This document shows positions 1 to 64,000 of a stretch of 64,000 nt of DNA, piece by piece. The stretch is from assembly GCA_002507245.1 (NCBI GenBank), contig DAZI01000065.1, positions 1,949-65,948 on the forward strand. Reading direction: 5' to 3'. This stretch comes from Candidatus Bathyarchaeota archaeon UBA233 (GTDB lineage Archaea > Thermoproteota > Bathyarchaeia > Bathyarchaeales > UBA233). How positions within the stretch are numbered: position 1 is the first letter of the stretch; each line of letters starts with the position of its first letter. The position numbers and the translations under genes are program-made. The notes beneath the pieces are model-generated. The model ran no database searches. It saw nothing but the letters and a program-made list of their open reading frames with translations, and was not told the origin of the DNA.

Positions 1-147
1 TATGTTTTTGATCCTGTTTCAGGAAGAATTAGGGAGTATTTGCAGTTGCTTGTGAATGGGCGAAATGTAGTTTCGCTTGATGGGCTTGATACGGAATTGA
101 AGGATGGCGATATCTTTGCTATAATTCCCCCTGTTGGCGGCGGATAA
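1..147 (+). CDS. MoaD/ThiS-family ubiquitin-like small protein (SAMP-like), C-terminal fragment; 5' end lies outside the window
   Basis: Frame 1 reads ...LQLLVNGRNVVSLDGLDTELKDGDIFAIIPPVGGG with stop at 145-147. The VNG..GLDT.LKDGD...PPV.GG C-terminus is typical of archaeal MoaD/SAMP beta-grasp proteins. Confidence 0.6.
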   Translation, partial: YVFDPVSGRIREYLQLLVNGRNVVSLDGLDTELKDGDIFAIIPPVGGG

Positions 148-206
148 GTAGGTCTTAGGATATTTCCATTTTCGATATATTCTAAAACCCGGAATGTTTA
201 TATATT

Positions 207-227
207 AAGACGTAAGACGTAATACGT
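207..227. repeat. three tandem heptamers AAGACGT AAGACGT AATACGT between two TATA-like tracts
   Basis: Read directly from the sequence. Flanked by TTTATATATT (197-206) and TATATAGG (228-235). Confidence 0.6.
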
Positions 228-384
228 TATATAGGTGTAAACCATGCCGCCAAACAAGAACAACAGAAACGGAACAAAACTTCATCACCACTGGATAGCG
301 AACTGGATACGCATGCGAATGCTCTAGAACATTCCTTCTTTCCTTTTTGGTTGACAATGTAGAAAAAGAAGGGAGAAAATATTT

Positions 385-606
385 TCAGCGTCCCATAACC
401 TTGCGGACGGCTATCTCGATGTCTTCAGCCTTAACAGTTTTTCTTCCAGCATGCATAGCATAGTCAATTGCTTCTTTCGCAATTTTAATTCCTATTTCCT
501 CGAGAGCTTCAGCCAACTTTTTGGCAGCAGCTTCACTTACTCTATCAGCTCCAGCCTTTTTGCATATCCTATGCATGGGCGCTACGTGCAACTCTGATTG
601 AACCAT
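385..606 (-). CDS. archaeal histone (histone-fold, HMf type)
   Basis: 73 aa. ...[58 protein letters not shown] fits the archaeal histone-fold pattern. GGAGG lies 7 nt upstream of the ATG on the minus strand. Confidence 0.9.
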
Positions 607-708
607 TCAAACGCCTCCGTAGCTTCTTTTCTTATTTCAAGCAATATTTAACGGTATCGCTCTAAATCGTGTCTAATCCCAATCCTTTGAGCCTCAATAT
701 TTTGATTT

Positions 709-1554
709 TTGAGGAAATTTATAAAAAGTAGAGTAGCCTCTATGTTCCTAAAAGTGAACTCAAAATTGAAGTTCGTGGACGCCCACATACATCTCTCGGA
801 TTCAGAGTACGCTAAAAAAATTGAAATGCTGTTGCATGAAGCGAATAAATCGAATGTAGTCGCTCTTGTTTCGAATTCTATGGATCTGCAGACAAGCCTG
901 GATAGTCTAAAACTCTCCGAAAAATATCCCATGCGGGTGTATGCTGCCTTGGGAATCCATCCATGGACAATAAATCATATGCTGCCAGAAGAAAGGCAAT
1001 CTATCGTCGAACTAATTCATAATCAAAGAAGCAACGAAAATTTCGTCGCGCTGGGCGAAATAGGCTTGGATGTTAAAAACCTCAAAAAGGAGGAGCTTAA
1101 CAAGCTTCAGCTTGAAGTTTTCCATGAAATGTTAGGCATAGCTGAAAAATTAGGCTTGCCTGTCATAGTACACTCACGAGGAACGACAGCTCAAGTAATA
1201 GAAATACTTCCATCCTTTAAGATTAAACGAGTTCTTCTTCACTGGTTCAGCTATCCCAAAAGTCTTTTACCCATAATCGTTGAACGCGGGTACTATATCA
1301 CTGAGGGCCCGCCTACTCTCTATTCGCATGGAATACGAGAAATAGTCAAGCAAATTCCGTTGGAAAACTTTTTGACAGAAACCGATGGGCCTGTAAGGTT
1401 TTTCCATGAACCTTTTAAAGGTAAGATGACCGTTCCGTCTTTTATTCCCTTGATCGTTAGGGCTGTTGCTGAAATCAAAGGTATGCAAACAAGGAAGGTA
1501 GCGGATCAAATATTTAAGAATTTCATGGACTTTTTTGGAATTAGTCTTCTTTAA
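709..1554 (+). CDS. TatD-family metal-dependent hydrolase/DNase
   Basis: FVDAHIHLSD N-terminal metal motif, then GLD, HSR, HWF and ETDGP motifs in TatD order. True start is uncertain: TTG 709, ATG 742 or GTG 754. A TTTATAAAAA box at about 717-726 argues for one of the later starts. Confidence 0.8.
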   Translation: MRKFIKSRVASMFLKVNSKLKFVDAHIHLSDSEYAKKIEMLLHEANKSNVVALVSNSMDLQTSLDSLKLSEKYPMRVYAALGIHPWTINHMLPEERQSIVELIHNQRSNENFVALGEIGLDVKNLKKEELNKLQLEVFHEMLGIAEKLGLPVIVHSRGTTAQVIEILPSFKIKRVLLHWFSYPKSLLPIIVERGYYITEGPPTLYSHGIREIVKQIPLENFLTETDGPVRFFHEPFKGKMTVPSFIPLIVRAVAEIKGMQTRKVADQIFKNFMDFFGISLL

Positions 1555-1670
1555 CCAAATTCCTTTTATCTAGGTTTATTTTTTCACATAGGTATACCCC
1601 TTTGCAACGCTGTAAAATAATACGCTAGAAGTATAAGAATAGGGTTGGGATTTGGGGGATGAATTGAAGC

Positions 1671-1886
1671 TTGGGAAAAGTGCGCACTGAACATATCAAA
1701 CGGATAGCAAGGGAGCTTGCGAATAGGTTTCCGAAAAAATTTTCGGAAGATTTCGAAGCTAATAAACGTTTGGTTGCCCTGCTTGTCCCAACTGCCACAA
1801 ATCGTGTGAGAAACAAGATTGCTGGGTATATAACCCATATGATTTCCGTATCTACTTCATCCCCGTCTTCTGAAGGGCACAAATAA
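1671..1886 (+). CDS. rps17e: 30S ribosomal protein S17e
   Basis: MGKVRTEHIKRIARELANRFPKKFSEDFEANKRLV... is the conserved S17e N-terminus. Confidence 0.85.
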   Translation: MGKVRTEHIKRIARELANRFPKKFSEDFEANKRLVALLVPTATNRVRNKIAGYITHMISVSTSSPSSEGHK

Positions 1887-1937
1887 TCCTTTATAAAACA
1901 CGAGGTTAAAGTTTCGTATACTCTAGGTGCGGCAAGC

Positions 1938-2312
1938 ATGATGAATCATTATCGAAAAAGCTGGGCTCTTCGCTACTTGAGGGAAGCTAAAGCTGAACTT
2001 TTGGCAGCTCGTAAAATGCCTTATATGGCTCCAAACCTCATAAGGGAAGCCGTTAGAAAAGCTCAAGTTGCAATATACTATAGTTTAGGTGAGCCAGTTT
2101 TCATCGAAAACATAGTGCAACAAGCAATGCAAGACGGGACACAAATGAGCGACCCTGTTTTAAAATGCCTGGTTGAAATTGAACGACTAGCTCAGCAAAT
2201 ATCTGAAGCTCCAGACATTAACCTGGAAAAAGCAGCTGAACAAGTGAGCAATCTAATCCAGATGGCCTCAGGCATAGTCGAAGCTTGTACGGGGGAGAAG
2301 AGCATCGAATAA
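1938..2312 (+). CDS. small all-alpha protein, HEPN/PaREP1-like (no Rx4-6H nuclease motif seen)
   Basis: 124 aa. LRYLREAKAELLAARKM...REAVRKAQVAIYYSLGEP resembles HEPN-type helices. AGGTG lies upstream of the ATG. First gene of a tight 4-gene cluster. Confidence 0.3.
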   Translation: MMNHYRKSWALRYLREAKAELLAARKMPYMAPNLIREAVRKAQVAIYYSLGEPVFIENIVQQAMQDGTQMSDPVLKCLVEIERLAQQISEAPDINLEKAAEQVSNLIQMASGIVEACTGEKSIE

Positions 2313-2335
2313 TTTTCTGACTGGGGTGAAAACTT

Positions 2336-3208
2336 GTGTCTTCATCATCCCTTTCCTATGTCATTAATCATGAAAAACTTGAACTAAAGATACGGCTTCT
2401 CAATCTTCAGGAACTTTTTATTCACGAGGAAATTATCCCAGAATTTTTGGAAAAACTGGTTCAAATTATAAGCATGGACGGATATATTAAACATCCAGTA
2501 ATTGTTGACTCTGACTCTTTAGTTGTGCTTGATGGAATGCATAGAATTGCAGCCCTAAAAAAACTTGGTTGCATTCGAATTCCAGCCTGCATGGTGGATT
2601 ATCAAAGTCCCTCTATCACTGTGGAATGCTGGTATCGAGTCTTAAAAGAAAATGTTTCCACTGACCATGTTCTTCAACTAGTTAATCAGATTGGTTTCAC
2701 CTTGGAAAGAGTTCATACAATAGATGTTAACGCGCTTGGAGTGCCCCCGATTTTCGCTGCCTTACAAACTATAAATGAATCTTTTCTGTTACTCTCTAAT
2801 TTCCAGAATGTTATGGAAGCCTATCAAGATGTGAAACGCTTAGAGGAAGCGCTGAAACGTTCTTCTCTAAAAATATGTCACGAAACTGAAAGGGATGCGT
2901 TCTTAAAGCTGAAGGAAGGTATGGTTAAAGCTGTACTTTTAACTCCAAAACTCTCAAAGAAAGCCATAGTAGAAACAGCTCTTTCCGGACAAGTTTTTGC
3001 ATATAAAGCAACACGACATATAATCCCCGCCAGACCATTACGTGTAAATGTTCCCCTCACTCTCCTTCAGGATGAAACCAAAACGTTGGAAGAAGCTAAC
3101 CAAGAGCTTATACATAGCTTGCAAGAGAAAAAGTTAAAGTATATGCCAGCTGGAAGCATAATTGAAGGGAGAAGATACGAGGAAGACGTCTACCTTTTTG
3201 AAGGATGA
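2336..3208 (+). CDS. ParB/sulfiredoxin-fold N-terminal domain protein of unknown function
   Basis: HPVIVDSDSLVVLDGMHRIAALKKLG matches the ParB-N/Srx DGxHR..A motif. GTG start is preceded by GGGGTGA. The stop overlaps the next start (ATGA at 3205-3208). Confidence 0.55.
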   Translation: MSSSSLSYVINHEKLELKIRLLNLQELFIHEEIIPEFLEKLVQIISMDGYIKHPVIVDSDSLVVLDGMHRIAALKKLGCIRIPACMVDYQSPSITVECWYRVLKENVSTDHVLQLVNQIGFTLERVHTIDVNALGVPPIFAALQTINESFLLLSNFQNVMEAYQDVKRLEEALKRSSLKICHETERDAFLKLKEGMVKAVLLTPKLSKKAIVETALSGQVFAYKATRHIIPARPLRVNVPLTLLQDETKTLEEANQELIHSLQEKKLKYMPAGSIIEGRRYEEDVYLFEG

Positions 3209-3510
3209 AAATGCCCAACAAAACGAAAATAAAGCTCAAACTGGTTGGCGTTCTGAGAAAACTTTACGGAAAGGAAAACTTTGAAATGGAATTCAATGAG
3301 GAAGTCGAAATACGCGATGTAATTCAGAAGCTTGCTTCCTCTTCAAACCAAGAATTTAAAAGGGCGCTTATTGATCCCGAGCTTCAAGACCCGCGTCCAA
3401 ACACGCTTATACTTGTTAACGGAAAAGAGATAGGCATCTTAAACGGATTGAAAACAAAGGTTAAGAATAACGACCAAATAGTTCTGATTTCCATATCCCA
3501 TGGTGGGTGA
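3205..3510 (+). CDS. MoaD/ThiS-family ubiquitin-like small protein (SAMP-like) with C-terminal Gly-Gly
   Basis: 101 aa ending ...LILVNGKEIGILNGLKTKVKNNDQIVLISISHGG then stop. Same architecture as the fragment at 1-147. Overlaps both neighbours. Confidence 0.65.
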   Translation: MKMPNKTKIKLKLVGVLRKLYGKENFEMEFNEEVEIRDVIQKLASSSNQEFKRALIDPELQDPRPNTLILVNGKEIGILNGLKTKVKNNDQIVLISISHGG

Positions 3511-4316
3511 AACACAAAGCTAAATATCCTCTATATGTTTCCTTCTCTAACATGCAGTTATACCCAATAAAAACTAAGCTTATAAAACCAGGAGAAAGTT
3601 TCGTTAAAATAATCTTAGATGCAATTGAAAAGCAGAGTGTCCGCTTAGATGACGGTGACGTGCTTGCCTTAGCCTCAAAAGCTGTGGCTACGGCAAACAA
3701 CCGCATAGCTAACCTGAAAAACATAGTTGCTTCTGAAGAAGCAAGAATAATAGCGAAAAACTTCGGTTTAACTCAAGAGTTTGCTCAGCTGTTAATGGAA
3801 GAGGCGGACAAAATTTATGGGGGCGTAAAGAAAGCAGTATTAACCCTAAAAAATGGGATGATGAACGTGAATTCTGGAATAGACAACAAAAACGCTCCAA
3901 AAGGGCATGTGGTCCTATTGCCTGAAGACCCAGACAAAGAAGCTGAGAAAATACGTAAAGAAATCGAAATGCAAACTGGCAAGAAAGTCGGTATCATAAT
4001 AGTTGACAGTGGAGTATATCCGCTTCGAATGGGAACTCGAGGCTTCGCAATAGCTGTTTCAGGATTTAAACCTGTAAAAGACTATAGACAACGCAAGGAC
4101 CTTTTTAAAAAGCCAATTGTCATAACCCGACATGCATTGGCTGATGACTTAGCCAGCGCGGCTCATTTCTTAATGGGCGAAGCCGACGAAAAAGTTCCAG
4201 CCGTCTTAATCAAGAACATTAATTTAACCCTCACTGAAGATGATGTTTCTAGAGATACACAAATTCCATCTAAAGAATGTGTTTTTGCAAATGCTTTCAA
4301 ACTAGAGAAATCCTAA
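3507..4316 (+). CDS. CofE-family (F420-0:gamma-glutamyl ligase fold) amide ligase homologue
   Basis: DGDVLALASKAVATANNRI, NSGIDNKNAP, LLPEDPDKEAEKIRKEI, VGIIIVDSG..RMGTRGFAIAVSG and ADDLASAAHFLMGEADE follow the CofE motif order. The GTG start overlaps the upstream stop (GTGA). ATG 3552 is an alternative start. Confidence 0.65.
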   Translation: MKHKAKYPLYVSFSNMQLYPIKTKLIKPGESFVKIILDAIEKQSVRLDDGDVLALASKAVATANNRIANLKNIVASEEARIIAKNFGLTQEFAQLLMEEADKIYGGVKKAVLTLKNGMMNVNSGIDNKNAPKGHVVLLPEDPDKEAEKIRKEIEMQTGKKVGIIIVDSGVYPLRMGTRGFAIAVSGFKPVKDYRQRKDLFKKPIVITRHALADDLASAAHFLMGEADEKVPAVLIKNINLTLTEDDVSRDTQIPSKECVFANAFKLEKS

Positions 4317-5021
4317 TCGTTTCAATGCTGTGTTTAAAGCAACACCAATTATGGTGGCCGAGACCCACATTATAAACCTCTCGACAGGGTATATCAACGC
4401 AAGACCTGCCCAACTAAACGGCAATGCTTCTTTCAGAGGAACAAAAAGTGGAAAATGAACAGTCACATACATTAACGAGCCGGCGAGATGTCCATAAAGA
4501 ATAGAAATAAAAACTACAATGGGAATCCCAAAATTACTATTTCTAATAGGTTTTTCCGTCTCTGAAATGGTGTTCACAGTCATAGGCAACAAAGGCGAAA
4601 CTAACACAACTAAACCTACAACGTGCAACCATACATAAAATGGGAAACTCCAAGCTGGACCATAACTCGGATAGAAAGCAAAGGCCAGAAGCAGGGAGAT
4701 ATAGGAAACAATGCAAATTCCTCTCCTTTGACGGTAAAGTATTCCGGAGCAGAATGCTGAGGCAATGCCAGCAGCTAAACTAGTGATGCTATAGCTCCCA
4801 TAGAATAAGGAAATAGCCCCTCCTAAGGCTACAGCCGCTATCCCTAATAAGGGGCCGAGAAATATCCCAATTAAAGGGGCTAAGATGCTAGCTACAGTTA
4901 TGAATCTGCCAGTGGCCCCAATGATCGGGAACAGAGTCCATGAAGAAGAGATTACATAACATGCCGCAAACGATGCTATTAATGTCAAACTTTTGGTGTT
5001 AAATCTGCTGTTTAGTCGCAT
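4302..5021 (-). CDS. polytopic membrane protein (about 6 TM; ECF S-component-like, unverified)
   Basis: 239 aa, hydrophobic throughout with Gly/Ala-rich helices. No recognisable catalytic motif. Confidence 0.35.
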   Translation of the reverse strand: MRLNSRFNTKSLTLIASFAACYVISSSWTLFPIIGATGRFITVASILAPLIGIFLGPLLGIAAVALGGAISLFYGSYSITSLAAGIASAFCSGILYRQRRGICIVSYISLLLAFAFYPSYGPAWSFPFYVWLHVVGLVVLVSPLLPMTVNTISETEKPIRNSNFGIPIVVFISILYGHLAGSLMYVTVHFPLFVPLKEALPFSWAGLALIYPVERFIMWVSATIIGVALNTALKRLGFL

Positions 5022-5132
5022 GGGGCTTCCTCCTCTGCTAATGAGGTTTGAGAAAATATCCTTTTGGTATAATAAGATTAACTCTAAAACAAGTAAGGAA
5101 TGCGTGCTCTAAGTTAAAAAAGTGGGGGGAGT

Positions 5133-6773
5133 TTAGAATTCTTCACCGAATTCAGGTTTTTCCTTTTCGCCTTCTTTCTTTTCTTTTTCCTCTTCTTTCA
5201 TGCCTTTTGCTGCGATTACGTCATCTATCTTCAGTATCATGCATGCTGCTTCAGTAGCCGATTTTATTACTTGCTGCTTTACTCGGAGGGGTTCTACCAC
5301 TTTAAGCTCTAGCATATCTCTGATTTTTCCGGTGAACACGTCAACACCATAGTTGGGGCTGGTAATGCCTTCGTGTTTGGCTCTGAGTTCGACCATTATG
5401 TCTATTGGGTCGAGTCCAGCGTTTTCAGCTAGCGTTAGAGGTACAGCTTCCACGGCCTCGGCAAAGGCTTCAATAGCTAATTGTTCTCGTCCACCCACTT
5501 TTACGGCGTATTCTCTTAGGTGTTTGGCAACCTCTGCTTCTGGAGCTCCTCCGCCGGCAACTATTTTCCTATCTTCAATGGCATTTCTAACAACGCAGAG
5601 GGCATCGTGAAGTGACCGTTCAGCTTCATCTACGACGTGTTCGGTTCCTCCACGGACCACTATTGTGACTGCTTTGGGATTTTTGCATTCACGTATGTAT
5701 ACGAGTTTATCCTCACCTATCTTCATTTCTTCAACTGTTTTGGCTTCACCTAACGTGTCAATGGTCAGATCTTTGATGCTGGCAACTATTTTGCCGCCTG
5801 TTGCTCTTGCTAGTTTTTCCATGTCCCCGCTACTTACATTTTTTACTGCTAGTATCCCTTTCTTGGCGAGGAAATGCAATGCAACGTCGTCGATGCCTTT
5901 TTGGCAAAACACAACGTTTGCTCCAACACTAGCTATTTTGTCGACCATCTCTCTGAGCATTCTTTCCTCTTCGTCAAGGAAAAGCTTCATCTGTTCTGGG
6001 TTTTCGATGTTGATTTTGGCATCGAATTCGGTTTTTTCAATTTCTAGTTTGGTGTTCAAAAGCGCTATTCTGGCATTTTCCACGAGTTTAGGCATCTGCG
6101 GATGGGCTACTTCTTTGTCAATCACCATACCCTTTACAAGTTCGGTTTCCTCAAGGCTTTTGCCGTGTTTCTTCAAGATTTTTATCAAGTCGATGTCAGC
6201 TTTGATTTTTCCGTTTTTCTCTTCCGCTACTTGCTTTACAGCTTGAACAGCTATTTTTGCGAAGTGTTCTTTTGCTACGGCTATCCCTTTGCTTCCCATG
6301 GAAGTCATGGCAACCTCTCTTAGTCTTTGCTCGTCTTCAAGGCTTACTGGAATAGCTATGCTCTCTAGGATTTCATGTGCCTTTTCAGCGGCTTTCTTGA
6401 AACCGTCGATTATCATTGTGGGGTGGACATTTTGGTCTAACAGTTTTTCAGCTTTGTCTAAAAGTTCGCCGGCAAGAATGACGGCAGTGGTTGTTCCATC
6501 GCCGACCTCGTTGTCTTGTGTTTTTGCTACTTCCACTAGCATCTTAGCTGCTGGGTGTTGAACATCTAGTTCCTTCATTATCGTGGCGCCATCGTTGGTT
6601 ATTGAAACGTCTCCGAAGCTGTTAACTAGCATTTTATCCATTCCGCGAGGGCCAAGCGTGGTTTTTATTGTTTCAGCTATAATCTTAGCTGCCATTATGT
6701 TGTTTCTTTGCGCCTCTTTTCCCGTTGTTCTACTTGTCCCTTCTTTCAACACCAAAACTGGAACTGTTGCCAT
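5133..6773 (-). CDS. ths: thermosome subunit (group II chaperonin)
   Basis: [26 protein letters not shown]..., GPRGMDKML and VGDGTTTAV motifs, with an acidic [12 protein letters not shown] tail. I place the start at ATG 6773 because GGAGGTGA lies 7 nt upstream. The ORF track extends to 6830. Confidence 0.92.
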
Positions 6774-7011
6774 TTCCAGCTCACCTCCGTGCACTTTGTT
6801 GCGCAAAGAGGTGAACCAATAATACGGCAAAATTTTTCCAAAAGACAGTTCTATTTAAACTTTTCTCATTTTTTAAGCACAAGCTCATGTTAAACTAGTA
6901 GTTAAAATGTTGTAAAAATCCGTAAGATTTCTTGTTAGATGAAAAAGGGGCTTTCGTTACCTTTTTTAATGTTACCGCATATTTCTAGTTGAAACAGTTA
7001 CTCACGTTTAA

Positions 7012-7683
7012 GTGGCGGGAGAGTCTTTGCTTCCAGCGGAAACTGATGAACGTGTGAAACGGCGTATGCTGAGTATATGTCAAGAACACCTACGGAAGGT
7101 TCTTAACCTTTCCCGAAAAATTCCTCAAATATTTGATTGCTTTTTTAGGGATGATTTAACTACGATCAGACGGCTTTATTCAGAGATTAGAAAAGAAGAG
7201 GAAGAAATTGACAATATTCGACGAATGGTTTCCAAGGAACTGGCCGAAGTTGGAGCTATTCTCACAAGCCGCGAGGACTTCTTAAGATTTACAAACCTTT
7301 CAAGCGAGATCGCTGATTTCTGTGAGGGAATTGCCTTCCGTGTTTTGGAACTTATGGAACACGACTGGAAGGTTCCTTCTGAAATTAAAAGGGATTTGAC
7401 TAAGCTTTCAGAAGCAGTCCTTGAAACTGTAACCCGCCTCAGGGAAACCTTGTTAGTTTTAACATACGGGTCCTCAGCGACGCTGCAAAAAGCACAAGAA
7501 GTGGAAATCGCTGAACGCGCTGTAGACGACCTTTACCGGGAGCTTGAAATTAAACTAATAAGCAAGGAAATAGATATCCCCGCCCTGATTCTGCTAAGGG
7601 ATATTCTCCAGCTTCTAGAGGACACCGCGGATAAGGCTGAAGATGCTTCAGATGCCGCTAGAATTCTATCTTTCATAATGTAA
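7012..7683 (+). CDS. DUF47/PhoU-like (TIGR00153-type) helical protein
   Basis: 223 aa, all-helical. The C-terminal LLRDILQLLEDTADKAEDASDAARIL is typical of the DUF47/PhoU_div family. Confidence 0.5.
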   Translation: MAGESLLPAETDERVKRRMLSICQEHLRKVLNLSRKIPQIFDCFFRDDLTTIRRLYSEIRKEEEEIDNIRRMVSKELAEVGAILTSREDFLRFTNLSSEIADFCEGIAFRVLELMEHDWKVPSEIKRDLTKLSEAVLETVTRLRETLLVLTYGSSATLQKAQEVEIAERAVDDLYRELEIKLISKEIDIPALILLRDILQLLEDTADKAEDASDAARILSFIM

Positions 7684-7695
7684 GACGGAAGAGAT

Positions 7696-8259
7696 GTGAA
7701 AATGCGAAGCTCTATAACCGCTGAATTTATCCAAAACTTTCTTGTAGTGTGGGATCCTTCTGAAGGTTCAGAACTTTACAAAAAAGGCTTCTACGGAAAA
7801 CCCTTAGGAATTCCGAAGCCAAAGACCCCTCAATTCAACGTCCCTCTAGTTCTTGACCTAATGGAAGGCTTGTACTTGGCTGAAAAACGCATAATTCACG
7901 TGGTGGAAGGCTCCAAGAAACGTCGAGTGAGTTTAGAAAAACTAAGGAAAACAGCCCGGAAACTCTATGAAGATTTTGACCAAAAATACATAGTTTATAA
8001 AGACTTACGCGAACATGGGCTTGTGGTTACTCCGGGGATAAAGTATGGCTGCGACTTTGCAGTATACAAACAGGGGCCAGGATTGGAACATGCGCCTTTT
8101 ATGGTTTCAGTTAAGAAATTAGCTGATGAAGTTACTGCAACTGAGATAGTCAAAGCTGGAAGGCTTGCTACAACCGTAAGAAAACGGTTCATAATAGCAA
8201 CTCCGGACACTCAAACGAAAAAAGTCAGCTATTTAATCTTCAAATGGTTTAAAGCTTAA
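7696..8259 (+). CDS. endA: tRNA-splicing endonuclease (EndA, catalytic-type subunit)
   Basis: 187 aa. YKDLREHGLVVTPGIKYGCDFAVYKQGPGLEHAPFMVSV matches the EndA catalytic domain, with Tyr/His and a downstream Lys. Confidence 0.8.
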   Translation: MKMRSSITAEFIQNFLVVWDPSEGSELYKKGFYGKPLGIPKPKTPQFNVPLVLDLMEGLYLAEKRIIHVVEGSKKRRVSLEKLRKTARKLYEDFDQKYIVYKDLREHGLVVTPGIKYGCDFAVYKQGPGLEHAPFMVSVKKLADEVTATEIVKAGRLATTVRKRFIIATPDTQTKKVSYLIFKWFKA

Positions 8260-8460
8260 TTTCATTGGTTTTTCTATTCAACAATTGAGTTTTTAAAGAC
8301 TTATTTTTCACTCAGAATTATGACTTAAAGCAATAACCCGCGAAAAATACGATGAGTTTCTATCTTAATTCCAATAAGAGATTTAAATTCTAGTCTTCCT
8401 ATAAATATTAATAGGAACACTAAAGAGGGCGAAAAGAAGTTAACTCTGAGGAAACATGAA

Positions 8461-8973
8461 ATGTTCTCCTTGATTGATGACAAGACTCTCATAAAAGTCG
8501 CAGCTTCGCTTGGAGATGAGGACGCCATAAAAATAGTGGAGATCCTAAAGAATTCTGGTGAAATCACAGACGATCAAATAGCCAACAAAACTGGAATCCG
8601 CCTCAACACTGTCAGGAAAATACTCTATAACCTATATAACCACTCACTTGTAAGCTTGAGGAGAACAAGAGATGAAAAAACAGGCTGGTTCATTTTTCAT
8701 TGGAAACTCCAACCCGACCAATTAGAAGGGTTTATACTAAGCCAAAAACGCCGAGTTTTGGAAAAACTTCAAACCAGACTTGAATATGAGAAAACTCATG
8801 ACTTCTACTATTGCTGTACACCAGGCTGCAAACGTATACCTTTCGAAGACGCTGTAGAACTTGTGTTTCGCTGCCCAATATGTAACAAACCGCTAATGCA
8901 CTATGATAACACAAAAATAGTGGAGATCTTAACTCAGAAAGTTCAACAGCTGAGGAAGGAACTCAGTGAATGA
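8461..8973 (+). CDS. tfe: transcription factor E (TFE alpha)
   Basis: N-terminal winged helix (ITDDQIANKTGIRLNTVRKILYNLYNHSLV) followed by a Zn ribbon (CTPGC...CPICNKPL). Confidence 0.8.
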   Translation: MFSLIDDKTLIKVAASLGDEDAIKIVEILKNSGEITDDQIANKTGIRLNTVRKILYNLYNHSLVSLRRTRDEKTGWFIFHWKLQPDQLEGFILSQKRRVLEKLQTRLEYEKTHDFYYCCTPGCKRIPFEDAVELVFRCPICNKPLMHYDNTKIVEILTQKVQQLRKELSE

Positions 8974-9499
8974 AAAGCTTCCATCAAGAGAAAACGCAAT
9001 AAAGCTTCTATATGGCGTGGGATGCTCCCAAAACGTTGTCCGTCATTGTATTGCTGTAGCCGAGCTTGCCGTAAAAATCGCTAAACTTGCCTCAAAAAAG
9101 GGGGTGAAAGTAAACCAAAAACTTGTTGAGATAGGAGCTCTTTTGCATGACATTGGAAGAGCTAAAACCCATACAGTGCACCATGCTATAACTGGCGCAG
9201 AACTAGCCAAGAAATACGGCTTATCCGAATCTATTATACAAATAATAAAACGACATGTAGGTGGAGGGATATCCCCTCAAGAAGCAGAAAAACTTGGTTG
9301 GCCAAACGACATTTACGTGCCGCAAACAATGGAGGAAAAAATAGTTTCTTACGCGGACAAACTAATCGAAGGCGCTAAACGAGTTTCAATACAACATACA
9401 ATTACGAAAATGAGTAAGAAAATCCCCGAGGACTCTGTGAAACGCATGTGGAAGCTTCATGAAGAAATCATGAATATTATAGGGAATTTGGAATGCTGA
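8966..9499 (+). CDS. HD-domain (HDIG) phosphohydrolase, TIGR00295-like
   Basis: HCIAVAELAVKIA...GALLHDIGRAKT...IIKRHVGGGI. Confidence 0.65.
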   Translation: MNEKLPSRENAIKLLYGVGCSQNVVRHCIAVAELAVKIAKLASKKGVKVNQKLVEIGALLHDIGRAKTHTVHHAITGAELAKKYGLSESIIQIIKRHVGGGISPQEAEKLGWPNDIYVPQTMEEKIVSYADKLIEGAKRVSIQHTITKMSKKIPEDSVKRMWKLHEEIMNIIGNLEC

Positions 9500-10257
9500 A
9501 AATAACGCTACTTCAGAAAATATATGGCACAAACTCTCCGGAAATTTTTCAAGAAACCCTAGATCACCTTTTCAAAGGGCTTAAAGTGGAAGCACAAGTT
9601 TGCGGCGTTTTCCATGGGTGGCTTCAAGTAGGGATTTCAGGCGAAGATCAGAAATTTGCCTTAAACTACCTTAAGGAAACCTTTGGATTATGCCCGGAAG
9701 AAATTGGAAAAGTAACCAAGTTTTCAACTATATGTGGAAGAATAGTTTATCCAAAAAAGAGTAAAACCGAGTTATATGTTGATATAGGTATATTCAACCC
9801 TAAACCCGTAAACGCAATTTTAGCTTTACAAAATTTACAATCCCAACTCTTAGATGGAAGAAAATTAGCTCTTGAAAAAATCGTTGAACTTTTCGGTTTT
9901 ACAGAGAACTTTCCCCTATCCATTAAAATCTGTGGAGTTTCCCCTGAAAAAGAACGTATCAGTGTAGTGCTGTCTGAACAGCAGATTTCTCTTTTCTCAA
10001 AATGGATTGAAACATTTCTGGATAGACTCCTAATTTTCGGCGCAACTTTTTCAGATGTAAAACGCGCCGTCAAGAAATCTGGTTTTTCCCGTAGCATCGT
10101 TAAAGTCGAATCTCTTGGTTTCCTTGAACAAGCAATTATCTGTAAACTCGGAACTTATGCCGTAGGATTAATCCCAAAAATAGGGCATCTCCTACCAGAA
10201 GCATCCTTTAAGGTTTTCTCTCCTAGGAAAATCAGTAAATTATTTGCCAGCGCTTAG
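9493..10257 (+). CDS. conserved archaeal hypothetical protein (possibly DUF2110-like, unverified)
   Basis: 254-aa ORF that overlaps the upstream gene by 7 nt. No motif recognised. Confidence 0.25.
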   Translation: MLKITLLQKIYGTNSPEIFQETLDHLFKGLKVEAQVCGVFHGWLQVGISGEDQKFALNYLKETFGLCPEEIGKVTKFSTICGRIVYPKKSKTELYVDIGIFNPKPVNAILALQNLQSQLLDGRKLALEKIVELFGFTENFPLSIKICGVSPEKERISVVLSEQQISLFSKWIETFLDRLLIFGATFSDVKRAVKKSGFSRSIVKVESLGFLEQAIICKLGTYAVGLIPKIGHLLPEASFKVFSPRKISKLFASA

Positions 10258-10313
10258 GGAATGAACATAAACGGGCATACCCTATTTGACAATTATTAGC
10301 TTCTCAAGATGAG

Positions 10314-10403
10314 TGGGCCGGGCCGGACTTGAACCGGCGACCTCAGCCTCGTAAGGGCTGCTTTAGGTCCAAGAGATGTCCTACCATGCTAGACGACCGG
10401 CCC
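10314..10403 (-). tRNA. tRNA-Val (anticodon UAC) with a 16-nt intron at non-canonical position 25/26
   Basis: Minus strand: GGGCCGG TC GTCT AGCATGGTA GGAC [ATCTCTTGGACCTAAA] G CAGCC CTTACGA GGCTG AGGTC GCCGG TTCAAGT CCGGC CCGGCCC A. Removing the bracketed 16 nt gives a 74-nt cloverleaf. CCA is not encoded. Confidence 0.8.
10362..10377 (-). other. putative tRNA-Val intron (bulge-helix-bulge)
   Basis: TAGG (exon) pairs with CCTA (intron) as a 4-bp helix. It is flanked by the 3-nt bulges ACA and AAG, with an inner hairpin TCT-CTT-GGA. Confidence 0.65.
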
Positions 10404-10701
10404 CCTCGGCAAATATAAGCCTACGTTTTTTTGGCTTATTAATTTTCGTACATGTCCGAAAAACGTTGGCATAAAAATATGTAATATTCCTCCCTAGTTA
10501 CTTTTTAGAATAAGAATATTTTAGTTCGCGAACTTTTTATCTGTTTTTGGATTCCAAGCATCCAAAATATGGGGGAAATAAGGAATAAACGAACAAATAG
10601 TTATTAGAGAAGCTAGGGACAGCGATCGTGAAGCAGTTTTTAAGTTCTGTGAGAAAACTTGGAGCTGGGGAGACTACATTCCACGAGTATGGGACATATG
10701 G

Positions 10702-11463
10702 ATGAAAGAACAAGATGGGAAAATTTTTGTGGCAACAATAAACGATGTCCCGGTTGGGCTGTCTCGAGTTAAAGTGGACATAAGCAAGAAGGAAGCGTGG
10801 TTAAGTGCGGCAAGAACCGCCCCAGAACATAGACGTAAGGGTGTAGCCACGGCTATCGCTAAAAAATGCTTGGAATATGCAAAACAAAAAGGTGCTAGAA
10901 AGGCGAGACTCGTAACATCCTCAAATAATAAGGCTGCTCGCATAGTGCTTCAAAAACTTGGATTTGTCCCAATTGCTGAATTTGTAGAAATGACCTGCGA
11001 AAAAATTGAAATGAAGAAAAGTCAAAAATCAAGGATGGGCCATCTACAAGATCTTGAGCAAACATGGAATTTTTTACAAAATTCGGAGGTTTTTCATAAG
11101 TCAGCTGGTTTATATACTGTTCTTTTTCGCTGGTACTCGCTCTTGCCACATGATTTGGAATTTTTCATAAGAAACGGAAAAGCTATTGTTTATGAATATG
11201 AAAATCAGGTTCAAGGCTTACTCCTGATTGATGATTCTACCGCTAAAGCATGGCAGGAAAACACTATTCAAACATGTTATGTTGACGGAAATGAGGAAAC
11301 CTTGGCTGACATGTTAAGATTCTTGTTAACCCATTGTTATAAGCGAGATATAAAAAGAATTTATGGTTTCACCTGTAAACATAATCCCATAATTTTTGTC
11401 ATGAAGGAATTTGGCTTCAAGGAATCGGATGACGTGGAAATAGTCTACGAGAAGAGACTATGA
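10702..11463 (+). CDS. GNAT-family N-acetyltransferase with a C-terminal extra domain; 5' end unresolved
   Basis: RRKGVATAIAKKCLEYAKQKGARKARL is the acetyl-CoA-binding motif A. In-frame sequence upstream of ATG 10702 (IVIREARDSDREAVFKFCEKTW...) looks like GNAT strand beta1 and helix alpha1 but has no ATG/GTG/TTG. Confidence 0.65.
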   Translation: MKEQDGKIFVATINDVPVGLSRVKVDISKKEAWLSAARTAPEHRRKGVATAIAKKCLEYAKQKGARKARLVTSSNNKAARIVLQKLGFVPIAEFVEMTCEKIEMKKSQKSRMGHLQDLEQTWNFLQNSEVFHKSAGLYTVLFRWYSLLPHDLEFFIRNGKAIVYEYENQVQGLLLIDDSTAKAWQENTIQTCYVDGNEETLADMLRFLLTHCYKRDIKRIYGFTCKHNPIIFVMKEFGFKESDDVEIVYEKRL

Positions 11464-11811
11464 TGAGACATGTTTTATGAAAGCTTTAGGTGTATATTGC
11501 AGTATTCCTCGTGCATGATAAGCAAAACCCTTAGCCACTAGTACCTTCAGAATCTTCCCTGGGAATAATCGGTTTTTGAGCAGTATTTCCAAAGCATGTG
11601 TATAGTTCCGGTTTAACTCACGTACAGCTAAAAGCTGCTGCTTCCTTGAAAGAGCGTAATCCTTGCATTCCACAAGGTACGCTAAGCTCATGTCAGGTTT
11701 AACAGCTAAAACGTCGCAGTGATTTCGACGGACAAAAACGATGTATCCCTTCTTTCTGAAAGCATCCGCAACAGCATCTTCCAGTTCAGCTCCACTCATT
11801 TTCTCCAACAC
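11458..11811 (-). CDS. small PD-(D/E)xK nuclease-fold protein (Hjc/Mrr-catalytic-domain-like)
   Basis: 117 aa. ELEDAVADAFRKKGYIV...CDVLAV...YLVECKDY gives an E...D...ExK arrangement. Confidence 0.4.
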   Translation of the reverse strand: MLEKMSGAELEDAVADAFRKKGYIVFVRRNHCDVLAVKPDMSLAYLVECKDYALSRKQQLLAVRELNRNYTHALEILLKNRLFPGKILKVLVAKGFAYHARGILQYTPKAFIKHVSS

Positions 11812-11929
11812 CAGCTAAAGCTTAATTCATTAAAGTAATTGAGGAAGTTTCAGTGCTTATAATTATGCTTATGGGATGTTACCATACAATGTTATAACAT
11901 TTCCCCCAACCTTCGTTAAACTAGTAAGG

Positions 11930-11937
11930 TTTAAATA
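11930..11937 (+). promoter_or_regulatory. candidate TATA box for the rps13-rps4-rps11 operon
   Basis: TTTAAATA lies about 47 nt upstream of ATG 11984 and is preceded by a purine-rich AAGG BRE-like tract. Confidence 0.4.
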
Positions 11938-11983
11938 AAATCCAGTTTATTTCTAGTTAACCCAAAAATTTGGATGACAGTAA

Positions 11984-12436
11984 ATGCCGAGGGAATTTCG
12001 TCACATAGTGAGAATTGCGGAAACAGATATAAATGGCACTTTGAAAGTGCCGTATGCGATTTCAAACATTAAAGGAATAGGGATAAACCTAGCTCACCTC
12101 ATAATTAAACGGGCTGGAATAAACCCTGAAACAAGAATAGGCTTCCTATCTGATGAGGAAATCGAAAAAATAGCAGATGTTATAACCCACCCGGCCAAGT
12201 ACAATATTCCAGACTGGTACTTAAATCGAAGAAAGGATTTAGAAACCGGTAAGAATCTTCTTGTAATAGGCGCTGATCTCACATTTAGGGTGAAGACTGA
12301 CATTGAAAGAATGAAAGCTATACGATCTTGGCGCGGATACCGTCATGCTTATGGGTTAAAGGTTCGTGGGCAGAGAACAAAAACAACGGGTAGAATTGGA
12401 AAGGCTGTGGGCGTCAAGAAGAAGAGGAGAGGTTGA
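11984..12436 (+). CDS. rps13: 30S ribosomal protein S13
   Basis: [33 protein letters not shown]...[22 protein letters not shown]. Confidence 0.92.
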
Positions 12437-12441
12437 ACCCC

Positions 12442-13011
12442 TTGGGAGACCCCAAGAAACAAAGGAAGAAATATGAAACTCCCCGTTTTCCATGGCGCGC
12501 TGACATTTTACAAGAGGAACTAAAAGTCCTGGGTCAGTATGGGCTTAGGAATAAACGAGAACTTTGGCGACATAAAACTATGGTTTCAAATTTCCGGAGC
12601 ATAGCTCGTTCTCTTTTGGGAAAAACAAAGGAAGAAAGACAGGTATTGGAGAAACAGTTACTATCAAAACTTTACAGACTTGGGGTTCTTCCAGAAACTG
12701 CAGTTTTGGATGATGTATTAGACTTAACAGTGGAAGATATACTTGAACGTAGGCTTCAAACAGTAGTTTTTCGAAAAGGTCTAGCGAAATCCATATACCA
12801 AGCCCGTCAACTCATAACCCATGGGCATATCGCTGTGAACAACCGAAGGGTAACCGTCCCAAGTTACCTAGTAACAAGAGAAGAAGAAGATAAAATTACC
12901 TATGCCCCTCAAAGCCCCTTGGCAAACCCGGAACATAAGCTACGACAAACTCTCATGGCAACCACTATGGGGCAAACCGAGACAGGAACCGAGGGTACTG
13001 GTGAAGGATAG
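12442..13011 (+). CDS. rps4: 30S ribosomal protein S4
   Basis: (M)[17 protein letters not shown] is the canonical archaeal S4 N-terminus if TTG 12442 is the start. The ORF track starts 9 nt earlier, at 12433. Confidence 0.9.
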
Positions 13012-13013
13012 GT

Positions 13014-13424
13014 ATGAGTGAAAAATCCTCTTCAACTAGAAAGGAAAGATGGGGCGTAGCTCACATATATAGCTCCTATAACAATACAATAGTTCACATA
13101 ACCGACATATCTGGGGCTGAAACCATTGCAAGAACATCTGGAGGGATGTTCGTCAAAGCTGACCGAATGGAATCCTCTCCATATGCCGCTATGCGAGCTG
13201 CTATGGCGGCCGCAACCATAGCTAAAGACAAAGGAATAACAGCAATACACATAAAAGTACGTGCACCAGGCGGTTCAAAGGCAAGAACTCCCGGTCCAGG
13301 GGCTCAAGCAGCTATACGTGCATTAGCCAGAGCTGGTTTTCGCATTGGACGAATAGAGGAAGTTACTCCATTGCCCCACGATGGGACACGAAGAAAGGGT
13401 GGAAGAAGGGGACGAAGAGTTTAG
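13014..13424 (+). CDS. rps11: 30S ribosomal protein S11
   Basis: [33 protein letters not shown]...[43 protein letters not shown]. Confidence 0.92.
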
Positions 13425-13849
13425 GCTTTTATCTTTTCTGAATTTACGTTCTCAACCATGTAATTTACAAGTCCCAATAGGGCTTTTGCAAAACCTACTA
13501 AACTAAGCAACATGATTATTGAAAGAATTACCTGCAAGTCTATTATGAAGGTGACGTTTTCCACGTTTATTACGAGCACGTTGGTAGTGAAGGTGTAAAG
13601 CAAGTATCCAATTAAAAATAGAGCGCTGAACACATCAAGTATGTGCTTGAAGATCGTGTCCGCAAAGAGTTGGCCGATAACCATGAATAAGACAAAAACT
13701 AAGGCGAATACATTGAAAGCCAAATTGTACTCCGGTAAAACAGCAGTGAAGGGAGCCGTAAGCCTTGAAATTGCTATTAAGATTAAAACTGCGATTACGC
13801 CTTTAACTAAGGCTTTTATTGCGTTCTTCGCCATACGACGACTATCCAA
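13421..13849 (-). CDS. 4-TM membrane protein, unknown function
   Basis: 142 aa, hydrophobic. The start overlaps the upstream gene (13842-13849). Confidence 0.4.
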
Positions 13850-14621
13850 ATGGCATCACCCAAGGGCCGAAGCTGAAGTTTTCAGATTCGAAAAGGACCT
13901 CCACTCGTCCTTCAAACATTGGCTCTGTGTTTTTGATATATACTTCTAGAATGTTAAAATATGGGATGGTAGAAGGGACATAAATGGGAAGCTTGGCTGC
14001 GGCTATTATAGTGTTTTGCTGGTTAAGGATATTGAGGCTTAAGGTCCCGTTTATGTCGAAGAGGGCGTGATTCTCGAAGCTTATGGGCATAGCTAAACGA
14101 TAATGCGTAAGGTTGTATTGCTGAAATGCGGGCTCGCCGATGGTGAAATTGTAAAAGGGGGCGCCCCATAGAAAACTTGTGTTAGTTTGTATTTTTATCG
14201 GAAGTAATTCTGTAAATTTAAGCTCCACTTCGCTTGTCAGAGTTAAGTTAACGTCGTTAAAAAGGAGGTTAATTACCTCCATGGTCAACTCATCTATGGG
14301 AAAAGTCATATTATGCATGACCAGTGTTTTCTTTCCAGCAGGGATTTCCGCCACATACGTTTTGTGGCTTGTAATTTTAGTTTCATTTTCGTCCAAGATT
14401 TCTGTTTGAAGCGTAAACTCTTCTATGGTATAGTATCCCTTGTTGTTTACTACTATAAGAAGAGTGACAGTCGGAGTGTTGACCTCTGAAACGTAAACTT
14501 TCGGTTCTTCGAATTGGATTTCTATTAGAGTTGCAGAATATGCTGCGGTAACTAGAAAAATTACTAGGACACCCCATAGAATTGAAGTGGCAAGACTCAT
14601 CATTCGTAGGGCAATTTTCAT
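13842..14621 (-). CDS. N-terminally anchored extracytoplasmic beta-rich protein with eight N-x-S/T sequons
   Basis: 259 aa. One N-terminal TM or signal anchor (LATSILWGVLVIFLVTAAY). Sequons: NET, NMT, NLT, NTS, NFT, NLT, NGT, NFS. Confidence 0.4.
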   Translation of the reverse strand: MKIALRMMSLATSILWGVLVIFLVTAAYSATLIEIQFEEPKVYVSEVNTPTVTLLIVVNNKGYYTIEEFTLQTEILDENETKITSHKTYVAEIPAGKKTLVMHNMTFPIDELTMEVINLLFNDVNLTLTSEVELKFTELLPIKIQTNTSFLWGAPFYNFTIGEPAFQQYNLTHYRLAMPISFENHALFDINGTLSLNILNQQNTIIAAAKLPIYVPSTIPYFNILEVYIKNTEPMFEGRVEVLFESENFSFGPWVMPFG

Positions 14622-14639
14622 GGCTGTTTCCTTGCTGGT

Positions 14640-15113
14640 TTAACTTTGCTGTTGAGTGGAAGATGTAACGCTAGGTTGTTGAGAAGTTTGCTGAGTTTGT
14701 GGAGTTGAAATTGGTTCAGGGAGAACAACGACAGCTTCGGGCTCACGCTTTTCTTTGATTTGTCCTTTTTCTATCTCCTTCTGTTGAGGCTTCGGCTTCG
14801 GTTTAGACGTTACCACTATTTTTCGTTGTTCTACTGCTGGAAGGTTGTTTATTATGGTTATTCCCCGTATAGTTAGAATGGAACCTATCCATCCCATTAT
14901 ACCTATGTACATTATTCGGATACATGCTGCGATGAGTGGCGCTAGAGCTTCACCGAAAAAACTTGCAAGGTCTCTATAGGTAATCAAGCTTAAGCTTTCT
15001 GAGAGGAAGCCGAAAGCTGTGAAGAAAGTGAATATTAACAAGCCGACGCCCAGGAAGAGCACGGTGATTCCTGATAAGGCTATTTTATCTCTGAATGTTT
15101 TAAGTTTCAGCAT
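14640..15113 (-). CDS. membrane protein with a Lys/Pro and Gln/Thr/Ser-rich low-complexity tail
   Basis: 157 aa. Three predicted TM segments, then KPKPKPQQKE...TPQTQQTSQQPSVTSSTQQQS. Confidence 0.4.
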   Translation of the reverse strand: MLKLKTFRDKIALSGITVLFLGVGLLIFTFFTAFGFLSESLSLITYRDLASFFGEALAPLIAACIRIMYIGIMGWIGSILTIRGITIINNLPAVEQRKIVVTSKPKPKPQQKEIEKGQIKEKREPEAVVVLPEPISTPQTQQTSQQPSVTSSTQQQS

Positions 15114-15363
15114 TGCTGTTCGCCGATTATGCTTGAAGCTGGTTTGAGTATTAAATCTTCTGACTCCTTAAACAAAATTTGTGCTAAAAACGCAAAATCT
15201 CTATTAAGCTTTCCATAAATCCTAAGACTAATAATAATTGCACATTTTTTCACATATGTATAATTTCTATGAACATTTGAACAATAAATTAAGAGATATC
15301 TTTTTATATATTCAATAACTTTATTCTTTATAGTGCCAATTAACCAGTGATGGAGGGATTCAA

Positions 15364-15549
15364 ATGGGTAAAAGATGCTCAGACTCTGAGTGCCCGTATT
15401 TATCCATGGATGGAACATGTTTACTTCCGGAAAGCGAGCTAAAAGAAAAGTGTCCGGCTAGAGAACGTGTAGGCCATGAGGATAAAGACGAGTGGATAGA
15501 TGAATATTACATAAAAGAACGACTAAAATCACTAGGTATAGTACAATAA
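15364..15549 (+). CDS. small Cys-containing hypothetical protein
   Basis: 61-aa ORF only. It has four Cys residues (CSDSEC...C...C). Confidence 0.2.
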   Translation: MGKRCSDSECPYLSMDGTCLLPESELKEKCPARERVGHEDKDEWIDEYYIKERLKSLGIVQ

Positions 15550-15688
15550 CTCTCGTAATGTTATTTCTCTGATTTAGTGCACTAACAACTCGAATCTACT
15601 AAATTACTTATTAAATAGATCACGTTTTTCTTCTACCCATTAATAAAGCTATTAGGTAGCTTTCGGTTATCAATGACGTTGAGAAAAC

Positions 15689-16492
15689 ATGAGACAGTCG
15701 AGAAAAAGAAAGAACCTTAAGGCTTTGATATATAAACGAGATATTAAGAATGCTCTACGAAAGATTGGTTTAAAGAAAGGCGACATAGTTGGTGTTCATA
15801 GTTCTCTAAGTAGTTTTGGTTATGTTGAAGGCGGAGCAGATACCGTAATTGATGCCCTTATGGAGGTCGTCGGAAGAGAAGGAACAATTGTGATGCCTAC
15901 CCACTCAACAAATAGAATTAAAATTGAATTGAGCCCAGAGGAAATCGCTGCGGGTGCTTTGTGGTTATATAAAATCTTGCCTTTTGATCCAGAAGAGACT
16001 CCTTGTTCCACTGGTGTGATCCCTGAAACGTTCAGAAAAAGAAGAGGTGTCCTGCGTAGTTTTCACCCAATGTTTTCTGTAGCAGCCATAGGACCTAAAG
16101 CCAAAGAAATAGTTGAAGCAGGCAACACTAATGCCCTTGGGGCTTGGAAGAAACTGCTTGAACTTGATGGCTACATACTCTTAATAGGTGTGGGGCTAGA
16201 AGTTTGCACAGCTATGCATCTGGCAGAGGAGAGGGTGGCCTTTCCCAAACACATATTAGAAAAAATAACTCCGCCCAAATGGTTTGTTGAAAAGTATCCT
16301 GCGAGCGAATGGGAATGGGATTTTGGACCATATCCCGACTTTTCTAAGATGGAGGAGCCATGTCGAAAACATAAAATAATGAAAACCGTAAAGGTTGGGG
16401 AGGCAACTCTTAGGCTTGTTAAACTACGAGAATTAATCGACCTATATACTGAATATTTAAAAAGAAACCCTGATCAGTTCTATGCAGTATAA
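15689..16492 (+). CDS. AAC(3)-family aminoglycoside N3-acetyltransferase-like protein
   Basis: LKKGDIVGVHSSLSSFGYVEGGADTVIDALMEVVGREGTIVMPTHS is the conserved N-terminal block of the AAC(3) fold. Confidence 0.7.
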   Translation: MRQSRKRKNLKALIYKRDIKNALRKIGLKKGDIVGVHSSLSSFGYVEGGADTVIDALMEVVGREGTIVMPTHSTNRIKIELSPEEIAAGALWLYKILPFDPEETPCSTGVIPETFRKRRGVLRSFHPMFSVAAIGPKAKEIVEAGNTNALGAWKKLLELDGYILLIGVGLEVCTAMHLAEERVAFPKHILEKITPPKWFVEKYPASEWEWDFGPYPDFSKMEEPCRKHKIMKTVKVGEATLRLVKLRELIDLYTEYLKRNPDQFYAV

Positions 16493-16652
16493 AAATAGAT
16501 TCATGATTAGGGAGATATTCTGACAATTATCTAAAAAATAACGGCGTTTTGTTTTTCATTGTGAAATGCTCTGTTATTGGACTCTAACTTTTTAATCCTC
16601 CTGCGTTATCTTTTCATCCAATAATTGAAACCATGTACAAAAAGAAAACGTA

Positions 16653-17441
16653 TTATTCATAAACTTCTTCTAATATTTTGACCATGTTTTGACGCATAAT
16701 TAACTTCTCTTCTTCAGAGGAGAAACCTAATGCGTGAATGCCCTCAATAGTTTTACTAATATCCGCTGCTGGAAAGTCTGAGCCAAACACAAGATGTTCG
16801 GGTCCGATTTGCCGCATCACCCATCGGAAACTTTTCCAAATAGGCGAGTTATGAAAGGCTGTAATAGTGCCGGACATATCAACATACAGATTGCATAAAT
16901 ATCCTGAATGAATCGCTCTTGATAAAGGAAAGAGATCAAGATAACGATGAAGCGCTGCATGTAGAAGTATTATATTCGTTTCAGGGTGCTCATAAGCAAG
17001 ACGTAATACTCCTTCTAGAGTAGAATAACCCATAATAGGTGTGCAATGAATCTGAACATGAACCCCTAGCTTACCAGCCTCTTTAATGAGCGGTGAGAGT
17101 TTTTTAAAATTCTTATCGGAAAATTGCTGAGTAATAGGATGCAACTTGAGCCCACATAGCCCTCTCCTAACTAGTTTTTGGAATTGAAAAACCGCATTTT
17201 CATCATAAGGATGCACCATAGCGCAGCCAACAAAACGCTGAGGATATCTTTTTTGACATTGGAGAATAAATTCGTTATCCTGAGTTCGCATGGGAACAAT
17301 GACTCCGATTTCAATGTCATGGGCGTTCATAGCTGCGATGACATCTTCTGGTGCGTCTGGGATTGGGGGGTTGCTAGGATTATCTATAAACTTTCCAGAG
17401 GGCATAACATGCATATGGGCATCGATGTATCTATTATCCAT
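16653..17441 (-). CDS. amidohydrolase-2 family metal-dependent hydrolase
   Basis: IDAHMHVMP N-terminal HxH motif, later HC, HAALH and GSDFP motifs. Confidence 0.65.
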   Translation of the reverse strand: MDNRYIDAHMHVMPSGKFIDNPSNPPIPDAPEDVIAAMNAHDIEIGVIVPMRTQDNEFILQCQKRYPQRFVGCAMVHPYDENAVFQFQKLVRRGLCGLKLHPITQQFSDKNFKKLSPLIKEAGKLGVHVQIHCTPIMGYSTLEGVLRLAYEHPETNIILLHAALHRYLDLFPLSRAIHSGYLCNLYVDMSGTITAFHNSPIWKSFRWVMRQIGPEHLVFGSDFPAADISKTIEGIHALGFSSEEEKLIMRQNMVKILEEVYE

Positions 17442-18005
17442 CTATCTTCTCTCCTTCAACTGTACTGGAAAGCTTTTTTCGATTTCGAATCCAAACTTTT
17501 TGTAAAGCTGAATTGCAGTTCTATTAGTTGCTGTAACTGCTAACGCAACCTGTCGATAGCCCGCAGCCTTATAGCTATGTAATGAATAAGCTAAAAGAGC
17601 ACTCCCTAATCCTCGCCTTCGGCAATAGGGGGCAATAAGAAGGTCAGCTATGTGCACGATTTTTCCGTTTTCAAAAGTATAAATAGCTCCGCAAAGTGTA
17701 GAGTTACACAGAATCTTGAATGATAGATTTTTAAGGAAGCGTCCTCTGCCAATTTTGCCAGCGAACATCCCAGCAAGGAAACTCTTGCAGCTATCGAAAC
17801 TTTGCAATTCGGGGCGTAGCAAAAAATCCAAGGTATCTTGGTAAGCCTCAATCTCCATTCTAGCTAAGGCATCAATATCCTTTGATTCTAATTGATGTAT
17901 CTCGCAAGTATCTGGTACTTCAAATTTTTCCCGAAAGCCCGTTAAATCCAAACTCATGCGATATCGCATAATGTTAGTCATCAATATCAACGTCGTATTT
18001 TGCAA
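17442..18005 (-). CDS. GNAT-family N-acetyltransferase
   Basis: IAPYCRRRGLGSALLAYSL (motif A) and NRTAIQLYKKFGF (motif B). It abuts the amidohydrolase gene with no gap. Confidence 0.7.
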   Translation of the reverse strand: MQNTTLILMTNIMRYRMSLDLTGFREKFEVPDTCEIHQLESKDIDALARMEIEAYQDTLDFLLRPELQSFDSCKSFLAGMFAGKIGRGRFLKNLSFKILCNSTLCGAIYTFENGKIVHIADLLIAPYCRRRGLGSALLAYSLHSYKAAGYRQVALAVTATNRTAIQLYKKFGFEIEKSFPVQLKERR

Positions 18006-18265
18006 CTAACTTAAGGAATGTTACGCCTTAAATTTTTTTATATAAACGCAAGAGACTAGGCATGATGTAGTACGGGTAAGTCCAACATCCAGAAATTTCA
18101 ACAAGACATTTAGGTTTTAATAATTTCAGCTACTTTCTTCAAAATAAGGCTGGAAATTGCTCTTAACATCAAAATCACTAAATGATGCTGAACGCACTAG
18201 GACATAAATTTTAAGTTTTATTTTAAACTCCGGGAACATTATTGACAGAAATGGAGGTAGGAGTT

Positions 18266-18851
18266 ATGTATGCTGTAGGCATATCTGGTAGTCCACGTAA
18301 AGAGGGAAATACCGCTATTTTGACAAAGGAAGTATTAAAGCACATAAGGGGGTAAAAAGAGGTTTATTTCTCTCGCTGTTCTCAATATAAATCCTTGCGA
18401 TAGCTGTGATCGGTGCTGGAAAGAAAACATATAATGTGTCATTGACGATGATATACTGTGGATTATTAAGGGAAATGGAAAAAGCTGATGCGATAATACT
18501 TGGCTCACCATGCTATTTTGGAACGGTAAGTGCACAGTTAAAAATGCTAATGGATCGAACGGTTTCTATATGCGAGAAGGAAACATTAAGGAATAAAATA
18601 GGTGCTGCAGTAGTTACACAGGATGTTTATGGAAAGGGACGTGTGGTGAGCTGGTTCGCCTTACGATAGAGCAGTTCTTTAGTCCTAACATCATATATGC
18701 TAGAGGAATAATCGGAGAGGGCGGCGTGGAAATGGGGCATGTCAAAAGGGATAAGCGGGCCATGAGAGAAGCTAAGGAATTGGCGGATAGAATTATGGAA
18801 TTATATGAGATATTGAAGAAAAGTGAAGAAGTGAGGTTGTTAAGGGGGTAA
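18266..18851 (+). pseudogene. decayed iron-sulfur flavoprotein / NADPH-dependent FMN reductase (flavodoxin-like) gene
   Basis: Homology runs through frames 2, 0, 1, 0. Segments: MYAVGISGSPRKEGNTAILTKEVLKH (stop 18353-18355); FISLAVLNINPCDSCDRCWKENI-TAA(18432-18434)-CVIDDDI; EMEKADAIILGSPCYFGTVSAQLKMLMDRT...NKIGAAVV; ELVRLTIEQFF...RAMREAKELADRIMELYEIL (stop 18849-18851). Confidence 0.8.
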
Positions 18852-18920
18852 TTGTGGGATTATTTTCCTTTTGGAGTATCCTGAACTTTATTTAGGTATA
18901 AGATCTTCGGTTTATTCTTT

Positions 18921-19020
18921 TGGCGGGCCCGCGGGGATTTGAACCCCGGATCTTCGGCTCCGGAGGCCTGCGCATCATATCGATGATTCGACGCCTTAAT
19001 CCGGACTGGGCTACGGGCCC
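18921..19020 (-). tRNA. tRNA-Arg (anticodon CCG) with a 21-nt intron at non-canonical position 29/30; CCA encoded
   Basis: Minus strand: GGGCCCG TA GCCC AGTCCGGATTA AGGC G TCG [AATCATCGATATGATGCGCAG] GC CTCCGGA GCCGA AGATC CGGGG TTCAAAT CCCCG CGGGCCC G CCA. Splicing restores the 5-bp anticodon stem TCGGC/GCCGA. Confidence 0.8.
18968..18988 (-). other. putative tRNA-Arg intron (bulge-helix-bulge)
   Basis: GCGU (exon nt 24-27) pairs with GCGC (intron 3' end) as a 4-bp helix. Bulges are CGA and AGG. The inner helix AUCAU/AUGAU has loop CGAU. Confidence 0.65.
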
Positions 19021-19039
19021 TCTTTCTTAATTTTACTCT

Positions 19040-19549
19040 TTAGGTTTCTATTACTTCTTGGCTTATCCACCAAGCTTTCCTTTTTCCAGTTCTTTCTCCA
19101 GCGTAATATTCCACTATGGGTCTTCCAAGTTGTTTTTTCGATGTTCTCTGTATTTTTCTCAACCGGTTTAATACTAACCAACGATTGGTTCCCGTATATT
19201 CGGCTAGCTCTGGCGTGGTTGCGCCTTTATAGTGAAGGAGATATTCCATTATTTTGCGGTCTATTTCATCGATGCAAAAAGTATATGGGTTTACTGTTCC
19301 ATGTTCGTAAGTTAATATTTCAAGTTCGCCCAAGCATTTTTTTATTTCTCCATATCTTTCCTCCAGTTGACTTATTCTTTTCTCAAGTTCCAAGATTTTG
19401 TCTGGTTTTGGAGTGTGTTGGAGTTTTTCGATGATGGCGTCGCGGATGAAACTGCTTCTTTCTCCTTCAGGAATTCGTATCAACAATTCTTTGTATACTA
19501 TTTCAGGAATTTTAACAGAAATAGTGACCAGTTTCTCCATGGCAATCAC
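19040..19549 (-). CDS. ribbon-helix-helix (CopG-like) plus winged-helix transcriptional regulator
   Basis: The N-terminus VTISVKIPEIVYKELLIRIPEGERSSFIRDAIIEKL is RHH-like. The C-terminus IMEYLLHYKGATTPELAEYTGTNRWLVLNRLRKI is wHTH-like. Confidence 0.5.
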   Translation of the reverse strand: MIAMEKLVTISVKIPEIVYKELLIRIPEGERSSFIRDAIIEKLQHTPKPDKILELEKRISQLEERYGEIKKCLGELEILTYEHGTVNPYTFCIDEIDRKIMEYLLHYKGATTPELAEYTGTNRWLVLNRLRKIQRTSKKQLGRPIVEYYAGERTGKRKAWWISQEVIET

Positions 19550-19656
19550 GGTTTGCTAAGTTTTAAAGTCAACATAAACCTTATGCTTTTTTCTTGCAAA
19601 ATCTTTTAAAATCCACTGCTTAACTCTAGTTCGGAGGAAGGAGATGGTAGATTAAG

Positions 19657-20778
19657 TTGCCGCAGAAAACTACAATCTCTTTAATTAAGTGTGACGTAGG
19701 TTCTCTTGCAGGGCATCACATAGTTCCTAAGCCATTGCTGGAAATAGCTGAGAAAAATTTAAAGAATGCTCAGGAAGCTGGACTGATAAACAGCTACTAT
19801 GTTTTCCATGCTGGTGATGACCTTGAGCTTTTGATGGTTCACGAAAGGGGTGAATCAAACCCTGAAATTCATCAATTAGCGTGGGACACCTTCCAAGAGG
19901 CTGCTAAAAAAGCATTAAGCCTAAAACTTTACGGTGCCGGACAAGATCTTTTAAAAACAGCTTTTAGTGGCAACATTCGGGGAATGGGGCCAGGCGTTGC
20001 GGAAATGGAAATAGAAGAGCGAGGTTCAGATCCTATAGTTGTCTTTGCCGCTGACAAAACCTCTGGAGGTTCATTCAACTACTTGTTGTTCTCGATTTTC
20101 GCTGACCCCATGAACACTGCTGGCTTAGTTATAGATCCAAACATGATTGGTGGATTCAAATTCGAGGTTTTAGATGTAATTGAAAACAAAAGGGTGATTA
20201 TGAAATGCCCGGAGGAAATGTATGAGTTTCTAGCTTTAATCGGAAGTCCCGAACAGTTTGTGATTTCACGAGTTTGGCGAGCGAGGGACAACCTCATATG
20301 TGCTGTTAGTAGCACTACACGGCTTGCATTGATTGCAGGTCAATACGTCGGAAAGGATGATCCAGTACTGATCGTAAGAGCGCAACACGGTTTGCCTGCT
20401 GTGGGTGAAATCCTAGTGCCTTTTATGCATACATACTTTGTTGAGGGTTGGATGAGAGGTAGCCATTGGGCTCCATTCATGCCTGTGAGTCTGAAGGACA
20501 GTAAATGCACAGTTTTTGACGGTCCACCGAGAGTTGTTGCTTTAGGTTTTCAAGTCAGTAATGGAAAAATCGCAAGCGATGATAGTGGGTGTCCCTTGAT
20601 AAGCGATTTGTTCGATGATCCTGCTTTCGATTTAGCCCGTCGTGAAGCTTTGGATTATGCTTCGATTCTTAGACGGATGGGTGAATTTGAACCCGCACGA
20701 CTAAGTCCTAAGCTAATGGAGTATACTACGTTACCCTCAGTGTTGAGAAAGCTGAAAGACAGGTTTAGCCCTGTTTAG
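19657..20778 (+). CDS. fbp: fructose-1,6-bisphosphate aldolase/phosphatase (class V FBPase)
   Basis: TTISLIKCDVGSLAGHHIVP N-terminus and overall length are typical of the archaeal bifunctional enzyme. TTG start with GGAGGAAGGAG upstream. Confidence 0.9.
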   Translation: MPQKTTISLIKCDVGSLAGHHIVPKPLLEIAEKNLKNAQEAGLINSYYVFHAGDDLELLMVHERGESNPEIHQLAWDTFQEAAKKALSLKLYGAGQDLLKTAFSGNIRGMGPGVAEMEIEERGSDPIVVFAADKTSGGSFNYLLFSIFADPMNTAGLVIDPNMIGGFKFEVLDVIENKRVIMKCPEEMYEFLALIGSPEQFVISRVWRARDNLICAVSSTTRLALIAGQYVGKDDPVLIVRAQHGLPAVGEILVPFMHTYFVEGWMRGSHWAPFMPVSLKDSKCTVFDGPPRVVALGFQVSNGKIASDDSGCPLISDLFDDPAFDLARREALDYASILRRMGEFEPARLSPKLMEYTTLPSVLRKLKDRFSPV

Positions 20779-21341
20779 TCTTCAATCTTCGTTATTTTCG
20801 CTAGTTCTTCGCAGCGTTCTCTTACAATTTCGTATAGTTTTTGCCTTAACTCTTCTCCATGAAGTCCTAATCCTCTAATTAACGTTATTTTTCTAGCTAG
20901 TTCTATATCGCCTAGCCCGATTATCCATATTTCAAAGTCTCCTCGGGACAAGTGGAACTCCACAGCACGGGGGTCTATTGTTTGAAGTTTTTCACAGAAG
21001 GCCTGTAAACTATCGGCATACATGCCCAAGGACCGCCCTATTTCGGCATAGAAATGAAAGGCTCTGTCTGGAGGAAGAGGGCGAAGTATGGCTTCTGCTT
21101 TGTCTCTTGTTAGTTTTGGAAAGCCTATTGCTTCTTTTCCATGAACGGTAATTGCATAATATCCTTTTTCCGGAGTTTCTACATATCCCATCTTGTTCAG
21201 TCCTATCAAATGCATCATCACGGATGGAAAACCCAGCCCTATTTCTTTGGCTATTTCCGTTGGTTTTAGCGGCTTACCAATGTTCCATAAAGTTTCAAGA
21301 ATAAGCCTCTTAACTGGAGTAAGTATCATGAACACACTCAC
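20775..21341 (-). CDS. winged-helix regulator with C-terminal DUF5752-like domain (unverified)
   Basis: LKPTEIAKEIGLGFPSVMMHLIGLNKMGYVE forms the wHTH. The C-terminal FHFY...LQAFCEKLQTIDPRAVEFHLSRGDFEIWI block recurs next to sugar-polymer genes. Confidence 0.4.
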   Translation of the reverse strand: MSVFMILTPVKRLILETLWNIGKPLKPTEIAKEIGLGFPSVMMHLIGLNKMGYVETPEKGYYAITVHGKEAIGFPKLTRDKAEAILRPLPPDRAFHFYAEIGRSLGMYADSLQAFCEKLQTIDPRAVEFHLSRGDFEIWIIGLGDIELARKITLIRGLGLHGEELRQKLYEIVRERCEELAKITKIED

Positions 21342-21436
21342 CTAACACTACTCATTCTTAATGACTATTTAACTTTAATCATTTCAAGCTTTTAACGTTT
21401 CTAAACGGAAACGTTTGAATACCGGTTCGGCTAACT

Positions 21437-22708
21437 ATGGTGAAAGGTGTCAAAATGAAGCTTGCCGTGCTGGTATACGAGTATCCCCCAAAAATAGTTG
21501 GTGGGTTAGGAACTTATGCGGCTGAAATCACAAGAAAATTTGTGATGATGGATCATGATGTTACTGTTTTTACAATGAATGATGATGCCGGTGGTCTTCC
21601 GACCCGCGAAATTTGGCGGGGGATAGAAATTCACCGCCCATTACACATTGATGTTTCGGATTCTCTGCCAGACGTAATTGCGGACGACGTTAAAAAATGG
21701 GGGCGTGGCATACAGTTTTTCTCGAAAATTCTAGTGTATAATTATCTTAGCGCCGCCAAACTGATCAACGAGCTTGTAAAGAAAGAGAATTTCAAATACG
21801 ATTTAGTTATTGCCCATGACTGGCTTTCTGTGATAGCTGGAATAACAGTAAAGAAAGAGTTGAAGCTTCCCCTCGTTTTTCATGTTCACTCAACAGAGAA
21901 GGGGCGTACTCTTGGCCATGGTTCAGCTGTTGTTAGCAGCATCGAATATCGTGGAGGACAGACAGCTGACCAAGTTATCACCGTTTCATATGCCATGAGA
22001 GAAGAACTGCAAAGTTTGGGATTTCCGCGAGAAAAGGTTGAAGTTTGCTATAACGGCGTGGATCCAGAGAAGTATTCGTTGAAAAACGTAGATTCTGAAA
22101 AGGTTAGGGCAGTGAGGGAATTTTACGGGTTAAAAGACGATGATTTGATGATATTTTTCATCGGGCGACTTGTTGGTGTTAAAGGGGTAGATAAACTTGT
22201 TATGGCTATGCCTCATGTTTTGCAGTCTGTTCCCAACGCTAAACTGGTAATCGTAGGATTAGGTGATCTCCAAGACTATCTTCAACGGCTTGTGACCATG
22301 CTTAAACTCCAAGACGTGGTGAAGTTTCGTTTTGAGTTCATTCCTGAGGAAGAACGGATTTTACATTACGCGGCTTGCGATGTTGCGGTTTTCCCAAGTC
22401 TCTATGAACCTTTTGGAATAGTCGCCTTAGAAGCCATGAGTATGGAAAAGCCGGTCGTTGTTGGCGCAGCAGGAGTAAGTGGCATGCGTGAAATAGTTGT
22501 TCCCACTGGTGTGGAGCAATGTGGCTTCCACATAAACCCGAATAACCCAGCTGACATCGCTTGGGGGATAGTGAATGCCATTCAAGACCCTGAAAAAATG
22601 CGTTTTCTAGGTGAAAACGGCAGGAAACGAGTTTTAAACGCGTTTACTTGGGATAAAATTGCTGAACGAACTTTAAAGCTATATGAAGAGCTAATTGCGA
22701 AAGGGTAG
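21437..22708 (+). CDS. GT-B glycosyltransferase (family 4/5, glycogen-synthase-like)
   Basis: KLAVLVYEYPPKIVGGLGTYAAEI at the N-terminus and SLYEPFGIVALEAMSMEKPVV (E-x7-E region). ATG 21455 is an alternative start. Confidence 0.65.
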   Translation: MVKGVKMKLAVLVYEYPPKIVGGLGTYAAEITRKFVMMDHDVTVFTMNDDAGGLPTREIWRGIEIHRPLHIDVSDSLPDVIADDVKKWGRGIQFFSKILVYNYLSAAKLINELVKKENFKYDLVIAHDWLSVIAGITVKKELKLPLVFHVHSTEKGRTLGHGSAVVSSIEYRGGQTADQVITVSYAMREELQSLGFPREKVEVCYNGVDPEKYSLKNVDSEKVRAVREFYGLKDDDLMIFFIGRLVGVKGVDKLVMAMPHVLQSVPNAKLVIVGLGDLQDYLQRLVTMLKLQDVVKFRFEFIPEEERILHYAACDVAVFPSLYEPFGIVALEAMSMEKPVVVGAAGVSGMREIVVPTGVEQCGFHINPNNPADIAWGIVNAIQDPEKMRFLGENGRKRVLNAFTWDKIAERTLKLYEELIAKG

Positions 22709-22767
22709 TATTCACAAAAAGTTGGAAGAGAGTAATTTATTTATTTCGACATATTCACTATTTTAGG

Positions 22768-23361
22768 ATGTCATTCATACGTGAGTTCATTTTATATTCC
22801 CGAAAGGGCAGGACAGATGCTAGTTTTCTAAATTTAAGAGATGCTGGAAGGCTGGACGTAGTTCAAGAATGTATAGTTGCAAGTCTTTTCCTGTCTCATG
22901 GAATACGTCGAAACACCGTTTTCCACGCTTTCTTGGGGGGGCCCCCTTCTCCCCCCTTACATTTAAGAATTGATGGGGCTTTTCTAAGAGATGTCCGCAC
23001 GGATCAACTAACATGGGGAAAAATCCTTCGGAAAGTGTTATCTGGAAAACCTCATCCTGGGATAACTGTGGAAAAAAGAAGTTTTGAAAGCCTCTTGAAG
23101 GCTTTCTCTGGTAACGTGAATGTTTTCGTTTTGGAAGAGGACGGTAAAAATGTTTTCGAAGTAGATTTTGGTGAACACCCTGTTTTCGTTTTAGGTGACC
23201 ACATCGGATTGCCTAAAAAAGTGGAAAAGTTTGCTCTGCGCTATGGTGAAAAAATATCTCTAGGTAAACAACCCTATCTTGCCGCAACATGCATTACTAT
23301 TCTTAACTATTTACTGGATCACTTTGAACTTTTCAAAGAAACTAAAGGAGGAAAAGTGTAG
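22768..23361 (+). CDS. trmY: tRNA (pseudouridine54-N1)-methyltransferase TrmY (SPOUT, DUF358)
   Basis: GRLDVVQECIVASLFLSHGIRRNTVFHAFL...PPLHLRIDG and VFVLGDHIGL match my recollection of the TrmY family. Confidence 0.6.
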   Translation: MSFIREFILYSRKGRTDASFLNLRDAGRLDVVQECIVASLFLSHGIRRNTVFHAFLGGPPSPPLHLRIDGAFLRDVRTDQLTWGKILRKVLSGKPHPGITVEKRSFESLLKAFSGNVNVFVLEEDGKNVFEVDFGEHPVFVLGDHIGLPKKVEKFALRYGEKISLGKQPYLAATCITILNYLLDHFELFKETKGGKV

Positions 23362-24719
23362 TGAAACAGGTTGCTTGCGCTATGACCATTGCAGGTTCAG
23401 ATAACAGCGGCGGCGCTGGCATAGAAGCAGACTTGAAAACTTTCGCAGCTTTAAGTGTTTACGGAACATGTGCTATAACCGCTATAACTGCTCAAAACAC
23501 TATGGGCGTTTATGAGATATTCCCCGTTCCAGCGAAAACTGTGAAAAAACAAATAGAAACCGTCTTGACGGACATCCATGTTAGACACGCAAAAACTGGA
23601 ATGCTATACTCAAAGGAAATTATTGAAACCGTAGCTGAGGCTATCGTTAAGTTTAAGCTAATGGCAGTTGTTGACCCTGTTTTTAGGGCTGGAACAGGAG
23701 CTACGCTTGTTCAAGAAAGAGACAAGAAGGCTTTGAAACAATTTCTTATTCCAAAGGCTTACATTGTGACACCAAACCGTTACGAAGCTGAAGACTTGGC
23801 CGGGATTAGGATCAAGACGGTGGATGACATGAAACAAGCTGCTGAGGAGATCGCTCAGCTGGGCGCTAAGGCTGTCATAGTCAAGGGAGGGCATGTTGAA
23901 TCTGGAGAATACGTAACGGATGTTTTCTATTATAAGGACGAATTCCAAGTTTTTACTAAGCCAAGAATTAAGGTTCCCGCACATGGGAGTGGGTGCACTT
24001 TTTCTGCAGCTATAACTGCTTATCTGTCTCTAGGCTACAACCTATTTGATTCTGTAGCCAATGCTGAAAAGTTTGTACAAGAAGCAATAACTTTTAGCCA
24101 GAAAGTTGGAAAAGGAAGAATCCCCGTCAATCCCTCAGCTTTTTCATTGAATAGAGCTGAGAAATTCAGCGTTTTAGAAAACGTTTCTAGTGCTGTTAAA
24201 ACCATTGAAAATCAGCCTGTACTTTCCCGTTTTATTGCCGAGGTAGGTATGCAGATCGGCATGGCCTTACCCTATGCTTCAGATAAAAAGGATGTAGCCT
24301 CTGTTAAAGGTAGAATAGTTCGCTATGGCAATAACCCTAAGGCTGTTGGATGCGTCGAATATGGCGCTTCGGACCACATAGCAAGAATAATTCTAACCGC
24401 GATGAAACATGATTCGACGAAGAGAGCAGCGATGAATTTACGTTATGACCCTAGACTTGTTGATGCATTTCGAAAAATGGGTCTTGTAGTGTCAACTTTT
24501 GATAGAAAGATTGAGCCAAAAGAAATTAAAAAGGTCGAAGGTGGAACATTAATCTGGGGAGTTGAAGCAGCAATTCGAAATGCTGGAAAAGTTCCTGACG
24601 TTATATATGACTTGGGAGATATTGGAAAGGAAGCTATGATCCGTGTTTTAGGGTCTACAGCAACCGAAGTTGTTGAAAAAGCATTAAAAGCAATTCGAAA
24701 AACTAGAACTAAATTCTAA
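23361..24719 (+). CDS. thiDN: bifunctional HMP/HMP-P kinase ThiD fused to thiamine-phosphate synthase ThiN (ThiDN)
   Basis: N-terminal ThiD (TIAGSDNSGGAGIEADLKTF, GSGCTFSAAITA). About 180 aa of C-terminal ThiN-type domain. Confidence 0.85.
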   Translation: MKQVACAMTIAGSDNSGGAGIEADLKTFAALSVYGTCAITAITAQNTMGVYEIFPVPAKTVKKQIETVLTDIHVRHAKTGMLYSKEIIETVAEAIVKFKLMAVVDPVFRAGTGATLVQERDKKALKQFLIPKAYIVTPNRYEAEDLAGIRIKTVDDMKQAAEEIAQLGAKAVIVKGGHVESGEYVTDVFYYKDEFQVFTKPRIKVPAHGSGCTFSAAITAYLSLGYNLFDSVANAEKFVQEAITFSQKVGKGRIPVNPSAFSLNRAEKFSVLENVSSAVKTIENQPVLSRFIAEVGMQIGMALPYASDKKDVASVKGRIVRYGNNPKAVGCVEYGASDHIARIILTAMKHDSTKRAAMNLRYDPRLVDAFRKMGLVVSTFDRKIEPKEIKKVEGGTLIWGVEAAIRNAGKVPDVIYDLGDIGKEAMIRVLGSTATEVVEKALKAIRKTRTKF

Positions 24720-24792
24720 GTAAAATTTTTATGTCCTTTATGTTTTCCACTCTGATGGTTTCTATGTCTCTCTTAGGAGGGGGTTAGATTCG

Positions 24793-26169
24793 ATGGCTTC
24801 AATTCGGGAAGTACCTGCTTCGTCTCCTAAACGTTTTGAGAGGATAGGCGCCCACACTCACATTAAGGGTTTAGGTTTAGACGAGAATTTGAAGGCTGAA
24901 AAAATTAAGGATGGAATGGTTGGGCAGGAAAAAGCAAGAGAAGCAGCTGGGCTCGTTGTCAAACTCATTAAGGAAGGAAAACTTAGCGGAAAATGCATAA
25001 TCCTCGCTGGTCCTCCAGGAACTGGAAAAACCGCCATAGCTGTAGCTATATCTCGTGAACTAGGCGAGAATGTTCCATTTATACAGATGAGCGGCAGCGA
25101 AATCTACAGCACTGAACGAAAAAAGACAGAGATACTTATCGAAGCTATCCGAAAATGCATAGGGGTCGAAATTCACGAAATGCGTAAGGTCTATGAAGGC
25201 GAAATCACAAGCTTAAACATAAACACGGCTCCACACCCATATAATCCCTACCAGAGGGTTCCCGAAAGTGTTCGGCTTACGTTGAAAACTAAAGAAGAAG
25301 AGAGAACAATTGAGGCTGGAGCTAGTATTGCCCAACAAATTTTGTCTTCCGGAATATCTGAGGGTCATGTGGTTCAAATAGATGCCGAAACAGGAAGAGT
25401 TGCCAGTTTAGGGCTCAGTCTAGAAAGTAGTAAGGGAAAGACTTACGACGTGGATACAAGGCGTAAAATCCCGCGTCCTGAAGGAAAAGTTCTAAAGGAA
25501 AAGGAATTTGTTTACGTACTCACCCTTGCCGATTTAGATGAGATAAACGCTCGAAACCGCTCCGGAGGGGTCTTTTCACTTCTTTTCGGTGGCTCTGAAA
25601 CCAAAGAGATAGACACGGAGGTTCGCATGGCGGTAGACCAACAAGTCAAAGAATGGGTAGATCAAGGTAAGGCATTTATCCATCCAGGAGTTCTTTTCAT
25701 AGATGACTCGCATCTACTCGATCTGGAAGCCTTCAGTTTTCTGGGGAGAGCTTTAGAAAGCGAGTTAGTTCCAATAATCATCTTAGCTACTAACCGTGGA
25801 GTAACCAGAATACGAGGAACCGATGTGAAAAGTCCGCTTGGATTCCCAATAGATCTCATTGACAGATCAGTTATCATAGCAACACATCCTTATGACGCTG
25901 AAAGCATACAAGAAATTCTACGGATACGCGCAAAAGAAGAAAAAATCGAAATGGAAGATGAAGCCTTGGAAAAATTGACAAAAGTAGGCGCCAACACTTC
26001 TCTTCGTTATGCGGTACAACTTTTAAGTTTAGCTGCTCAAAACGCCAAAGCAAGAGGATCAGAGAAAATCAAAAAGGACGACGTGGATCGGGTAGATGAG
26101 CTTTTTATGGATGTAACCGAAGCTGCTGAATACTTGAAGAAATACGAAGAAAGACTCATGGTTCACTAA
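24793..26169 (+). CDS. RuvB-like/TIP49 AAA+ ATPase
   Basis: RIGAHTHIKGLGLDE, GQEKAREAAG, Walker A ILAGPPGTGKTAIAVA, Walker B VLFIDDSHLLD. An insertion domain lies between the Walker motifs, as in TIP49. Confidence 0.8.
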   Translation: MASIREVPASSPKRFERIGAHTHIKGLGLDENLKAEKIKDGMVGQEKAREAAGLVVKLIKEGKLSGKCIILAGPPGTGKTAIAVAISRELGENVPFIQMSGSEIYSTERKKTEILIEAIRKCIGVEIHEMRKVYEGEITSLNINTAPHPYNPYQRVPESVRLTLKTKEEERTIEAGASIAQQILSSGISEGHVVQIDAETGRVASLGLSLESSKGKTYDVDTRRKIPRPEGKVLKEKEFVYVLTLADLDEINARNRSGGVFSLLFGGSETKEIDTEVRMAVDQQVKEWVDQGKAFIHPGVLFIDDSHLLDLEAFSFLGRALESELVPIIILATNRGVTRIRGTDVKSPLGFPIDLIDRSVIIATHPYDAESIQEILRIRAKEEKIEMEDEALEKLTKVGANTSLRYAVQLLSLAAQNAKARGSEKIKKDDVDRVDELFMDVTEAAEYLKKYEERLMVH

Positions 26170-26350
26170 ACTAGTATACATTAAATCAAAGCCTAGCCAT
26201 TTATGATTAAAAGCCAAGCAAGTTTGTGTTCTATCATGAACCGCTAATGTAATCTGTAAACGAACAATAAACACTTAGCCTAAATACATATTCACACTTA
26301 ACAATCCTTTAATTCTGTTTACGGCTTTCCCCTATTAAGGAGGCTAATTC

Positions 26351-26671
26351 ATGTCTGAACGTAAACGTAAACGTGAAGAACTTCTCGATTTAAGTGAAGA
26401 ATCAGGCTTTCTTCTCGAATCTTCTCCGGTGGAAGTTGGATCCGGGTATTCTATATCTATACGTTATGATGAAGAGGAAACTCCCATAATTCATGTGAAG
26501 ACTTATGGGGAAGTAGATATGGTTGAGTTACGAAAGGAAATAAGAAGAGTTTACCCTAACGCAAAAATCGAAGGTGTACCAGAATTACCAAAAGTTAAGA
26601 TAGTCAGCGTAAAAAGACAGAAGGAACCGAGGAGACGTCGCAAGGCAACACAAAAGTCTAAATTAAAATAA
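26351..26671 (+). CDS. hypothetical protein with basic tail
   Basis: 106 aa. AGGAGG lies upstream of the ATG. C-terminus KRQKEPRRRRKATQKSKLK. A T5 tract follows the stop. Confidence 0.35.
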   Translation: MSERKRKREELLDLSEESGFLLESSPVEVGSGYSISIRYDEEETPIIHVKTYGEVDMVELRKEIRRVYPNAKIEGVPELPKVKIVSVKRQKEPRRRRKATQKSKLK

Positions 26672-26780
26672 GCTTCCCGCCCGGATTTTTGAGTTGCGAC
26701 CCGAGATTAAAAATAAATTGTTTTTTCCCATTTATAAATTTCACTGTAAAATAAACAAAAATAATGGATAGTTTGAAAGT

Positions 26781-27008
26781 TTAAATGATTCTTGTTCTAA
26801 TCTTGTGTTGTTCAGCTGTTTGTAGGAAATGTAGTCCTTTACTTGTTATTTTGTAAGTTTCCATGTCAGTAAAGACAATGAAGCCGTTGATTATTAGGAG
26901 TTTTATATATTTATTCGCCTGGGTATAGTTTAAATTAGCACTCTGCATTATTTGCGTCTTTTTCTTACCCATAGGCGAATTGCTTACAGATTTAAGAATG
27001 TCGCTCAT
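26781..27008 (-). CDS. small winged-helix DNA-binding protein (HTH_45-like)
   Basis: MSDILKSVSNSPMGKKKTQIMQSANLNYTQANKYIKLLIINGFIV...YKITSKGLHFL. I start at the internal ATG 27008; the ORF track extends to 27083. Confidence 0.5.
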   Translation of the reverse strand: MSDILKSVSNSPMGKKKTQIMQSANLNYTQANKYIKLLIINGFIVFTDMETYKITSKGLHFLQTAEQHKIRTRII

Positions 27009-27111
27009 TATTGTGATTCTGTCTCTATACTTGAATGACCTAACAAAAAACGAAGCGATTGAGGAAAGGTTTATACTATACACTCTCGCTTCCTCCTCTA
27101 TAATAAATATC

Positions 27112-28782
27112 TTATTCTATAAACTTATGTCTTTTGCTTGGTTCCTGTGTCAGTGTGCGTTTTAGCGCTTGGATAACATTTTTTCGTCCCATTGCTATTA
27201 TGTAGGGGCCTAGTCTAGGGCCATGTGGGACGCCTATTAATATCTTGTAGAGGGTTTGGAAGAATTTTTTTGGTTGGATCTCGTGTTTTTTAGCTATGTT
27301 AAATATGGCGTTTTGAATTTTATCTGCATTTTCTTCTTTCGTTAGGGTTTCGGCGAGTTCGTTGATTGCTTCTTTTTCTGCTTGGCTTATTTCTAGGGTT
27401 GTTTCCTTTATTTCTTGGAAGTCCTTTATCCAGTTGAATGCATATTCGATTCGTTTTCTAAGGGTCGAATCTGGTTTTTCGTCGGGTTTTAGGTAGCGGT
27501 ATTCCCGAAGTTTTTGAATTAGGTATTCTTCAGGGCTATCTTTTGGTGCCACTTTGGCTAAGAAGGTTAGTAGATTATATGGTACGTGGAGGCTTGGTTT
27601 TTTCGGGGGTTTAAGTGCCCAGCAATATTTGTAGAGCCCTGCGAGTTTTGCCTTTTCCTTTTCATCTTTTATCATTTTTGTTCCGAAGTATATCTTTTCT
27701 AGTTCGTCAAGTTCGTTCATGTAGTTTGGTATGTCAATTACGTCAAGGGTTCTGGTGCCTATGAATCGTTTGAGCATAAGCAACATGAGTGATTGGGGTG
27801 AACCGTAGCGGAACCATGTTTGGGGCGTGAATACGTTCCCTGCGGACTTTGATAGTCTTTTTCCGCTTTTGTCTAGGAAAAGTTCGTATTTGGCATGGGC
27901 TGGTGGTTCGTAGCCAAGTATTTCTCGGCTTATCCTGTCATTTACCCGTACCGAGTCGGCTATTTCTTTTCCGTAAGCTTCGAATCGTATGTCTAACGCT
28001 TTCCATCTAACCGCGAATTCTCCTTTCCAGCTTAGTTTTCCTTCGCCTTTTGTATAATCCGATTCGCCTTTATGCCCGCATCCTTCAAGCCATTGACCTT
28101 TAACTTCCATCCCTTCGCAAATATATAGCACTTTGTCTTCTTTTGGCAGAAACTTGTAGGCTTTCGTGGTGTAGATCCGTCCGCAGTTTTCGCAAACCGC
28201 GAAGTAGGGGAGGGCTTCAAGAAATTTTTCTTGTCCTACCTCTTCTTTTACTATTTCGCCTATTTTTTTGGCGTTTACTAGTATCGTTCGAATCTCGTCT
28301 TTGAATAGGCCCTTGCGGTATACCTCGGTGGCTGACATGAACTTGTATTCTATTCCGCACTCGTCTAAAGCTTCTAAAAGTAGCAATGTCATGTGTTCGC
28401 CGTAGCTTTCATGGCATCGGAATGGGTCAGGGATGGATGTAACTGGGTGTCCCAAATATTTTCTGAGCGACTCTGGAAGTCCTACTGGAACTTTTCGAAG
28501 GCCATCTTTGTCGTCAGCAAAAGCTATCATTTCAGAGTTATATCCCTGTTCTCGAAGAGCGAGGGTTACCGCAAAGGATCGGGCTGCGTCACTTAGGTTT
28601 CCTATATGGGGGAATCCAGATGCTGCTATACCCATTTCGGTTCTAATAAGGTCTAAACTTCTACCTAGCTTCCGCTCTCTCTCGATTATCTCAACAGCCA
28701 TTTTGTCGTACCAAGTTCCATGTCCAATTATCTGGCGGCTCATATCTGTTCCTTGATTTTCGTTAATAATAAAGAGTGGCAT
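27112..28782 (-). CDS. lysK: lysine--tRNA ligase, class I
   Basis: ASGFPHIGNLSDAAR (HIGH-like) and KLSKSAGN (KMSKS-like), with a length typical of archaeal class I LysRS. ATG 28743 is an alternative start. Confidence 0.85.
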   Translation of the reverse strand: MPLFIINENQGTDMSRQIIGHGTWYDKMAVEIIERERKLGRSLDLIRTEMGIAASGFPHIGNLSDAARSFAVTLALREQGYNSEMIAFADDKDGLRKVPVGLPESLRKYLGHPVTSIPDPFRCHESYGEHMTLLLLEALDECGIEYKFMSATEVYRKGLFKDEIRTILVNAKKIGEIVKEEVGQEKFLEALPYFAVCENCGRIYTTKAYKFLPKEDKVLYICEGMEVKGQWLEGCGHKGESDYTKGEGKLSWKGEFAVRWKALDIRFEAYGKEIADSVRVNDRISREILGYEPPAHAKYELFLDKSGKRLSKSAGNVFTPQTWFRYGSPQSLMLLMLKRFIGTRTLDVIDIPNYMNELDELEKIYFGTKMIKDEKEKAKLAGLYKYCWALKPPKKPSLHVPYNLLTFLAKVAPKDSPEEYLIQKLREYRYLKPDEKPDSTLRKRIEYAFNWIKDFQEIKETTLEISQAEKEAINELAETLTKEENADKIQNAIFNIAKKHEIQPKKFFQTLYKILIGVPHGPRLGPYIIAMGRKNVIQALKRTLTQEPSKRHKFIE

Positions 28783-28858
28783 AAAATAAAAACTGTTTTA
28801 CACATAACCTTAAATTTGCAGTTTTGCTCTTCTGTTGATTGGCTAGAGAGGTATTTGC

Positions 28859-30268
28859 TTGCAAGTGGAGGATTTAATGGATAAAGCTTTGGAACATGCG
28901 TTAAAGATTGGAGCTGATTTTGCTGAAGTGAAGGGTGAAGATACAGTAACGCGGAGTGTTGAGGCCGTTAATAAGGAAGTGCGCATAGTTTCAGAAACTC
29001 ATAATGTTGGAATTGGTGTGAGAGTTTTCTACGGCAAGGGAATCGGTTTTTCATTTTCAAATATTTTGGATAAAGAAAAAGTCTGCAGTGCAGTTGAAAC
29101 TGCATTGAAAATTGCCAGAGCATCGGCAAGAAAAACGTTAATGAAATTTAAACTTGCGGAAGTTGAGGTGGTCGAAGAGAAGAAATCCACGAAGGTCCAT
29201 CTTCATCCGAGAGATGTTGCCCTTGAAGAAAAGAAAGATCTATGTTTAAGACAGTGTGAAACTGCTATGGCGGGAAACAAACAAATAGCAAACGTTACAA
29301 GTGCCTTTAAAGAATACTATGGAACTATATACTATTCAAATACTGAAGGTACGAAAGTTTCATATGAACCCTTGCTGATCGGTTTAAGAATCACTTGTGT
29401 AGCGAAAAAGGGGAAAACTATCGTAGATGCCATGGACTATCATGGTGGAAGCTTCGGGTTAGAGGTCTTTAAGGAAGTTTCACGCACTCCAGAAAAACTA
29501 GCTGAAAACGCGGCAAAATGGGCAATTGAAAAACTGAAAGCAAAAGCAGCGCCCGCTGGAAGATTTGAAGCTCTCATCGACCCTAGGCTCGCGGGGGTGC
29601 TTGCCCATGAATCATTTGGCCATCTATCTGAAGCAGATTTCGTTGTTATAGGAGCATCTCCATTAACAGGGAAAATCGACCAAGCGTTGGGAACTGAGAT
29701 GGTGACAATAGTTGATGAAGGCTTGCCAAGCAAAGGGGGATACAGCATATACTTTGATGATGAGGGGGTGCCATGTAGTCGTGTGGAAATTTTGAAGAAT
29801 GGAGTATTGAGCTATTATCTTCACAGTCGTGAAACTGCGAAAGCGTTGAAAATGAAGCCAACTGGAAACGCTAGAAGCCAAGATTACTCCTTTGAGCCTA
29901 TTGTGCGGATGCGGAACACTTACTTCGATGCTGGAGACTGGAAGCCTGAAGAAGCCTTAAGTGAGCTTAAGCAAGGAATATATGCGGTGGATACGGCTGG
30001 GGGCCAAGTCGAGGACACTGGAAATTTTCTATTTAAAGCTGTTAGGGGGTACTGGGTTGAAAACGGAGAACTGAAGTATCCCCTTCGCGATGTGGCATTA
30101 ACCGGAAATATCCTTGAACTTCTCAAAAATGTTGACGCGGTCTGCAACGACTTGGAAATATTTAGCAACCCTTTTGGCGGGTGTGGAAAAATGGAACAAA
30201 GAGTATTCGTTGGAACAGGTGGTCCTCACCTAAAAGTAAAGAACGTTTTATTCGGAGGAGCCCGTTGA
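28859..30268 (+). CDS. tldD: TldD-family metalloprotease
   Basis: HESFGHLSEAD metal motif and the C-terminal GGCGK...GGPHLKVKNV block. Confidence 0.8.
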   Translation: MQVEDLMDKALEHALKIGADFAEVKGEDTVTRSVEAVNKEVRIVSETHNVGIGVRVFYGKGIGFSFSNILDKEKVCSAVETALKIARASARKTLMKFKLAEVEVVEEKKSTKVHLHPRDVALEEKKDLCLRQCETAMAGNKQIANVTSAFKEYYGTIYYSNTEGTKVSYEPLLIGLRITCVAKKGKTIVDAMDYHGGSFGLEVFKEVSRTPEKLAENAAKWAIEKLKAKAAPAGRFEALIDPRLAGVLAHESFGHLSEADFVVIGASPLTGKIDQALGTEMVTIVDEGLPSKGGYSIYFDDEGVPCSRVEILKNGVLSYYLHSRETAKALKMKPTGNARSQDYSFEPIVRMRNTYFDAGDWKPEEALSELKQGIYAVDTAGGQVEDTGNFLFKAVRGYWVENGELKYPLRDVALTGNILELLKNVDAVCNDLEIFSNPFGGCGKMEQRVFVGTGGPHLKVKNVLFGGAR

Positions 30269-30270
30269 AT

Positions 30271-31716
30271 ATGGAGAAAATGTTAGAAATAGGGGCTAAA
30301 GCTGTAAATTATGCTCAAAAACTAGGAGTGGACGAAGCGGAAATTTTTCTTTACATGGAGAACTTTACTTCCGTAAAATTCGTTGGGGGAGTATTCGCTT
30401 CAAGAAGCGGTGCAGTTAAGGGAATAAGAGGCATGCTAGTGCGAATAGCTGAGCCATGGATTAAGAAAAAGGGAATCCCAATGATAACTAGCGGAATTAG
30501 GGCAGGCGTCGGAATAAGAGCGGTGATCAATAAAGCCATAGGGTTTTCTAGCGTTTCAAGCCTTGAAGAGAAACGTGTTTTAGACGCCGTTGAAGAGGCG
30601 GTTAAAATAGCGAAAGTTCGTCCTCCGGATCCAAATTGGTGTTCCTTACCTGAACCTGAAAAGCCTACTCATGAAGGAGGAATTTTTGACAAAAAAATTT
30701 CAGGCTTAGATGTTGAAGAGATGTTGCAGTTATGTGTAGATTGTTGTGTGGCAGCTGGCGATTTCGACAAAAAAATCAATCAAGCGATAACGGCTGTTTT
30801 CGCCACATCAACTTACTTTAGCATAGTCAACACTAGAGGTATCGAAATGAGTGATAAGGGAACTTTCTTCTCAGGCTTCGTAAGCACTAAAGCAAAATCT
30901 GGAACTGAAGAGGCGTCTAGCAGCGACTTCTTGACTTCCAGAACTTTCACTGAGGATGTGCGTTCTATTGCTATTAGTGCTGCCCAAAGAACCATGGAAT
31001 GTTTCGGTAGAAAACCCTTATCTAAAAAGCATGTAGGCACCGTTGTGTTTGAGAATATGAGTTGGAGCCAGCTTTTCTCAACGATTTTTGCATATGGAAT
31101 CTCCTCTTTCAACGTTCAAGAAAACCGTTCTATTCTTAAAGGAAAAATAGGTAAACAGGTTGCGAAAGAGGACGTGTCAATAGTTGACGATGGAACGTTA
31201 CCAGAAGGACTTGGAACAAGCAAGATAGACGATGAAGGAGTTCCAAGACAAAAAACTTTGATAATTGATAAAGGAGTTTTGCATGGTTTTCTTTACGATA
31301 ATTATTCTGCAAAACGTGAAAAACAGGAGAGCACTGGAAACGCCAGCAGGCGAAAAATGTTCGGGGCAGCTGCCTATGCTAATCAACCTAAAATACAGCC
31401 CTCAAACCTCATATTGCAACCTGGCAATTCCGGCCTAGAAAGCTTGATAAGTGAAGTAAAGGACGGTGTACTCGTAAAAGGCTCTTTAATAGGTGCCTTC
31501 CACTCTAATGTGGTAACAGGCGACTTTTCTGTAACCGCGGAAAATGTTTTCAAAATTCAAAATGGGACAATTGTCTATCCGCTTAAACCATGCACGATTG
31601 CGGGAAACTTTTATGCCGCTTTAAATTCCATCGTAAACCTCGGGAACGACTTAAAAAGCTTTCAAAATATAATGTGTCCATCTGTTGTTGTGGAAAAAGT
31701 TGTTGTGTCAACTTAA
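30271..31716 (+). CDS. pmbA: PmbA/TldE-family protein (TldD partner)
   Basis: MEKMLEIGAKAVNYAQKLGVDEAEIFL start at ATG 30271, 2 nt after the tldD stop. The ORF-track start at 30181 overlaps tldD and is unlikely. Confidence 0.75.
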   Translation: MEKMLEIGAKAVNYAQKLGVDEAEIFLYMENFTSVKFVGGVFASRSGAVKGIRGMLVRIAEPWIKKKGIPMITSGIRAGVGIRAVINKAIGFSSVSSLEEKRVLDAVEEAVKIAKVRPPDPNWCSLPEPEKPTHEGGIFDKKISGLDVEEMLQLCVDCCVAAGDFDKKINQAITAVFATSTYFSIVNTRGIEMSDKGTFFSGFVSTKAKSGTEEASSSDFLTSRTFTEDVRSIAISAAQRTMECFGRKPLSKKHVGTVVFENMSWSQLFSTIFAYGISSFNVQENRSILKGKIGKQVAKEDVSIVDDGTLPEGLGTSKIDDEGVPRQKTLIIDKGVLHGFLYDNYSAKREKQESTGNASRRKMFGAAAYANQPKIQPSNLILQPGNSGLESLISEVKDGVLVKGSLIGAFHSNVVTGDFSVTAENVFKIQNGTIVYPLKPCTIAGNFYAALNSIVNLGNDLKSFQNIMCPSVVVEKVVVST

Positions 31717-31731
31717 AAATAAAGGAGAGTT

Positions 31732-32073
31732 TTAGTCTCGCTTTAATGCCGCAGCTATGGCTATGGCGCCAAGCAGTATAGCTATCGCCGCAACGCTATA
31801 AACAAACGGTATCCCTCGAATGTTAAGCATCCAAAGGCTTCCTACAGCTGTGGTTAGAGCTCCCCAGCTGAAAGTGCTGAATGGTCCACGAGCATATTTC
31901 TTCGGGTATCTAATCTTTATTACCGCAAGAATCATCATCCAGCCGCCTAGAAACACTAAAATCAAGGCTGGGGATTCATTCCATGTGACAATTTGCATTG
32001 CAGGTAGTATTAGTGAAATGGCTAGAATTATTAATGCCACGCCATAGGAAATTAATCCAAGCCTTCCAGCCAT
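31732..32073 (-). CDS. small 4-TM membrane protein
   Basis: 113 aa, hydrophobic. Lies 15 nt downstream of the SPFH gene on the same strand. Confidence 0.4.
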   Translation of the reverse strand: MAGRLGLISYGVALIILAISLILPAMQIVTWNESPALILVFLGGWMMILAVIKIRYPKKYARGPFSTFSWGALTTAVGSLWMLNIRGIPFVYSVAAIAILLGAIAIAAALKRD

Positions 32074-32088
32074 GTTTTAACGCTTCTC

Positions 32089-33057
32089 CTATTTGATTTT
32101 GACTCCGCATTCGGGGCAAAACTTTGCTGAAGCAGGTATCTGGCTTCCACATTTTGAGCATTTTGTTATTCCATTTGGCGGCGCGGCAATTTTTGTTCCA
32201 CATTCCGGGCAAAACTTAGATGTGGCTGGTATTCGTGCATTGCATTTAGGGCAGATTATCAATGGCGCTGCTGGTGCTTGAGCGGGGCCAGTAGGCGTCA
32301 TTATTTGCGGAATGAGCACCATCCCTGCGCCTAAGGCTGCCCCAGGTGATTTTCCAAGTTCTTCAGCAGCTTTTTTCACGGTCTCCATTCGTAGTACCTC
32401 GGCGGGTGTGGCTCTTCCAGTGCGGAGCCAGAATAATCGTTCCCGATATTCAGGAGTGGTGTCGATTCCCTCAAATCGTAGATCTGTTAGTTCTAGTCCT
32501 ATTCTGCGAAAAGCATCTAAAATAGCATTTTTCACAGTGATCGAAGTTTCGTCTAATTTGGTGAAGACCGTTAGCAGGTCATACCTCGAAATTTCATCAA
32601 TTATCTTTTCATTAATGAAACCCCGTAGGTAATTGTTCACATCCGCTGTCGTGTAGGCGTTTTGGCCACCCACAACTTCCATAACGAATAGCTGGGGGTT
32701 TTCTACCTTGAACCAAAATGTTCCATGAATTTGTAAAGGTGCAAGTTCTGTTGTCTGCGCTCTTGTTCCATATTTTCCAGCGAAAACTTTTGTTGAAACG
32801 AATATTACATTAGCCTTGAATGGTTTTTCTTTGAAACCAGCTATTCGTGAAAGCAGGCCTGTTAACAAGGGTAAGTTTAAGGTTGTAAGTGTGTGTCTTC
32901 CAGGCCCAAAAACATCGTAGGCTTTTCCATCGCGGAAAAAGACAGCTACTTGATATTCTCGTACTATGAGTTGGGCTCCCCAAGTTATTTCCTCTTCAGG
33001 ATGTCTCCAAACAATCTCTTCTGGAGATGGGTTTTCCCATTCTATAACTTGAGGCAT
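32089..33057 (-). CDS. SPFH/band-7 domain protein with two C-terminal zinc ribbons (YdjI/COG4260-like)
   Basis: N-terminal SPFH-like region (LIVREYQVAVFFRDGKAYDVFGPGRHTL...). The tail is CPKCNARIPATSKFCPECGTKI followed by CSKCGSQIPASAKFCPECGVKI. Confidence 0.7.
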   Translation of the reverse strand: MPQVIEWENPSPEEIVWRHPEEEITWGAQLIVREYQVAVFFRDGKAYDVFGPGRHTLTTLNLPLLTGLLSRIAGFKEKPFKANVIFVSTKVFAGKYGTRAQTTELAPLQIHGTFWFKVENPQLFVMEVVGGQNAYTTADVNNYLRGFINEKIIDEISRYDLLTVFTKLDETSITVKNAILDAFRRIGLELTDLRFEGIDTTPEYRERLFWLRTGRATPAEVLRMETVKKAAEELGKSPGAALGAGMVLIPQIMTPTGPAQAPAAPLIICPKCNARIPATSKFCPECGTKIAAPPNGITKCSKCGSQIPASAKFCPECGVKIK

Positions 33058-33061
33058 TTCA

Positions 33062-33595
33062 CTACCTTACCCCTTGAATTATTTCAGCTCGCTGATCAAA
33101 TGTTTGTTCCAGTCCTTCTATTAGTTCTCGTAGCTTCTGAACATGTTCTTTTGCTCTCTCGTATTTTTGTTTCACGATTTCCATCTTGAAAATCTTCCCA
33201 GCTTCAGATATTTTCTGCATCTCTTCTAAAAGTCTAGCGTCAAAGCTTATTATACGATCTAAGTCGTCTTCTTCAATTTTAACTGCATCGAAGAAGCCTG
33301 CGTAACCGTAAGTAGCATGATTTATTTTTTCAGCTAAACGGTCAAATTTCATGACAAGTTTATCTAGATCATCTAAGACTTCATATATTCGTTGTTTGGA
33401 GAGTTCTTGGAAGGCGGCTTTCACGTTGTTTTTAGCTTCGATAAGTATATTATAAACATGGTTTCGAATTAGCTTGTCTGCTTCTCTTCGAAGTTCTTTC
33501 TCTTTGTATCCTCTGAAGCCTGGGAGCTCTGCAAGTATTCGCTCAGACAATCGCATTTCACTTTTAACTTTTTCGTAAGTTTTATTTTCGACCAA
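33062..33595 (-). CDS. all-helical coiled-coil protein, unknown family
   Basis: 177 aa rich in heptad-like E/K/L repeats. Its stop lies 4 nt before the SPFH start. Confidence 0.4.
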   Translation of the reverse strand: MVENKTYEKVKSEMRLSERILAELPGFRGYKEKELRREADKLIRNHVYNILIEAKNNVKAAFQELSKQRIYEVLDDLDKLVMKFDRLAEKINHATYGYAGFFDAVKIEEDDLDRIISFDARLLEEMQKISEAGKIFKMEIVKQKYERAKEHVQKLRELIEGLEQTFDQRAEIIQGVR

Positions 33596-33737
33596 AACTT
33601 TTCCTCGCTTTCTATATAAGCAGTAATAAAGTTGGTTAGGGTTGCTTTTAAAGTTTCACTAGTGTAAAAAGAAAACTACCTTTTTTACTTTCTCCTTATC
33701 TTATAAAAAAGAAGGAATATGGACGGGGGGTATGCTA

Positions 33738-36173
33738 TTATTCGAAGTATACCGTTAATCTATAAAAGTCACTACAAGTGTACACCGTATATCCGCTGAC
33801 TAATACGTAGATGTCAACTGGGTTATCTAAGACGACTCTCTCAGGCGAGTTTAGCGTTGCCCCCTCTAGGGCTACAAACCATTCGGTTCCATTGAACCAT
33901 TGAACAATAAGATCAAGGTCATTTGTTGGATAGGCGGCCCAGCTAAATAGCCATGAGAGTTCAATTATTGCTTTTCCCGTACCTTCTGGAACTTCTACAT
34001 GTACCCAGTCTGTTGTTTCTCCCTCTGTTATGCATCCAACCATGCTAAAGTCAGGCTTCGCGGGTTTCTTGGCCTTTACAACTATTTCTATATCAGCTGA
34101 TATTTCGTCGTAACTTGTCCAGTCGTTTTCAATTACTATTTTTATGTATCCTGGCTCTATTGGCGCCAAACGAGTTGTCGGATCCCAGTATACTCCGGTT
34201 ACTTCTCCAGTCCATACTGTTTCAAAATCGGTGATTAGGAAGGAAGCGTCTCCCCATACATTTGCGGTATCAATGAAGTATGCATACATTGTCCGTTTGG
34301 CGCTCTGAATATATACTTCAAAGCTGTTAATTCCAAACGGGTTCTCTTCACCGAGGAAGACGTTAGACAATGTTAGTTCTATGGACTCAGTCCAATGGCC
34401 TACGTAGAATATAAACTCGACCTTGTGTCCTGGCGCTAGATTCTCGACTGATGTGGAATATCTTCCCTTCACAACTATTGGTACATTTATTATCGGTTCA
34501 AGCCATGCCCATTCTGGAAGCTCAGGAGCTGCATCCCCAAGTGAATCATCTGCTTTAAGTGCTTCTAAGGAGTTGAATGCATTCAAGTATCCGGCTCCCT
34601 GATCTCTTGTATCGTATCCTTCAAGCCAAACTGCTCCTTGTGTAATGGCTTGTTTGTAATCTTCTGGGCTTGCTAGATCTTCGCCTAAAGTGATTTCAGC
34701 ATAACTATTAAGTAGAGCTACTGCACCGGAAACCGCTGGTGTCGCCATTGAGGTGCCAGAGGCAAATCCTAATCCTTGCGGATTTGCCTCACTGGGAAGG
34801 GCTGAGAGTACAAATATTCCTGTAGCGGATACTGTTGGTTTGCATCTTCCGTCAGAGGTTGGTCCACGGCCACTGAAGGCGTAGATCTGCGGAGTTTCAC
34901 TTGTAAATAGATAATATCCTACCCCTGGTATTCCATAGTAATACTCCCAAAACACTCTGGTGTTAACTGGGTTGGCTGCTGCACCTACCGTTATCGCTGT
35001 GTTGGCTGAGCCAGGGCTTGATATTGTCATTGTGGCTGGTCCTTCATTTCCAGCAGCTGCGACCAAAGTTATGCCTACTGAAGTTGCATAATCCATTAGT
35101 TGGTCGTATGGGTCTCTTCCATCATACAAGGTGGCGCCGCCGATGCTCATGCTGATGATGTCAACGTCATATCCCTTTTCGATTTTTAGTGATATAGCGT
35201 ATTCCACTGCTTCCATAATCTTCCATTCAGGTACGCCTGCGCCAGTGTGGTCAAAGATCTTGATTATGTATAACTCTGCTAAAGGAGCCATCCCAAGAAG
35301 CCATATGACTTTAGTGTCTGGATAGCCGTATGGGTCTCCAGGTGGTAGTGGGGCGCCTGTATATCGCTCTATTGCTACTGCTAATGGGTCATCAGCTGGC
35401 ACTATTATGCCGCCGGTGCTTGCCAGTATTCCCGCTACGTGGCTTCCGTGGTAATGATTCCATGGGGCGCTCCAGCCCTCATAGGGCGTTCCAACATCAA
35501 AGCTAAGGTCTACTCCTCCAATTATGTTAGTGCCAGCAAACATAAAGTGTCCAGCCCATATTCCAGTGTCTATGATTACAGCTAGAGATCCCTGTCCCAT
35601 GTAGCCTTCAGCCCATACTGGGGTAGCTGCCATAGCAGTGGGGTTCCAATAGGTGCTAGGTTCTAGGGATGTTAAAATTTCAGTTGTTGCAGTTATCGTT
35701 TCAAAGTTGTTTTTTAGAAACAGTGCTTCTTCTTTGAAGGTGTCGAAGGCGTTTGGGTCTACGTTAAATTTGCCGCTAGATAATGGTCTTTCTTGGTCAT
35801 AGTATATCTTCACAATTTCGTCAATAGTAATCAGTTTAGAAAGTTTGTCCGGCGGGATGGAGGCTGCAATGGCATTTACATACTTATATTCATAGTTTAT
35901 TGTGCCTCCCATATTTTCAATTGTCGATGTTATTGTGGAGTAATCATTTGTCTTTGTTTCGATTATCACATTTATTGGGTTGTCGCCAGCTAGTGTAATC
36001 TTTTCCATTAATATCGGAGAGATTTTTGTCATGTCAAGTGGCGATGTAAGTGTAGTTACACTTATCGGTAGCAACATGCTAGTCATAAGCACTGAAACAG
36101 CGATCAAGCTAAACAGATTACTAAACGAAAAGTTTCTATTCATTAACATGTTCCTTTCCCTTCTCTTTTGCAA
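33738..36173 (-). CDS. secreted subtilisin-like serine protease (peptidase S8) with I9 propeptide and C-terminal beta-sandwich domains
   Basis: Signal/anchor sequence, then an I9-like propeptide. Catalytic D (AVIIDTGI), H (HGSHVAGILAS) and S (SGTSMATPAVSGAVALL). Confidence 0.85.
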   Translation of the reverse strand: MQKRRERNMLMNRNFSFSNLFSLIAVSVLMTSMLLPISVTTLTSPLDMTKISPILMEKITLAGDNPINVIIETKTNDYSTITSTIENMGGTINYEYKYVNAIAASIPPDKLSKLITIDEIVKIYYDQERPLSSGKFNVDPNAFDTFKEEALFLKNNFETITATTEILTSLEPSTYWNPTAMAATPVWAEGYMGQGSLAVIIDTGIWAGHFMFAGTNIIGGVDLSFDVGTPYEGWSAPWNHYHGSHVAGILASTGGIIVPADDPLAVAIERYTGAPLPPGDPYGYPDTKVIWLLGMAPLAELYIIKIFDHTGAGVPEWKIMEAVEYAISLKIEKGYDVDIISMSIGGATLYDGRDPYDQLMDYATSVGITLVAAAGNEGPATMTISSPGSANTAITVGAAANPVNTRVFWEYYYGIPGVGYYLFTSETPQIYAFSGRGPTSDGRCKPTVSATGIFVLSALPSEANPQGLGFASGTSMATPAVSGAVALLNSYAEITLGEDLASPEDYKQAITQGAVWLEGYDTRDQGAGYLNAFNSLEALKADDSLGDAAPELPEWAWLEPIINVPIVVKGRYSTSVENLAPGHKVEFIFYVGHWTESIELTLSNVFLGEENPFGINSFEVYIQSAKRTMYAYFIDTANVWGDASFLITDFETVWTGEVTGVYWDPTTRLAPIEPGYIKIVIENDWTSYDEISADIEIVVKAKKPAKPDFSMVGCITEGETTDWVHVEVPEGTGKAIIELSWLFSWAAYPTNDLDLIVQWFNGTEWFVALEGATLNSPERVVLDNPVDIYVLVSGYTVYTCSDFYRLTVYFE

Positions 36174-36272
36174 TTTTTATAGGTTTCAATTGGGATATAA
36201 TTCTTGTGAAATGTTTTTCTAGTATCAATGATAGAAGGGCTTGTATGGCTAGTTTAATAATTTTTAATGTTT

Positions 36273-37022
36273 TTAGAAAAGTCCGAAGCTTGGTGGCGGG
36301 ATATCGCCTTTAATTATTGCTCCTGTGGCTCCATCCATTATCACTCTGTATCTTTCGTTTTTGTATTCGTACTCCATGAACCAGATAGGGGCATGTAAGT
36401 AAACTGCATCTTCTATTTGGAACTCTGTTCGAGCTTCAATTATCCTATCTATGTCCTGTTTAATTAGAAATTTATGGAATTCTTCTATCTCTTGTTTAGC
36501 TTTGGTGACTGCTTCGACGCGATCCATCTCGCTGTTCAAAACTTTTGCAAACTTTTCTATTTTTCGAAAGTCGTAAGGAATTTTCCCTTTAAGTGGGACG
36601 TCGTATTCTCGTGTTGGAAATTCTGTTGCCTTACGGGCTAAGATGAGCCAGCTGTAATGCTTCTCTATTTTTCCTTCCTTAACAATTGGTGGTGATATAC
36701 GTTCGAAGATTCCTTTGTATTGCGTGATTACATTAATTGTTATTATCCAAAACGGCAAGTAAACAAGATTTTTCTCTAAAATTTTCGATTTTGCAAAGTC
36801 TCGTGGTTTGAGAAAACCAGATGACATCCAGTTTCGAATAGTGTCTTCTGCCTGCTCCGGGGTATACTTGTTGAGAAGCATGGAATGTTCGAAGACGAAG
36901 GCTTTTCCGGTTTCGATGACAACTGTGTAACCACAATATTTACATGTAGCGATTATTTCACCTGGTTTAAATTCTATTGGCGCACCGCAATTTGAACATT
37001 TTATTTCCTTCACTATGGACAT
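36273..37022 (-). CDS. N-terminal zinc-ribbon protein, unknown function
   Basis: CSNCGAPIEFKPGEIIATCKYCGYTV, then YLPFW and a C-terminal PIWFMEYEYKNERYRVIMDGATGAIIKGDIP block. Confidence 0.45.
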   Translation of the reverse strand: MSIVKEIKCSNCGAPIEFKPGEIIATCKYCGYTVVIETGKAFVFEHSMLLNKYTPEQAEDTIRNWMSSGFLKPRDFAKSKILEKNLVYLPFWIITINVITQYKGIFERISPPIVKEGKIEKHYSWLILARKATEFPTREYDVPLKGKIPYDFRKIEKFAKVLNSEMDRVEAVTKAKQEIEEFHKFLIKQDIDRIIEARTEFQIEDAVYLHAPIWFMEYEYKNERYRVIMDGATGAIIKGDIPPPSFGLF

Positions 37023-37116
37023 CGAGTAAGCATCACGTCCCTTTGTTTTACCTACCTCTTAAGGTCTAGAAAAGCTTAACTTAAGCTTGAACTTTTCTCT
37101 AATCTGAGGAATACTA

Positions 37117-38154
37117 TTGGCTAGATTAGCTAAATTGAAATTTGCGATGAGCTTCTCTATTTTTCTTGTTACTCTAATATTTTCACTCTTTCTTCTAGGT
37201 TTGATGATAATCTTAAACTTGCCACTCGTGTTCGCCTTCATAGGTACTGCTACATTTATTTTGATACAGTATCTTATCGGTCCAGCTTTGGTCAGAGCTT
37301 CTACTAGGCTTCGCTACTTGGAGCCGGGTGAGAATCAGTGGTTAGAATCTACGGTTAAAGAGTTAGCTGAAAAAAGCGAGCTATCTATGCCACGTTTAGC
37401 AATTGTCCCTGATAGGACACCTAATGCTTTCGTTTTTGGAAGAACCACTAAATCCGCTACTTTGGCAGTTCATGAGGGCTTGCTTGAACAACTTAACCAA
37501 GATGAAGTTCGAGGAGTAATTGGTCATGAGCTTGGGCATTTGAAGCATAAGGACCACCTTGTAATGACTGTTTTATCAGCCCTGCCACTTTTGGCTTATC
37601 TCATCGCCAGAACAACTTTCACAGCAGCCCGATTTACTAGGAACACTACTTCAAGGAGGAAAGGCGGCGGTGTTGGAGCTGCGTTGTTCCTCATAGCGGT
37701 AGTTTCCTACGTAATTTATATAATTTCGCTTTTATGTGTCATGTATCTAAGCCGCTTAAGGGAGCATTATGCAGATGCCTACTCCGCCTACTTGACAGGC
37801 TCTCCTCGAGATTTAGAAAGTGCTTTAACAAAGATTACGTATGGCCTTTCACTTTCACCAGAGCCACCTTCAGGCGCTAGAACTTTCTATATAGGCGACC
37901 CAGCTCTTGCAAAGCAAGAGTTCCGCCACATAGTAGAGAAGAAATCTGAATATGATCTTGATAAGGATGGTGTACTGGACGAACGAGAACTAGAACTTGC
38001 TATGGAAAAAGAGGCTAAATCCACATGGATTACCATAAATACGTGGTTTTCTACACATCCTCCGACTTTCAAACGGATTCTGCTTCTCCGCGAAATAGAG
38101 CGGGAAATGGCTACTGGAAGATACACGGCGAAGCGCATTTATGCCCATGTCTAA
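37117..38154 (+). CDS. htpX: M48-family zinc metalloprotease HtpX homologue
   Basis: N-terminal TM helices, HELGHLKHKD zinc motif, two further TM helices, downstream E..AD and STHPP motifs. Confidence 0.8.
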   Translation: MARLAKLKFAMSFSIFLVTLIFSLFLLGLMIILNLPLVFAFIGTATFILIQYLIGPALVRASTRLRYLEPGENQWLESTVKELAEKSELSMPRLAIVPDRTPNAFVFGRTTKSATLAVHEGLLEQLNQDEVRGVIGHELGHLKHKDHLVMTVLSALPLLAYLIARTTFTAARFTRNTTSRRKGGGVGAALFLIAVVSYVIYIISLLCVMYLSRLREHYADAYSAYLTGSPRDLESALTKITYGLSLSPEPPSGARTFYIGDPALAKQEFRHIVEKKSEYDLDKDGVLDERELELAMEKEAKSTWITINTWFSTHPPTFKRILLLREIEREMATGRYTAKRIYAHV

Positions 38155-38840
38155 CTTTCTCGCTTTAAAACCTCCTTAATAACTTCAATGAACTTCAGCA
38201 CTTCCTCCTCTTTTCCTACGTCAAACATGAAAGTTCCGTCAATCCATTTCTCAGCTAGACTTAGCAAGATTGGATTAACTTCTTGTTTGATATAAACGAG
38301 AAAACATCGAGCTTTTTTGTTGCAAGCCTTGATTAACATGAAGGATGCTAGTGCTGTCTTTAGACGAGACGCATCTAACTCTACTTTGGCCTCAACCACA
38401 ATTTTAGGAAGAACAAACGCATCAATAGCGGTTCCTATGGCGATGTCAACCTCTACCCCGTAGGCTCCATCTCTTTCAATGGATACTACACTACGCTTCC
38501 CCCAAAAAACATTCAACGGTTTGTAAATGTAGACTTCCCTTCTCAATAGGCGATAAATATATTCCTCAAAAGAAAATGCACGAAACTTACCGAAAAATTG
38601 AGCTACGCCTATCTCTTCCTTATTTTGTTGAATATACTTCATGAATCTTAGAAAGGGTGTTGGCTCCAGATTTTCCACCCATTCAGTATATAGCTCCTTT
38701 AACCTGTGACCAATCATCCTTTTTCGACGGATAGGGCTCGAGCATAACTCCTCTATATAGTCAATTGGTTTTTTGAGACGTGGCATTGGAGTAGATCCCA
38801 GAAAAGTAGAAGGGTTAAATGCATTTATAACCTTAAACAT
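38151..38840 (-). CDS. hypothetical protein with a possible PD-(D/E)xK nuclease core
   Basis: 229 aa. FEEYIYRLL ... VEVDIAIG ... KIVVEAKVELD gives E...D...ExK spacing. No partner methyltransferase nearby. Confidence 0.3.
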   Translation of the reverse strand: MFKVINAFNPSTFLGSTPMPRLKKPIDYIEELCSSPIRRKRMIGHRLKELYTEWVENLEPTPFLRFMKYIQQNKEEIGVAQFFGKFRAFSFEEYIYRLLRREVYIYKPLNVFWGKRSVVSIERDGAYGVEVDIAIGTAIDAFVLPKIVVEAKVELDASRLKTALASFMLIKACNKKARCFLVYIKQEVNPILLSLAEKWIDGTFMFDVGKEEEVLKFIEVIKEVLKRES

Positions 38841-38875
38841 CCTTTTGATTCAAAACGGGGAAAGGGTGAAGAAGG

Positions 38876-39574
38876 TTGAAGGTTAAGCTTCTTCGTTATA
38901 CTCCTGATCCAGAACTTCTCTGTGGTGCTGCTGCGTTAACTTCTTCCAGACATGAAGGGGCTTCAAAAATAATCGAAAAACTGGATTTGGGAAAGGCAAG
39001 ACGAGTAGTCCGGAGAGTTACGGGTTATGGGCATGAATCTGTTATTGAGCATGCCTGTTTCACTTTCAGCTTGGAAGGAATTTCACGGGCGATGACTCAT
39101 CAACTTGTTAGACATCGCATAGCCTCTTATACGCAACAAAGTCAACGTTATGTTGCTTATAACACGCTTGGGCATTACGTCGTTCCACCTAGCATTTCGC
39201 AAAATCCTAAAGTAAAGAAAATCTTCGAAAACACTTTAATGCAAATTTCGAAGAGTTATCAAAAACTTTTGGAACATGGAATCCCTAAGGAAGATGCTCG
39301 TTTTCTTTTACCTAATGCCGCTAAAACAAACATTGTGGTGACAATGAATGCTCGTGAACTCCGACACTTCTTTAGACTTCGGTGCTGTCAACGTTCTCAA
39401 TGGGAAATACGTGAGGTAGCTATCGAAATGCTGCGACAAGCAAAAAAAGTAGCACCTTCACTTTTCGAGAACGCGGGGCCTTCATGTGTTGAACTTGGCT
39501 ATTGCCCTGAAGGAGCTATGAAGCCTGAAACTTGTAATATTAAGGAGATAAAGAAACGGTTTATTGAACTATAG
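38876..39574 (+). CDS. thyX: FAD-dependent thymidylate synthase ThyX
   Basis: The ThyX signature RHRIASYTQQSQRY is present, together with HESVIEH. Confidence 0.9.
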   Translation: MKVKLLRYTPDPELLCGAAALTSSRHEGASKIIEKLDLGKARRVVRRVTGYGHESVIEHACFTFSLEGISRAMTHQLVRHRIASYTQQSQRYVAYNTLGHYVVPPSISQNPKVKKIFENTLMQISKSYQKLLEHGIPKEDARFLLPNAAKTNIVVTMNARELRHFFRLRCCQRSQWEIREVAIEMLRQAKKVAPSLFENAGPSCVELGYCPEGAMKPETCNIKEIKKRFIEL

Positions 39575-40357
39575 TAATCCTACTTTTGTTAAGAGTCTTC
39601 TTACGGCTTTGATTGCAGGGGTGTTTGATGGAAGTTTGGTGAGTGGAATTCCTTCAAAGTTGTGTTTAAGCACGTTTTCGTCTGGAGGAACTATGCATCC
39701 GTATTCTACGCCTATTTCCTCCGCTTTTTTCATTAACAAGTTTTCGCTGGCTGCTGGGTAGCGGTTTCCGATCAGATAGAGTTTTTTGAATTCTATGTGT
39801 ACTTCTTTGGCTAATTCTTTTATGCGTTTGGCTGTTTGGATTCCCATGAAGCTTTGATCAGTTACTATAAACATTATGTCTACATCCCGCGATGTTCTTC
39901 GACTTAAATGTTCAAGACCGGCTTCCATATCCATAATTGTTAAGTCATAATTCTTGGATAAAGTGTCAATTATATGGGTTAGCAGGTTATTTACAAGGCA
40001 ATAGCATCCCTCTCCTTCGGTTCTTCCCATGACTAGAAGATCAAAGCTTGGGGTTTCCTTTAGGATTTCGAAGACACGGCTTTCAAGCAGCTCCATTTTA
40101 CTCATTTGAGGAGGTAACTCGCCTTTGTCTATAGACGTTCTTAAGCCTGTAGCCACATCTCCAACAGTTTTTGTTATTTTTACCCCCAAAACATCGGCGA
40201 GATTAGAATCTGGATTGGCATCAATCACGAGAATGTCATATTTTCCGGATTCACTTAAAAGCCTGGTGATAAGCGCTGTTATTGTCGTCTTACCTACTCC
40301 TCCCTTACCCGAAACAGCTAAAACTAGTTTTTCCGCTAGTTTCATACTAAATCTCAA
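39569..40357 (-). CDS. cooC: CODH nickel-insertion ATPase CooC/AcsF
   Basis: Deviant Walker A SGKGGVGKTT and a CxC motif (EGCYC). Divergent from cdhA. Confidence 0.8.
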   Translation of the reverse strand: MRFSMKLAEKLVLAVSGKGGVGKTTITALITRLLSESGKYDILVIDANPDSNLADVLGVKITKTVGDVATGLRTSIDKGELPPQMSKMELLESRVFEILKETPSFDLLVMGRTEGEGCYCLVNNLLTHIIDTLSKNYDLTIMDMEAGLEHLSRRTSRDVDIMFIVTDQSFMGIQTAKRIKELAKEVHIEFKKLYLIGNRYPAASENLLMKKAEEIGVEYGCIVPPDENVLKHNFEGIPLTKLPSNTPAIKAVRRLLTKVGLL

Positions 40358-40445
40358 CTCGCTTCAAACGCTAATGCCTATGCCTCAGAAATAACCCTTT
40401 CTATATAACGCCATATTCAGAAAGATTAAATAACTTTCTTCCGCA

Positions 40446-40454
40446 TTTTATAAA
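40446..40454 (+). promoter_or_regulatory. candidate TATA box of the cdh operon
   Basis: TTTTATAAA lies about 35 nt upstream of the TTG 40487 start, implying a very short leader. Confidence 0.35.
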
Positions 40455-40486
40455 CTCTTCAACTATTCATCGGAAAGTGTTCAAAT

Positions 40487-42838
40487 TTGTCCTTCAAAAA
40501 TGTACGTGTAAAAATAGATGAACTGAAAACACGCGCTGCACTTATAAAAAACCTACAACTTTCCATCGGAAATGTCATGGAAGAAACATGGGAGGAACAT
40601 GTTGGGCCAACACCTTTCCCTTCAGTAACTAGTCTCCGCGAATGGGACATGAAACTTTTAAAACGGTATAAGCCGTACTATCTGCCCTTCTGTGAACTTT
40701 GTTGCCTCTGTACTTTTGGCAAATGCGACCTTAGCGAAGGAAAACGTGGAGCCTGCGGAATTGATATGGCTGCACAACAATCTAGGATAGTTTTACTAGC
40801 GTGTTGCATCGGCGCTGCAACCCATATCGCTCATGCAAGACATCTAGTTGAACATCTAATTGAAAAGTTTGGACGTAGCCATCCAATAGATGTGGGTGGT
40901 GTACATGTCAAACTTGAAGCTCCAATTACTCGTTTAGTCTGTGGAGTTCGGCCAAAAACTCTAGGCGACCTTGAAGGAATCTTGGACTATCTGGAAACCC
41001 AGGTTACTCATTTGCTGTCAGCAACTCACACTGGACAGGAAGGAAACAATTTAGACTTTGAATCAAAGGTTTTCCATGCTGGGATGATAGATCATGTTGG
41101 GCTAGAAATCGCAGATATAGCCCAGGTCGCTGCCTATGGCTTTCCTAAAGCAGATCCAGAAGCGCCACTGGTCGACTTAGGTTTTGGAGCCATTGATATA
41201 AACAAGCCAGTTATAATGTGCGTCGGGCATAATGTTGTCCCTACTGTCGGAATCGTGGATTATATAAAATCTAACGGTCTAGACGGACAAGTTGAAGTAT
41301 GTGGACTATGTTGCACTGCTCATGATACCACCCGCTATTACCCTAAAGCAAAGATAGTTGGCCCAATTTCGTGGCAAATCCGCTTTATAAGAAGCGGAGT
41401 GCCCGATGTTGTTATATTAGATGAACAATGCATTCGAACTGACGCTTTAAATGAGGCTCAGCGAATAAAAGCCCCAGTGATAGTTACAAGCGACAAGAAC
41501 TGCATGGGGCTACCAAATCGTACTGGTGACCCTCCAGATACTATAGTAGACGATCTGATAACCGGAAAGGTCCCCGGAGTTCTCATTCTAGACCCTGAAT
41601 TAGTAGGGGAAGTAGCCGTAAGAACCGCCGTTAAAGTGGCACCTTTAAGAAAGAAATTCAAGACTCTACCAGAAACATCTGACGTTATCTCCGGAGCTAA
41701 ACTGTGTAGAAAATGCAACAACTGCAAACGAGTATGTCCCCAAGACTTAGATATTCCCGAAGCCATGGAAACTGCGGCTAACGGTGACCTATCCCTTCTC
41801 GCGGATTTATACGAGTTCTGCATAGGCTGCACTAGATGTGAACATGTATGTCCGGTAGAACTTCCAATCCATAGTTTTATAGTGAAAGCTGGGGAAAAAC
41901 AGCTCAAAGCAGAAATATTCAAGATTCGCTCCGGAAGAGGAGCTATTCAAGACACGGAAATCCGAAATGTCGGAAGTCCCATAGTGCTAGGCGAAATCCC
42001 AGGAATCCTTGCTGCGGTAGGGTGTGCCAATTATGCCAAAGGCGGAAGAGAAGTTGCCGAGATATGCATGGAATTTGCAAACCGCCGATACATTGTTGTA
42101 ACTTCAGGGTGTGCTGCCATGTCTGCTGCAATGTACAAAAACGGAGAAGGGAAGACGCCCTATGAAATGTTCACTGGGAATTTCGAGGCTGGATGTATTG
42201 TTAACGTCGGCTCCTGTGTAACTAACTCACACATCGCCGGAGCAGCTATAAAAATTGCAAGTATATTCGCTAAACGTAACTTGCGCGCAAACTATGAGGA
42301 AATAGCGGACTATATACTTAACCGTGTAGGCGCCGTTGGACTCGCTTGGGGAGCTATGTCTCAAAAAGCTGCCTCCATAGCTAGTGGCTTTTGGCGTTTG
42401 GGAATCCCTGTAATAGTGGGACCGCACGGCGCCAAATATCGTCGAATGCTAATGGGCAGGAAAGACCGTGAAGAGGACTGGTATGTTTACGATGCTAGGA
42501 CTGGTGAACGAGTATATGTAGGGCCAACGCCAGAGCATTTATTCTATGCGGCTGAAACTAAGGAGGAAGCCATGGTTATGATCGCTAAACTTTGTATGCG
42601 CCCCAATGACACAACGAAAGGTAGGGCCATAAAGTTGACCCACTATATAGACCTACACAAGCGAATGTACGGAAAAATCCCCGATGATATTCACATGTTT
42701 GTGCGGACAAAAGCGGATATACCTATTACAATGAAGGATGAAATACTTAAAATCCTAGAAGAACGCGGATGGAAGGAAACGAGAATTCCGGACCCAACCT
42801 TGCTTCCGAGGCTGATAAGAAGGAGAAAGGAGGAATAA
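40487..42838 (+). CDS. cdhA: CO dehydrogenase/acetyl-CoA synthase complex subunit alpha (CdhA)
   Basis: FCELCCLCTFGKCDLSEGKRGACGIDM N-terminal clusters. Internal 2x[4Fe-4S] insert CRKCNNCKRVCPQ / CIGCTRCEHVCPV. About 780 aa. ATG 40577 is an alternative start. Confidence 0.88.
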   Translation: MSFKNVRVKIDELKTRAALIKNLQLSIGNVMEETWEEHVGPTPFPSVTSLREWDMKLLKRYKPYYLPFCELCCLCTFGKCDLSEGKRGACGIDMAAQQSRIVLLACCIGAATHIAHARHLVEHLIEKFGRSHPIDVGGVHVKLEAPITRLVCGVRPKTLGDLEGILDYLETQVTHLLSATHTGQEGNNLDFESKVFHAGMIDHVGLEIADIAQVAAYGFPKADPEAPLVDLGFGAIDINKPVIMCVGHNVVPTVGIVDYIKSNGLDGQVEVCGLCCTAHDTTRYYPKAKIVGPISWQIRFIRSGVPDVVILDEQCIRTDALNEAQRIKAPVIVTSDKNCMGLPNRTGDPPDTIVDDLITGKVPGVLILDPELVGEVAVRTAVKVAPLRKKFKTLPETSDVISGAKLCRKCNNCKRVCPQDLDIPEAMETAANGDLSLLADLYEFCIGCTRCEHVCPVELPIHSFIVKAGEKQLKAEIFKIRSGRGAIQDTEIRNVGSPIVLGEIPGILAAVGCANYAKGGREVAEICMEFANRRYIVVTSGCAAMSAAMYKNGEGKTPYEMFTGNFEAGCIVNVGSCVTNSHIAGAAIKIASIFAKRNLRANYEEIADYILNRVGAVGLAWGAMSQKAASIASGFWRLGIPVIVGPHGAKYRRMLMGRKDREEDWYVYDARTGERVYVGPTPEHLFYAAETKEEAMVMIAKLCMRPNDTTKGRAIKLTHYIDLHKRMYGKIPDDIHMFVRTKADIPITMKDEILKILEERGWKETRIPDPTLLPRLIRRRKEE

Positions 42839-42841
42839 ACC

Positions 42842-43405
42842 GTGAGCTTAATAGCAGAACCTTGGCAAAGAGCTGAAGTTGCAGGTACAAAAAAGGCTTT
42901 GATCATAAACAAGCCTGAAATAGTAGCTGCTATGATCAAACGGGCGAAACGTCCAATTCTAGTAGTTGGACATCAAGTTGTTGAAACCGAGTTAAGTGAA
43001 GGAGAAAAGGCTATTGATCGCATAATAGAATTAGCGAAAACCGCAGAAATCCCAGTGGTAGCAACGGCGCATATTATCAAAGAATTCCTTAACCGCGGTT
43101 TCAATCCGTCATCCCATATGTCAATTATGGAAATAGGGAGCAGGCTTCAGGCCCCAGATTGGACAGGACTGGACGGGATGGGAGCTTATGACTTAGCTAT
43201 ATTCGTTGGCATACCTTATTATATGGAATGGGTTATCCTCACAGGGCTCAAAAACTTTGCCCAAAACCTTAAAACCGTATCTCTCGATAGGTTCTACCAA
43301 CCTCACGCAAATTGGTCTTTCCCAAATCTTCCCCTACAAAAATGGGATGAGCAACTCAAACTCATAACGAATTTACTTAAAGAAAGAGAGGAGGGAACAG
43401 CATGA
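42842..43405 (+). CDS. cdhB: CODH/ACS complex subunit epsilon (CdhB)
   Basis: 187 aa, sitting between cdhA and cdhC. The start of cdhC overlaps its stop (ATGA). Confidence 0.8.
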   Translation: MSLIAEPWQRAEVAGTKKALIINKPEIVAAMIKRAKRPILVVGHQVVETELSEGEKAIDRIIELAKTAEIPVVATAHIIKEFLNRGFNPSSHMSIMEIGSRLQAPDWTGLDGMGAYDLAIFVGIPYYMEWVILTGLKNFAQNLKTVSLDRFYQPHANWSFPNLPLQKWDEQLKLITNLLKEREEGTA

Positions 43406-44808
43406 GCATGTTTGAAGATATCCCAGTAGAAGTAGGCGTCATATACGAGGGCGAAAGAATACGACGAAAAGAAATGCAAGTAGAATTCGGTGGCCCCAAC
43501 ATTGAACATAAATTCGAACTCGTAAGAGTCAAAAGTCCAGATGAAATAGAGGATGGGAAAATAACCATAATTGGCCCTGACATAAAAGACATGCCCGAAG
43601 GGAGCAGTCACCCTCTAGGTATACTCGTCGAAGTAGCTGGCGCTCAACTCGAATCTGAACTGGAAGGGGTAATTGAAAGGCGAATCCATGAATACTGCAA
43701 CTTCATCGAAGGAATCATGCACTTAAACCAACGCTATGATATATGGTTAAGATTAAGCAAAAAATCCTATCAAAAAGGGCTAAACTCCCTGGTCTACATA
43801 GGTAAAGTGCTACACAAGCTCTTCAAGAGCGAGCTACCAATCATAGAGAAAATTCAGATAACCTTCATAACCGACACTGAAAGAGTTAAAGAGCCTTGGA
43901 AAGAAGCTCTCGAAATATACGAGGCCCGCGACGCAAGAGCAAGAGGCTTAAAAGACGAGGAAGTAGACACTTTCTATGGATGTACCCTTTGTCAATCCTT
44001 CGCACCGACTCACGTCTGCATTATAACCCCGCAAAGATACTCCAATTGCGGCGCCATAAGTTGGTTTGATGGAAGAGCTTCAGCGAGAATAGACCCAAAA
44101 GGACCAGTATTCGCCATTGAAAAAGGTGAACTACTCGACCCAGTTAAAGGAGAATACAGCGGAGTAAATGAGATGGCAAAGCAAAAAACCCTAGGCGAGG
44201 TAACAAGAGTTTGGCTTTACTCTGCATTCGGCCACCCCCATACGTCATGTGGATGCTTTGAAGGAGTAGCTTTCTATATTCCTGAAGTTGACGGCTTCGG
44301 CGTTGTCCACCGAGGATACCGTGAACCTACAGTCAACGGCCTGCCCTTCTCAACATTAGCTGACTCTACAGCAGGCGGACGACAAATAGATGGATTCCAC
44401 GGAATCTCCATTGAATACATGCGTTCTCCAAAGTTTCTACAAGCCGACGGCGGATGGAACCGCGTGGTATGGATGCCCTTCGAAGTTAAAGAACGTGTCA
44501 AAGACTTCATCCCAAAAGAGATAGTTGACAAAATAGCCACAGAGAAAGAAGCAAACACTATCGAAGAATTGAAGAAGTTCTTACAGGAAAAAGGACATCC
44601 CATCGTTGAAAGATGGAAAACCCTGCCAGCTGAAGCCAAAGCCATAGCCGTGGAAGAAGAAGCCGTTGAAATGCCAGCTGAAGCCCCAGTCGCGACATTA
44701 CCAACACTCCCAATAACAGCCGGCGGTTTCAAAATAATCTTAAAAGACGCCAAAATCTACGCAAAAAAGGTTATAATACGCATAGAAAAGCCCGAAAAGA
44801 AAGGGTGA
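43402..44808 (+). CDS. cdhC: CODH/ACS complex subunit beta (CdhC, A-cluster acetyl-CoA synthase)
   Basis: FYGCTLCQSFAPTHVCIITPQRYSNCGAISWFDGRA and HTSCGCFE (the Cys-Gly-Cys Ni site). Confidence 0.9.
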   Translation: MSMFEDIPVEVGVIYEGERIRRKEMQVEFGGPNIEHKFELVRVKSPDEIEDGKITIIGPDIKDMPEGSSHPLGILVEVAGAQLESELEGVIERRIHEYCNFIEGIMHLNQRYDIWLRLSKKSYQKGLNSLVYIGKVLHKLFKSELPIIEKIQITFITDTERVKEPWKEALEIYEARDARARGLKDEEVDTFYGCTLCQSFAPTHVCIITPQRYSNCGAISWFDGRASARIDPKGPVFAIEKGELLDPVKGEYSGVNEMAKQKTLGEVTRVWLYSAFGHPHTSCGCFEGVAFYIPEVDGFGVVHRGYREPTVNGLPFSTLADSTAGGRQIDGFHGISIEYMRSPKFLQADGGWNRVVWMPFEVKERVKDFIPKEIVDKIATEKEANTIEELKKFLQEKGHPIVERWKTLPAEAKAIAVEEEAVEMPAEAPVATLPTLPITAGGFKIILKDAKIYAKKVIIRIEKPEKKG

Positions 44809-44814
44809 AACCGG

Positions 44815-46026
44815 TTGGCTAATAAGCCGGAAAAAGAAAAGCAAGGAATAAGACTGGATCCAACGCTTTTTGATTTACTGGCGAAATTTCATGAAATCGA
44901 ACTTGAAGATGTGGAAATGGACGTTGGCGACCTAGAAATATGGATTCAGCCAGGGGCAACCGCTATCCCCCAAATCATGCCCAAACCTCCGTCCAAAAAG
45001 GCAAAACCTATAACTCTAATCGAGGTGGGGTTCACCCCCCCTCTCGAGCAGTATCCCGGACAGATAGTAGAAGTGAAACTTGGCGCAACCAAAAGTGAAG
45101 GTGGAACCCGTGGAAAATCCATAGTCATTGGAGGCGAAAGATCTCCTGCTTTCTGCATGTTTGAAAATCCTATGCCCAACCCGCCTATTGTTTCCCTCGA
45201 TGTATTCGACATGCGAATTCCATTGGCAAAAGCCGTTAAAATGCATGTAACTGAAGTACTGGACGATCCCGCTGCTTGGGCTAAATTAGCAGTAGAAAAA
45301 TTCGGGGCGGACATGGTTACCCTTCATCTAATAAGCATTGATCCCTTGCAGAAAGACACCTCGCCTGAAGAAGCAGTAAAAACTGTTGAAGATGTACTTC
45401 AGGCTGTAGATGTACCCTTAATAATAGGCGGGTGTGGTGATCCGAAAAAGGACTTAGCTGTATTCGAGAAAGTAGCTGAAACCTTTGCAGGAGAAAGATT
45501 CCTTTTAAGCTCAGTTACACAGGACATGGATGTGGAGAAAGCCGCTCTAGCCGCAAAGAAGCATGGGCATGTGGTTCTCTCATTTACCCCTATGGACATG
45601 AACCTTGCAAGGGAACTTAACCGTAGGCTATACGAGTTCATCCCCAAAGATCACATAGTGATGGATACAACGACAGCAGCCCTAGGCTATGGGCTTGAAT
45701 ATGCCTTCACAGTGATGGAGCGTGCAAGGCTAGCTGCATTGATGGGTGATCAAGAATTGCAACACCCTATGTCCTCAGGTACAACCAACGCGTGGGCAGC
45801 ACGTGAAGCATGGATGAAAATGGCGCCCGAATGGGGGCCAAGAGAACTTAGAGGTCCGATATGGGAAACCATTACTGCGTTAACCTTGCTTTTCGCTGGA
45901 GTAGATCTCTTTATGATGATGCATCCAGCTGCAGTTAAAACGCTTAAGGACGTCGTCAGAGAGCTTCTGAGCGGGCATTCAGGTAACGCTAAGAAAATCG
46001 CTGAGTGGATAACTGTTAAAACTTAA
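44815..46026 (+). CDS. cdhD: CODH/ACS complex subunit delta (CdhD, corrinoid protein small subunit)
   Basis: 403 aa, TIM-barrel-like. Position and length match cdhD. Confidence 0.8.
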   Translation: MANKPEKEKQGIRLDPTLFDLLAKFHEIELEDVEMDVGDLEIWIQPGATAIPQIMPKPPSKKAKPITLIEVGFTPPLEQYPGQIVEVKLGATKSEGGTRGKSIVIGGERSPAFCMFENPMPNPPIVSLDVFDMRIPLAKAVKMHVTEVLDDPAAWAKLAVEKFGADMVTLHLISIDPLQKDTSPEEAVKTVEDVLQAVDVPLIIGGCGDPKKDLAVFEKVAETFAGERFLLSSVTQDMDVEKAALAAKKHGHVVLSFTPMDMNLARELNRRLYEFIPKDHIVMDTTTAALGYGLEYAFTVMERARLAALMGDQELQHPMSSGTTNAWAAREAWMKMAPEWGPRELRGPIWETITALTLLFAGVDLFMMMHPAAVKTLKDVVRELLSGHSGNAKKIAEWITVKT

Positions 46027-46048
46027 AAAGTTTAAGGAGGCATCCGGA

Positions 46049-47473
46049 TTGACTGAAGTTCGGAAGAAAGGTTTCAAGGAATTAAGTCCAATAGACGTTT
46101 ATATGCTTCTGCCTAAAACTAACTGCAAGGAGTGCGGCTTAGAAAACTGTATGGCTTTCGCCGCGAAAGTTGTGAACCGAGAGATCAACATTGAAAAGTG
46201 TCCGCCACTGTTAACTAAGCAGTTCGAGAAGCAATACAAGCAGCTTTCCGAAATGTTAAAACCTGCCGTGAAAGAAGTGGTCATCGGAGTCGGCGAAAAA
46301 GCCGTGAAAATAGGCGGCAAACTTGTAATGCATCGTCACGAGTTCGCCTACTTTAATCCTACTCCCATAGCCATAGACGTAACAGACGAAATGACCGAAG
46401 AAGAAATAGTTGATAGAGTTAAACGCACGGAAAGCTTCTCCTACATCTATATTGGGCAGACCTTAAAGCTGAACATGATAGCTGTGCGTTCTACATCAAA
46501 CAGCCCGGAAAAATTCAAATTAACAGTCAAAAAGGTAATGGAAAACACGAGTCTACCTTTGATTCTTTGCAGCTTCGACCCTACAGTCATGGAATCCGGC
46601 TTAATGGCAGCTTCAAAGTCCAAACCGCTAATCTATGCCGCTACGAAGGAAAATTGGAAGGAAATGGCTGAACTTGCCCTTATGTATGACTGTCCCCTTG
46701 CAGTTTTCGCTCCTAATGACCTAAAACTGCTTCGTTCTTTGGTGAAAACTCTGCTTGAATATGGAGTGAAAGATCTAGTTCTAGACCCGGGAACATTCCC
46801 GACCGCAGGATTAGCTGACACGATAAACAATTTCACCATGATTCGCCGTGCAGCCTGCAAACATGGAGATGAGCTGTTCGGTTTTCCAATTTTAGGCGTA
46901 CCCCTAACAGTTTGGCTCGAGAAAGGCGAAGCGCCCTCAGAAGTGGTCATGTGGAAGGAAGCCTACTTGGCAGGTATGCTTATTGTGCGGTATGCCGACT
47001 TACTTATAATGCACAGCTTGGATGGGTGGGTTCTCTTACCAAACGTGATTCTTCGCCAGAACATATATACCGATCCGAGAAAACCTGTAGCTGTCGAACC
47101 TGGGCTTCGAACTTTTGGAACTCCAAATGAAAACTCGCCTGTAATGATGACAACGAACTTCGCCTTAACCTATTACACAGTAGCTTCAGACATAGAAGCT
47201 TCAGGCGTAGACTCCTACCTAATAGTTGTAGACACTGAAGGAATAGCCGTCGACAGCGCTGTTGCTGGAAGAAAACTTACAGCCGAAAAAGTAGCAGAGG
47301 CCATAAAGGAATCCGGAGTAGAAAACATGGTCAAACATAGGAAGCTGATAATACCGGGGAAAGCAGCTAGGCTCAGCGGGGAAATCGAGCAACTAAGCGG
47401 ATGGGAAGTCCTCGTAGGGCCAAGAGATTCCTCATCTATCCCTGCGTTCCTTCAAGAAAAATGGAGCAGGTAA
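46049..47473 (+). CDS. cdhE: CODH/ACS complex subunit gamma (CdhE, corrinoid/Fe-S protein large subunit)
   Basis: N-terminal [4Fe-4S] motif LPKTNCKECGLENCMAFA...CPPL. 474 aa. Confidence 0.88.
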   Translation: MTEVRKKGFKELSPIDVYMLLPKTNCKECGLENCMAFAAKVVNREINIEKCPPLLTKQFEKQYKQLSEMLKPAVKEVVIGVGEKAVKIGGKLVMHRHEFAYFNPTPIAIDVTDEMTEEEIVDRVKRTESFSYIYIGQTLKLNMIAVRSTSNSPEKFKLTVKKVMENTSLPLILCSFDPTVMESGLMAASKSKPLIYAATKENWKEMAELALMYDCPLAVFAPNDLKLLRSLVKTLLEYGVKDLVLDPGTFPTAGLADTINNFTMIRRAACKHGDELFGFPILGVPLTVWLEKGEAPSEVVMWKEAYLAGMLIVRYADLLIMHSLDGWVLLPNVILRQNIYTDPRKPVAVEPGLRTFGTPNENSPVMMTTNFALTYYTVASDIEASGVDSYLIVVDTEGIAVDSAVAGRKLTAEKVAEAIKESGVENMVKHRKLIIPGKAARLSGEIEQLSGWEVLVGPRDSSSIPAFLQEKWSR

Positions 47474-47922
47474 CGTTCCAAATACGCTTCGACTCTAGGA
47501 AAAATCGATTTAACTCTTTCCCTGCGTTTTTTCCCATTTATACTATTGAAAAGTTTTGGAACCTCGTTAGGTTTACTGAATTTTTCAGTTTCACCTGTTG
47601 AGCGTTTCCTCTCTATGAATATGCAATCATCAACGATACATGCTAAAACGCAGGCACCGCAGTAAATGCACAGTTCCTCCGTTATTTTTACCTTGCCACG
47701 CTGCCAATACAAGGCGTTAGTTGGACAAATGTCTATACACAGTTTGCATTCAAGACCACGACAAACCTTAGAATCGATTCTTATAGAGCCCTCTACGAAA
47801 AACTCCTTTACTCCTAATTGCTTTAACAAGCCAGCACGCTTTTTCTTCTCTTCTTTTTTGGAAGTTTCAAGAAGCATGCTGAAAATATCAGAAGATGAGT
47901 TGTCTCTAGCTTTTTTCGCCAT
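47452..47922 (-). CDS. 2x[4Fe-4S] ferredoxin-domain protein
   Basis: CRGLECKLCIDICP and CIYCGACVLAC. Convergent with cdhE; the 3' ends overlap by 22 nt. Confidence 0.6.
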   Translation of the reverse strand: MAKKARDNSSSDIFSMLLETSKKEEKKKRAGLLKQLGVKEFFVEGSIRIDSKVCRGLECKLCIDICPTNALYWQRGKVKITEELCIYCGACVLACIVDDCIFIERKRSTGETEKFSKPNEVPKLFNSINGKKRRERVKSIFPRVEAYLERYLLHFS

Positions 47923-48031
47923 CCCTGCTAAGCCTCAACATTAAAGGTTTTCCGTAGGATTTGTATAACAATGATGAATCGCAACTATTTATTTCCACTC
48001 ATAATTAATGTTTTAGAAGCACGGGATTGAA

Positions 48032-48919
48032 GTGGCGAAGTATCTGCTTAGACCAGTTACAACCAAATACTGGAAACCGAGAGAAAACTTTCTAAAAGAA
48101 ATAGCAGTAGCTGTAGAAAACCTAGTTGAAGACGGTGACTTTATGACGGTTTCTGAAAAGGCCTTATCAACAGCTCTTGGCAATATTGTAAATGAGGAAC
48201 ACGTAAAGCCGGGGGTTTTAGCGCACCTTATTGCCAAATACTGGATGCGAATTGCTTGGGGCTACTTCCTTGGAATTATGTGTCATCTCTATAAACGAAC
48301 GGTTCAGAGGCTGCGGGAATACCCCATCGTGGAAGGAAGCCGTCACAAACAAGTTGCCCTACACCACGCAGGTTTCCTCTCAGCTTTAATGCATGGATCC
48401 GAAGGCGGAATAGATGGAAGCAACCTACCCTACTCCTACGTTAGCCTACCTCTCCCAAACGCCCAAAAAACAGCAGAAAAAATTCGCAGTTACATCAAAC
48501 GAAAAACTGGGAAAAATATCTGCGTAATAATTGTAGACACGGATAAAACCTACTCCTTCCTAAACTTTCACTTTACTCCTCGTCCAACATCAGTTAAAGG
48601 CATTCACTTGTTCGGTGGAGTAATAGCCTATCTTGTTGGAAGGTTTCTACGTTTAAAGCGAAGAGCTACCCCAATAGCCGTGGCTGGTTGCCAATTAGAT
48701 GCTGAGGAAGCCTTGCATATTGCTGAAATCTCCAACAGGGCTCGTGGAGTCGGGGCTGGAGAAACTGTTTGGGATATGGCTGACAAGTTCGAGGTTGAGC
48801 TTACGGGGGTTTCTTGGGAAATGCTTGAAAAGGTAAAGCATAAACCTTTAGTCGTCGTTAGAAGGAAGAAAGGTGGACAGATTGAAAAACCTTGTTCAGC
48901 AAATGGATATTTTCTTTAA
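48032..48919 (+). CDS. second CofE-family (F420-0:gamma-glutamyl ligase fold) homologue, divergent
   Basis: DGDFMTVSEKALSTALGNIV, GGIDGSNLP, PLPNAQKTAEKIRSYI and ICVIIVDTDKTY follow the CofE motif order, with an inserted hydrophobic segment. GTG start. Confidence 0.55.
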   Translation: MAKYLLRPVTTKYWKPRENFLKEIAVAVENLVEDGDFMTVSEKALSTALGNIVNEEHVKPGVLAHLIAKYWMRIAWGYFLGIMCHLYKRTVQRLREYPIVEGSRHKQVALHHAGFLSALMHGSEGGIDGSNLPYSYVSLPLPNAQKTAEKIRSYIKRKTGKNICVIIVDTDKTYSFLNFHFTPRPTSVKGIHLFGGVIAYLVGRFLRLKRRATPIAVAGCQLDAEEALHIAEISNRARGVGAGETVWDMADKFEVELTGVSWEMLEKVKHKPLVVVRRKKGGQIEKPCSANGYFL

Positions 48920-50372
48920 TCCCCGCTCGGTGGCCATTGTAGGTGCTTCTCGAAAAGTTAACAAAGCGGGACATGTTATTTTCAAAAATTTTGTAATAAA
49001 CAAGCAACGGAACGTGTTTAAAGGTGAATTATACCCAGTTAACCCAAGCGAAGAACAAATTCTAGGTTTCAAGTGTTATCCGTCCATAGAAAAGATTCCA
49101 GGCGAATTAGACTTAGTAGTAATAGTAATTCCAGCTAAGCATGTGCCAAAAATCATGCAGGAAGCTACAATAAAACATGTAAAGTCCGTGGTAATCATAA
49201 CCGCAGGCTTCAGTGAAATCGGAAATCACCTACTTGAAGAGAAGATAACTGAGATAGCTAAAAAAGCCGGAATACGCGTCTTAGGCCCCAACTGCTTAGG
49301 CGTCTATGACTCAGAAACAGGCGTCGACATGCTCTTTCTACCTGAAACAAAAATTCTCTCCACAGGCGAAGAAGTTGTTGCAACCCCCCGCCCGTTGCCT
49401 GGCAGTCTCGCCATAGTAACCCAAAGTGGAGCCTTTGGAGCAGCAGCCCTCGACTACCTAACTGGCCGTCAGATGGGAGTAAGCAAATTTGTAAGCTTCG
49501 GAAATAAATGTGATGTAAACGAAGCAGAAATGCTCTACTACCTCTTGCACGACGAGAAAACCAAAGTCATAATGCTTTACGTAGAAGAAATCAGCAATGG
49601 AAGAGAATTCATCAGGATTGCAAAAGAAGTCACAAAAATAAAGCCCATCGTTGCGTTGAAATCGGGAAGAACCGAAGCTGGAGCCAGAGCAGCAGCCTCC
49701 CACACTGGAGCAATAGCTGGATCTGACCAAATCTATGACGCAGCCTTTACCCAGGCTGGAATAATACGCGCTGATAATATGGAAGAGTTTTTCGACATAG
49801 GCAAAGCCCTAGCCATGCAACCGCCAGCAGAAGGAAAAAACATAGCTATAGTCACAGACGCTGGCGGGCCAGGCATAATGGCCGTAGACGAATGTGAAAG
49901 ACGTGGGCTATCAGTCAAAAAGTTCTCTGACATGCTAATTCAGAAGTTTGAACAATTGAAAACGGAAGGAAAAATCCCTCGATTCGCGACCAACCTTAAC
50001 CCGGTCGACCTAACTGGGTCAGCACGTTCAGAAATGTTTGAAACCGCTGTTAAGATTCTCCTCGAAGCATCAGAAGTTTACGGAATTATAGTTTTAGGGT
50101 TACACCACACTCCTGAGCTTCAAGGAGATTTTGTGGACCGTGTAGCAAAAATTGCAATAGGTTATCGTAAACCTGTTGTTGCATGTGACATCGGAGAAAC
50201 AGAGATGGCGCTATACATCCGTTCCCGTTTCGAAAAATTTGGAATACCCGCTTATGGTTCGCCAGAGGACGCCGCCGTAGCCATGTATGCGCTTGTTAAG
50301 TATGGCGCCTATCTCAAAAAGAGCAAAAACTTCGAAATATATATGGACGAATTCTTAAAGAGAAGAAAATAA
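48903..50372 (+). CDS. acdA: acetate--CoA ligase (ADP-forming), alpha subunit type
   Basis: MDIFFNPRSVAIVGASRKVNKAGHVIF, VIITAGFSE, GPNCLG, SQSGA and KSGRTEAGARAAASHTGAIAGS (phosphohistidine loop). Start at ATG 48903; the ORF track begins at 48873. Confidence 0.85.
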   Translation: MDIFFNPRSVAIVGASRKVNKAGHVIFKNFVINKQRNVFKGELYPVNPSEEQILGFKCYPSIEKIPGELDLVVIVIPAKHVPKIMQEATIKHVKSVVIITAGFSEIGNHLLEEKITEIAKKAGIRVLGPNCLGVYDSETGVDMLFLPETKILSTGEEVVATPRPLPGSLAIVTQSGAFGAAALDYLTGRQMGVSKFVSFGNKCDVNEAEMLYYLLHDEKTKVIMLYVEEISNGREFIRIAKEVTKIKPIVALKSGRTEAGARAAASHTGAIAGSDQIYDAAFTQAGIIRADNMEEFFDIGKALAMQPPAEGKNIAIVTDAGGPGIMAVDECERRGLSVKKFSDMLIQKFEQLKTEGKIPRFATNLNPVDLTGSARSEMFETAVKILLEASEVYGIIVLGLHHTPELQGDFVDRVAKIAIGYRKPVVACDIGETEMALYIRSRFEKFGIPAYGSPEDAAVAMYALVKYGAYLKKSKNFEIYMDEFLKRRK

Positions 50373-50382
50373 TGTTTTCCTT

Positions 50383-50760
50383 TTATGACCTTTTTCGCTC
50401 TGCTTCCTTTAACCACTGCGCTACCTTTTTAAATGTGGGGTTCGGTGACATGTCAATCACTGGAACCATGATTTTCTCTCTTGTTTCAATTATTTTTTTA
50501 TAGTCTGGCAATAGAGCAAAACCTACAAAAGTCCAATAAACCTTCTTCTCTTCTACCAATGCCTTGGCTGCAGTTTCGGTTGTTGCTGGTAACGGGAAAT
50601 ATAGAAACAATATTCCATCAGTCCAGTATAAGCCTGTAGGTTTTCCTCCGGCTACTATGCTTGCAAATCGAGCTAAATCATCCGCGTTTTCGAACTTAAC
50701 AAATTCCCGAATAATGATCTCCTCAAAAGGCTCATATTGGATTTTAAGCTTTTTCACCAA
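50383..50760 (-). CDS. hypothetical protein
   Basis: 125-aa ORF. No motif recognised. Confidence 0.3.
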   Translation of the reverse strand: MVKKLKIQYEPFEEIIIREFVKFENADDLARFASIVAGGKPTGLYWTDGILFLYFPLPATTETAAKALVEEKKVYWTFVGFALLPDYKKIIETREKIMVPVIDMSPNPTFKKVAQWLKEAERKRS

Positions 50761-50859
50761 CTTTTCTCGCCCTCTTCTCTAATCATTTGCCCCTACTATT
50801 TAACTTTCACCATCTCACAGCCGGAAAGGGTTAAAAGCTCATGTCTAGTCTTGATAAGT

Positions 50860-50875
50860 TATACTAAGTATACTA
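50860..50875. repeat. TATACTA-AG-TATACTA direct repeat containing overlapping palindromes, 24-39 nt upstream of the ino1 start
   Basis: Read directly from the sequence. TATACT-A-AGTATA (50860-50872) and AGTATACT (50867-50874) are self-complementary. Confidence 0.5.
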
Positions 50876-50898
50876 GAGTACAATTGAGATGAAATAGA

Positions 50899-51984
50899 TT
50901 GAACGAAATCCGTGTAGCCATAGTAGGCGTAGGTAATTGTGCCTCCGCTTTAATTCAAGGAGTTGAATATTATAAGAACGTGCAGGAAACTGCTTCTGTT
51001 CCAGGGTTAATGCATGTGGTTTTTGGAAAGTACCATGTCCGCGACATAAAATTTGTTGCCGCTTTTGACGTTAATCAGAATAAGATTGGACGAGACCTGT
51101 CCGAGGCTATATTCGCCCAACCTAACAGCTGCGTCAAGTTTGCAGATGTCCCTCCATTAGGCGTAAAAGTTTCACCAAGCCCTATGTTAGATGGAGTAGC
51201 TTCCCACATGAAACAAGCCTTCCATGTTCATCAACTAGAAGAAAAAGACCTCGCTCTAGATAACATTGTGTCCGTATTGAAGGAAACACAGGCAGAAATA
51301 CTCGTTAACTACTTACCCGTTGGAAGTAAACAGGCAACCAGTTTTTACGCTCAAGCAGCATTAGAGGCTAACTGCGCATTCATTAACTGCATACCAGAAT
51401 TTATAGCCTCAAACCACGAATGGGACATAAAGTTCCAAAAAAAAGGCTTGCCATTAGCAGGAGATGACATAAAAAGCCAGTTAGGCGCGACAATACTACA
51501 CCGAAGTCTAGTAAAACTATGTAGCGATCGAGGAGTTAAAGTAGAAGAAACCTATCAGCTAAACTTAGGCGGCAACACCGACTTTTTAAACATGACAGTG
51601 GAAAATAGGCTACACACAAAACGAATCAGCAAAACTCAAGCCGTAACAAGTATGGTTGAGTATCCACTTCCAACCAGGATAGGGCCCTCAGACTACGTGC
51701 CATTCTTAGGCGACAAAAAAATCTGCTACATATTCCTTAAAGGAAGAAAATTCGGAAACCAGCCTGTAAATTTACTTGTGAAGCTTGAAGTAGAGGACTC
51801 TCCAAACAGCGCCGGGGTAGTCATCGACGTCATAAGAGCCGTGAAAATAGCTTTAGACCGAAAAATAGGCGGAGCTCTAATAAGCATATCGTCCTACGCT
51901 TTTAAGCATCCACCCATACAGATACCTGATAACACAGCAAGACAATGGGTAGAAGATTACATAAAAGGCAAAAGGAAAAGATAA
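50899..51984 (+). CDS. ino1: myo-inositol-1-phosphate synthase
   Basis: IRVAIVGVGNCASALIQGVEYYKN...VPGLMHV..G.YHVRDIKFVAAFDV... GDDIKSQLGATILHR ... SKTQAVTS closely follows the short (about 360 aa) MIPS family. Confidence 0.9.
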   Translation: MNEIRVAIVGVGNCASALIQGVEYYKNVQETASVPGLMHVVFGKYHVRDIKFVAAFDVNQNKIGRDLSEAIFAQPNSCVKFADVPPLGVKVSPSPMLDGVASHMKQAFHVHQLEEKDLALDNIVSVLKETQAEILVNYLPVGSKQATSFYAQAALEANCAFINCIPEFIASNHEWDIKFQKKGLPLAGDDIKSQLGATILHRSLVKLCSDRGVKVEETYQLNLGGNTDFLNMTVENRLHTKRISKTQAVTSMVEYPLPTRIGPSDYVPFLGDKKICYIFLKGRKFGNQPVNLLVKLEVEDSPNSAGVVIDVIRAVKIALDRKIGGALISISSYAFKHPPIQIPDNTARQWVEDYIKGKRKR

Positions 51985-51986
51985 AA

Positions 51987-52178
51987 TCAATTCTTTCTTT
52001 TCAAGTTAAAAATACGAAGCTTTTCAGAGGCATCACTTGCAGAAGATGCAAAAGCTACCTTGCGAGCTTTATCTAAAGTAATCCGTGTTCCACAGTAGGG
52101 GCAAAGACGTGTTTTACAGTTAATCATAGCCACCAATGCTCTACCGCAACGATAACAAACCACTATTGCATAGGCCAT
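51987..52178 (-). CDS. small zinc-ribbon protein (DUF1922-like)
   Basis: 63 aa. CYRCG...CPYCG four-Cys ribbon. Confidence 0.5.
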   Translation of the reverse strand: MAYAIVVCYRCGRALVAMINCKTRLCPYCGTRITLDKARKVAFASSASDASEKLRIFNLKRKN

Positions 52179-52206
52179 TAGCTACAGCTCCTTTTATCTA
52201 AGAAGT

Positions 52207-52538
52207 GGACGGTGGGTCCTGAAGCTCGACGCCTAGTATCCGCCAACCCAAAGCGTTCCCGTTGCTCATACCCGCACTCCCTTGAGCGCTAAACGTCCAA
52301 GCTTAGGTTGCTCCCTCCCGGGCCTGGCCAGGTTCACTTGGTGAACATGGTGGTCAGCCTCCCTACGAAGGCTGCCCCATGACCGTTAGCCCCAAGGGAC
52401 GGGTAGTCATTGTTTAAGGAACGCGGAGTTGACGGGCTTAGGCGCCTCACTTCAGCTTCAGCCCGTCCTGTAGAGGGTTTACGGTCGAGGCCGATGCCTC
52501 TCAGGGGACCCCTAGCCCCCCGCCTAGACCCACCGCCC
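52207..52538 (-). ncRNA. signal recognition particle RNA (7S/SRP RNA)
   Basis: GC-rich block of about 330 nt in AT-rich DNA. The ends pair (GGCGGTGGGTC / GACCCACCGTCC). The minus strand contains CCAGGCCCGGGAGGGAGCAACC (helix 8 with GGGA tetraloop) and GCGCTCAAGGGAGTGCGGG, as in archaeal SRP RNAs. ORF 52334-52540 inside it is spurious. Confidence 0.85.
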
Positions 52539-52561
52539 AAGATGATTGAGCGTTTTTAGGG

Positions 52562-52569
52562 TATAAAAG
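52562..52569 (-). promoter_or_regulatory. TATA box of the SRP RNA gene
   Basis: The minus strand reads CTTTTATA, centred about 26 nt upstream of the inferred SRP RNA 5' end (about 52538). Confidence 0.5.
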
Positions 52570-52719
52570 TTTAACAGTTTTATAGTTAGATGGTGAATGG
52601 AAAAATGTTACATAAGGTTTTTATTTTATTGTTTGCTGGTTGCTCTCGGGGATGCGGGTTGGATTATCCCTCCTCCTCTCCCGCTGAGGATTTTCTCCCG
52701 CTCCCTACCCTCTCTTCTT

Positions 52720-54141
52720 CTACTTCCGTTCTCTTTGCATAATTTCTTCTGCAACTATTATGCCTGAAACTGAGGCTTGAACAAGACCTCGCGTGATTCC
52801 GGCGCCATCACCTATGGTGAACAGGTTTCGTATTTTAGTTTCAAGGGAATTATTCAGTTGAAGCCTTGAAGAGTAGAATTTTACCTCTATGCCATATAGT
52901 AACGTGTCTTTGGAACGTATTCCCGGAGTTATTTTGTCTAATGCATATAGCATTTCCTTTATGTCTGTTAAGTATCGATAAGGCAACACAAAGCTTAGAT
53001 CTCCCGGAGTGGCGTTTTTTAAGGTAGGTTCTACAAGACTTCGAGCGATTCTTTCGGGTGTAGACCGTCTTCCAGCTTCGAAGTCGCCTAGCCTTTGAAT
53101 TATCACTCCGCCGCTTAATAGGTTTGAAAGCCTAGCCAGGTATTTGCCATAAGCTATGGGTTCCCGGAAAGGCTCAGTGAAAGAGGTGCTTACGAGTATG
53201 GCAAAGTTAGTGTTCCTGGTCTTTCTCTCTGCATAGCTCTGTCCGTTAACTGTTAAGATTCCGTTGTAGGATTCAGTTATTACCTCACCGTAAGGCGCAA
53301 CACAGAAGGTTCGAACTTGATCGTCAAAGGATTTCGAGTAGTAAATGAATTTTGGCTCGTACAACGCGTTGGTCAGATCTTCCATTACTGATGCTAAGAC
53401 TTCTACTCGTATTCCAACATCCACAGGATTGTTAAGCGTCTTTAACCCTAAAGCTTGGGCTTCCATCTTTAGCCATTCAGCTCCGCTCCTACCTGGAGCT
53501 ACAACTACATATTTCCCAAAAATTCTTTCCTTGCTGACTGTTTGTACACCTTCTACAAACCCGTTTTTGACTATTAAGCCTTCTACCTCTGTTTTCATTT
53601 TCACGTCTATTCTGTCTTTCAAATATTCCCGCATCTTTCGAAGAGTTTCAGCACATTTTTCCGTGCCCATATGCCTTATTTTTTGCGGAATCAGCTTTAA
53701 TCCGGCAAGGGATGCTCTTTTCTCAATGTCTTCAATCTCTTCGATATCTGTTCCATAAACATTTTCTGAAGCCCCAAACTCAAGATATATGCTGTCCACA
53801 TACTCTATGAGCTGTTTCAGCCTTTTTCCAGAAATGTATTCATTAAGCCATCCGCCCACTTCTGTAGACAACGTTAACTTTCCATCGCTGAAGGCCCCAG
53901 CTCCACCCCATCCAGAAAGCAGAGCGCACGGCTTACAATTCTTGCATCCTAACCCTCGACTAGCTGGACATTTGCGATCATCTATATCTGGGCCTTTCTC
54001 GATAACTGCTATTTTTAGATCAGTCTTCCTTGCAAGTTCGAGGGCGGAGAAGATTCCTGCTGGCCCAGCGCCTACTATGATGACGTCATACCTCAGCATA
54101 TTTTGTTCTTCCCGAGGCTTTAGAAAAAGGCTTGTCGCCAT
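52720..54141 (-). CDS. FAD-dependent oxidoreductase (COG2509-like)
   Basis: YDVIIVGAGPAGIFSALEL dinucleotide-binding motif and C-terminal IGDGAGITRG. Probable start at ATG 54099. Confidence 0.6.
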   Translation of the reverse strand: MATSLFLKPREEQNMLRYDVIIVGAGPAGIFSALELARKTDLKIAVIEKGPDIDDRKCPASRGLGCKNCKPCALLSGWGGAGAFSDGKLTLSTEVGGWLNEYISGKRLKQLIEYVDSIYLEFGASENVYGTDIEEIEDIEKRASLAGLKLIPQKIRHMGTEKCAETLRKMREYLKDRIDVKMKTEVEGLIVKNGFVEGVQTVSKERIFGKYVVVAPGRSGAEWLKMEAQALGLKTLNNPVDVGIRVEVLASVMEDLTNALYEPKFIYYSKSFDDQVRTFCVAPYGEVITESYNGILTVNGQSYAERKTRNTNFAILVSTSFTEPFREPIAYGKYLARLSNLLSGGVIIQRLGDFEAGRRSTPERIARSLVEPTLKNATPGDLSFVLPYRYLTDIKEMLYALDKITPGIRSKDTLLYGIEVKFYSSRLQLNNSLETKIRNLFTIGDGAGITRGLVQASVSGIIVAEEIMQRERK

Positions 54142-54266
54142 ATATGTTTTGTTATCTCAAGCTGTTCTAGATAAGGAATTAAGGTAGTCATTGTTAGGCT
54201 TTTATTAGGCGAATGCTTATTATGAAAGGTGGTGAGTTATCTTTTAACATTGGAGAGTGATGTGCC

Positions 54267-54791
54267 ATGCTTAGAGATTTTAACCTTTTGATTACAACGA
54301 CTCGTGGAAATGAAGATGAAGCCTGCTCAGAAATCTGGTATTTGTTAGGCGAAATAGGTGATAAAGCGCCAACCGTTGATAAAACAGGCATATCGGGATT
54401 GGTCGCTGCTAAAACAGCCTTTAATCCATTCGAAGTCATAGAAAAGTTCAGGGAAATTCTGAAACAGCGACCCTACGAGTTTCGTTACACGTTACGAGTT
54501 ATTCCCATAGAGCGAACCATCCGCACAGACCTAAACGAAATCAGACGCGTAGCAACGGAAATGGGTTCAAAAATAAAGGAAAACGAAAGCTTCCGGATAA
54601 CTGTCGAGAAAAGGTTTACCCAGCTCTCCTCTCGCGATATAATTGACGCGGCTGCAGCAAACATTGAAAGGAAGGTAAATTTGACTTCTCCAGATAAGAT
54701 TCTTCTTATTGAGGTAGTTGGCGGAGTAACAGGCATATCGGTGGTAAAACCAAACGATATTCTCTCAGTTAGTAAAGAAAAGTTCAGCTAA
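54267..54791 (+). CDS. THUMP-domain protein
   Basis: 174 aa. FNLLITTTRGNEDEACSEIWYLLGE...FRITVEKRF...LLIEVVGGVTGISVV matches the stand-alone archaeal THUMP pattern. Confidence 0.55.
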   Translation: MLRDFNLLITTTRGNEDEACSEIWYLLGEIGDKAPTVDKTGISGLVAAKTAFNPFEVIEKFREILKQRPYEFRYTLRVIPIERTIRTDLNEIRRVATEMGSKIKENESFRITVEKRFTQLSSRDIIDAAAANIERKVNLTSPDKILLIEVVGGVTGISVVKPNDILSVSKEKFS

Positions 54792-55357
54792 CGCTGTGTT
54801 GCCAAAAGCGCTACATGCTCAATAACCAGCTCAGTCAATGCCTCCTTCTCCGAACCTTTTCGCTTAGACAATGATTTCAACTCCTCATCCCCAATGTTAA
54901 ACGCCTGTCGAATACGGTTGAACTTTTCCTCATTGATTTCCAATACAGAGTCATCTTCTGAACCCAACAAAATTTCCGAAAGCATAGCTGCAGCTCCACG
55001 AATTTTCTCTTGCTCATCATCCACTATTACTATGGCTATTTCTGAAGTTTCCGGTCTTATTCCTAAAACTTGGAAGGCTCGTTTAATCTGCCTTTGTGCA
55101 GAAGCAAAAAGCAAAATTTCGATGGCTAAGCTGTTAGATATGTTTCTACTATTTTTGAAAGCAGTTAAGGCATTTAAAACAGCAAAAAAAAGGTGTTCCC
55201 ATCTCGCGATAAGCTTGGCATTCAAAAACTGCACAGTTGTACTTTTCATCTTCTCTCTAACGTCTTGAAGGAACAGTTCCACATTTTCAATTCTTACGTT
55301 CTTGTAACCACCTATGCCCACATACTTCCCATACTCCACTAGTTTTTCAATTCTCAA
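54788..55357 (-). CDS. cgi121: KEOPS complex subunit Cgi121
   Basis: VQFLNAKLIARWEHLFFAVLNALTAFKNSRNISNSLAIEILLFASAQRQIKRAFQVLGI matches my recollection of the Cgi121 core. Confidence 0.6.
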   Translation of the reverse strand: MRIEKLVEYGKYVGIGGYKNVRIENVELFLQDVREKMKSTTVQFLNAKLIARWEHLFFAVLNALTAFKNSRNISNSLAIEILLFASAQRQIKRAFQVLGIRPETSEIAIVIVDDEQEKIRGAAAMLSEILLGSEDDSVLEINEEKFNRIRQAFNIGDEELKSLSKRKGSEKEALTELVIEHVALLATQR

Positions 55358-55954
55358 CTAGTTTTTCTCCATTATTTCTCGCAAAAATCTTTCAATGAGA
55401 TCAGGGTTCAACCCAGCCTCTACAAGTTTCCCTTTCTCTTCTTCGAAGGACCTTCCTTCCCGTCTGCATTTTTCCACAAGTTTTCTTATTGTTTCCTTTA
55501 TCTCCCACGGAAAAACTATCCAATGTGATGTCTCTTTCTCATAGTAATCTGGAATGATAAGGCTCCAAGGCTTATAATAAATGGTTGCGACCTTAACCTG
55601 TAAGGCCCCCCTTTCCATTAAATGTTCCTTCACTAAACGTAGGCTTTTACCCGTATCCGCCACCTCATCAACGACAAGAACCTTTTTCCCCCTAACAGAG
55701 GTAGAAACGGGCTGCGTAATCACAGGTTCCCCCTTCGTTTCACCTACTCCAAGGTAAAACTCTGCCTTAACGTTAGCCAGTTCAGCGTTTTCTAAAAGAT
55801 CAGATATCACTCGTGCCGGAGGCCACCCGCCACGGCAGACGCCTACAATAACGTCAGGCTCGAAACCGTCAGTTGTTATTTTTTCCGCTATCTCCAGTAG
55901 CATCATGTAGATTTGCTCCCAACTTGGAACCTCAAAACCAAGCTGTTCACTCAT
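55358..55954 (-). CDS. purine phosphoribosyltransferase family protein
   Basis: PRPP-binding motif KKVLVVDEVADTGKSL. Confidence 0.7.
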   Translation of the reverse strand: MSEQLGFEVPSWEQIYMMLLEIAEKITTDGFEPDVIVGVCRGGWPPARVISDLLENAELANVKAEFYLGVGETKGEPVITQPVSTSVRGKKVLVVDEVADTGKSLRLVKEHLMERGALQVKVATIYYKPWSLIIPDYYEKETSHWIVFPWEIKETIRKLVEKCRREGRSFEEEKGKLVEAGLNPDLIERFLREIMEKN

Positions 55955-56064
55955 CTTTTAGACCCATCCAAACTCACTTTGAACAAATAAACGCTTAAAA
56001 CATTTTTGTAAACTTTTTCAATGAAAAAGTTAAATTAAAACTCGGAAGATGGAGTGAAAAACCT

Positions 56065-56982
56065 TTGCACGAGATAGTTGAATGTGTCCCGAACTTTAGC
56101 ACCTCTAGCCCAGAAGTTGTTAAAACAATCTTAAGCGAGATTCAACGGGTGAAAGATGCATATGTCCTCGACTATACCTTTGACGATTACTATAATCGTC
56201 TAGTCATCTCCTTCATTGGGAACCGCCAATCCGTGCTCGAGGCAGCTTTAAGCGCAGCTCAAAAAGCCGTAGAACTAATCGACATGACAAAACATAAGGG
56301 GCAACACCCACGGATAGGCGCCGTGGATGTAGTTCCCTTCATTCCAATAAAAAACGTAACTATGCAGGACTGCGTCGAAATAGCTAAGAAATTCGGAGAA
56401 ACCCTTGCAAGAGAACTAGAGATTCCAGTCTATCTCTACGCTGAGGCAGCAACCAAGCCTGAACGAAAAGATCTAGACTGGATAAGAAAAGGCGAATACG
56501 AAAAACTAGCTGAAATGATAACTCAGCCAGACAGAAAACCTGATTTCGGTCCGGCAAAACCGCATCCAACGGCCGGTGCAACCATAACTGGCGCTCGTAA
56601 ACTCATGGCCGGCTTCAACGTAAACCTCGGCACCTCAAATTTGAAAATAGCTAAAAAAATCGCTAAGGCACTACACTCAAAAAAGGGCGGATTAACCCAT
56701 GTCAAAGCAATGGCAGCATACATACCAGAAAAAAATATCACACAGATAGGGATGAGCATAACCGACTACGAGAAAACACCGCTATACAGGGTTTTCGAAC
56801 TTTTGAAAATAGAGGCAGAACGTTATAACGTTCCAATAATAAGCTCAGAATTTTGCGGAATGGCGCCGTTAAAGGCGCTAATTGACATAGCCAGTTACTA
56901 CTTAAAAATAGAAAACCTCACTTCAGAACGGGTCATAGAGATAGCTATACAAGAAGCAATAGAAAAAGGCGAAGCGCTGTGA
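56065..56982 (+). CDS. glutamate formimidoyltransferase (FT domain only, no cyclodeaminase domain)
   Basis: IVECVPNFSTS N-terminus, HPRIGAVDVVPFIP. 305 aa. TTG start. Confidence 0.8.
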   Translation: MHEIVECVPNFSTSSPEVVKTILSEIQRVKDAYVLDYTFDDYYNRLVISFIGNRQSVLEAALSAAQKAVELIDMTKHKGQHPRIGAVDVVPFIPIKNVTMQDCVEIAKKFGETLARELEIPVYLYAEAATKPERKDLDWIRKGEYEKLAEMITQPDRKPDFGPAKPHPTAGATITGARKLMAGFNVNLGTSNLKIAKKIAKALHSKKGGLTHVKAMAAYIPEKNITQIGMSITDYEKTPLYRVFELLKIEAERYNVPIISSEFCGMAPLKALIDIASYYLKIENLTSERVIEIAIQEAIEKGEAL

Positions 56983-58250
56983 AAATCGAAGCCGACCTGC
57001 TAGTGCTTAATGCTAAACAATTACTAACCCTAAAAGGAAAAAGCGAAAAACCGGCTATCCGTGAAGAAATGAACGAGCTTCAGACTATTCTTGACGGCGG
57101 CTTAGCGATCAAAAATGGAAAACTAATCGCTGTTGGGGAATCTTCCGAAATTGAACAAACCTTTGAAAGCCCAAACATTTTAGACGCTGAAGGAAAAGTT
57201 GTCATGCCAGGCTTCGTTGATGCACATACCCACCTAGTTTTCGCTGGATCCAGAGAATCCGAATTCGAAATGCGCATCAAAGGAGCTTCTTACATAGAAA
57301 TTCTAAAAAGGGGAGGTGGAATCCTCCAAACAGTAAAGGCGACACGTGAAGCCTCTTTTGAAACACTCATAGAAACAGGGCTTAAAACCTTGAATACAAT
57401 GTTGTTACATGGAACCACTACTGTGGAAGCCAAGAGCGGGTACGGCTTATCAACAGAACACGAAATAAAAATCTTGGAAGCCATAAAAAAGCTAAATGAA
57501 AAACACGTTTTAGACCTTGTGCCTACCTTCATGGGAGCCCATGCTTTCCCACCGGAATATCTAGAAAATCCAGAAGGCTATGTTGAATTATTAATCCAGG
57601 AGATGATTCCAAAAGTGGCAGAACAACATTTAGCCGAATTCTGCGATGTTTTCTGCGAAAGGGGCGTCTTTGATGTGTCACAATCTAGAAAGATTTTGAA
57701 AACAGCTAAAAACCATGGCTTAAAACCCAAGGTTCATGCCGACGAAATAACTTATTTAGGTGGAGCAGAACTTGCCGCTGAAGTGGGCGCTGTGTCAGCA
57801 GAACACTTGATATGTGCCTCGGAGGCTGGAATCGAATTTTTGGCTAAGACAGGCGTGGTTGCTGTTCTTCTTCCAGCTGCTTCCTTTGCTCTGATGATTA
57901 ATCGTTATGCCGAGGCACGGAAAATGATAACCAAAGGTGTTCCGGTTGCTTTGGGAACAGATTTCAATCCAAGCTGTTGGACTGAAAACATGCAACTAGC
58001 TATCGCCTTTGCATGTCGCAACATGAAGCTTTCACCAGCTGAAGCCATAACTGCAGCTACCATAAACGCTGCACATGCCATAAACCGTGCGAACCATGTT
58101 GGAAGCCTGGAAGTAGGAAAAAAGGCCGATATAATCATTTTAGATATACCTGACTACAAGTTCTTAGGATACCGTTTCGGTGTTAACCTCGTGAAATACG
58201 TGATAAAAAACGGCCGCATAGTTGTTAAAAACGGACAAATTCTTATATGA
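56979..58250 (+). CDS. hutI: imidazolonepropionase
   Basis: PGFVDAHTHLVFAGSRE, GGGI..TV.ATR, HGTTTVEAKSGYGL, VHADE, GTDFNP. 4-nt overlap with the upstream gene. Confidence 0.9.
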   Translation: MKIEADLLVLNAKQLLTLKGKSEKPAIREEMNELQTILDGGLAIKNGKLIAVGESSEIEQTFESPNILDAEGKVVMPGFVDAHTHLVFAGSRESEFEMRIKGASYIEILKRGGGILQTVKATREASFETLIETGLKTLNTMLLHGTTTVEAKSGYGLSTEHEIKILEAIKKLNEKHVLDLVPTFMGAHAFPPEYLENPEGYVELLIQEMIPKVAEQHLAEFCDVFCERGVFDVSQSRKILKTAKNHGLKPKVHADEITYLGGAELAAEVGAVSAEHLICASEAGIEFLAKTGVVAVLLPAASFALMINRYAEARKMITKGVPVALGTDFNPSCWTENMQLAIAFACRNMKLSPAEAITAATINAAHAINRANHVGSLEVGKKADIIILDIPDYKFLGYRFGVNLVKYVIKNGRIVVKNGQILI

Positions 58251-58286
58251 GGACACTTCGGTAAAAGGGTAAACGTTTTACTTTAG

Positions 58287-59975
58287 TTGACGCTTAGCCT
58301 TATGTGGTGGAAATGTTTGACCACACTTGAAAAGCCACCAAGATGTATAGTGGGGCATGAATTACATTGTAAGAACTGGCAAATTGAAGGAATTCTCCGC
58401 ATGCTTTACAACGTAGTTGACCCTGAAGTAGCAAAAGACCCGGAAAACCTCATAGTCTATGGTGGAACTGGGAAGGCGGCTCGAAACTGGAAATGCTTCG
58501 AACAGATTGTCGAAACACTAATGATGTTGGAACAAGACGAAACTATGCTTGTCCAAAGCGGAAAGCCTGTCGCTGTGTTTAAAACTCACGAGTGGGCCCC
58601 CAGAGCTTTAATTGTAAATTCCATGCTTGTGCCAAAATGGGCTACGTGGGACTACTTCTTTGAACTCGAACAGAAAGGGCTTATCATGTTTGGACAGATG
58701 ACAGCTGGGTCTTGGGCTTATATCGGGACCCAAGGAATATTGCAAGGTACATACGAGACTTTGGCTGCCGTGGCTAAGGAACACTTCGACGGAACCCTAC
58801 GCGGAAGACTTGTATTAACTGCTGGACTAGGCGAAATGGGTGGTGCTCAACCCCTAGCAGTTACAATGAACGATGGCGTGGCATTGGTGATAGAAATAGA
58901 CAAACATGCCATAGAACGGCGGATTCGCCATGGGTACTTGGACACATGGACTGACGATCTAGATGAGGCAATAAACATGGTTTTGGAAGCGAAACGTGAG
59001 GGAAAACCACTAAGCGTTGGATTGCTTGGTAATGCTGCGGAGGTACATTCCAACTTTCTCCGGCGAGGCATAATTCCTGATGTTTTGACAGACCAAACGG
59101 CAGCTCACGACCCGTTGAACGGTTATTACCCTGCTGGGCTTTCGAAGGAAGAGGCAGACGAACTTCGAGTCAATAATCCAAAGGAGTATTTGGAAAAATC
59201 CTACAATAGCATACGCATGCAAGTTGAAACCATGGTCAAAATGATGGAAAAAGGCGCAGTAACCTTTGAGTATGGAAATAACCTTCGACAACAAGCCTAT
59301 AACGCCGGATTTAATCAAGCTTTTGCTTACCCCGGATTCGTCCAACGTTACATTCGACCCATGTTCTGCGAAGGAAAAGGTCCCTTCCGCTGGACTTCGC
59401 TCGTAGGAAGCAAAGAAGATATCTACACTTTAGACGACCTAATCCTTGAAAAGTTCGCCTACAATAAGGAATTGTGTCGTTGGATAAGAAAAGCCAAAGA
59501 ACAGGTGAAGTTTCAAGGATTACCCGCCCGAGTTTGCTGGCTCGGCTTCGGCGAAAGAGCGCGATTTGGAAAAATGATAAATGACATGGTTGCAGACGGC
59601 AAACTTTCCGGGCCCATATGGATAGGCCGTGACCACTTGGATGGCGGAAGCGTTGCCTCACCCAACCGTGAAACAGAAGGCATGAAGGACGGTAGCGATG
59701 CTATTGCCGACTGGCCAATACTTAATGCCTTATTAAACGCTGTTGCCGGCGCTACTTGGGTTTCAGTGCACCATGGCGGAGGCGTAGGCATAGGCTACAG
59801 CATCCACGCCGGGATGTGTTTAGTCGCAGACGGAACCGAAGAAGCGGGAAGACGGCTGGTAAGGGTATTAACAACCGACCCTGGAACGGCTATAGTTCGA
59901 CACGCAGATGCAGGATACGAGAAGGCAAAGCAAATAGCCAAAGAAAAGGGAATTAAAATCCCGATGTTGAGGTAG
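58287..59975 (+). CDS. hutU: urocanate hydratase
   Basis: [46 protein letters not shown] and [23 protein letters not shown]. The exact start is uncertain (TTG 58287 or an ATG shortly after). Confidence 0.9.
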
Positions 59976-60031
59976 GTTGGAAAAGGAAAAACGAAGGCAC
60001 CAGCGAGAAGCTATAAAAAGCTCCGTATTAG

Positions 60032-60250
60032 TTACCGGGTATGAGCTTCAATAAATTTTCTTATACTCCTATCATAAGTCCTTTCCACTTCAGATGGGAA
60101 AAAACAACCGGGTAACTCTCCTCTACTTCGATGATATTGTATACATTCACAACATTTTCCGCGTCTGTCGCAAGCAACATAAGTACATGAACAATTTTCT
60201 AAATTCCTCTCCAGATTTGGACAATCTACCATACTTCTCCCTTTCAACAA
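60032..60250 (-). CDS. small Cys-rich protein (DUF6485-like)
   Basis: CPNLERNLENCSCTYVACDRRGKCCECIQYHRSRGELPGCFF. Confidence 0.45.
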   Translation of the reverse strand: MLKGRSMVDCPNLERNLENCSCTYVACDRRGKCCECIQYHRSRGELPGCFFPSEVERTYDRSIRKFIEAHTR

Positions 60251-60390
60251 GCTTTTCTGGGGATAAAGCTTCTTTACTTTATCTTAAATCTATATCTAAG
60301 CTTTCTTTTATAAGGGCAAAGGATAGAATTTTTCTGGCAAAGCTTTTCATATCTTTATGCCTTAAGGATTTCATGCGGTGAAGCGGTCTT

Positions 60391-61950
60391 ATGCATAACC
60401 ATGTTATAGAAATCGACGGCGAAACTCTCACTGTTGAGGATGTTGTTTCAGTTGCCCGTCAAAATGTCAAAGTCGCCCTTTCCGAATCTACAAAAAGGAA
60501 GGTTACTGAAAGCCGTAAAGCTCTTCAAAAAATGATAGCGGAGGGAAAAGTAATCTACGGGGTTAACACGGGGTTTGGCGCCTTAGCTAACACGAAGATA
60601 TCGCCCGAGGAGATTCGGCAATTACAAGTTAACCTCATTCGGAGTCATTCCACCGGTGTAGGTAAAGCCTTTCACAAGGAGGTTGTTCGTGCTGCCATGC
60701 TCTTGCGCGCCAACACTTTAGCTAAGGGTTATTCTGGTGTTCGCTTGAAAGTACTTGAAACTTTGGTTAAAATGCTCAACGAACACGTACATCCAGTTAT
60801 TCCCGAGAAAGGCTCTGTAGGTGCAAGCGGAGATTTGGCCCCTCTTTCACATTTAACTCTCGTTCTAATGGGTGAAGGGGAAGCTGAATACCAAGGCAGA
60901 GTCTTGACTGGAAAACAAGCTATGGAACAGGCTGGGATTCAGCCTTTAACCCTTGAGGAGAAGGAAGGCCTAGCTCTTAATAATGGGACTCAAGTGATGA
61001 CTGCTCTGGCTGCTTTGGCAGTACATGATGCGGAAAAACTCGTTCAAACAGCTGAAGTGGCTGCTGCTTTAACTCTTGAAGCTATGCTTGGAGTTTACGA
61101 TGCCTTTGATGAGAGGATTCATGAAGTGAGGCCTCATCCGGGGCAGATGGCAACCGCTAGAAATATCCGCTCACTGATTCACGGGAGTAAGCTAATTCGT
61201 TTGGGCAAGGAAGCGTTAGAAACGCTAGGATATCCACAAGATCCGTATTCGCTACGTTGCATCCCTCAAGTTCTAGGTGCGGCAAGAGATGCAGTCGCTT
61301 ATACCAGAAAAGTTGTGGAAATAGAGATAAACTCAGCTACTGATAACCCTCTAGTTTTTGCTTCTAACCCCGCTTGTTTTTCTGGTGGGAACTTCCATGG
61401 GCAGCCTATCGCCATAGCCATGGACATGCTTGGAATAGCTATAACTATGGTTGGAAACTTCTCTGAAAGAAGAACGGCAAGGCTTATTGATGAAAAACTT
61501 AACCGAGGACTACCTGCCTTTCTGGTCTCATCTCAAGCAACTAAGGGGCTAAACAGCGGATTCATGACCTTACAATATACAGCTGCCGCCTTAGCTTCAG
61601 AAAACAAGATTTTAGCTCACCCTGCATGCGTCGATTCAATCCCAACCTCAGCTAACTTTGAAGACTTTGTCAGCATGGGAACAACTGCCGCAAGAAAAGC
61701 TAAGGAAATAATTCGAAACACTCAGAATATAATCGGTATAGAACTTATTTGCGCTGCTCAGGCTATAGAATTCCGCGGATGGGAAAATCTTGGAAAAGGA
61801 ACGAAACAGGCCTACAAAGCGATTCGAGATAAAGTTCCCAGACTAGAAGAAGATAGACAATTAAGCATTGACATAGAAACTGTGGTTAGGGAACTCGTTC
61901 AAAACGGAAAACTTGTGGAAGTAATAAGGGATGTGGTGGCGCTGGTTTAG
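60391..61950 (+). CDS. hutH: histidine ammonia-lyase
   Basis: GSVGASGDLAPLSH (MIO-forming Ala-Ser-Gly), YGVNTGFG and NFHGQP. Confidence 0.92.
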   Translation: MHNHVIEIDGETLTVEDVVSVARQNVKVALSESTKRKVTESRKALQKMIAEGKVIYGVNTGFGALANTKISPEEIRQLQVNLIRSHSTGVGKAFHKEVVRAAMLLRANTLAKGYSGVRLKVLETLVKMLNEHVHPVIPEKGSVGASGDLAPLSHLTLVLMGEGEAEYQGRVLTGKQAMEQAGIQPLTLEEKEGLALNNGTQVMTALAALAVHDAEKLVQTAEVAAALTLEAMLGVYDAFDERIHEVRPHPGQMATARNIRSLIHGSKLIRLGKEALETLGYPQDPYSLRCIPQVLGAARDAVAYTRKVVEIEINSATDNPLVFASNPACFSGGNFHGQPIAIAMDMLGIAITMVGNFSERRTARLIDEKLNRGLPAFLVSSQATKGLNSGFMTLQYTAAALASENKILAHPACVDSIPTSANFEDFVSMGTTAARKAKEIIRNTQNIIGIELICAAQAIEFRGWENLGKGTKQAYKAIRDKVPRLEEDRQLSIDIETVVRELVQNGKLVEVIRDVVALV

Positions 61951-62906
61951 GCTAGCTGTTGAAGCGCCTTTAACCTTTTGATAATGTTAGGATGTGTAGA
62001 AAAGATTTCTGAAAGTCTATCCAAAAAAGTGACTTTTCTTCTCAAAAGCTCTTGAACTAACCGTTGATCTCCACTTAATCGAGCTATTGCCGCAGCATCC
62101 ACCTCTGCCCTATCTGGGTCAGCAATAAACAGGGCTTTCAAGGCATTAAAATTCGTTGTTTCCTTTCGGAAACGTTTCATTCTACCCGAAGTGTGAACTA
62201 TTTTTGCTAATCCTTCTGAAAGTTTTCTTGCACCATCATCCACTATTGAAACACTATGTCTATCCGCGTAATATTCACGTATCCTGCTTAGATACAGGAT
62301 GAACAGGTTTAGGAACCATGCAAGAAGCATAGCTATTATTCCTACAAGTAGACCCGCACTTCCCCCTTCTTCCCTTCGACTTCGACTGAACATGGATGAG
62401 AGCATGAGGCTGTAGCCTATGTAGAATAATATTGCCGGTAGGATGGAAACAAACATCATAACTTGCACGTCTCGATGCTTCAAGTGTCCAAGTTCATGTC
62501 CTATAACCGCTTCCACTTCTTCGTCTTCTAACGTTTCTAGAAGACCAGTTGTTACTGCAACGCGGGTTCCAGCGACAGGTGAACCATAAGCAAAGGCATT
62601 GGGAACGGGGATCCTTGCTAACATTACCTTAGGCATTCTGATATCGCTTTTTATGCTTAATCGTTCAACCATTCCGTAAAGCTTCGGGTTGTCAGCTTTC
62701 TTAATTTCTTTAACCCGATATACCGCGTCTATAATATAAGGCGAAAAAAGCCATTGCAGTATGTTGAAGGTTACGACGAGTATGCCTATTAGCATAAAGT
62801 CGAGAGTTCCTATTAGAGTGAGTATGACTGTGAAGAAGAGGGTTGAGAGCCCGATGATTACGGCTAGTGTTCCTATCATGGATAACCGTAATTTCCACAA
62901 GCTCAT
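61947..62906 (-). CDS. htpX: M48-family zinc metalloprotease HtpX homologue (second copy)
   Basis: Two N-terminal TM helices, GHELGHLKHRD, two further TM helices, EYYADRHS and STHPN. Confidence 0.8.
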   Translation of the reverse strand: MSLWKLRLSMIGTLAVIIGLSTLFFTVILTLIGTLDFMLIGILVVTFNILQWLFSPYIIDAVYRVKEIKKADNPKLYGMVERLSIKSDIRMPKVMLARIPVPNAFAYGSPVAGTRVAVTTGLLETLEDEEVEAVIGHELGHLKHRDVQVMMFVSILPAILFYIGYSLMLSSMFSRSRREEGGSAGLLVGIIAMLLAWFLNLFILYLSRIREYYADRHSVSIVDDGARKLSEGLAKIVHTSGRMKRFRKETTNFNALKALFIADPDRAEVDAAAIARLSGDQRLVQELLRRKVTFLDRLSEIFSTHPNIIKRLKALQQLA

Positions 62907-62951
62907 AATTTATCCCTAGAATCGAGACACATAAATGGTTGCTTATATCCT

Positions 62952-63935
62952 TTACTCTTTCAAACCAAACTTTTTCTCACAAAGACCTCGGCTGATTTCC
63001 TCAACTATTTTCCAAACATGACTAGCTAATCTCTCACTTATCCAGCCTTTTTGCAAAGCATTGTTCAGTTTTTCCTTATCTAGAATTTTGTAGGTTTTGT
63101 CGGGCCAAACGCATACGTCAACTTCTAAGTCCACATATCGAATAGTGTTTGGGTAAAGCTCTATAGGAGTGTTCACGTTTATGTATGTGCCCTTATGTTC
63201 GCCATCAGGCGAATAATAATGAGTTTTGAAAGTCCACGCGCCTATTTCAGCTTCGGTTATTGCTTTATCCCCGGCTTGTTTGGAAACTCTTAGTCCGTCA
63301 TATATTCCATCTCGTTTAAGGATTCGTTGGAAACGAATATTTGGCGCCTTGAATTCTTCGATTATTGCTTCTCCTAAAAGAAAGACTTGCCCACTTAGCT
63401 TTACATGTTCAATCTGCACTTTGTACCCTTCCTCAGGGTATTCTGGCTCAATAATTCGCCTAAACTCTTCTTTGACCTTTGCTTCAGGTTCTCCGTTTTC
63501 CAATAGTTTTTCAGCCATTTCTAGAGCTGCAGAAATCCTCCTGCCACAAGCTTTATAATAATGGTGTCCAGCTAGCGTAGGTACCACTGCATTTCTGATT
63601 TGGTCAAGAGTTGTTTTTGAAGTGGCAGGGAACTCTATATCCACGCAGTGGAAGCCTTCCAGCAGCAAGGCTGGGGCTGTTACTTGTTTACTTAACGCTG
63701 CTATCTTTTCAGCTTTCTCGAGGAGTCTATTTATTTCCCCCTTCAACCTTTCAGCAGGCTGGTTGGCTGATGTTTCACGCCATATTATCCCCCATTTCTC
63801 CGGTTTTAGCCGTTTTCCCAACGCGTAAAGGCGAGCTCTTTCGTTTAGATTTCTGATTTTTAGACTAACACCTATTATTTGCTCCGGGGTTAAGATTGCG
63901 TGTTTTCCAATAACTTTCACTTTTGTTGTTAGCAA
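62952..63935 (-). CDS. DUF402-domain RNA-binding/ribonuclease FAU-1-like protein
   Basis: The C-terminal GTYINVNTPIELYPNTIRYVDLEVDVCVWPDKTYKILDKEKL matches the DUF402 core. The start appears to be TTG. Confidence 0.5.
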   Translation of the reverse strand: MLTTKVKVIGKHAILTPEQIIGVSLKIRNLNERARLYALGKRLKPEKWGIIWRETSANQPAERLKGEINRLLEKAEKIAALSKQVTAPALLLEGFHCVDIEFPATSKTTLDQIRNAVVPTLAGHHYYKACGRRISAALEMAEKLLENGEPEAKVKEEFRRIIEPEYPEEGYKVQIEHVKLSGQVFLLGEAIIEEFKAPNIRFQRILKRDGIYDGLRVSKQAGDKAITEAEIGAWTFKTHYYSPDGEHKGTYINVNTPIELYPNTIRYVDLEVDVCVWPDKTYKILDKEKLNNALQKGWISERLASHVWKIVEEISRGLCEKKFGLKE

Positions 63936-64000
63936 CGGGGTTTTTACGCCTATTTTCCGTCTTTGTACTTGGACAATTATTTCGTTACAGTCTTCAGGTT

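Follow-up and report, generated by a model that had tools for sequence, protein, structure and literature searches.

An interrupted tRNA-Val(UAC) gene with a predicted relaxed bulge-helix-bulge intron at position 25/26 in a Bathyarchaeota genome

The interrupted tRNA-Val gene and its genomic surroundings

The window analysed here (the whole 64,000-nt stretch of contig DAZI01000065.1 from Candidatus Bathyarchaeota archaeon UBA233) contains on its minus strand an interrupted tRNA-Val(UAC) gene of 90 nt (10314..10403) in which CCA is not encoded, recognised by Rfam model RF00005 and, in its spliced form, by ARAGORN. The gene comprises a 26-nt 5′ exon (10378..10403, minus strand) that supplies tRNA positions 1-25 with one extra D-loop nucleotide, a 16-nt intron at position 25/26 (AUCUCUUGGACCUAAA; 10362..10377, minus strand) whose removal restores the cloverleaf, and a 3′ exon (10314..10361, minus strand) that supplies positions 26-73 and carries the anticodon UAC at 10351..10353 (minus strand). 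Because the D loop has 9 nt, the last nucleotide of the 26-nt 5′ exon falls at standard position 25, which sets the intron site at 25/26. The block had been singled out as GC-rich in a first-pass annotation made from the sequence alone, and its GC content is indeed 63%, against ~41% in the window. The same annotation had named a covariance-model search as a possible source of refutation; the Rfam tRNA model does return a tRNA at exactly 10314-10403 (minus strand), with 42.2 bits (E = 1.4e-5, model positions 1-71; gathering score 29), in an alignment in which the D stem is broken and 27 nt are inserted in the D arm. Without ATCTCTTGGACCTAAA (10362-10377), the remaining 74 nt are typed by ARAGORN as tRNA-Val(UAC) with stems of 7/4/5/5 bp, U33 in a 7-nt anticodon loop, G37, the T-loop UUCAAGU, A73 as discriminator and a class I variable loop, all as had been claimed where a claim was made, and the predicted exon junction reads ...GGUAGGAC|GCAGCC.... 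ARAGORN, a permissive Rfam scan and a T-arm motif scan found no second tRNA-Val gene in the 64-kb window, and the Rfam scan at E up to 1 and the T-arm motif scan found no tRNA-like genes there beyond this one and the tRNA-Arg gene described below.

In the window, A73 of tRNA-Val is followed by CTC (10311-10313, minus strand) and no CCA; CCA does follow A73 in 18 of the 19 orthologues from metagenomes. A candidate BRE/TATA-like A/T-rich element, GAAAATTAATAAG, picked out by eye at 10435-10446 (minus strand), precedes the mature 5′ end by 32-43 nt, a distance compatible with an archaeal promoter and a ~10-nt leader on tRNA-Val. A second TTATATTT, at -15 to -8, was considered as the promoter of the gene and rejected as too near to it.

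The ribosomal protein S13-S4-S11 gene cluster (11984-13424, plus strand) lies 1.6 kb from tRNA-Val, and a GNAT acetyltransferase gene (10702-11463) and an Mrr-like nuclease ORF (11458-11811, minus strand) stand between the two. The window also holds a full-length archaeal SRP RNA (52210-52535, minus strand; Rfam RF01857, 173.6 bits).

Intron-less and intron-bearing orthologues

A scan of one genome per species, using a degenerate pattern with room for 0-30 additional bases at the site and with GGTAGNNC and the variable-loop AGGTC held fixed, yielded 23 tRNA-Val(UAC) genes from Bathyarchaeia, Ignisphaera, Caldarchaeum and Desulfurococcaceae, all of them (23/23) uninterrupted. The predicted spliced product aligns with the 23 genes without any gap, supporting the intron boundaries and the 25/26 position originally proposed. 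The closest intron-less genes, L008 (18-94, minus strand) and L010 (3473-3546, minus strand), both from Bathyarchaeia, are identical to it at 69 of 74 positions, the differences being compensatory pairs in the anticodon stem, and the 5′ exon of the window gene (10378..10403) is identical or near-identical to their positions 1-25. Nucleotide 26 of the intron-less genes is G or A, and A in L008.

Locus L010 is moreover syntenic with the window: its tRNA is preceded, in unchanged order and orientation, by the TFE-alpha, HD-domain and DUF2110 genes, whose products are 89%, 68% and 65% identical, respectively, to those of the window. Its tRNA is uninterrupted at this syntenic spot, so the intron is polymorphic within the lineage. 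In L008 the sequence reads GGAC-ATC-GCC, which is what would remain had 16 nt been deleted in a register displaced 3 nt into the intron. This match, which could be taken for a trace of intron loss by shifted deletion in L008/L010, is probably a coincidence, because the anticodon stem of L008/L010 is one compensatory pair away from that of the intron-less L002. The gap placement returned by MAFFT, with nucleotides 26-28 opposite intron nucleotides 1-3 and the junction at 28/29, was rejected: it would set C28 against U42 in the anticodon stem.

Interrupted orthologues were recovered from metagenomes with a pattern that required 6-36 extra bases at the site and fixed GGTAGGAC and the variable-loop AGGTC. 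The scan gave 19 loci (L024-L042) with inserts of 14-19 nt at the same site which, together with the window, make 20 loci with 12 distinct introns; several of these loci share the synteny of the window, with DUF2110 identities of 47-52%. Across the orthologues, there are pairs in the acceptor, anticodon and T stems with both partners changed (51:63 of the T stem is C-G, A-U or G-C), and these compensatory changes argue for what would be a working tRNA.

A conserved relaxed BHB motif and its predicted cut sites

The exon sequence UAGG (U20, A21, G22 and G23; 10380..10383, minus strand), which overlaps the 3′ strand of the D stem, can pair with the intron sequence CCUA (10364..10367, minus strand) in a 4-bp central helix, H. 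Since G22 and G23 are common to both, helix H needs the D stem to be opened. The helix is flanked by the 5′ bulge A-C|A (10377..10379, minus strand), with a predicted cut after C25 (between 10378 and 10377), and by the 3′ bulge A-A|G (10361..10363, minus strand), with a predicted cut before G26 (between 10362 and 10361), and the intron side is closed by an inner hairpin, h′, of 3 bp (UCU-CUU-GGA; 10368..10376, minus strand). These elements agree in every part with those drawn by hand in the first-pass annotation, as does the weakness of the outer helix reported there: helix h would have at most one pair, G19-C27 (precursor indices 20-44), whose formation costs energy and breaks the anticodon stem, whereas a strict hBHBh′ motif needs at least two Watson-Crick pairs. 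Lacking an exon-side outer helix, the motif is a relaxed HBh′ and not the strict canonical hBHBh′. When random or shuffled 16-mers are placed at the site, ~0.5% of them form, in the required register, a 4-bp helix together with an inner helix of 2 bp or more, and the observed quality (a central helix entirely of Watson-Crick pairs and a 3-bp inner helix) is reached with a probability of 1.5-4 x 10^-4.

The geometry is kept in all 12 distinct introns. Intron nucleotides 1-3 are A, U and C throughout (12/12), the four bases before the last two, which form the intron strand of helix H, are CCUA in 11 introns and CCUG in one, and H has all four pairs in 12/12. Both bulges have exactly 3 nt in every case, the 5′ one reading ACA and the 3′ one AAR (AAG in 10, AAA in 2). 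The inner helix begins in 12/12 with the same closing pairs, U-A or U-G and then C-G, and amounts in total to 2-4 bp; variation in length falls entirely, and variation in sequence mostly, within the hairpin loop. A third h′ pair was rejected as a conserved element, as pairs of the UG, GC, GU and UA types occur there but are formed in only about half of the sequences, no better than chance, and our claim on h′ is limited to its 2-bp core. When the cloverleaf and the BHB structure are imposed on the alignment of the orthologues (A1), the combined structure is 99.5% paired, against 26-53% for slid controls. Among the 12 introns no double-sided covariation was found in helix H, the one change (U-A to U-G) being one-sided. 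The exon UAGG and AGGTC were fixed by the search patterns, so that invariance on the exon side reflects ascertainment and is not evidence, and the intron side alone of helix H was free to vary.

According to PMC4090602, the 4-bp helix of a canonical intron is closed by nucleotides 34-35, the first two of the anticodon, and splicing takes place at 37/38. It follows from this geometry that the 5′ cut falls after the second unpaired nucleotide and that the 3′ bulge consists of two intron nucleotides and nucleotide 38; applied to tRNA-Val, the same rule places the cuts after C25 and before G26, at precisely the junction that restores the tRNA. The rule, which would bear out the cuts after the second bulge nucleotide predicted at the outset, was derived here from PMC4090602, no explicit statement on bulge nucleotides 2 and 3 having been found in PMC6379350. 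In the part of PMC12397907 drawn on here, the BHB substrate in the ARMAN-2 EndA-RNA structure is cleaved between A14 and A15, which is consistent with the rule without independently confirming the register.

A junction one nucleotide downstream, at 26/27, with the same gene and intron class but with UCUCUUGGACCUAAAG as the intron and A26 contributed by the 5′ exon, has a slim chance of being the correct one. The spliced cloverleaf would be equally valid, L008, the nearest intron-less relative by tRNA sequence, has A26, and the first intron nucleotide is A in all variants. Such a junction needs cuts after the third bulge nucleotide, against the canonical geometry (PMC4090602), and in the interrupted genes the last of the three 3′-bulge nucleotides, nucleotide 26 of the mature tRNA if the junction is 25/26, is G or A, mirroring the G or A at nucleotide 26 of the intron-less ones and fitting 25/26. 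It is only the known geometry of the enzyme that rules out 26/27.

Competing folds of the precursor

The BHB is not the stable predicted fold of the tRNA-Val precursor. The MFE structure of the window precursor (-42.2 kcal/mol) keeps the D stem and pairs GACCU of the intron (10365-10369, indices 35-39) with AGGUC of the variable loop (10339-10343, indices 61-65), and the RNAalifold consensus of the 12 precursors does the same; the GACCU/AGGUC pairing has a probability of ~0.99 at 37 °C and is compatible with 12/12 sequences. In the free transcript, helix H has a calculated probability of less than 0.03 over 37-80 °C, and of 0.13 at most when the variable loop is blocked. With that loop blocked, the MFE structure pairs the 5′ strand of the D stem (10389-10394, indices 10-15) with UUGGAC of the intron (10367-10372, indices 32-37), forming a pseudo D stem, and RGAC in the intron is complementary to GUCU in 10 of 12 variants. 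The BHB, variable-loop and pseudo-D-stem pairings are each compatible with the 12 sequences, and the two conserved options other than the BHB may be a by-product of the AGG/UC repeats. The predicted instability of the BHB in free RNA is no strict bar for relaxed motifs but weakens the case for a BHB intron.

The favored fold also suggests a different route to splicing, in which the two splice sites would not belong to one BHB: the GACCU/AGGUC conformer, with its D stem closed and the GACCU/AGGUC pairing stacked on the anticodon stem, would offer a helix-bulge-helix half-site at the 3′ splice site, and the 5′ site would be recognised separately or after refolding. The dominance of this conformer in the single-sequence and consensus predictions and the acceptance of half-sites and bulge-helix-loop substrates by CSL-type enzymes (CSL, Crenarchaea-specific loop; PMC3241643) speak for such a route, which we nevertheless hold to be slimmer still in its chances than a 26/27 junction. 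Its bulge would have 4 nt and not 3, its 5′ site would lie at the end of the D stem without a flanking helix pair, and it leaves unexplained both the invariant intron nucleotides 1-3 and the A's of the 3′ bulge. In addition, AGGUC was fixed by the search pattern, and we estimate that chance alone would give about one 5-bp Watson-Crick match between 74 nt of exon and a 16-nt intron. The BHB was retained as the productive conformer because it alone sets both cut sites symmetrically and explains the invariant intron nucleotides 1-3 and the A's at the 3′ site. We infer that this conformer would be captured or induced by the enzyme, and we note the competing folds as unexplained.

The intron is polymorphic at the syntenic locus, being present in the window and in the metagenomic clade and absent from L010, and GACCU has three mutually exclusive pairings. 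The element could conceivably act as a folding switch that times the formation or modification of the D arm, or the intron-less state could stem from a recent loss through a deletion displaced by 3 nt; we regard such readings as unlikely.

A splicing endonuclease with a Crenarchaea-specific loop

An ORF on the plus strand, 2 kb from the interrupted tRNA-Val (7696..8259; start called at 7702 by JGI), encodes the catalytic (alpha) subunit of a tRNA-splicing endonuclease, EndA (PF01974, 1.4e-28; PF02778, 1.5e-12), with a CSL. Its best solved relatives, A. pernix 3P1Z_B (E = 8.5e-41), S. tokodaii 2CV8 and P. aerophilum 2ZYZ_B, are the catalytic subunits of crenarchaeal (alpha-beta)2 enzymes; the alignment with the homotetrameric M. 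jannaschii enzyme does not start before residue 51. No gap is needed to align the segment GIPKPKTPQF with the CSL of A. pernix (DVEKPRGADF), in which the conserved K44 is matched by K41 and R46 by K43, likewise a positive residue. Residues Y124, H132 and K163 align with the catalytic triad of the A. pernix alpha subunit, H132 falling on a residue that is Ala in the 3AJV sequence. No paralogue of the alpha subunit that could serve as beta was found by phmmer among the window ORFs (best E = 1), a search that covers 64 kb of the genome and concerns subunits that are very divergent.

The ability to cleave D-loop and relaxed introns has been traced experimentally to K44 and the specificity loop (PMC3241643, PMC5829648, PMC12397907), and HBh′ introns in the D arm are cut in vitro by CSL-type enzymes (PMC3241643, PMC5829648). 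The EndA encoded in the window, judged by its sequence, is presumed to be the enzyme that removes the tRNA-Val intron. In the window the EndA gene stands between PhoU_div and TFE genes, and no EndA match was found upstream of TFE in L010, L034 and L042.

Predicted splicing of tRNA-Val and comparison with known introns

These comparisons establish the gene and its exon junction (against the intron-less orthologues) and show that the motif is conserved and that a suitable enzyme is present. The 10314-10403 block (minus strand) is most probably (probability about 0.88) a functional tRNA-Val(UAC) gene with a 16-nt, protein-spliced intron of the BHB type at position 25/26, the excision of which we infer. 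In the proposed pathway, the D stem of the precursor would open and U20-A21-G22-G23 would pair with CCUA of the intron in the 4-bp central helix, flanked by the ACA and AAG bulges and closed on the intron side by the short hairpin in an HBh′ arrangement. EndA, with its lysine-bearing loop, would then cut after the second nucleotide of each bulge, at the phosphodiester bonds predicted above, an RtcB-type ligase would presumably join C25 to G26, and the D stem would re-form after ligation.

It is very improbable that the locus is instead a decaying pseudogene, a tRNA-Val gene put out of action by 16 inserted nucleotides that are not spliced out. The lack of the insert in L010, the closest relative by protein identity, would suit such a history, but the insert is found at the same site in 20 loci, in 12 distinct sequences whose edges are conserved while the interior varies freely, in genes whose exons are conserved with compensatory changes in the stems and whose synteny is conserved, and the window has no second tRNA-Val gene.

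Non-canonical intron sites, 20/21, 22/23, 25/26 and 29/30 among them, are listed for Crenarchaeota and Nanoarchaeota, with the intron of Pyrobaculum islandicum tRNA-Pro(UGG) and the split tRNA-Glu(UUC) of Caldivirga maquilingensis as examples at 25/26 (PMC4090602). The first-pass description of D-arm introns as a lineage-restricted trait consequently needs qualification, since they are not rare and 25/26 was already catalogued as a non-canonical position (PMC4090602). The crenarchaeal 25/26 introns share with the tRNA-Val intron the insertion point, the short length and a 4-bp helix with two 3-nt bulges, and are often of the relaxed HBh′ form in hosts with an (alpha-beta)2 EndA carrying a CSL, as here. 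Those introns belong to Thermoproteales and to other tRNAs, whereas the present one lies in a Val UAC tRNA of Bathyarchaeia-like affinity, and the likeness drawn here is one of position and motif. With the D-arm introns proven biochemically, it has in common that the D arm must unfold, the relaxed motif and the dependence on the lysine of the specificity loop, but the tRNA-Val case is known from sequence, comparative pattern and the enzyme gene alone. The canonical 37/38 intron, of the strict hBHBh′ form, shares the central helix, the bulge geometry and the predicted cut after the second bulge nucleotide; the tRNA-Val intron differs from it in lying in the D arm instead of the anticodon loop, in lacking the outer helix h and in having the mature D stem as a competitor.

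A literature search found no paper specifically on the tRNA introns of Bathyarchaeota. The intron of tRNA-Val is confirmed as a real and ordinary member of a known intron class, in an unusual but catalogued place. Its mechanism and insertion point are textbook matter for TACK archaea and of small scientific weight, the chief value of the case lying in annotation and in the panel that it offers to enzymology: the 12 natural intron variants and the intron-less syntenic relatives form a set of substrates for defining which features of an HBh′ motif a CSL-type endonuclease requires.

Mis-typing of interrupted tRNA genes and a second interrupted tRNA

On the unspliced DNA, ARAGORN reports a 90-nt tRNA-Val(GAC), in which a mismatched anticodon arm is built from the intron and the true anticodon arm is relegated to a long extra arm. 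The initial assertion that no uninterrupted cloverleaf fits the block was, as worded, too strong, for ARAGORN does force one; the fold is, nonetheless, an artefact that is unconserved in the orthologues. A genuine uninterrupted tRNA-Val(GAC) with a long extra arm, as output by ARAGORN for both window and precursor, is refuted by the orthologues, which the program types as Arg, Ser, Leu or '???' or misses altogether, its 'anticodon stem' contains a C-A mismatch, and what passes in it for an 'extra arm' is aligned by Rfam as the anticodon arm, perfectly formed and carrying UAC. That 'Val' is common to this fold and to the true gene is a coincidence. The -i option made ARAGORN read the precursor as a tRNA-Thr(GGU) whose anticodon loop holds a 15-nt 'intron', a spurious call that was rejected because the program models anticodon-loop introns only.

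Run without an intron model on the 19 intron-bearing orthologues (L024-L042), ARAGORN returned nothing for 5 and a wrong or undefined anticodon for 14, so that all 19 were missed or mis-typed, in keeping with the earlier remark that standard callers often miss such tRNAs. These results indicate systematic mis-annotation of tRNAs in these MAGs, and the tRNA complements and codon-reading inventories derived for Bathyarchaeia MAGs with bacterial-style callers will therefore be wrong.

The window contains a second interrupted tRNA gene, a tRNA-Arg(CCG) (18924-19020, minus strand) whose CCA, unlike that of tRNA-Val, is encoded, and which ARAGORN wrongly labels 'Asp(atc)'. Its 21-nt intron (AATCATCGATATGATGCGCAG; 18968-18988, minus strand) lies at the non-canonical position 29/30, and its motif, which obeys the geometry seen in tRNA-Val, has a central helix of GCGU with GCGC, the bulges CGA and AGG, a 5-bp inner hairpin that is present in the unconstrained fold, and no outer helix. 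Both tRNA-Val and tRNA-Arg thus have relaxed introns at non-canonical positions, as expected of a host with a CSL-type enzyme. In the Rfam alignment the interruption of tRNA-Arg appears as a 32-nt insertion in the anticodon arm.

Follow-up and report, generated by a model that had tools for sequence, protein, structure and literature searches.

The minus strand of positions 18921..19020 of the window (the whole 64-kb stretch of DNA that was analysed) carries a 100-nt gene, read from 19020 to 18921, in which a tRNA-Arg(CCG) is split by a 21-nt intron. Its DNA sequence begins GGGCCCG-TA-GCCC-AGTCCGGATTA-AGGC-G-TCG, passes through the insert part AATCATCGATATGATGCGCAG, and after the insert continues as GC-CTCCGGA-GCCGA-AGATC-CGGGG-TTCAAAT-CCCCG-CGGGCCC-G-CCA. 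As RNA, the 5' exon (18989..19020, minus strand; tRNA positions 1–29, comprising the 5' strand of the acceptor stem, the D arm, G26 and U27 C28 G29) reads GGGCCCG UA GCCC AGUCCGGAUUA AGGC G UCG and is followed by the intron AAUCAUCGAUAUGAUGCGCAG (18968..18988, minus strand), which lies between positions 29 and 30. The 3' exon (18921..18967, minus strand; positions 30–76, comprising G30 C31, the anticodon loop CUCCGGA, the remaining tRNA and the CCA) reads GC CUCCGGA GCCGA AGAUC CGGGG UUCAAAU CCCCG CGGGCCC G CCA. The anticodon CCG, at positions 34–36, occupies 18961..18963, and the gene ends with a discriminator G and an encoded CCA, which the first-pass annotation of this DNA had reported and which can be read directly at 18923-18921. 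The predicted spliced junction, G29-G30, joins ...GGCGUCG to GCCUCCGGA.

Both the covariance model and the spliced cloverleaf identify the gene. The Rfam tRNA model RF00005 recognizes 19020..18924 with 41.8 bits (gathering score 29), and its alignment covers 71/71 model positions and places an insertion of 32 nt in the anticodon arm. Once 18988..18968 is removed, ARAGORN calls a 79-nt tRNA-Arg(ccg) in which the anticodon stem UCGGC/GCCGA and the loop CUCCGGA are restored. This matches the identity and the repaired arm (TCGGC/GCCGA with CTCCGGA in DNA) put forward in the first-pass annotation. The cloverleaf of the spliced form is complete, with a 7-bp acceptor stem, a D arm, a 5-bp anticodon stem, a 7-nt loop with U33, and a T arm made of a 5-bp stem and the T-loop UUCAAAU. 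U8, A14, G18 G19, G53, U54 U55 C56, A58 and C61 are all readable in the sequence, and the D stem has one C13:A22 mismatch that is common to close relatives. Recounting the mature tRNA gave the same G+C content as before, 54 in the 76 nt that precede the CCA. The G+C content of the surrounding genome is ~42%. Exact copies of the window's proteins were found only on short Logan metagenome contigs, and three of these contigs have an identical tRNA-Arg(CCG); sequencing runs in which this genome is present include SRR12613526, SRR5036662 and SRR12613309. We saw no clear archaeal promoter upstream of the gene, because the upstream 169-aa open reading frame (ORF), which has no Pfam match, stops 19 nt before the tRNA; the gene is presumably expressed. 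The stretch 18921..19020 is a real tRNA-Arg(CCG) gene, and what it shows is an ordinary case of a feature already known from archaea.

Geometry of the intron motif

We scanned every excision in the precursor, defined by its start and a length of 10–40 nt, for the geometry of the BHB motif. In this geometry the 4-bp central helix H pairs the four exon nucleotides that precede one 3-nt bulge with the four intron nucleotides that precede the second 3-nt bulge, each cut falls after the second nucleotide of a bulge, and an intron-side helix h' is required; an excision was scored as fitting if it had 4/4 H pairs and an h' of at least 2 bp. A single excision among 1,829 has this 3-4-3 geometry, precursor positions 33–53 (18988..18968), and removing exactly these nucleotides also restores the cloverleaf. 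Its central helix pairs the exon strand G24 C25 G26 U27 (18991..18994) with GCGC of the intron (18970..18973). The bulge at the 5' splice site, C28 G29 / A, spans 18988..18990, with the cut predicted after its second nucleotide, and the bulge at the 3' splice site, A G / G30, spans 18967..18969 and is closed on the exon side by G23:C31 alone. The inner hairpin h' (18974..18987) consists of AUCAU (18987-18983), the loop CGAU (18982-18979) and AUGAU (18978-18974); all of these elements are on the minus strand. The helix between GCGU (nt 24–27) and GCGC, the bulges CGA and AGG, and the AUCAU/AUGAU hairpin with its CGAU loop had been drawn in this form in the first-pass annotation, and explicit geometry and covariation (below) agree with that drawing.

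The BHB geometry of tRNA-Arg(CCG) exceeds chance: when the intron was shuffled and evaluated in the same register, 4/4 central pairs together with an h' of at least 3 bp arose in 0.11% of 100,000 trials. Unconstrained folding of the precursor yields an MFE structure other than the BHB, and constrained folding and explicit geometry tests were used in place of plain MFE folding. The BHB-constrained fold has an energy of −40.8 kcal/mol versus −42.9 kcal/mol for the MFE fold at 37 °C, a gap of 2.1, and at 70 °C the two are −18.16 and −18.46 kcal/mol, a gap of 0.3. In the mature tRNA, G24 and C25 are part of the D stem, and U27 is part of the anticodon stem. Because formation of H takes these nucleotides away from both stems, the precursor would have to adopt a non-cloverleaf structure to be cut.

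Relatives with an intron at 29/30

We collected related genes with a pattern search that returned at least 120 stretches and left the 5' half of the tRNA unspecified, so the search was unbiased with respect to introns. At least 22 further Arg(CCG) genes contain an insert of 12–37 nt at 29/30. Most come from metagenome-assembled genomes (MAGs) labelled Bathyarchaeia or Bathyarchaeota; the other labels among the 29/30-intron genes listed include Hecatella orcuttiae and 'Thermoprotei' SZUA-1514. Most genes from Desulfurococcales, Sulfolobales and Ignisphaera, along with other genes among the matches listed, are intron-less, with a 5' part of 31–34 nt. We left one gene, L033 from the archaeon 'Maxine3', out of all counts because the whole gene did not resolve into a cloverleaf. 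Its 5' part is 121 nt long and contains several inserts, one of which fits 29/30 with H = GCAU/AUGC.

The motif is shared by these genes. Among the matches listed, 22/23 genes including that of the window form 4/4 central-helix pairs in the predicted register, intron nucleotide 1 is A in 23/23, and the 5' bulge is CG/A in 22/23, the exception being UG/A in L023. Nearly all the genes listed have the inner helix, which is built from unrelated sequences, including AUCAU/AUGAU, GUCGA/UCGAC, GCCC/GGGC, CCUCU/AGAGG and GAG/CUC. Exon and intron covary in the central helix, which is GCAC/GUGC in L124 and GCGG/CCGU in L034. Continued pairing of the inner helix in the face of these sequence differences indicates that the motif has been maintained in evolution.

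We quantified covariation in a core alignment with fixed geometry that contains 17 distinct sequences. Because this alignment was built in the proposed register, it favours that register in the percentage of paired cells, which is 97.1% for standard pairs versus 82.3 ± 1.9% in shuffles (0/500 reach the observed value) and at most 58% when the partner is slid by 1–3 columns, controls that offset the bias only partly. Changes on both sides of a pair, found in 22 cells versus 7.8 expected from shuffles (0/500), and the splice site derived from the cloverleaf are independent of the register chosen for the alignment. In the same 17 sequences, 98.5% of the cells of the central helix are paired, and all three of the inner-helix pairs nearest the bulge (3/3) show compensatory changes on both sides.

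Orthology of the locus and history of the intron

The neighbourhood of the gene is conserved. An Arg(CCG) tRNA is flanked in at least 37 loci by the 169-aa ORF, an FBPase (FBP aldolase/phosphatase), a 188-aa ORF that encodes an HTH protein, and a GT4 glycosyltransferase. Relative to the window, identity is 58–72% for the 169-aa ORF, 73–79% for the FBPase in the syntenic Bathyarchaeia loci and 70–78% for the glycosyltransferase. This synteny with named MAGs assigns the window to the genome of an uncultivated archaeon of the Bathyarchaeia. Among the matches listed, the CCA is encoded in 33/37 syntenic orthologues, and the intron is present in 17/37 loci and absent from 20/37. In a neighbour-joining tree of the 169-aa small protein, rooted at the midpoint, the 20 intron-less loci form one clade whose labels are mostly soil and peat MAGs, and the 17 intron-bearing loci, many of them from hot-spring and hydrothermal MAGs, branch outside it.

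The simplest reading of this distribution is one ancient presence followed by a single loss of the 29/30 intron, because the intron also occurs in more distant lineages. More specifically, we consider it an even call whether the intron is an ancient one that was inherited vertically from before the Bathyarchaeia orders split, perhaps also in Hecatella and 'Thermoprotei' SZUA-1514, that stayed at one syntenic locus despite turnover of its inner sequence, and that was lost once, in the soil and peat clade. Because the single-loss history is taken from a midpoint-rooted neighbour-joining tree of a small protein, repeated gain at the same 29/30 site may account for the pattern instead of one ancient presence. 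If the 29/30 intron is indeed ancient, it would conflict with the widely held idea that tRNA introns of the non-canonical kind were acquired recently and are mobile (PMC4033280), and its orthologues would form a dated series in which the persistence of such introns could be studied. The intron lies at an unusual but documented position, is conserved in the lineage and appears to be old there, and provides a clear case of a non-canonical intron preserved at an orthologous locus and apparently lost once.

Class of the motif and alternative readings

The strict hBHBh' motif is defined by at least two Watson–Crick pairs in both outer helices (footnote, PMC7714728). The 29/30 motif has the 3-4-3 core and an h' of 5 bp, but its exon-side helix h is the single pair G23:C31, followed by an A22:C32 mismatch. 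Because h is 1 bp long and the strict definition asks for at least two, the motif belongs to the relaxed, HBh'-like class and not to strict hBHBh'; its relaxed features are a position off 37/38, a 5' site between H and the 5-bp h', and a 3' site closed by 1 bp. The label 'textbook BHB' in the first-pass annotation therefore applies to the core and to h' and has to be dropped for the exon side. An h of only 1 bp also leaves the 3' splice site poorly constrained by secondary structure. We think it unlikely that the motif is instead a strict canonical one, to be recognized by any archaeal splicing endonuclease including the narrow-specificity α4 or α'2 enzymes. Such a reading can point to the perfect core and h', and to a distal 6-bp helix that the D-loop UCCGGA could form with the anticodon-loop UCCGGA in the window, L048 and L049. 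This distal helix is not conserved, however, since most relatives among the matches listed have UAUGGA (TATGGA in DNA) at the D-loop site, and the one-pair h with its A:C mismatch recurs in 20/22 other genes listed. The intron is moreover away from 37/38, and a narrow-specificity enzyme cut a D-loop BHB intron poorly (PMC3241643).

Placement of the intron one nucleotide earlier, at 28/29, would excise GAAUCAUCGAUAUGAUGCGCA and leave an identical mature sequence, because G flanks both junctions; the same holds for L032, L035, L097 and L123. The position 29/30 given in the first-pass annotation is correct, but the window sequence on which it was based allows 28/29 too, and what separates the two is the register of the BHB together with relatives whose intron ends in A. 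Shifting the splice sites by −1 leaves 3/4 central pairs and neither an inner nor an outer helix, and in 16 relatives with an intron ending in A or T (matches listed) only excision after position 29 restores the anticodon stem, which makes 28/29 highly improbable and agrees with cleavage after the second bulge nucleotide, as first proposed. A different identity is returned when ARAGORN is run on the unspliced sequence with its intron option on or off: an unspliced 100-nt tRNA-Asp(AUC), reported as tRNA-Asp(atc), with a long variable arm. We give this output practically no credence, since it takes the insert hairpin, which contains an A:A mismatch and two G:U pairs, as its anticodon stem and turns the perfect UCGGC/GCCGA arm and its CUCCGGA loop into a variable arm. 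Among the orthologues listed, moreover, the supposed Asp anticodon arm varies freely in sequence and in length (12–37 nt), whereas the Arg(CCG) arm is invariant. That the 21-nt insertion has inactivated the tRNA, leaving a decaying pseudogene out of use, also seems very improbable to us. The Rfam tRNA model does miss 13/17 of the intron-bearing orthologues listed at its gathering score, but the exons are highly conserved beside proteins that have diverged to the identities given above for the 169-aa ORF and the FBPase, compensatory changes preserve the BHB geometry of the insert, and the orthologues listed retain the syntenic position and, in 33/37 cases, the CCA. The reading we retain is thus a tRNA-Arg(CCG) with a relaxed-motif intron at 29/30.

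The Asp(AUC) reading amounts to a class II tRNA, which we reject because its anticodon stem would be poorly paired and would fall in a region that ranges from 12 to 37 nt among the orthologues listed. Two further identities were also rejected. Group I and group II introns have a catalytic RNA core of hundreds of nucleotides; the insert here is 21 nt, and no Rfam intron family matched it at an E-value of at most 1. An intron of 21 nt is also too short for a C/D-box guide RNA.

Splicing endonuclease and proposed processing

The window also encodes a tRNA-splicing endonuclease, EndA (7696..8259, plus strand), a catalytic α-type subunit of 187 aa with matches to PF01974 (1.4e-28) and PF02778 (1.5e-12). 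The best solved relatives of its product are 3P1Z_B from A. pernix (8.5e-41), 2CV8_A from S. tokodaii (1.4e-37) and 2ZYZ_B from P. aerophilum (7.6e-34), all three catalytic α subunits of crenarchaeal (αβ)2 enzymes; the match to the M. jannaschii α4 enzyme, 1A79, is weaker (1.5e-16). The catalytic Tyr, His and Lys motifs are present as FAVY, EHAP and VRKR. The alignment with the A. pernix α subunit runs without gaps through the Crenarchaea-specific loop and places K41/K43 opposite K44/R46. In A. pernix EndA, K44 is needed for activity and the K44/R46 positions confer broad specificity, and moving the loop into a narrow-specificity enzyme allows it to cut at non-standard positions and in relaxed motifs (PMC3241643, PMC6379350). 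Relaxed motifs in general depend on (αβ)2 or ε2 enzymes (PMC6379350, PMC3241643, PMC5829648). A crenarchaeal-type, loop-bearing EndA is in line with the relaxed motif of the tRNA-Arg(CCG) intron, and the product of 7696-8259 is the enzyme predicted to cut it. Pfam annotation covered every ORF in the 64-kb window with a length of 90 aa or more, 67 in all, and none was recognized as an EndA β subunit, an RtcB ligase or an archease, so we infer the heterotetrameric state from similarity, and the ligation step likewise.

Taken together, the data make us highly confident that this is a functional Bathyarchaeia tRNA-Arg(CCG) with a 21-nt, protein-spliced (archaeal-type) intron at 29/30, in the 5' strand of the anticodon stem. 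In the model we propose, exon nucleotides 24–27 of the precursor would exchange their mature partners (in the D stem, at position 26 and in the anticodon stem) for the intron's GCGC, near its 3' end, and form with it the 4-bp central helix. The 5-bp intron hairpin would close the 5' bulge CG/A, and the one exon-side base pair would close the 3' bulge AG/G. The splicing endonuclease, with the catalytic subunit encoded at 7696-8259 and its Crenarchaea-specific loop, would then cut each bulge behind its second nucleotide. The exons would be joined by an RNA ligase, after which the anticodon stem UCGGC/GCCGA and the D stem could form.

Comparison with known systems

Archaeal tRNA introns are documented at 20/21, 22/23, 25/26, 29/30, 30/31 and other positions, especially in Crenarchaeota (PMC4090602), and the two intron positions of the window, 25/26 (in a tRNA-Val gene described below) and 29/30, are already on that published list. 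Like the catalogued non-canonical archaeal introns (Yoshihisa 2014, PMC4090602), the one described here is short, predicted to be excised by protein, located off 37/38 and framed by a 4-bp helix and 3-nt bulges, in a TACK-group genome with a crenarchaeal-type endonuclease. It differs from them in its host, a lineage of Bathyarchaeia, and from the recently spread introns of Thermoproteales in being conserved at a syntenic locus across many species. We found no paper on tRNA introns in Bathyarchaeia within the literature searched.

The closest parallels in motif are the relaxed hBH, HBh' and BHL motifs cut by (αβ)2 EndA (Hirata et al. 2011, PMC3241643; Hirata 2019, PMC6379350). As in those systems, the 5' site of tRNA-Arg(CCG) sits in a well-formed bulge flanked by H and h', and the second splice site is almost without a closing helix; the α subunit of the window has the loop of A. 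pernix EndA and a lysine at the K44 position. Unlike in a true HBh' or BHL motif, both 3-nt bulges can be drawn here, with one G:C pair closing the 3' bulge, and cleavage is predicted. The tRNA-Arg(CCG) motif is therefore intermediate between strict hBHBh' and true HBh'/BHL.

Two other tRNA genes invite comparison at the level of the break point. The split tRNA-Ala genes of Caldivirga maquilingensis (Fujishima et al. 2009, cited in PMC4090602) are divided at 29/30, the same break point as here, and their junction is likewise processed through a BHB-like structure; the Caldivirga tRNA-Ala is made from two separately transcribed halves joined in trans, whereas the window has one gene with a 21-nt cis intron. 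The tRNA-Arg(CCG) of Thermoproteus sp. AZ2 (L073) is the same isoacceptor and is likewise interrupted in the anticodon stem, on its 5' strand, but that intron is 28 nt long, its position is 30/31 and its motif is strict (H 4/4, h' of 7 bp, h of 3 bp). It appears to be independent of the window intron and not its orthologue.

These results extend the known link between non-canonical tRNA introns and loop-bearing endonucleases to Bathyarchaeia, where one 64-kb stretch contains both the substrate and the gene of the enzyme. No new mechanism is revealed, nothing here would surprise a specialist, and the biological point is modest. The practical consequence concerns annotation. Generic tools either mis-call the intron-split tRNA-Arg(CCG), as ARAGORN does with Asp-AUC, or miss it, as Rfam does: its tRNA model reaches the gathering score for 4/17 of the intron-bearing Arg(CCG) orthologues listed. 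As a result, MAGs of Bathyarchaeia may seem to be without this tRNA or to have a spurious one. The remedy is an archaeal intron-aware search.

A second intron-containing tRNA in the window

The second tRNA gene of the window is a tRNA-Val(UAC) at 10314..10403 (minus strand), which has no encoded CCA and contains a 16-nt intron, AUCUCUUGGACCUAAA (10377..10362, minus strand), at 25/26. An all-deletion ARAGORN scan of this gene was too permissive to be informative, and we replaced it with the geometric BHB scan. The motif is of the same type as that of tRNA-Arg(CCG), with H = UAGG/CCUA (4/4 pairs), an h' of 3 bp and an h of 1 bp, and excision leaves a 74-nt tRNA-Val(UAC). The GAC anticodon called by ARAGORN for this tRNA-Val was rejected, as excision at 25/26 yields UAC.

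The tRNA-Arg(CCG) intron is thus, as the first-pass annotation had stated, the second non-canonical intron in the same 64 kb. A permissive Rfam scan of the 64 kb found no further tRNAs. The annotation had gone on to argue that such introns are frequent in the genome; both tRNAs of the window (2/2) have one, but these are only two genes, and the other tRNAs detected in 135 kb from 17 related genomes are four intron-less genes and one long gene. Introns in tRNA genes are common in the lineage and not universal. The window also contains an archaeal SRP RNA at 52210-52535.

Distribution and detection of the tRNA-Arg(CCG) intron

The gene context of tRNA-Arg(CCG) (window 18921-19020, minus strand; 21-nt intron at 29/30) is shared by 37 loci, comprising 17 intron-bearing and 20 intron-less loci. 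Among the matches listed, the 20 intron-less syntenic loci make up a single clade. Comparison of example loci (intron-less L117, L116, L099, L089, L027 and L072 versus intron-bearing L048, L077, L021 and L043) sets this clade, labeled mostly by soil and peat projects (MFD, SPRUCE, Bathy6), against intron-bearing syntenic loci, many of which belong to MAGs from hot springs or hydrothermal settings (JZ, DRTY, Guaymas), a habitat contrast that is confounded with ancestry.

Because only four of the 17 intron-bearing orthologs (L007-L125, among the matches listed) reach the gathering score of the Rfam general tRNA model, the Arg(CCG) gene is probably annotated less often than it occurs in Bathyarchaeia MAGs. 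A related Bathyarchaeota MAG (L107, 6529-6630, minus strand) contains a second over-length tRNA match of 102 nt, presumably another intron-bearing tRNA.

The upstream neighbor of tRNA-Arg(CCG) is a 169-aa ORF (window 19040-19549, minus strand) that ends 19 nt before the tRNA and has no Pfam match. It is conserved at 58-72% identity and adjoins the Arg(CCG) gene in 37 of 37 syntenic loci among the matches listed. The stop codon of its homolog directly abuts the tRNA in L070 and lies ~13 nt upstream in L123, so the promoter of the tRNA may be located within the ORF, or both may be transcribed together.

Variant Arg(CCG) genes and 3′ half copies

The shortest intron in the series, among the matches listed, occurs in L034 ('Thermoprotei' SZUA-1514) and measures 12 nt (AAAUAUCCGUAU). 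Its central helix is intact (4/4) and its exon-side helix has 3 bp; the inner helix is almost absent (1 bp), so that the 5′ bulge widens to a small loop. This motif is the mirror image of that in the window tRNA-Arg, with its 5-bp inner and 1-bp exon-side helices. In Thermoproteus sp. AZ2 (L073), the Arg(CCG) gene is interrupted by a 28-nt intron in a strict hBHBh′ motif (h′ 7 bp, h 3 bp) at 30/31, one nucleotide off the Bathyarchaeia 29/30 site, and this intron looks independent of the Bathyarchaeia one. The tRNA-Arg(CCG) of archaeon isolate Maxine3 (L033) has a 121-nt 5′ part with several inserts, one of which fits 29/30 with a GCAU/AUGC central helix; a further candidate of 32 nt maps to the region of the D-loop, and the full gene with its inserts gave no complete cloverleaf.

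Five loci (L013, L090, L113, L120 and L008) have non-tRNA sequence before copies of the tRNA-Arg(CCG) 3′ half, and some of these copies adjoin a complete gene. They could be attachment-site duplications from integrated elements or halves of split genes.

Other genes in the window

The tRNA-Val gene (window 10314-10403, minus strand) has a 16-nt intron (10362-10377) at 25/26 with the same relaxed motif as tRNA-Arg(CCG); the encoded CCA of tRNA-Arg is absent from tRNA-Val. Its anticodon is UAC, and the GAC reported by ARAGORN is wrong. The gene at 7696-8259 (plus strand) encodes the catalytic (alpha-type) subunit of a tRNA-splicing endonuclease, a protein of 187 aa that has the Crenarchaea-specific loop (K41, K43). 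This gene is 2 kb away from tRNA-Val and 11 kb away from tRNA-Arg, and the 64-kb window contains no beta subunit. A putative SAM-dependent RNA methyltransferase (PF04013; 22768-23361, plus strand) and a THUMP-domain protein (54267-54791, plus strand) are encoded near the tRNA genes and may act in tRNA modification. The CODH/acetyl-CoA synthase cluster (cdh subunits; 40487-47473, plus strand) and the histidine-degradation cluster (formiminotransferase, imidazolonepropionase-like amidohydrolase, urocanase and aromatic amino acid lyase; 56065-61950, plus strand) agree with the assignment to Bathyarchaeia.
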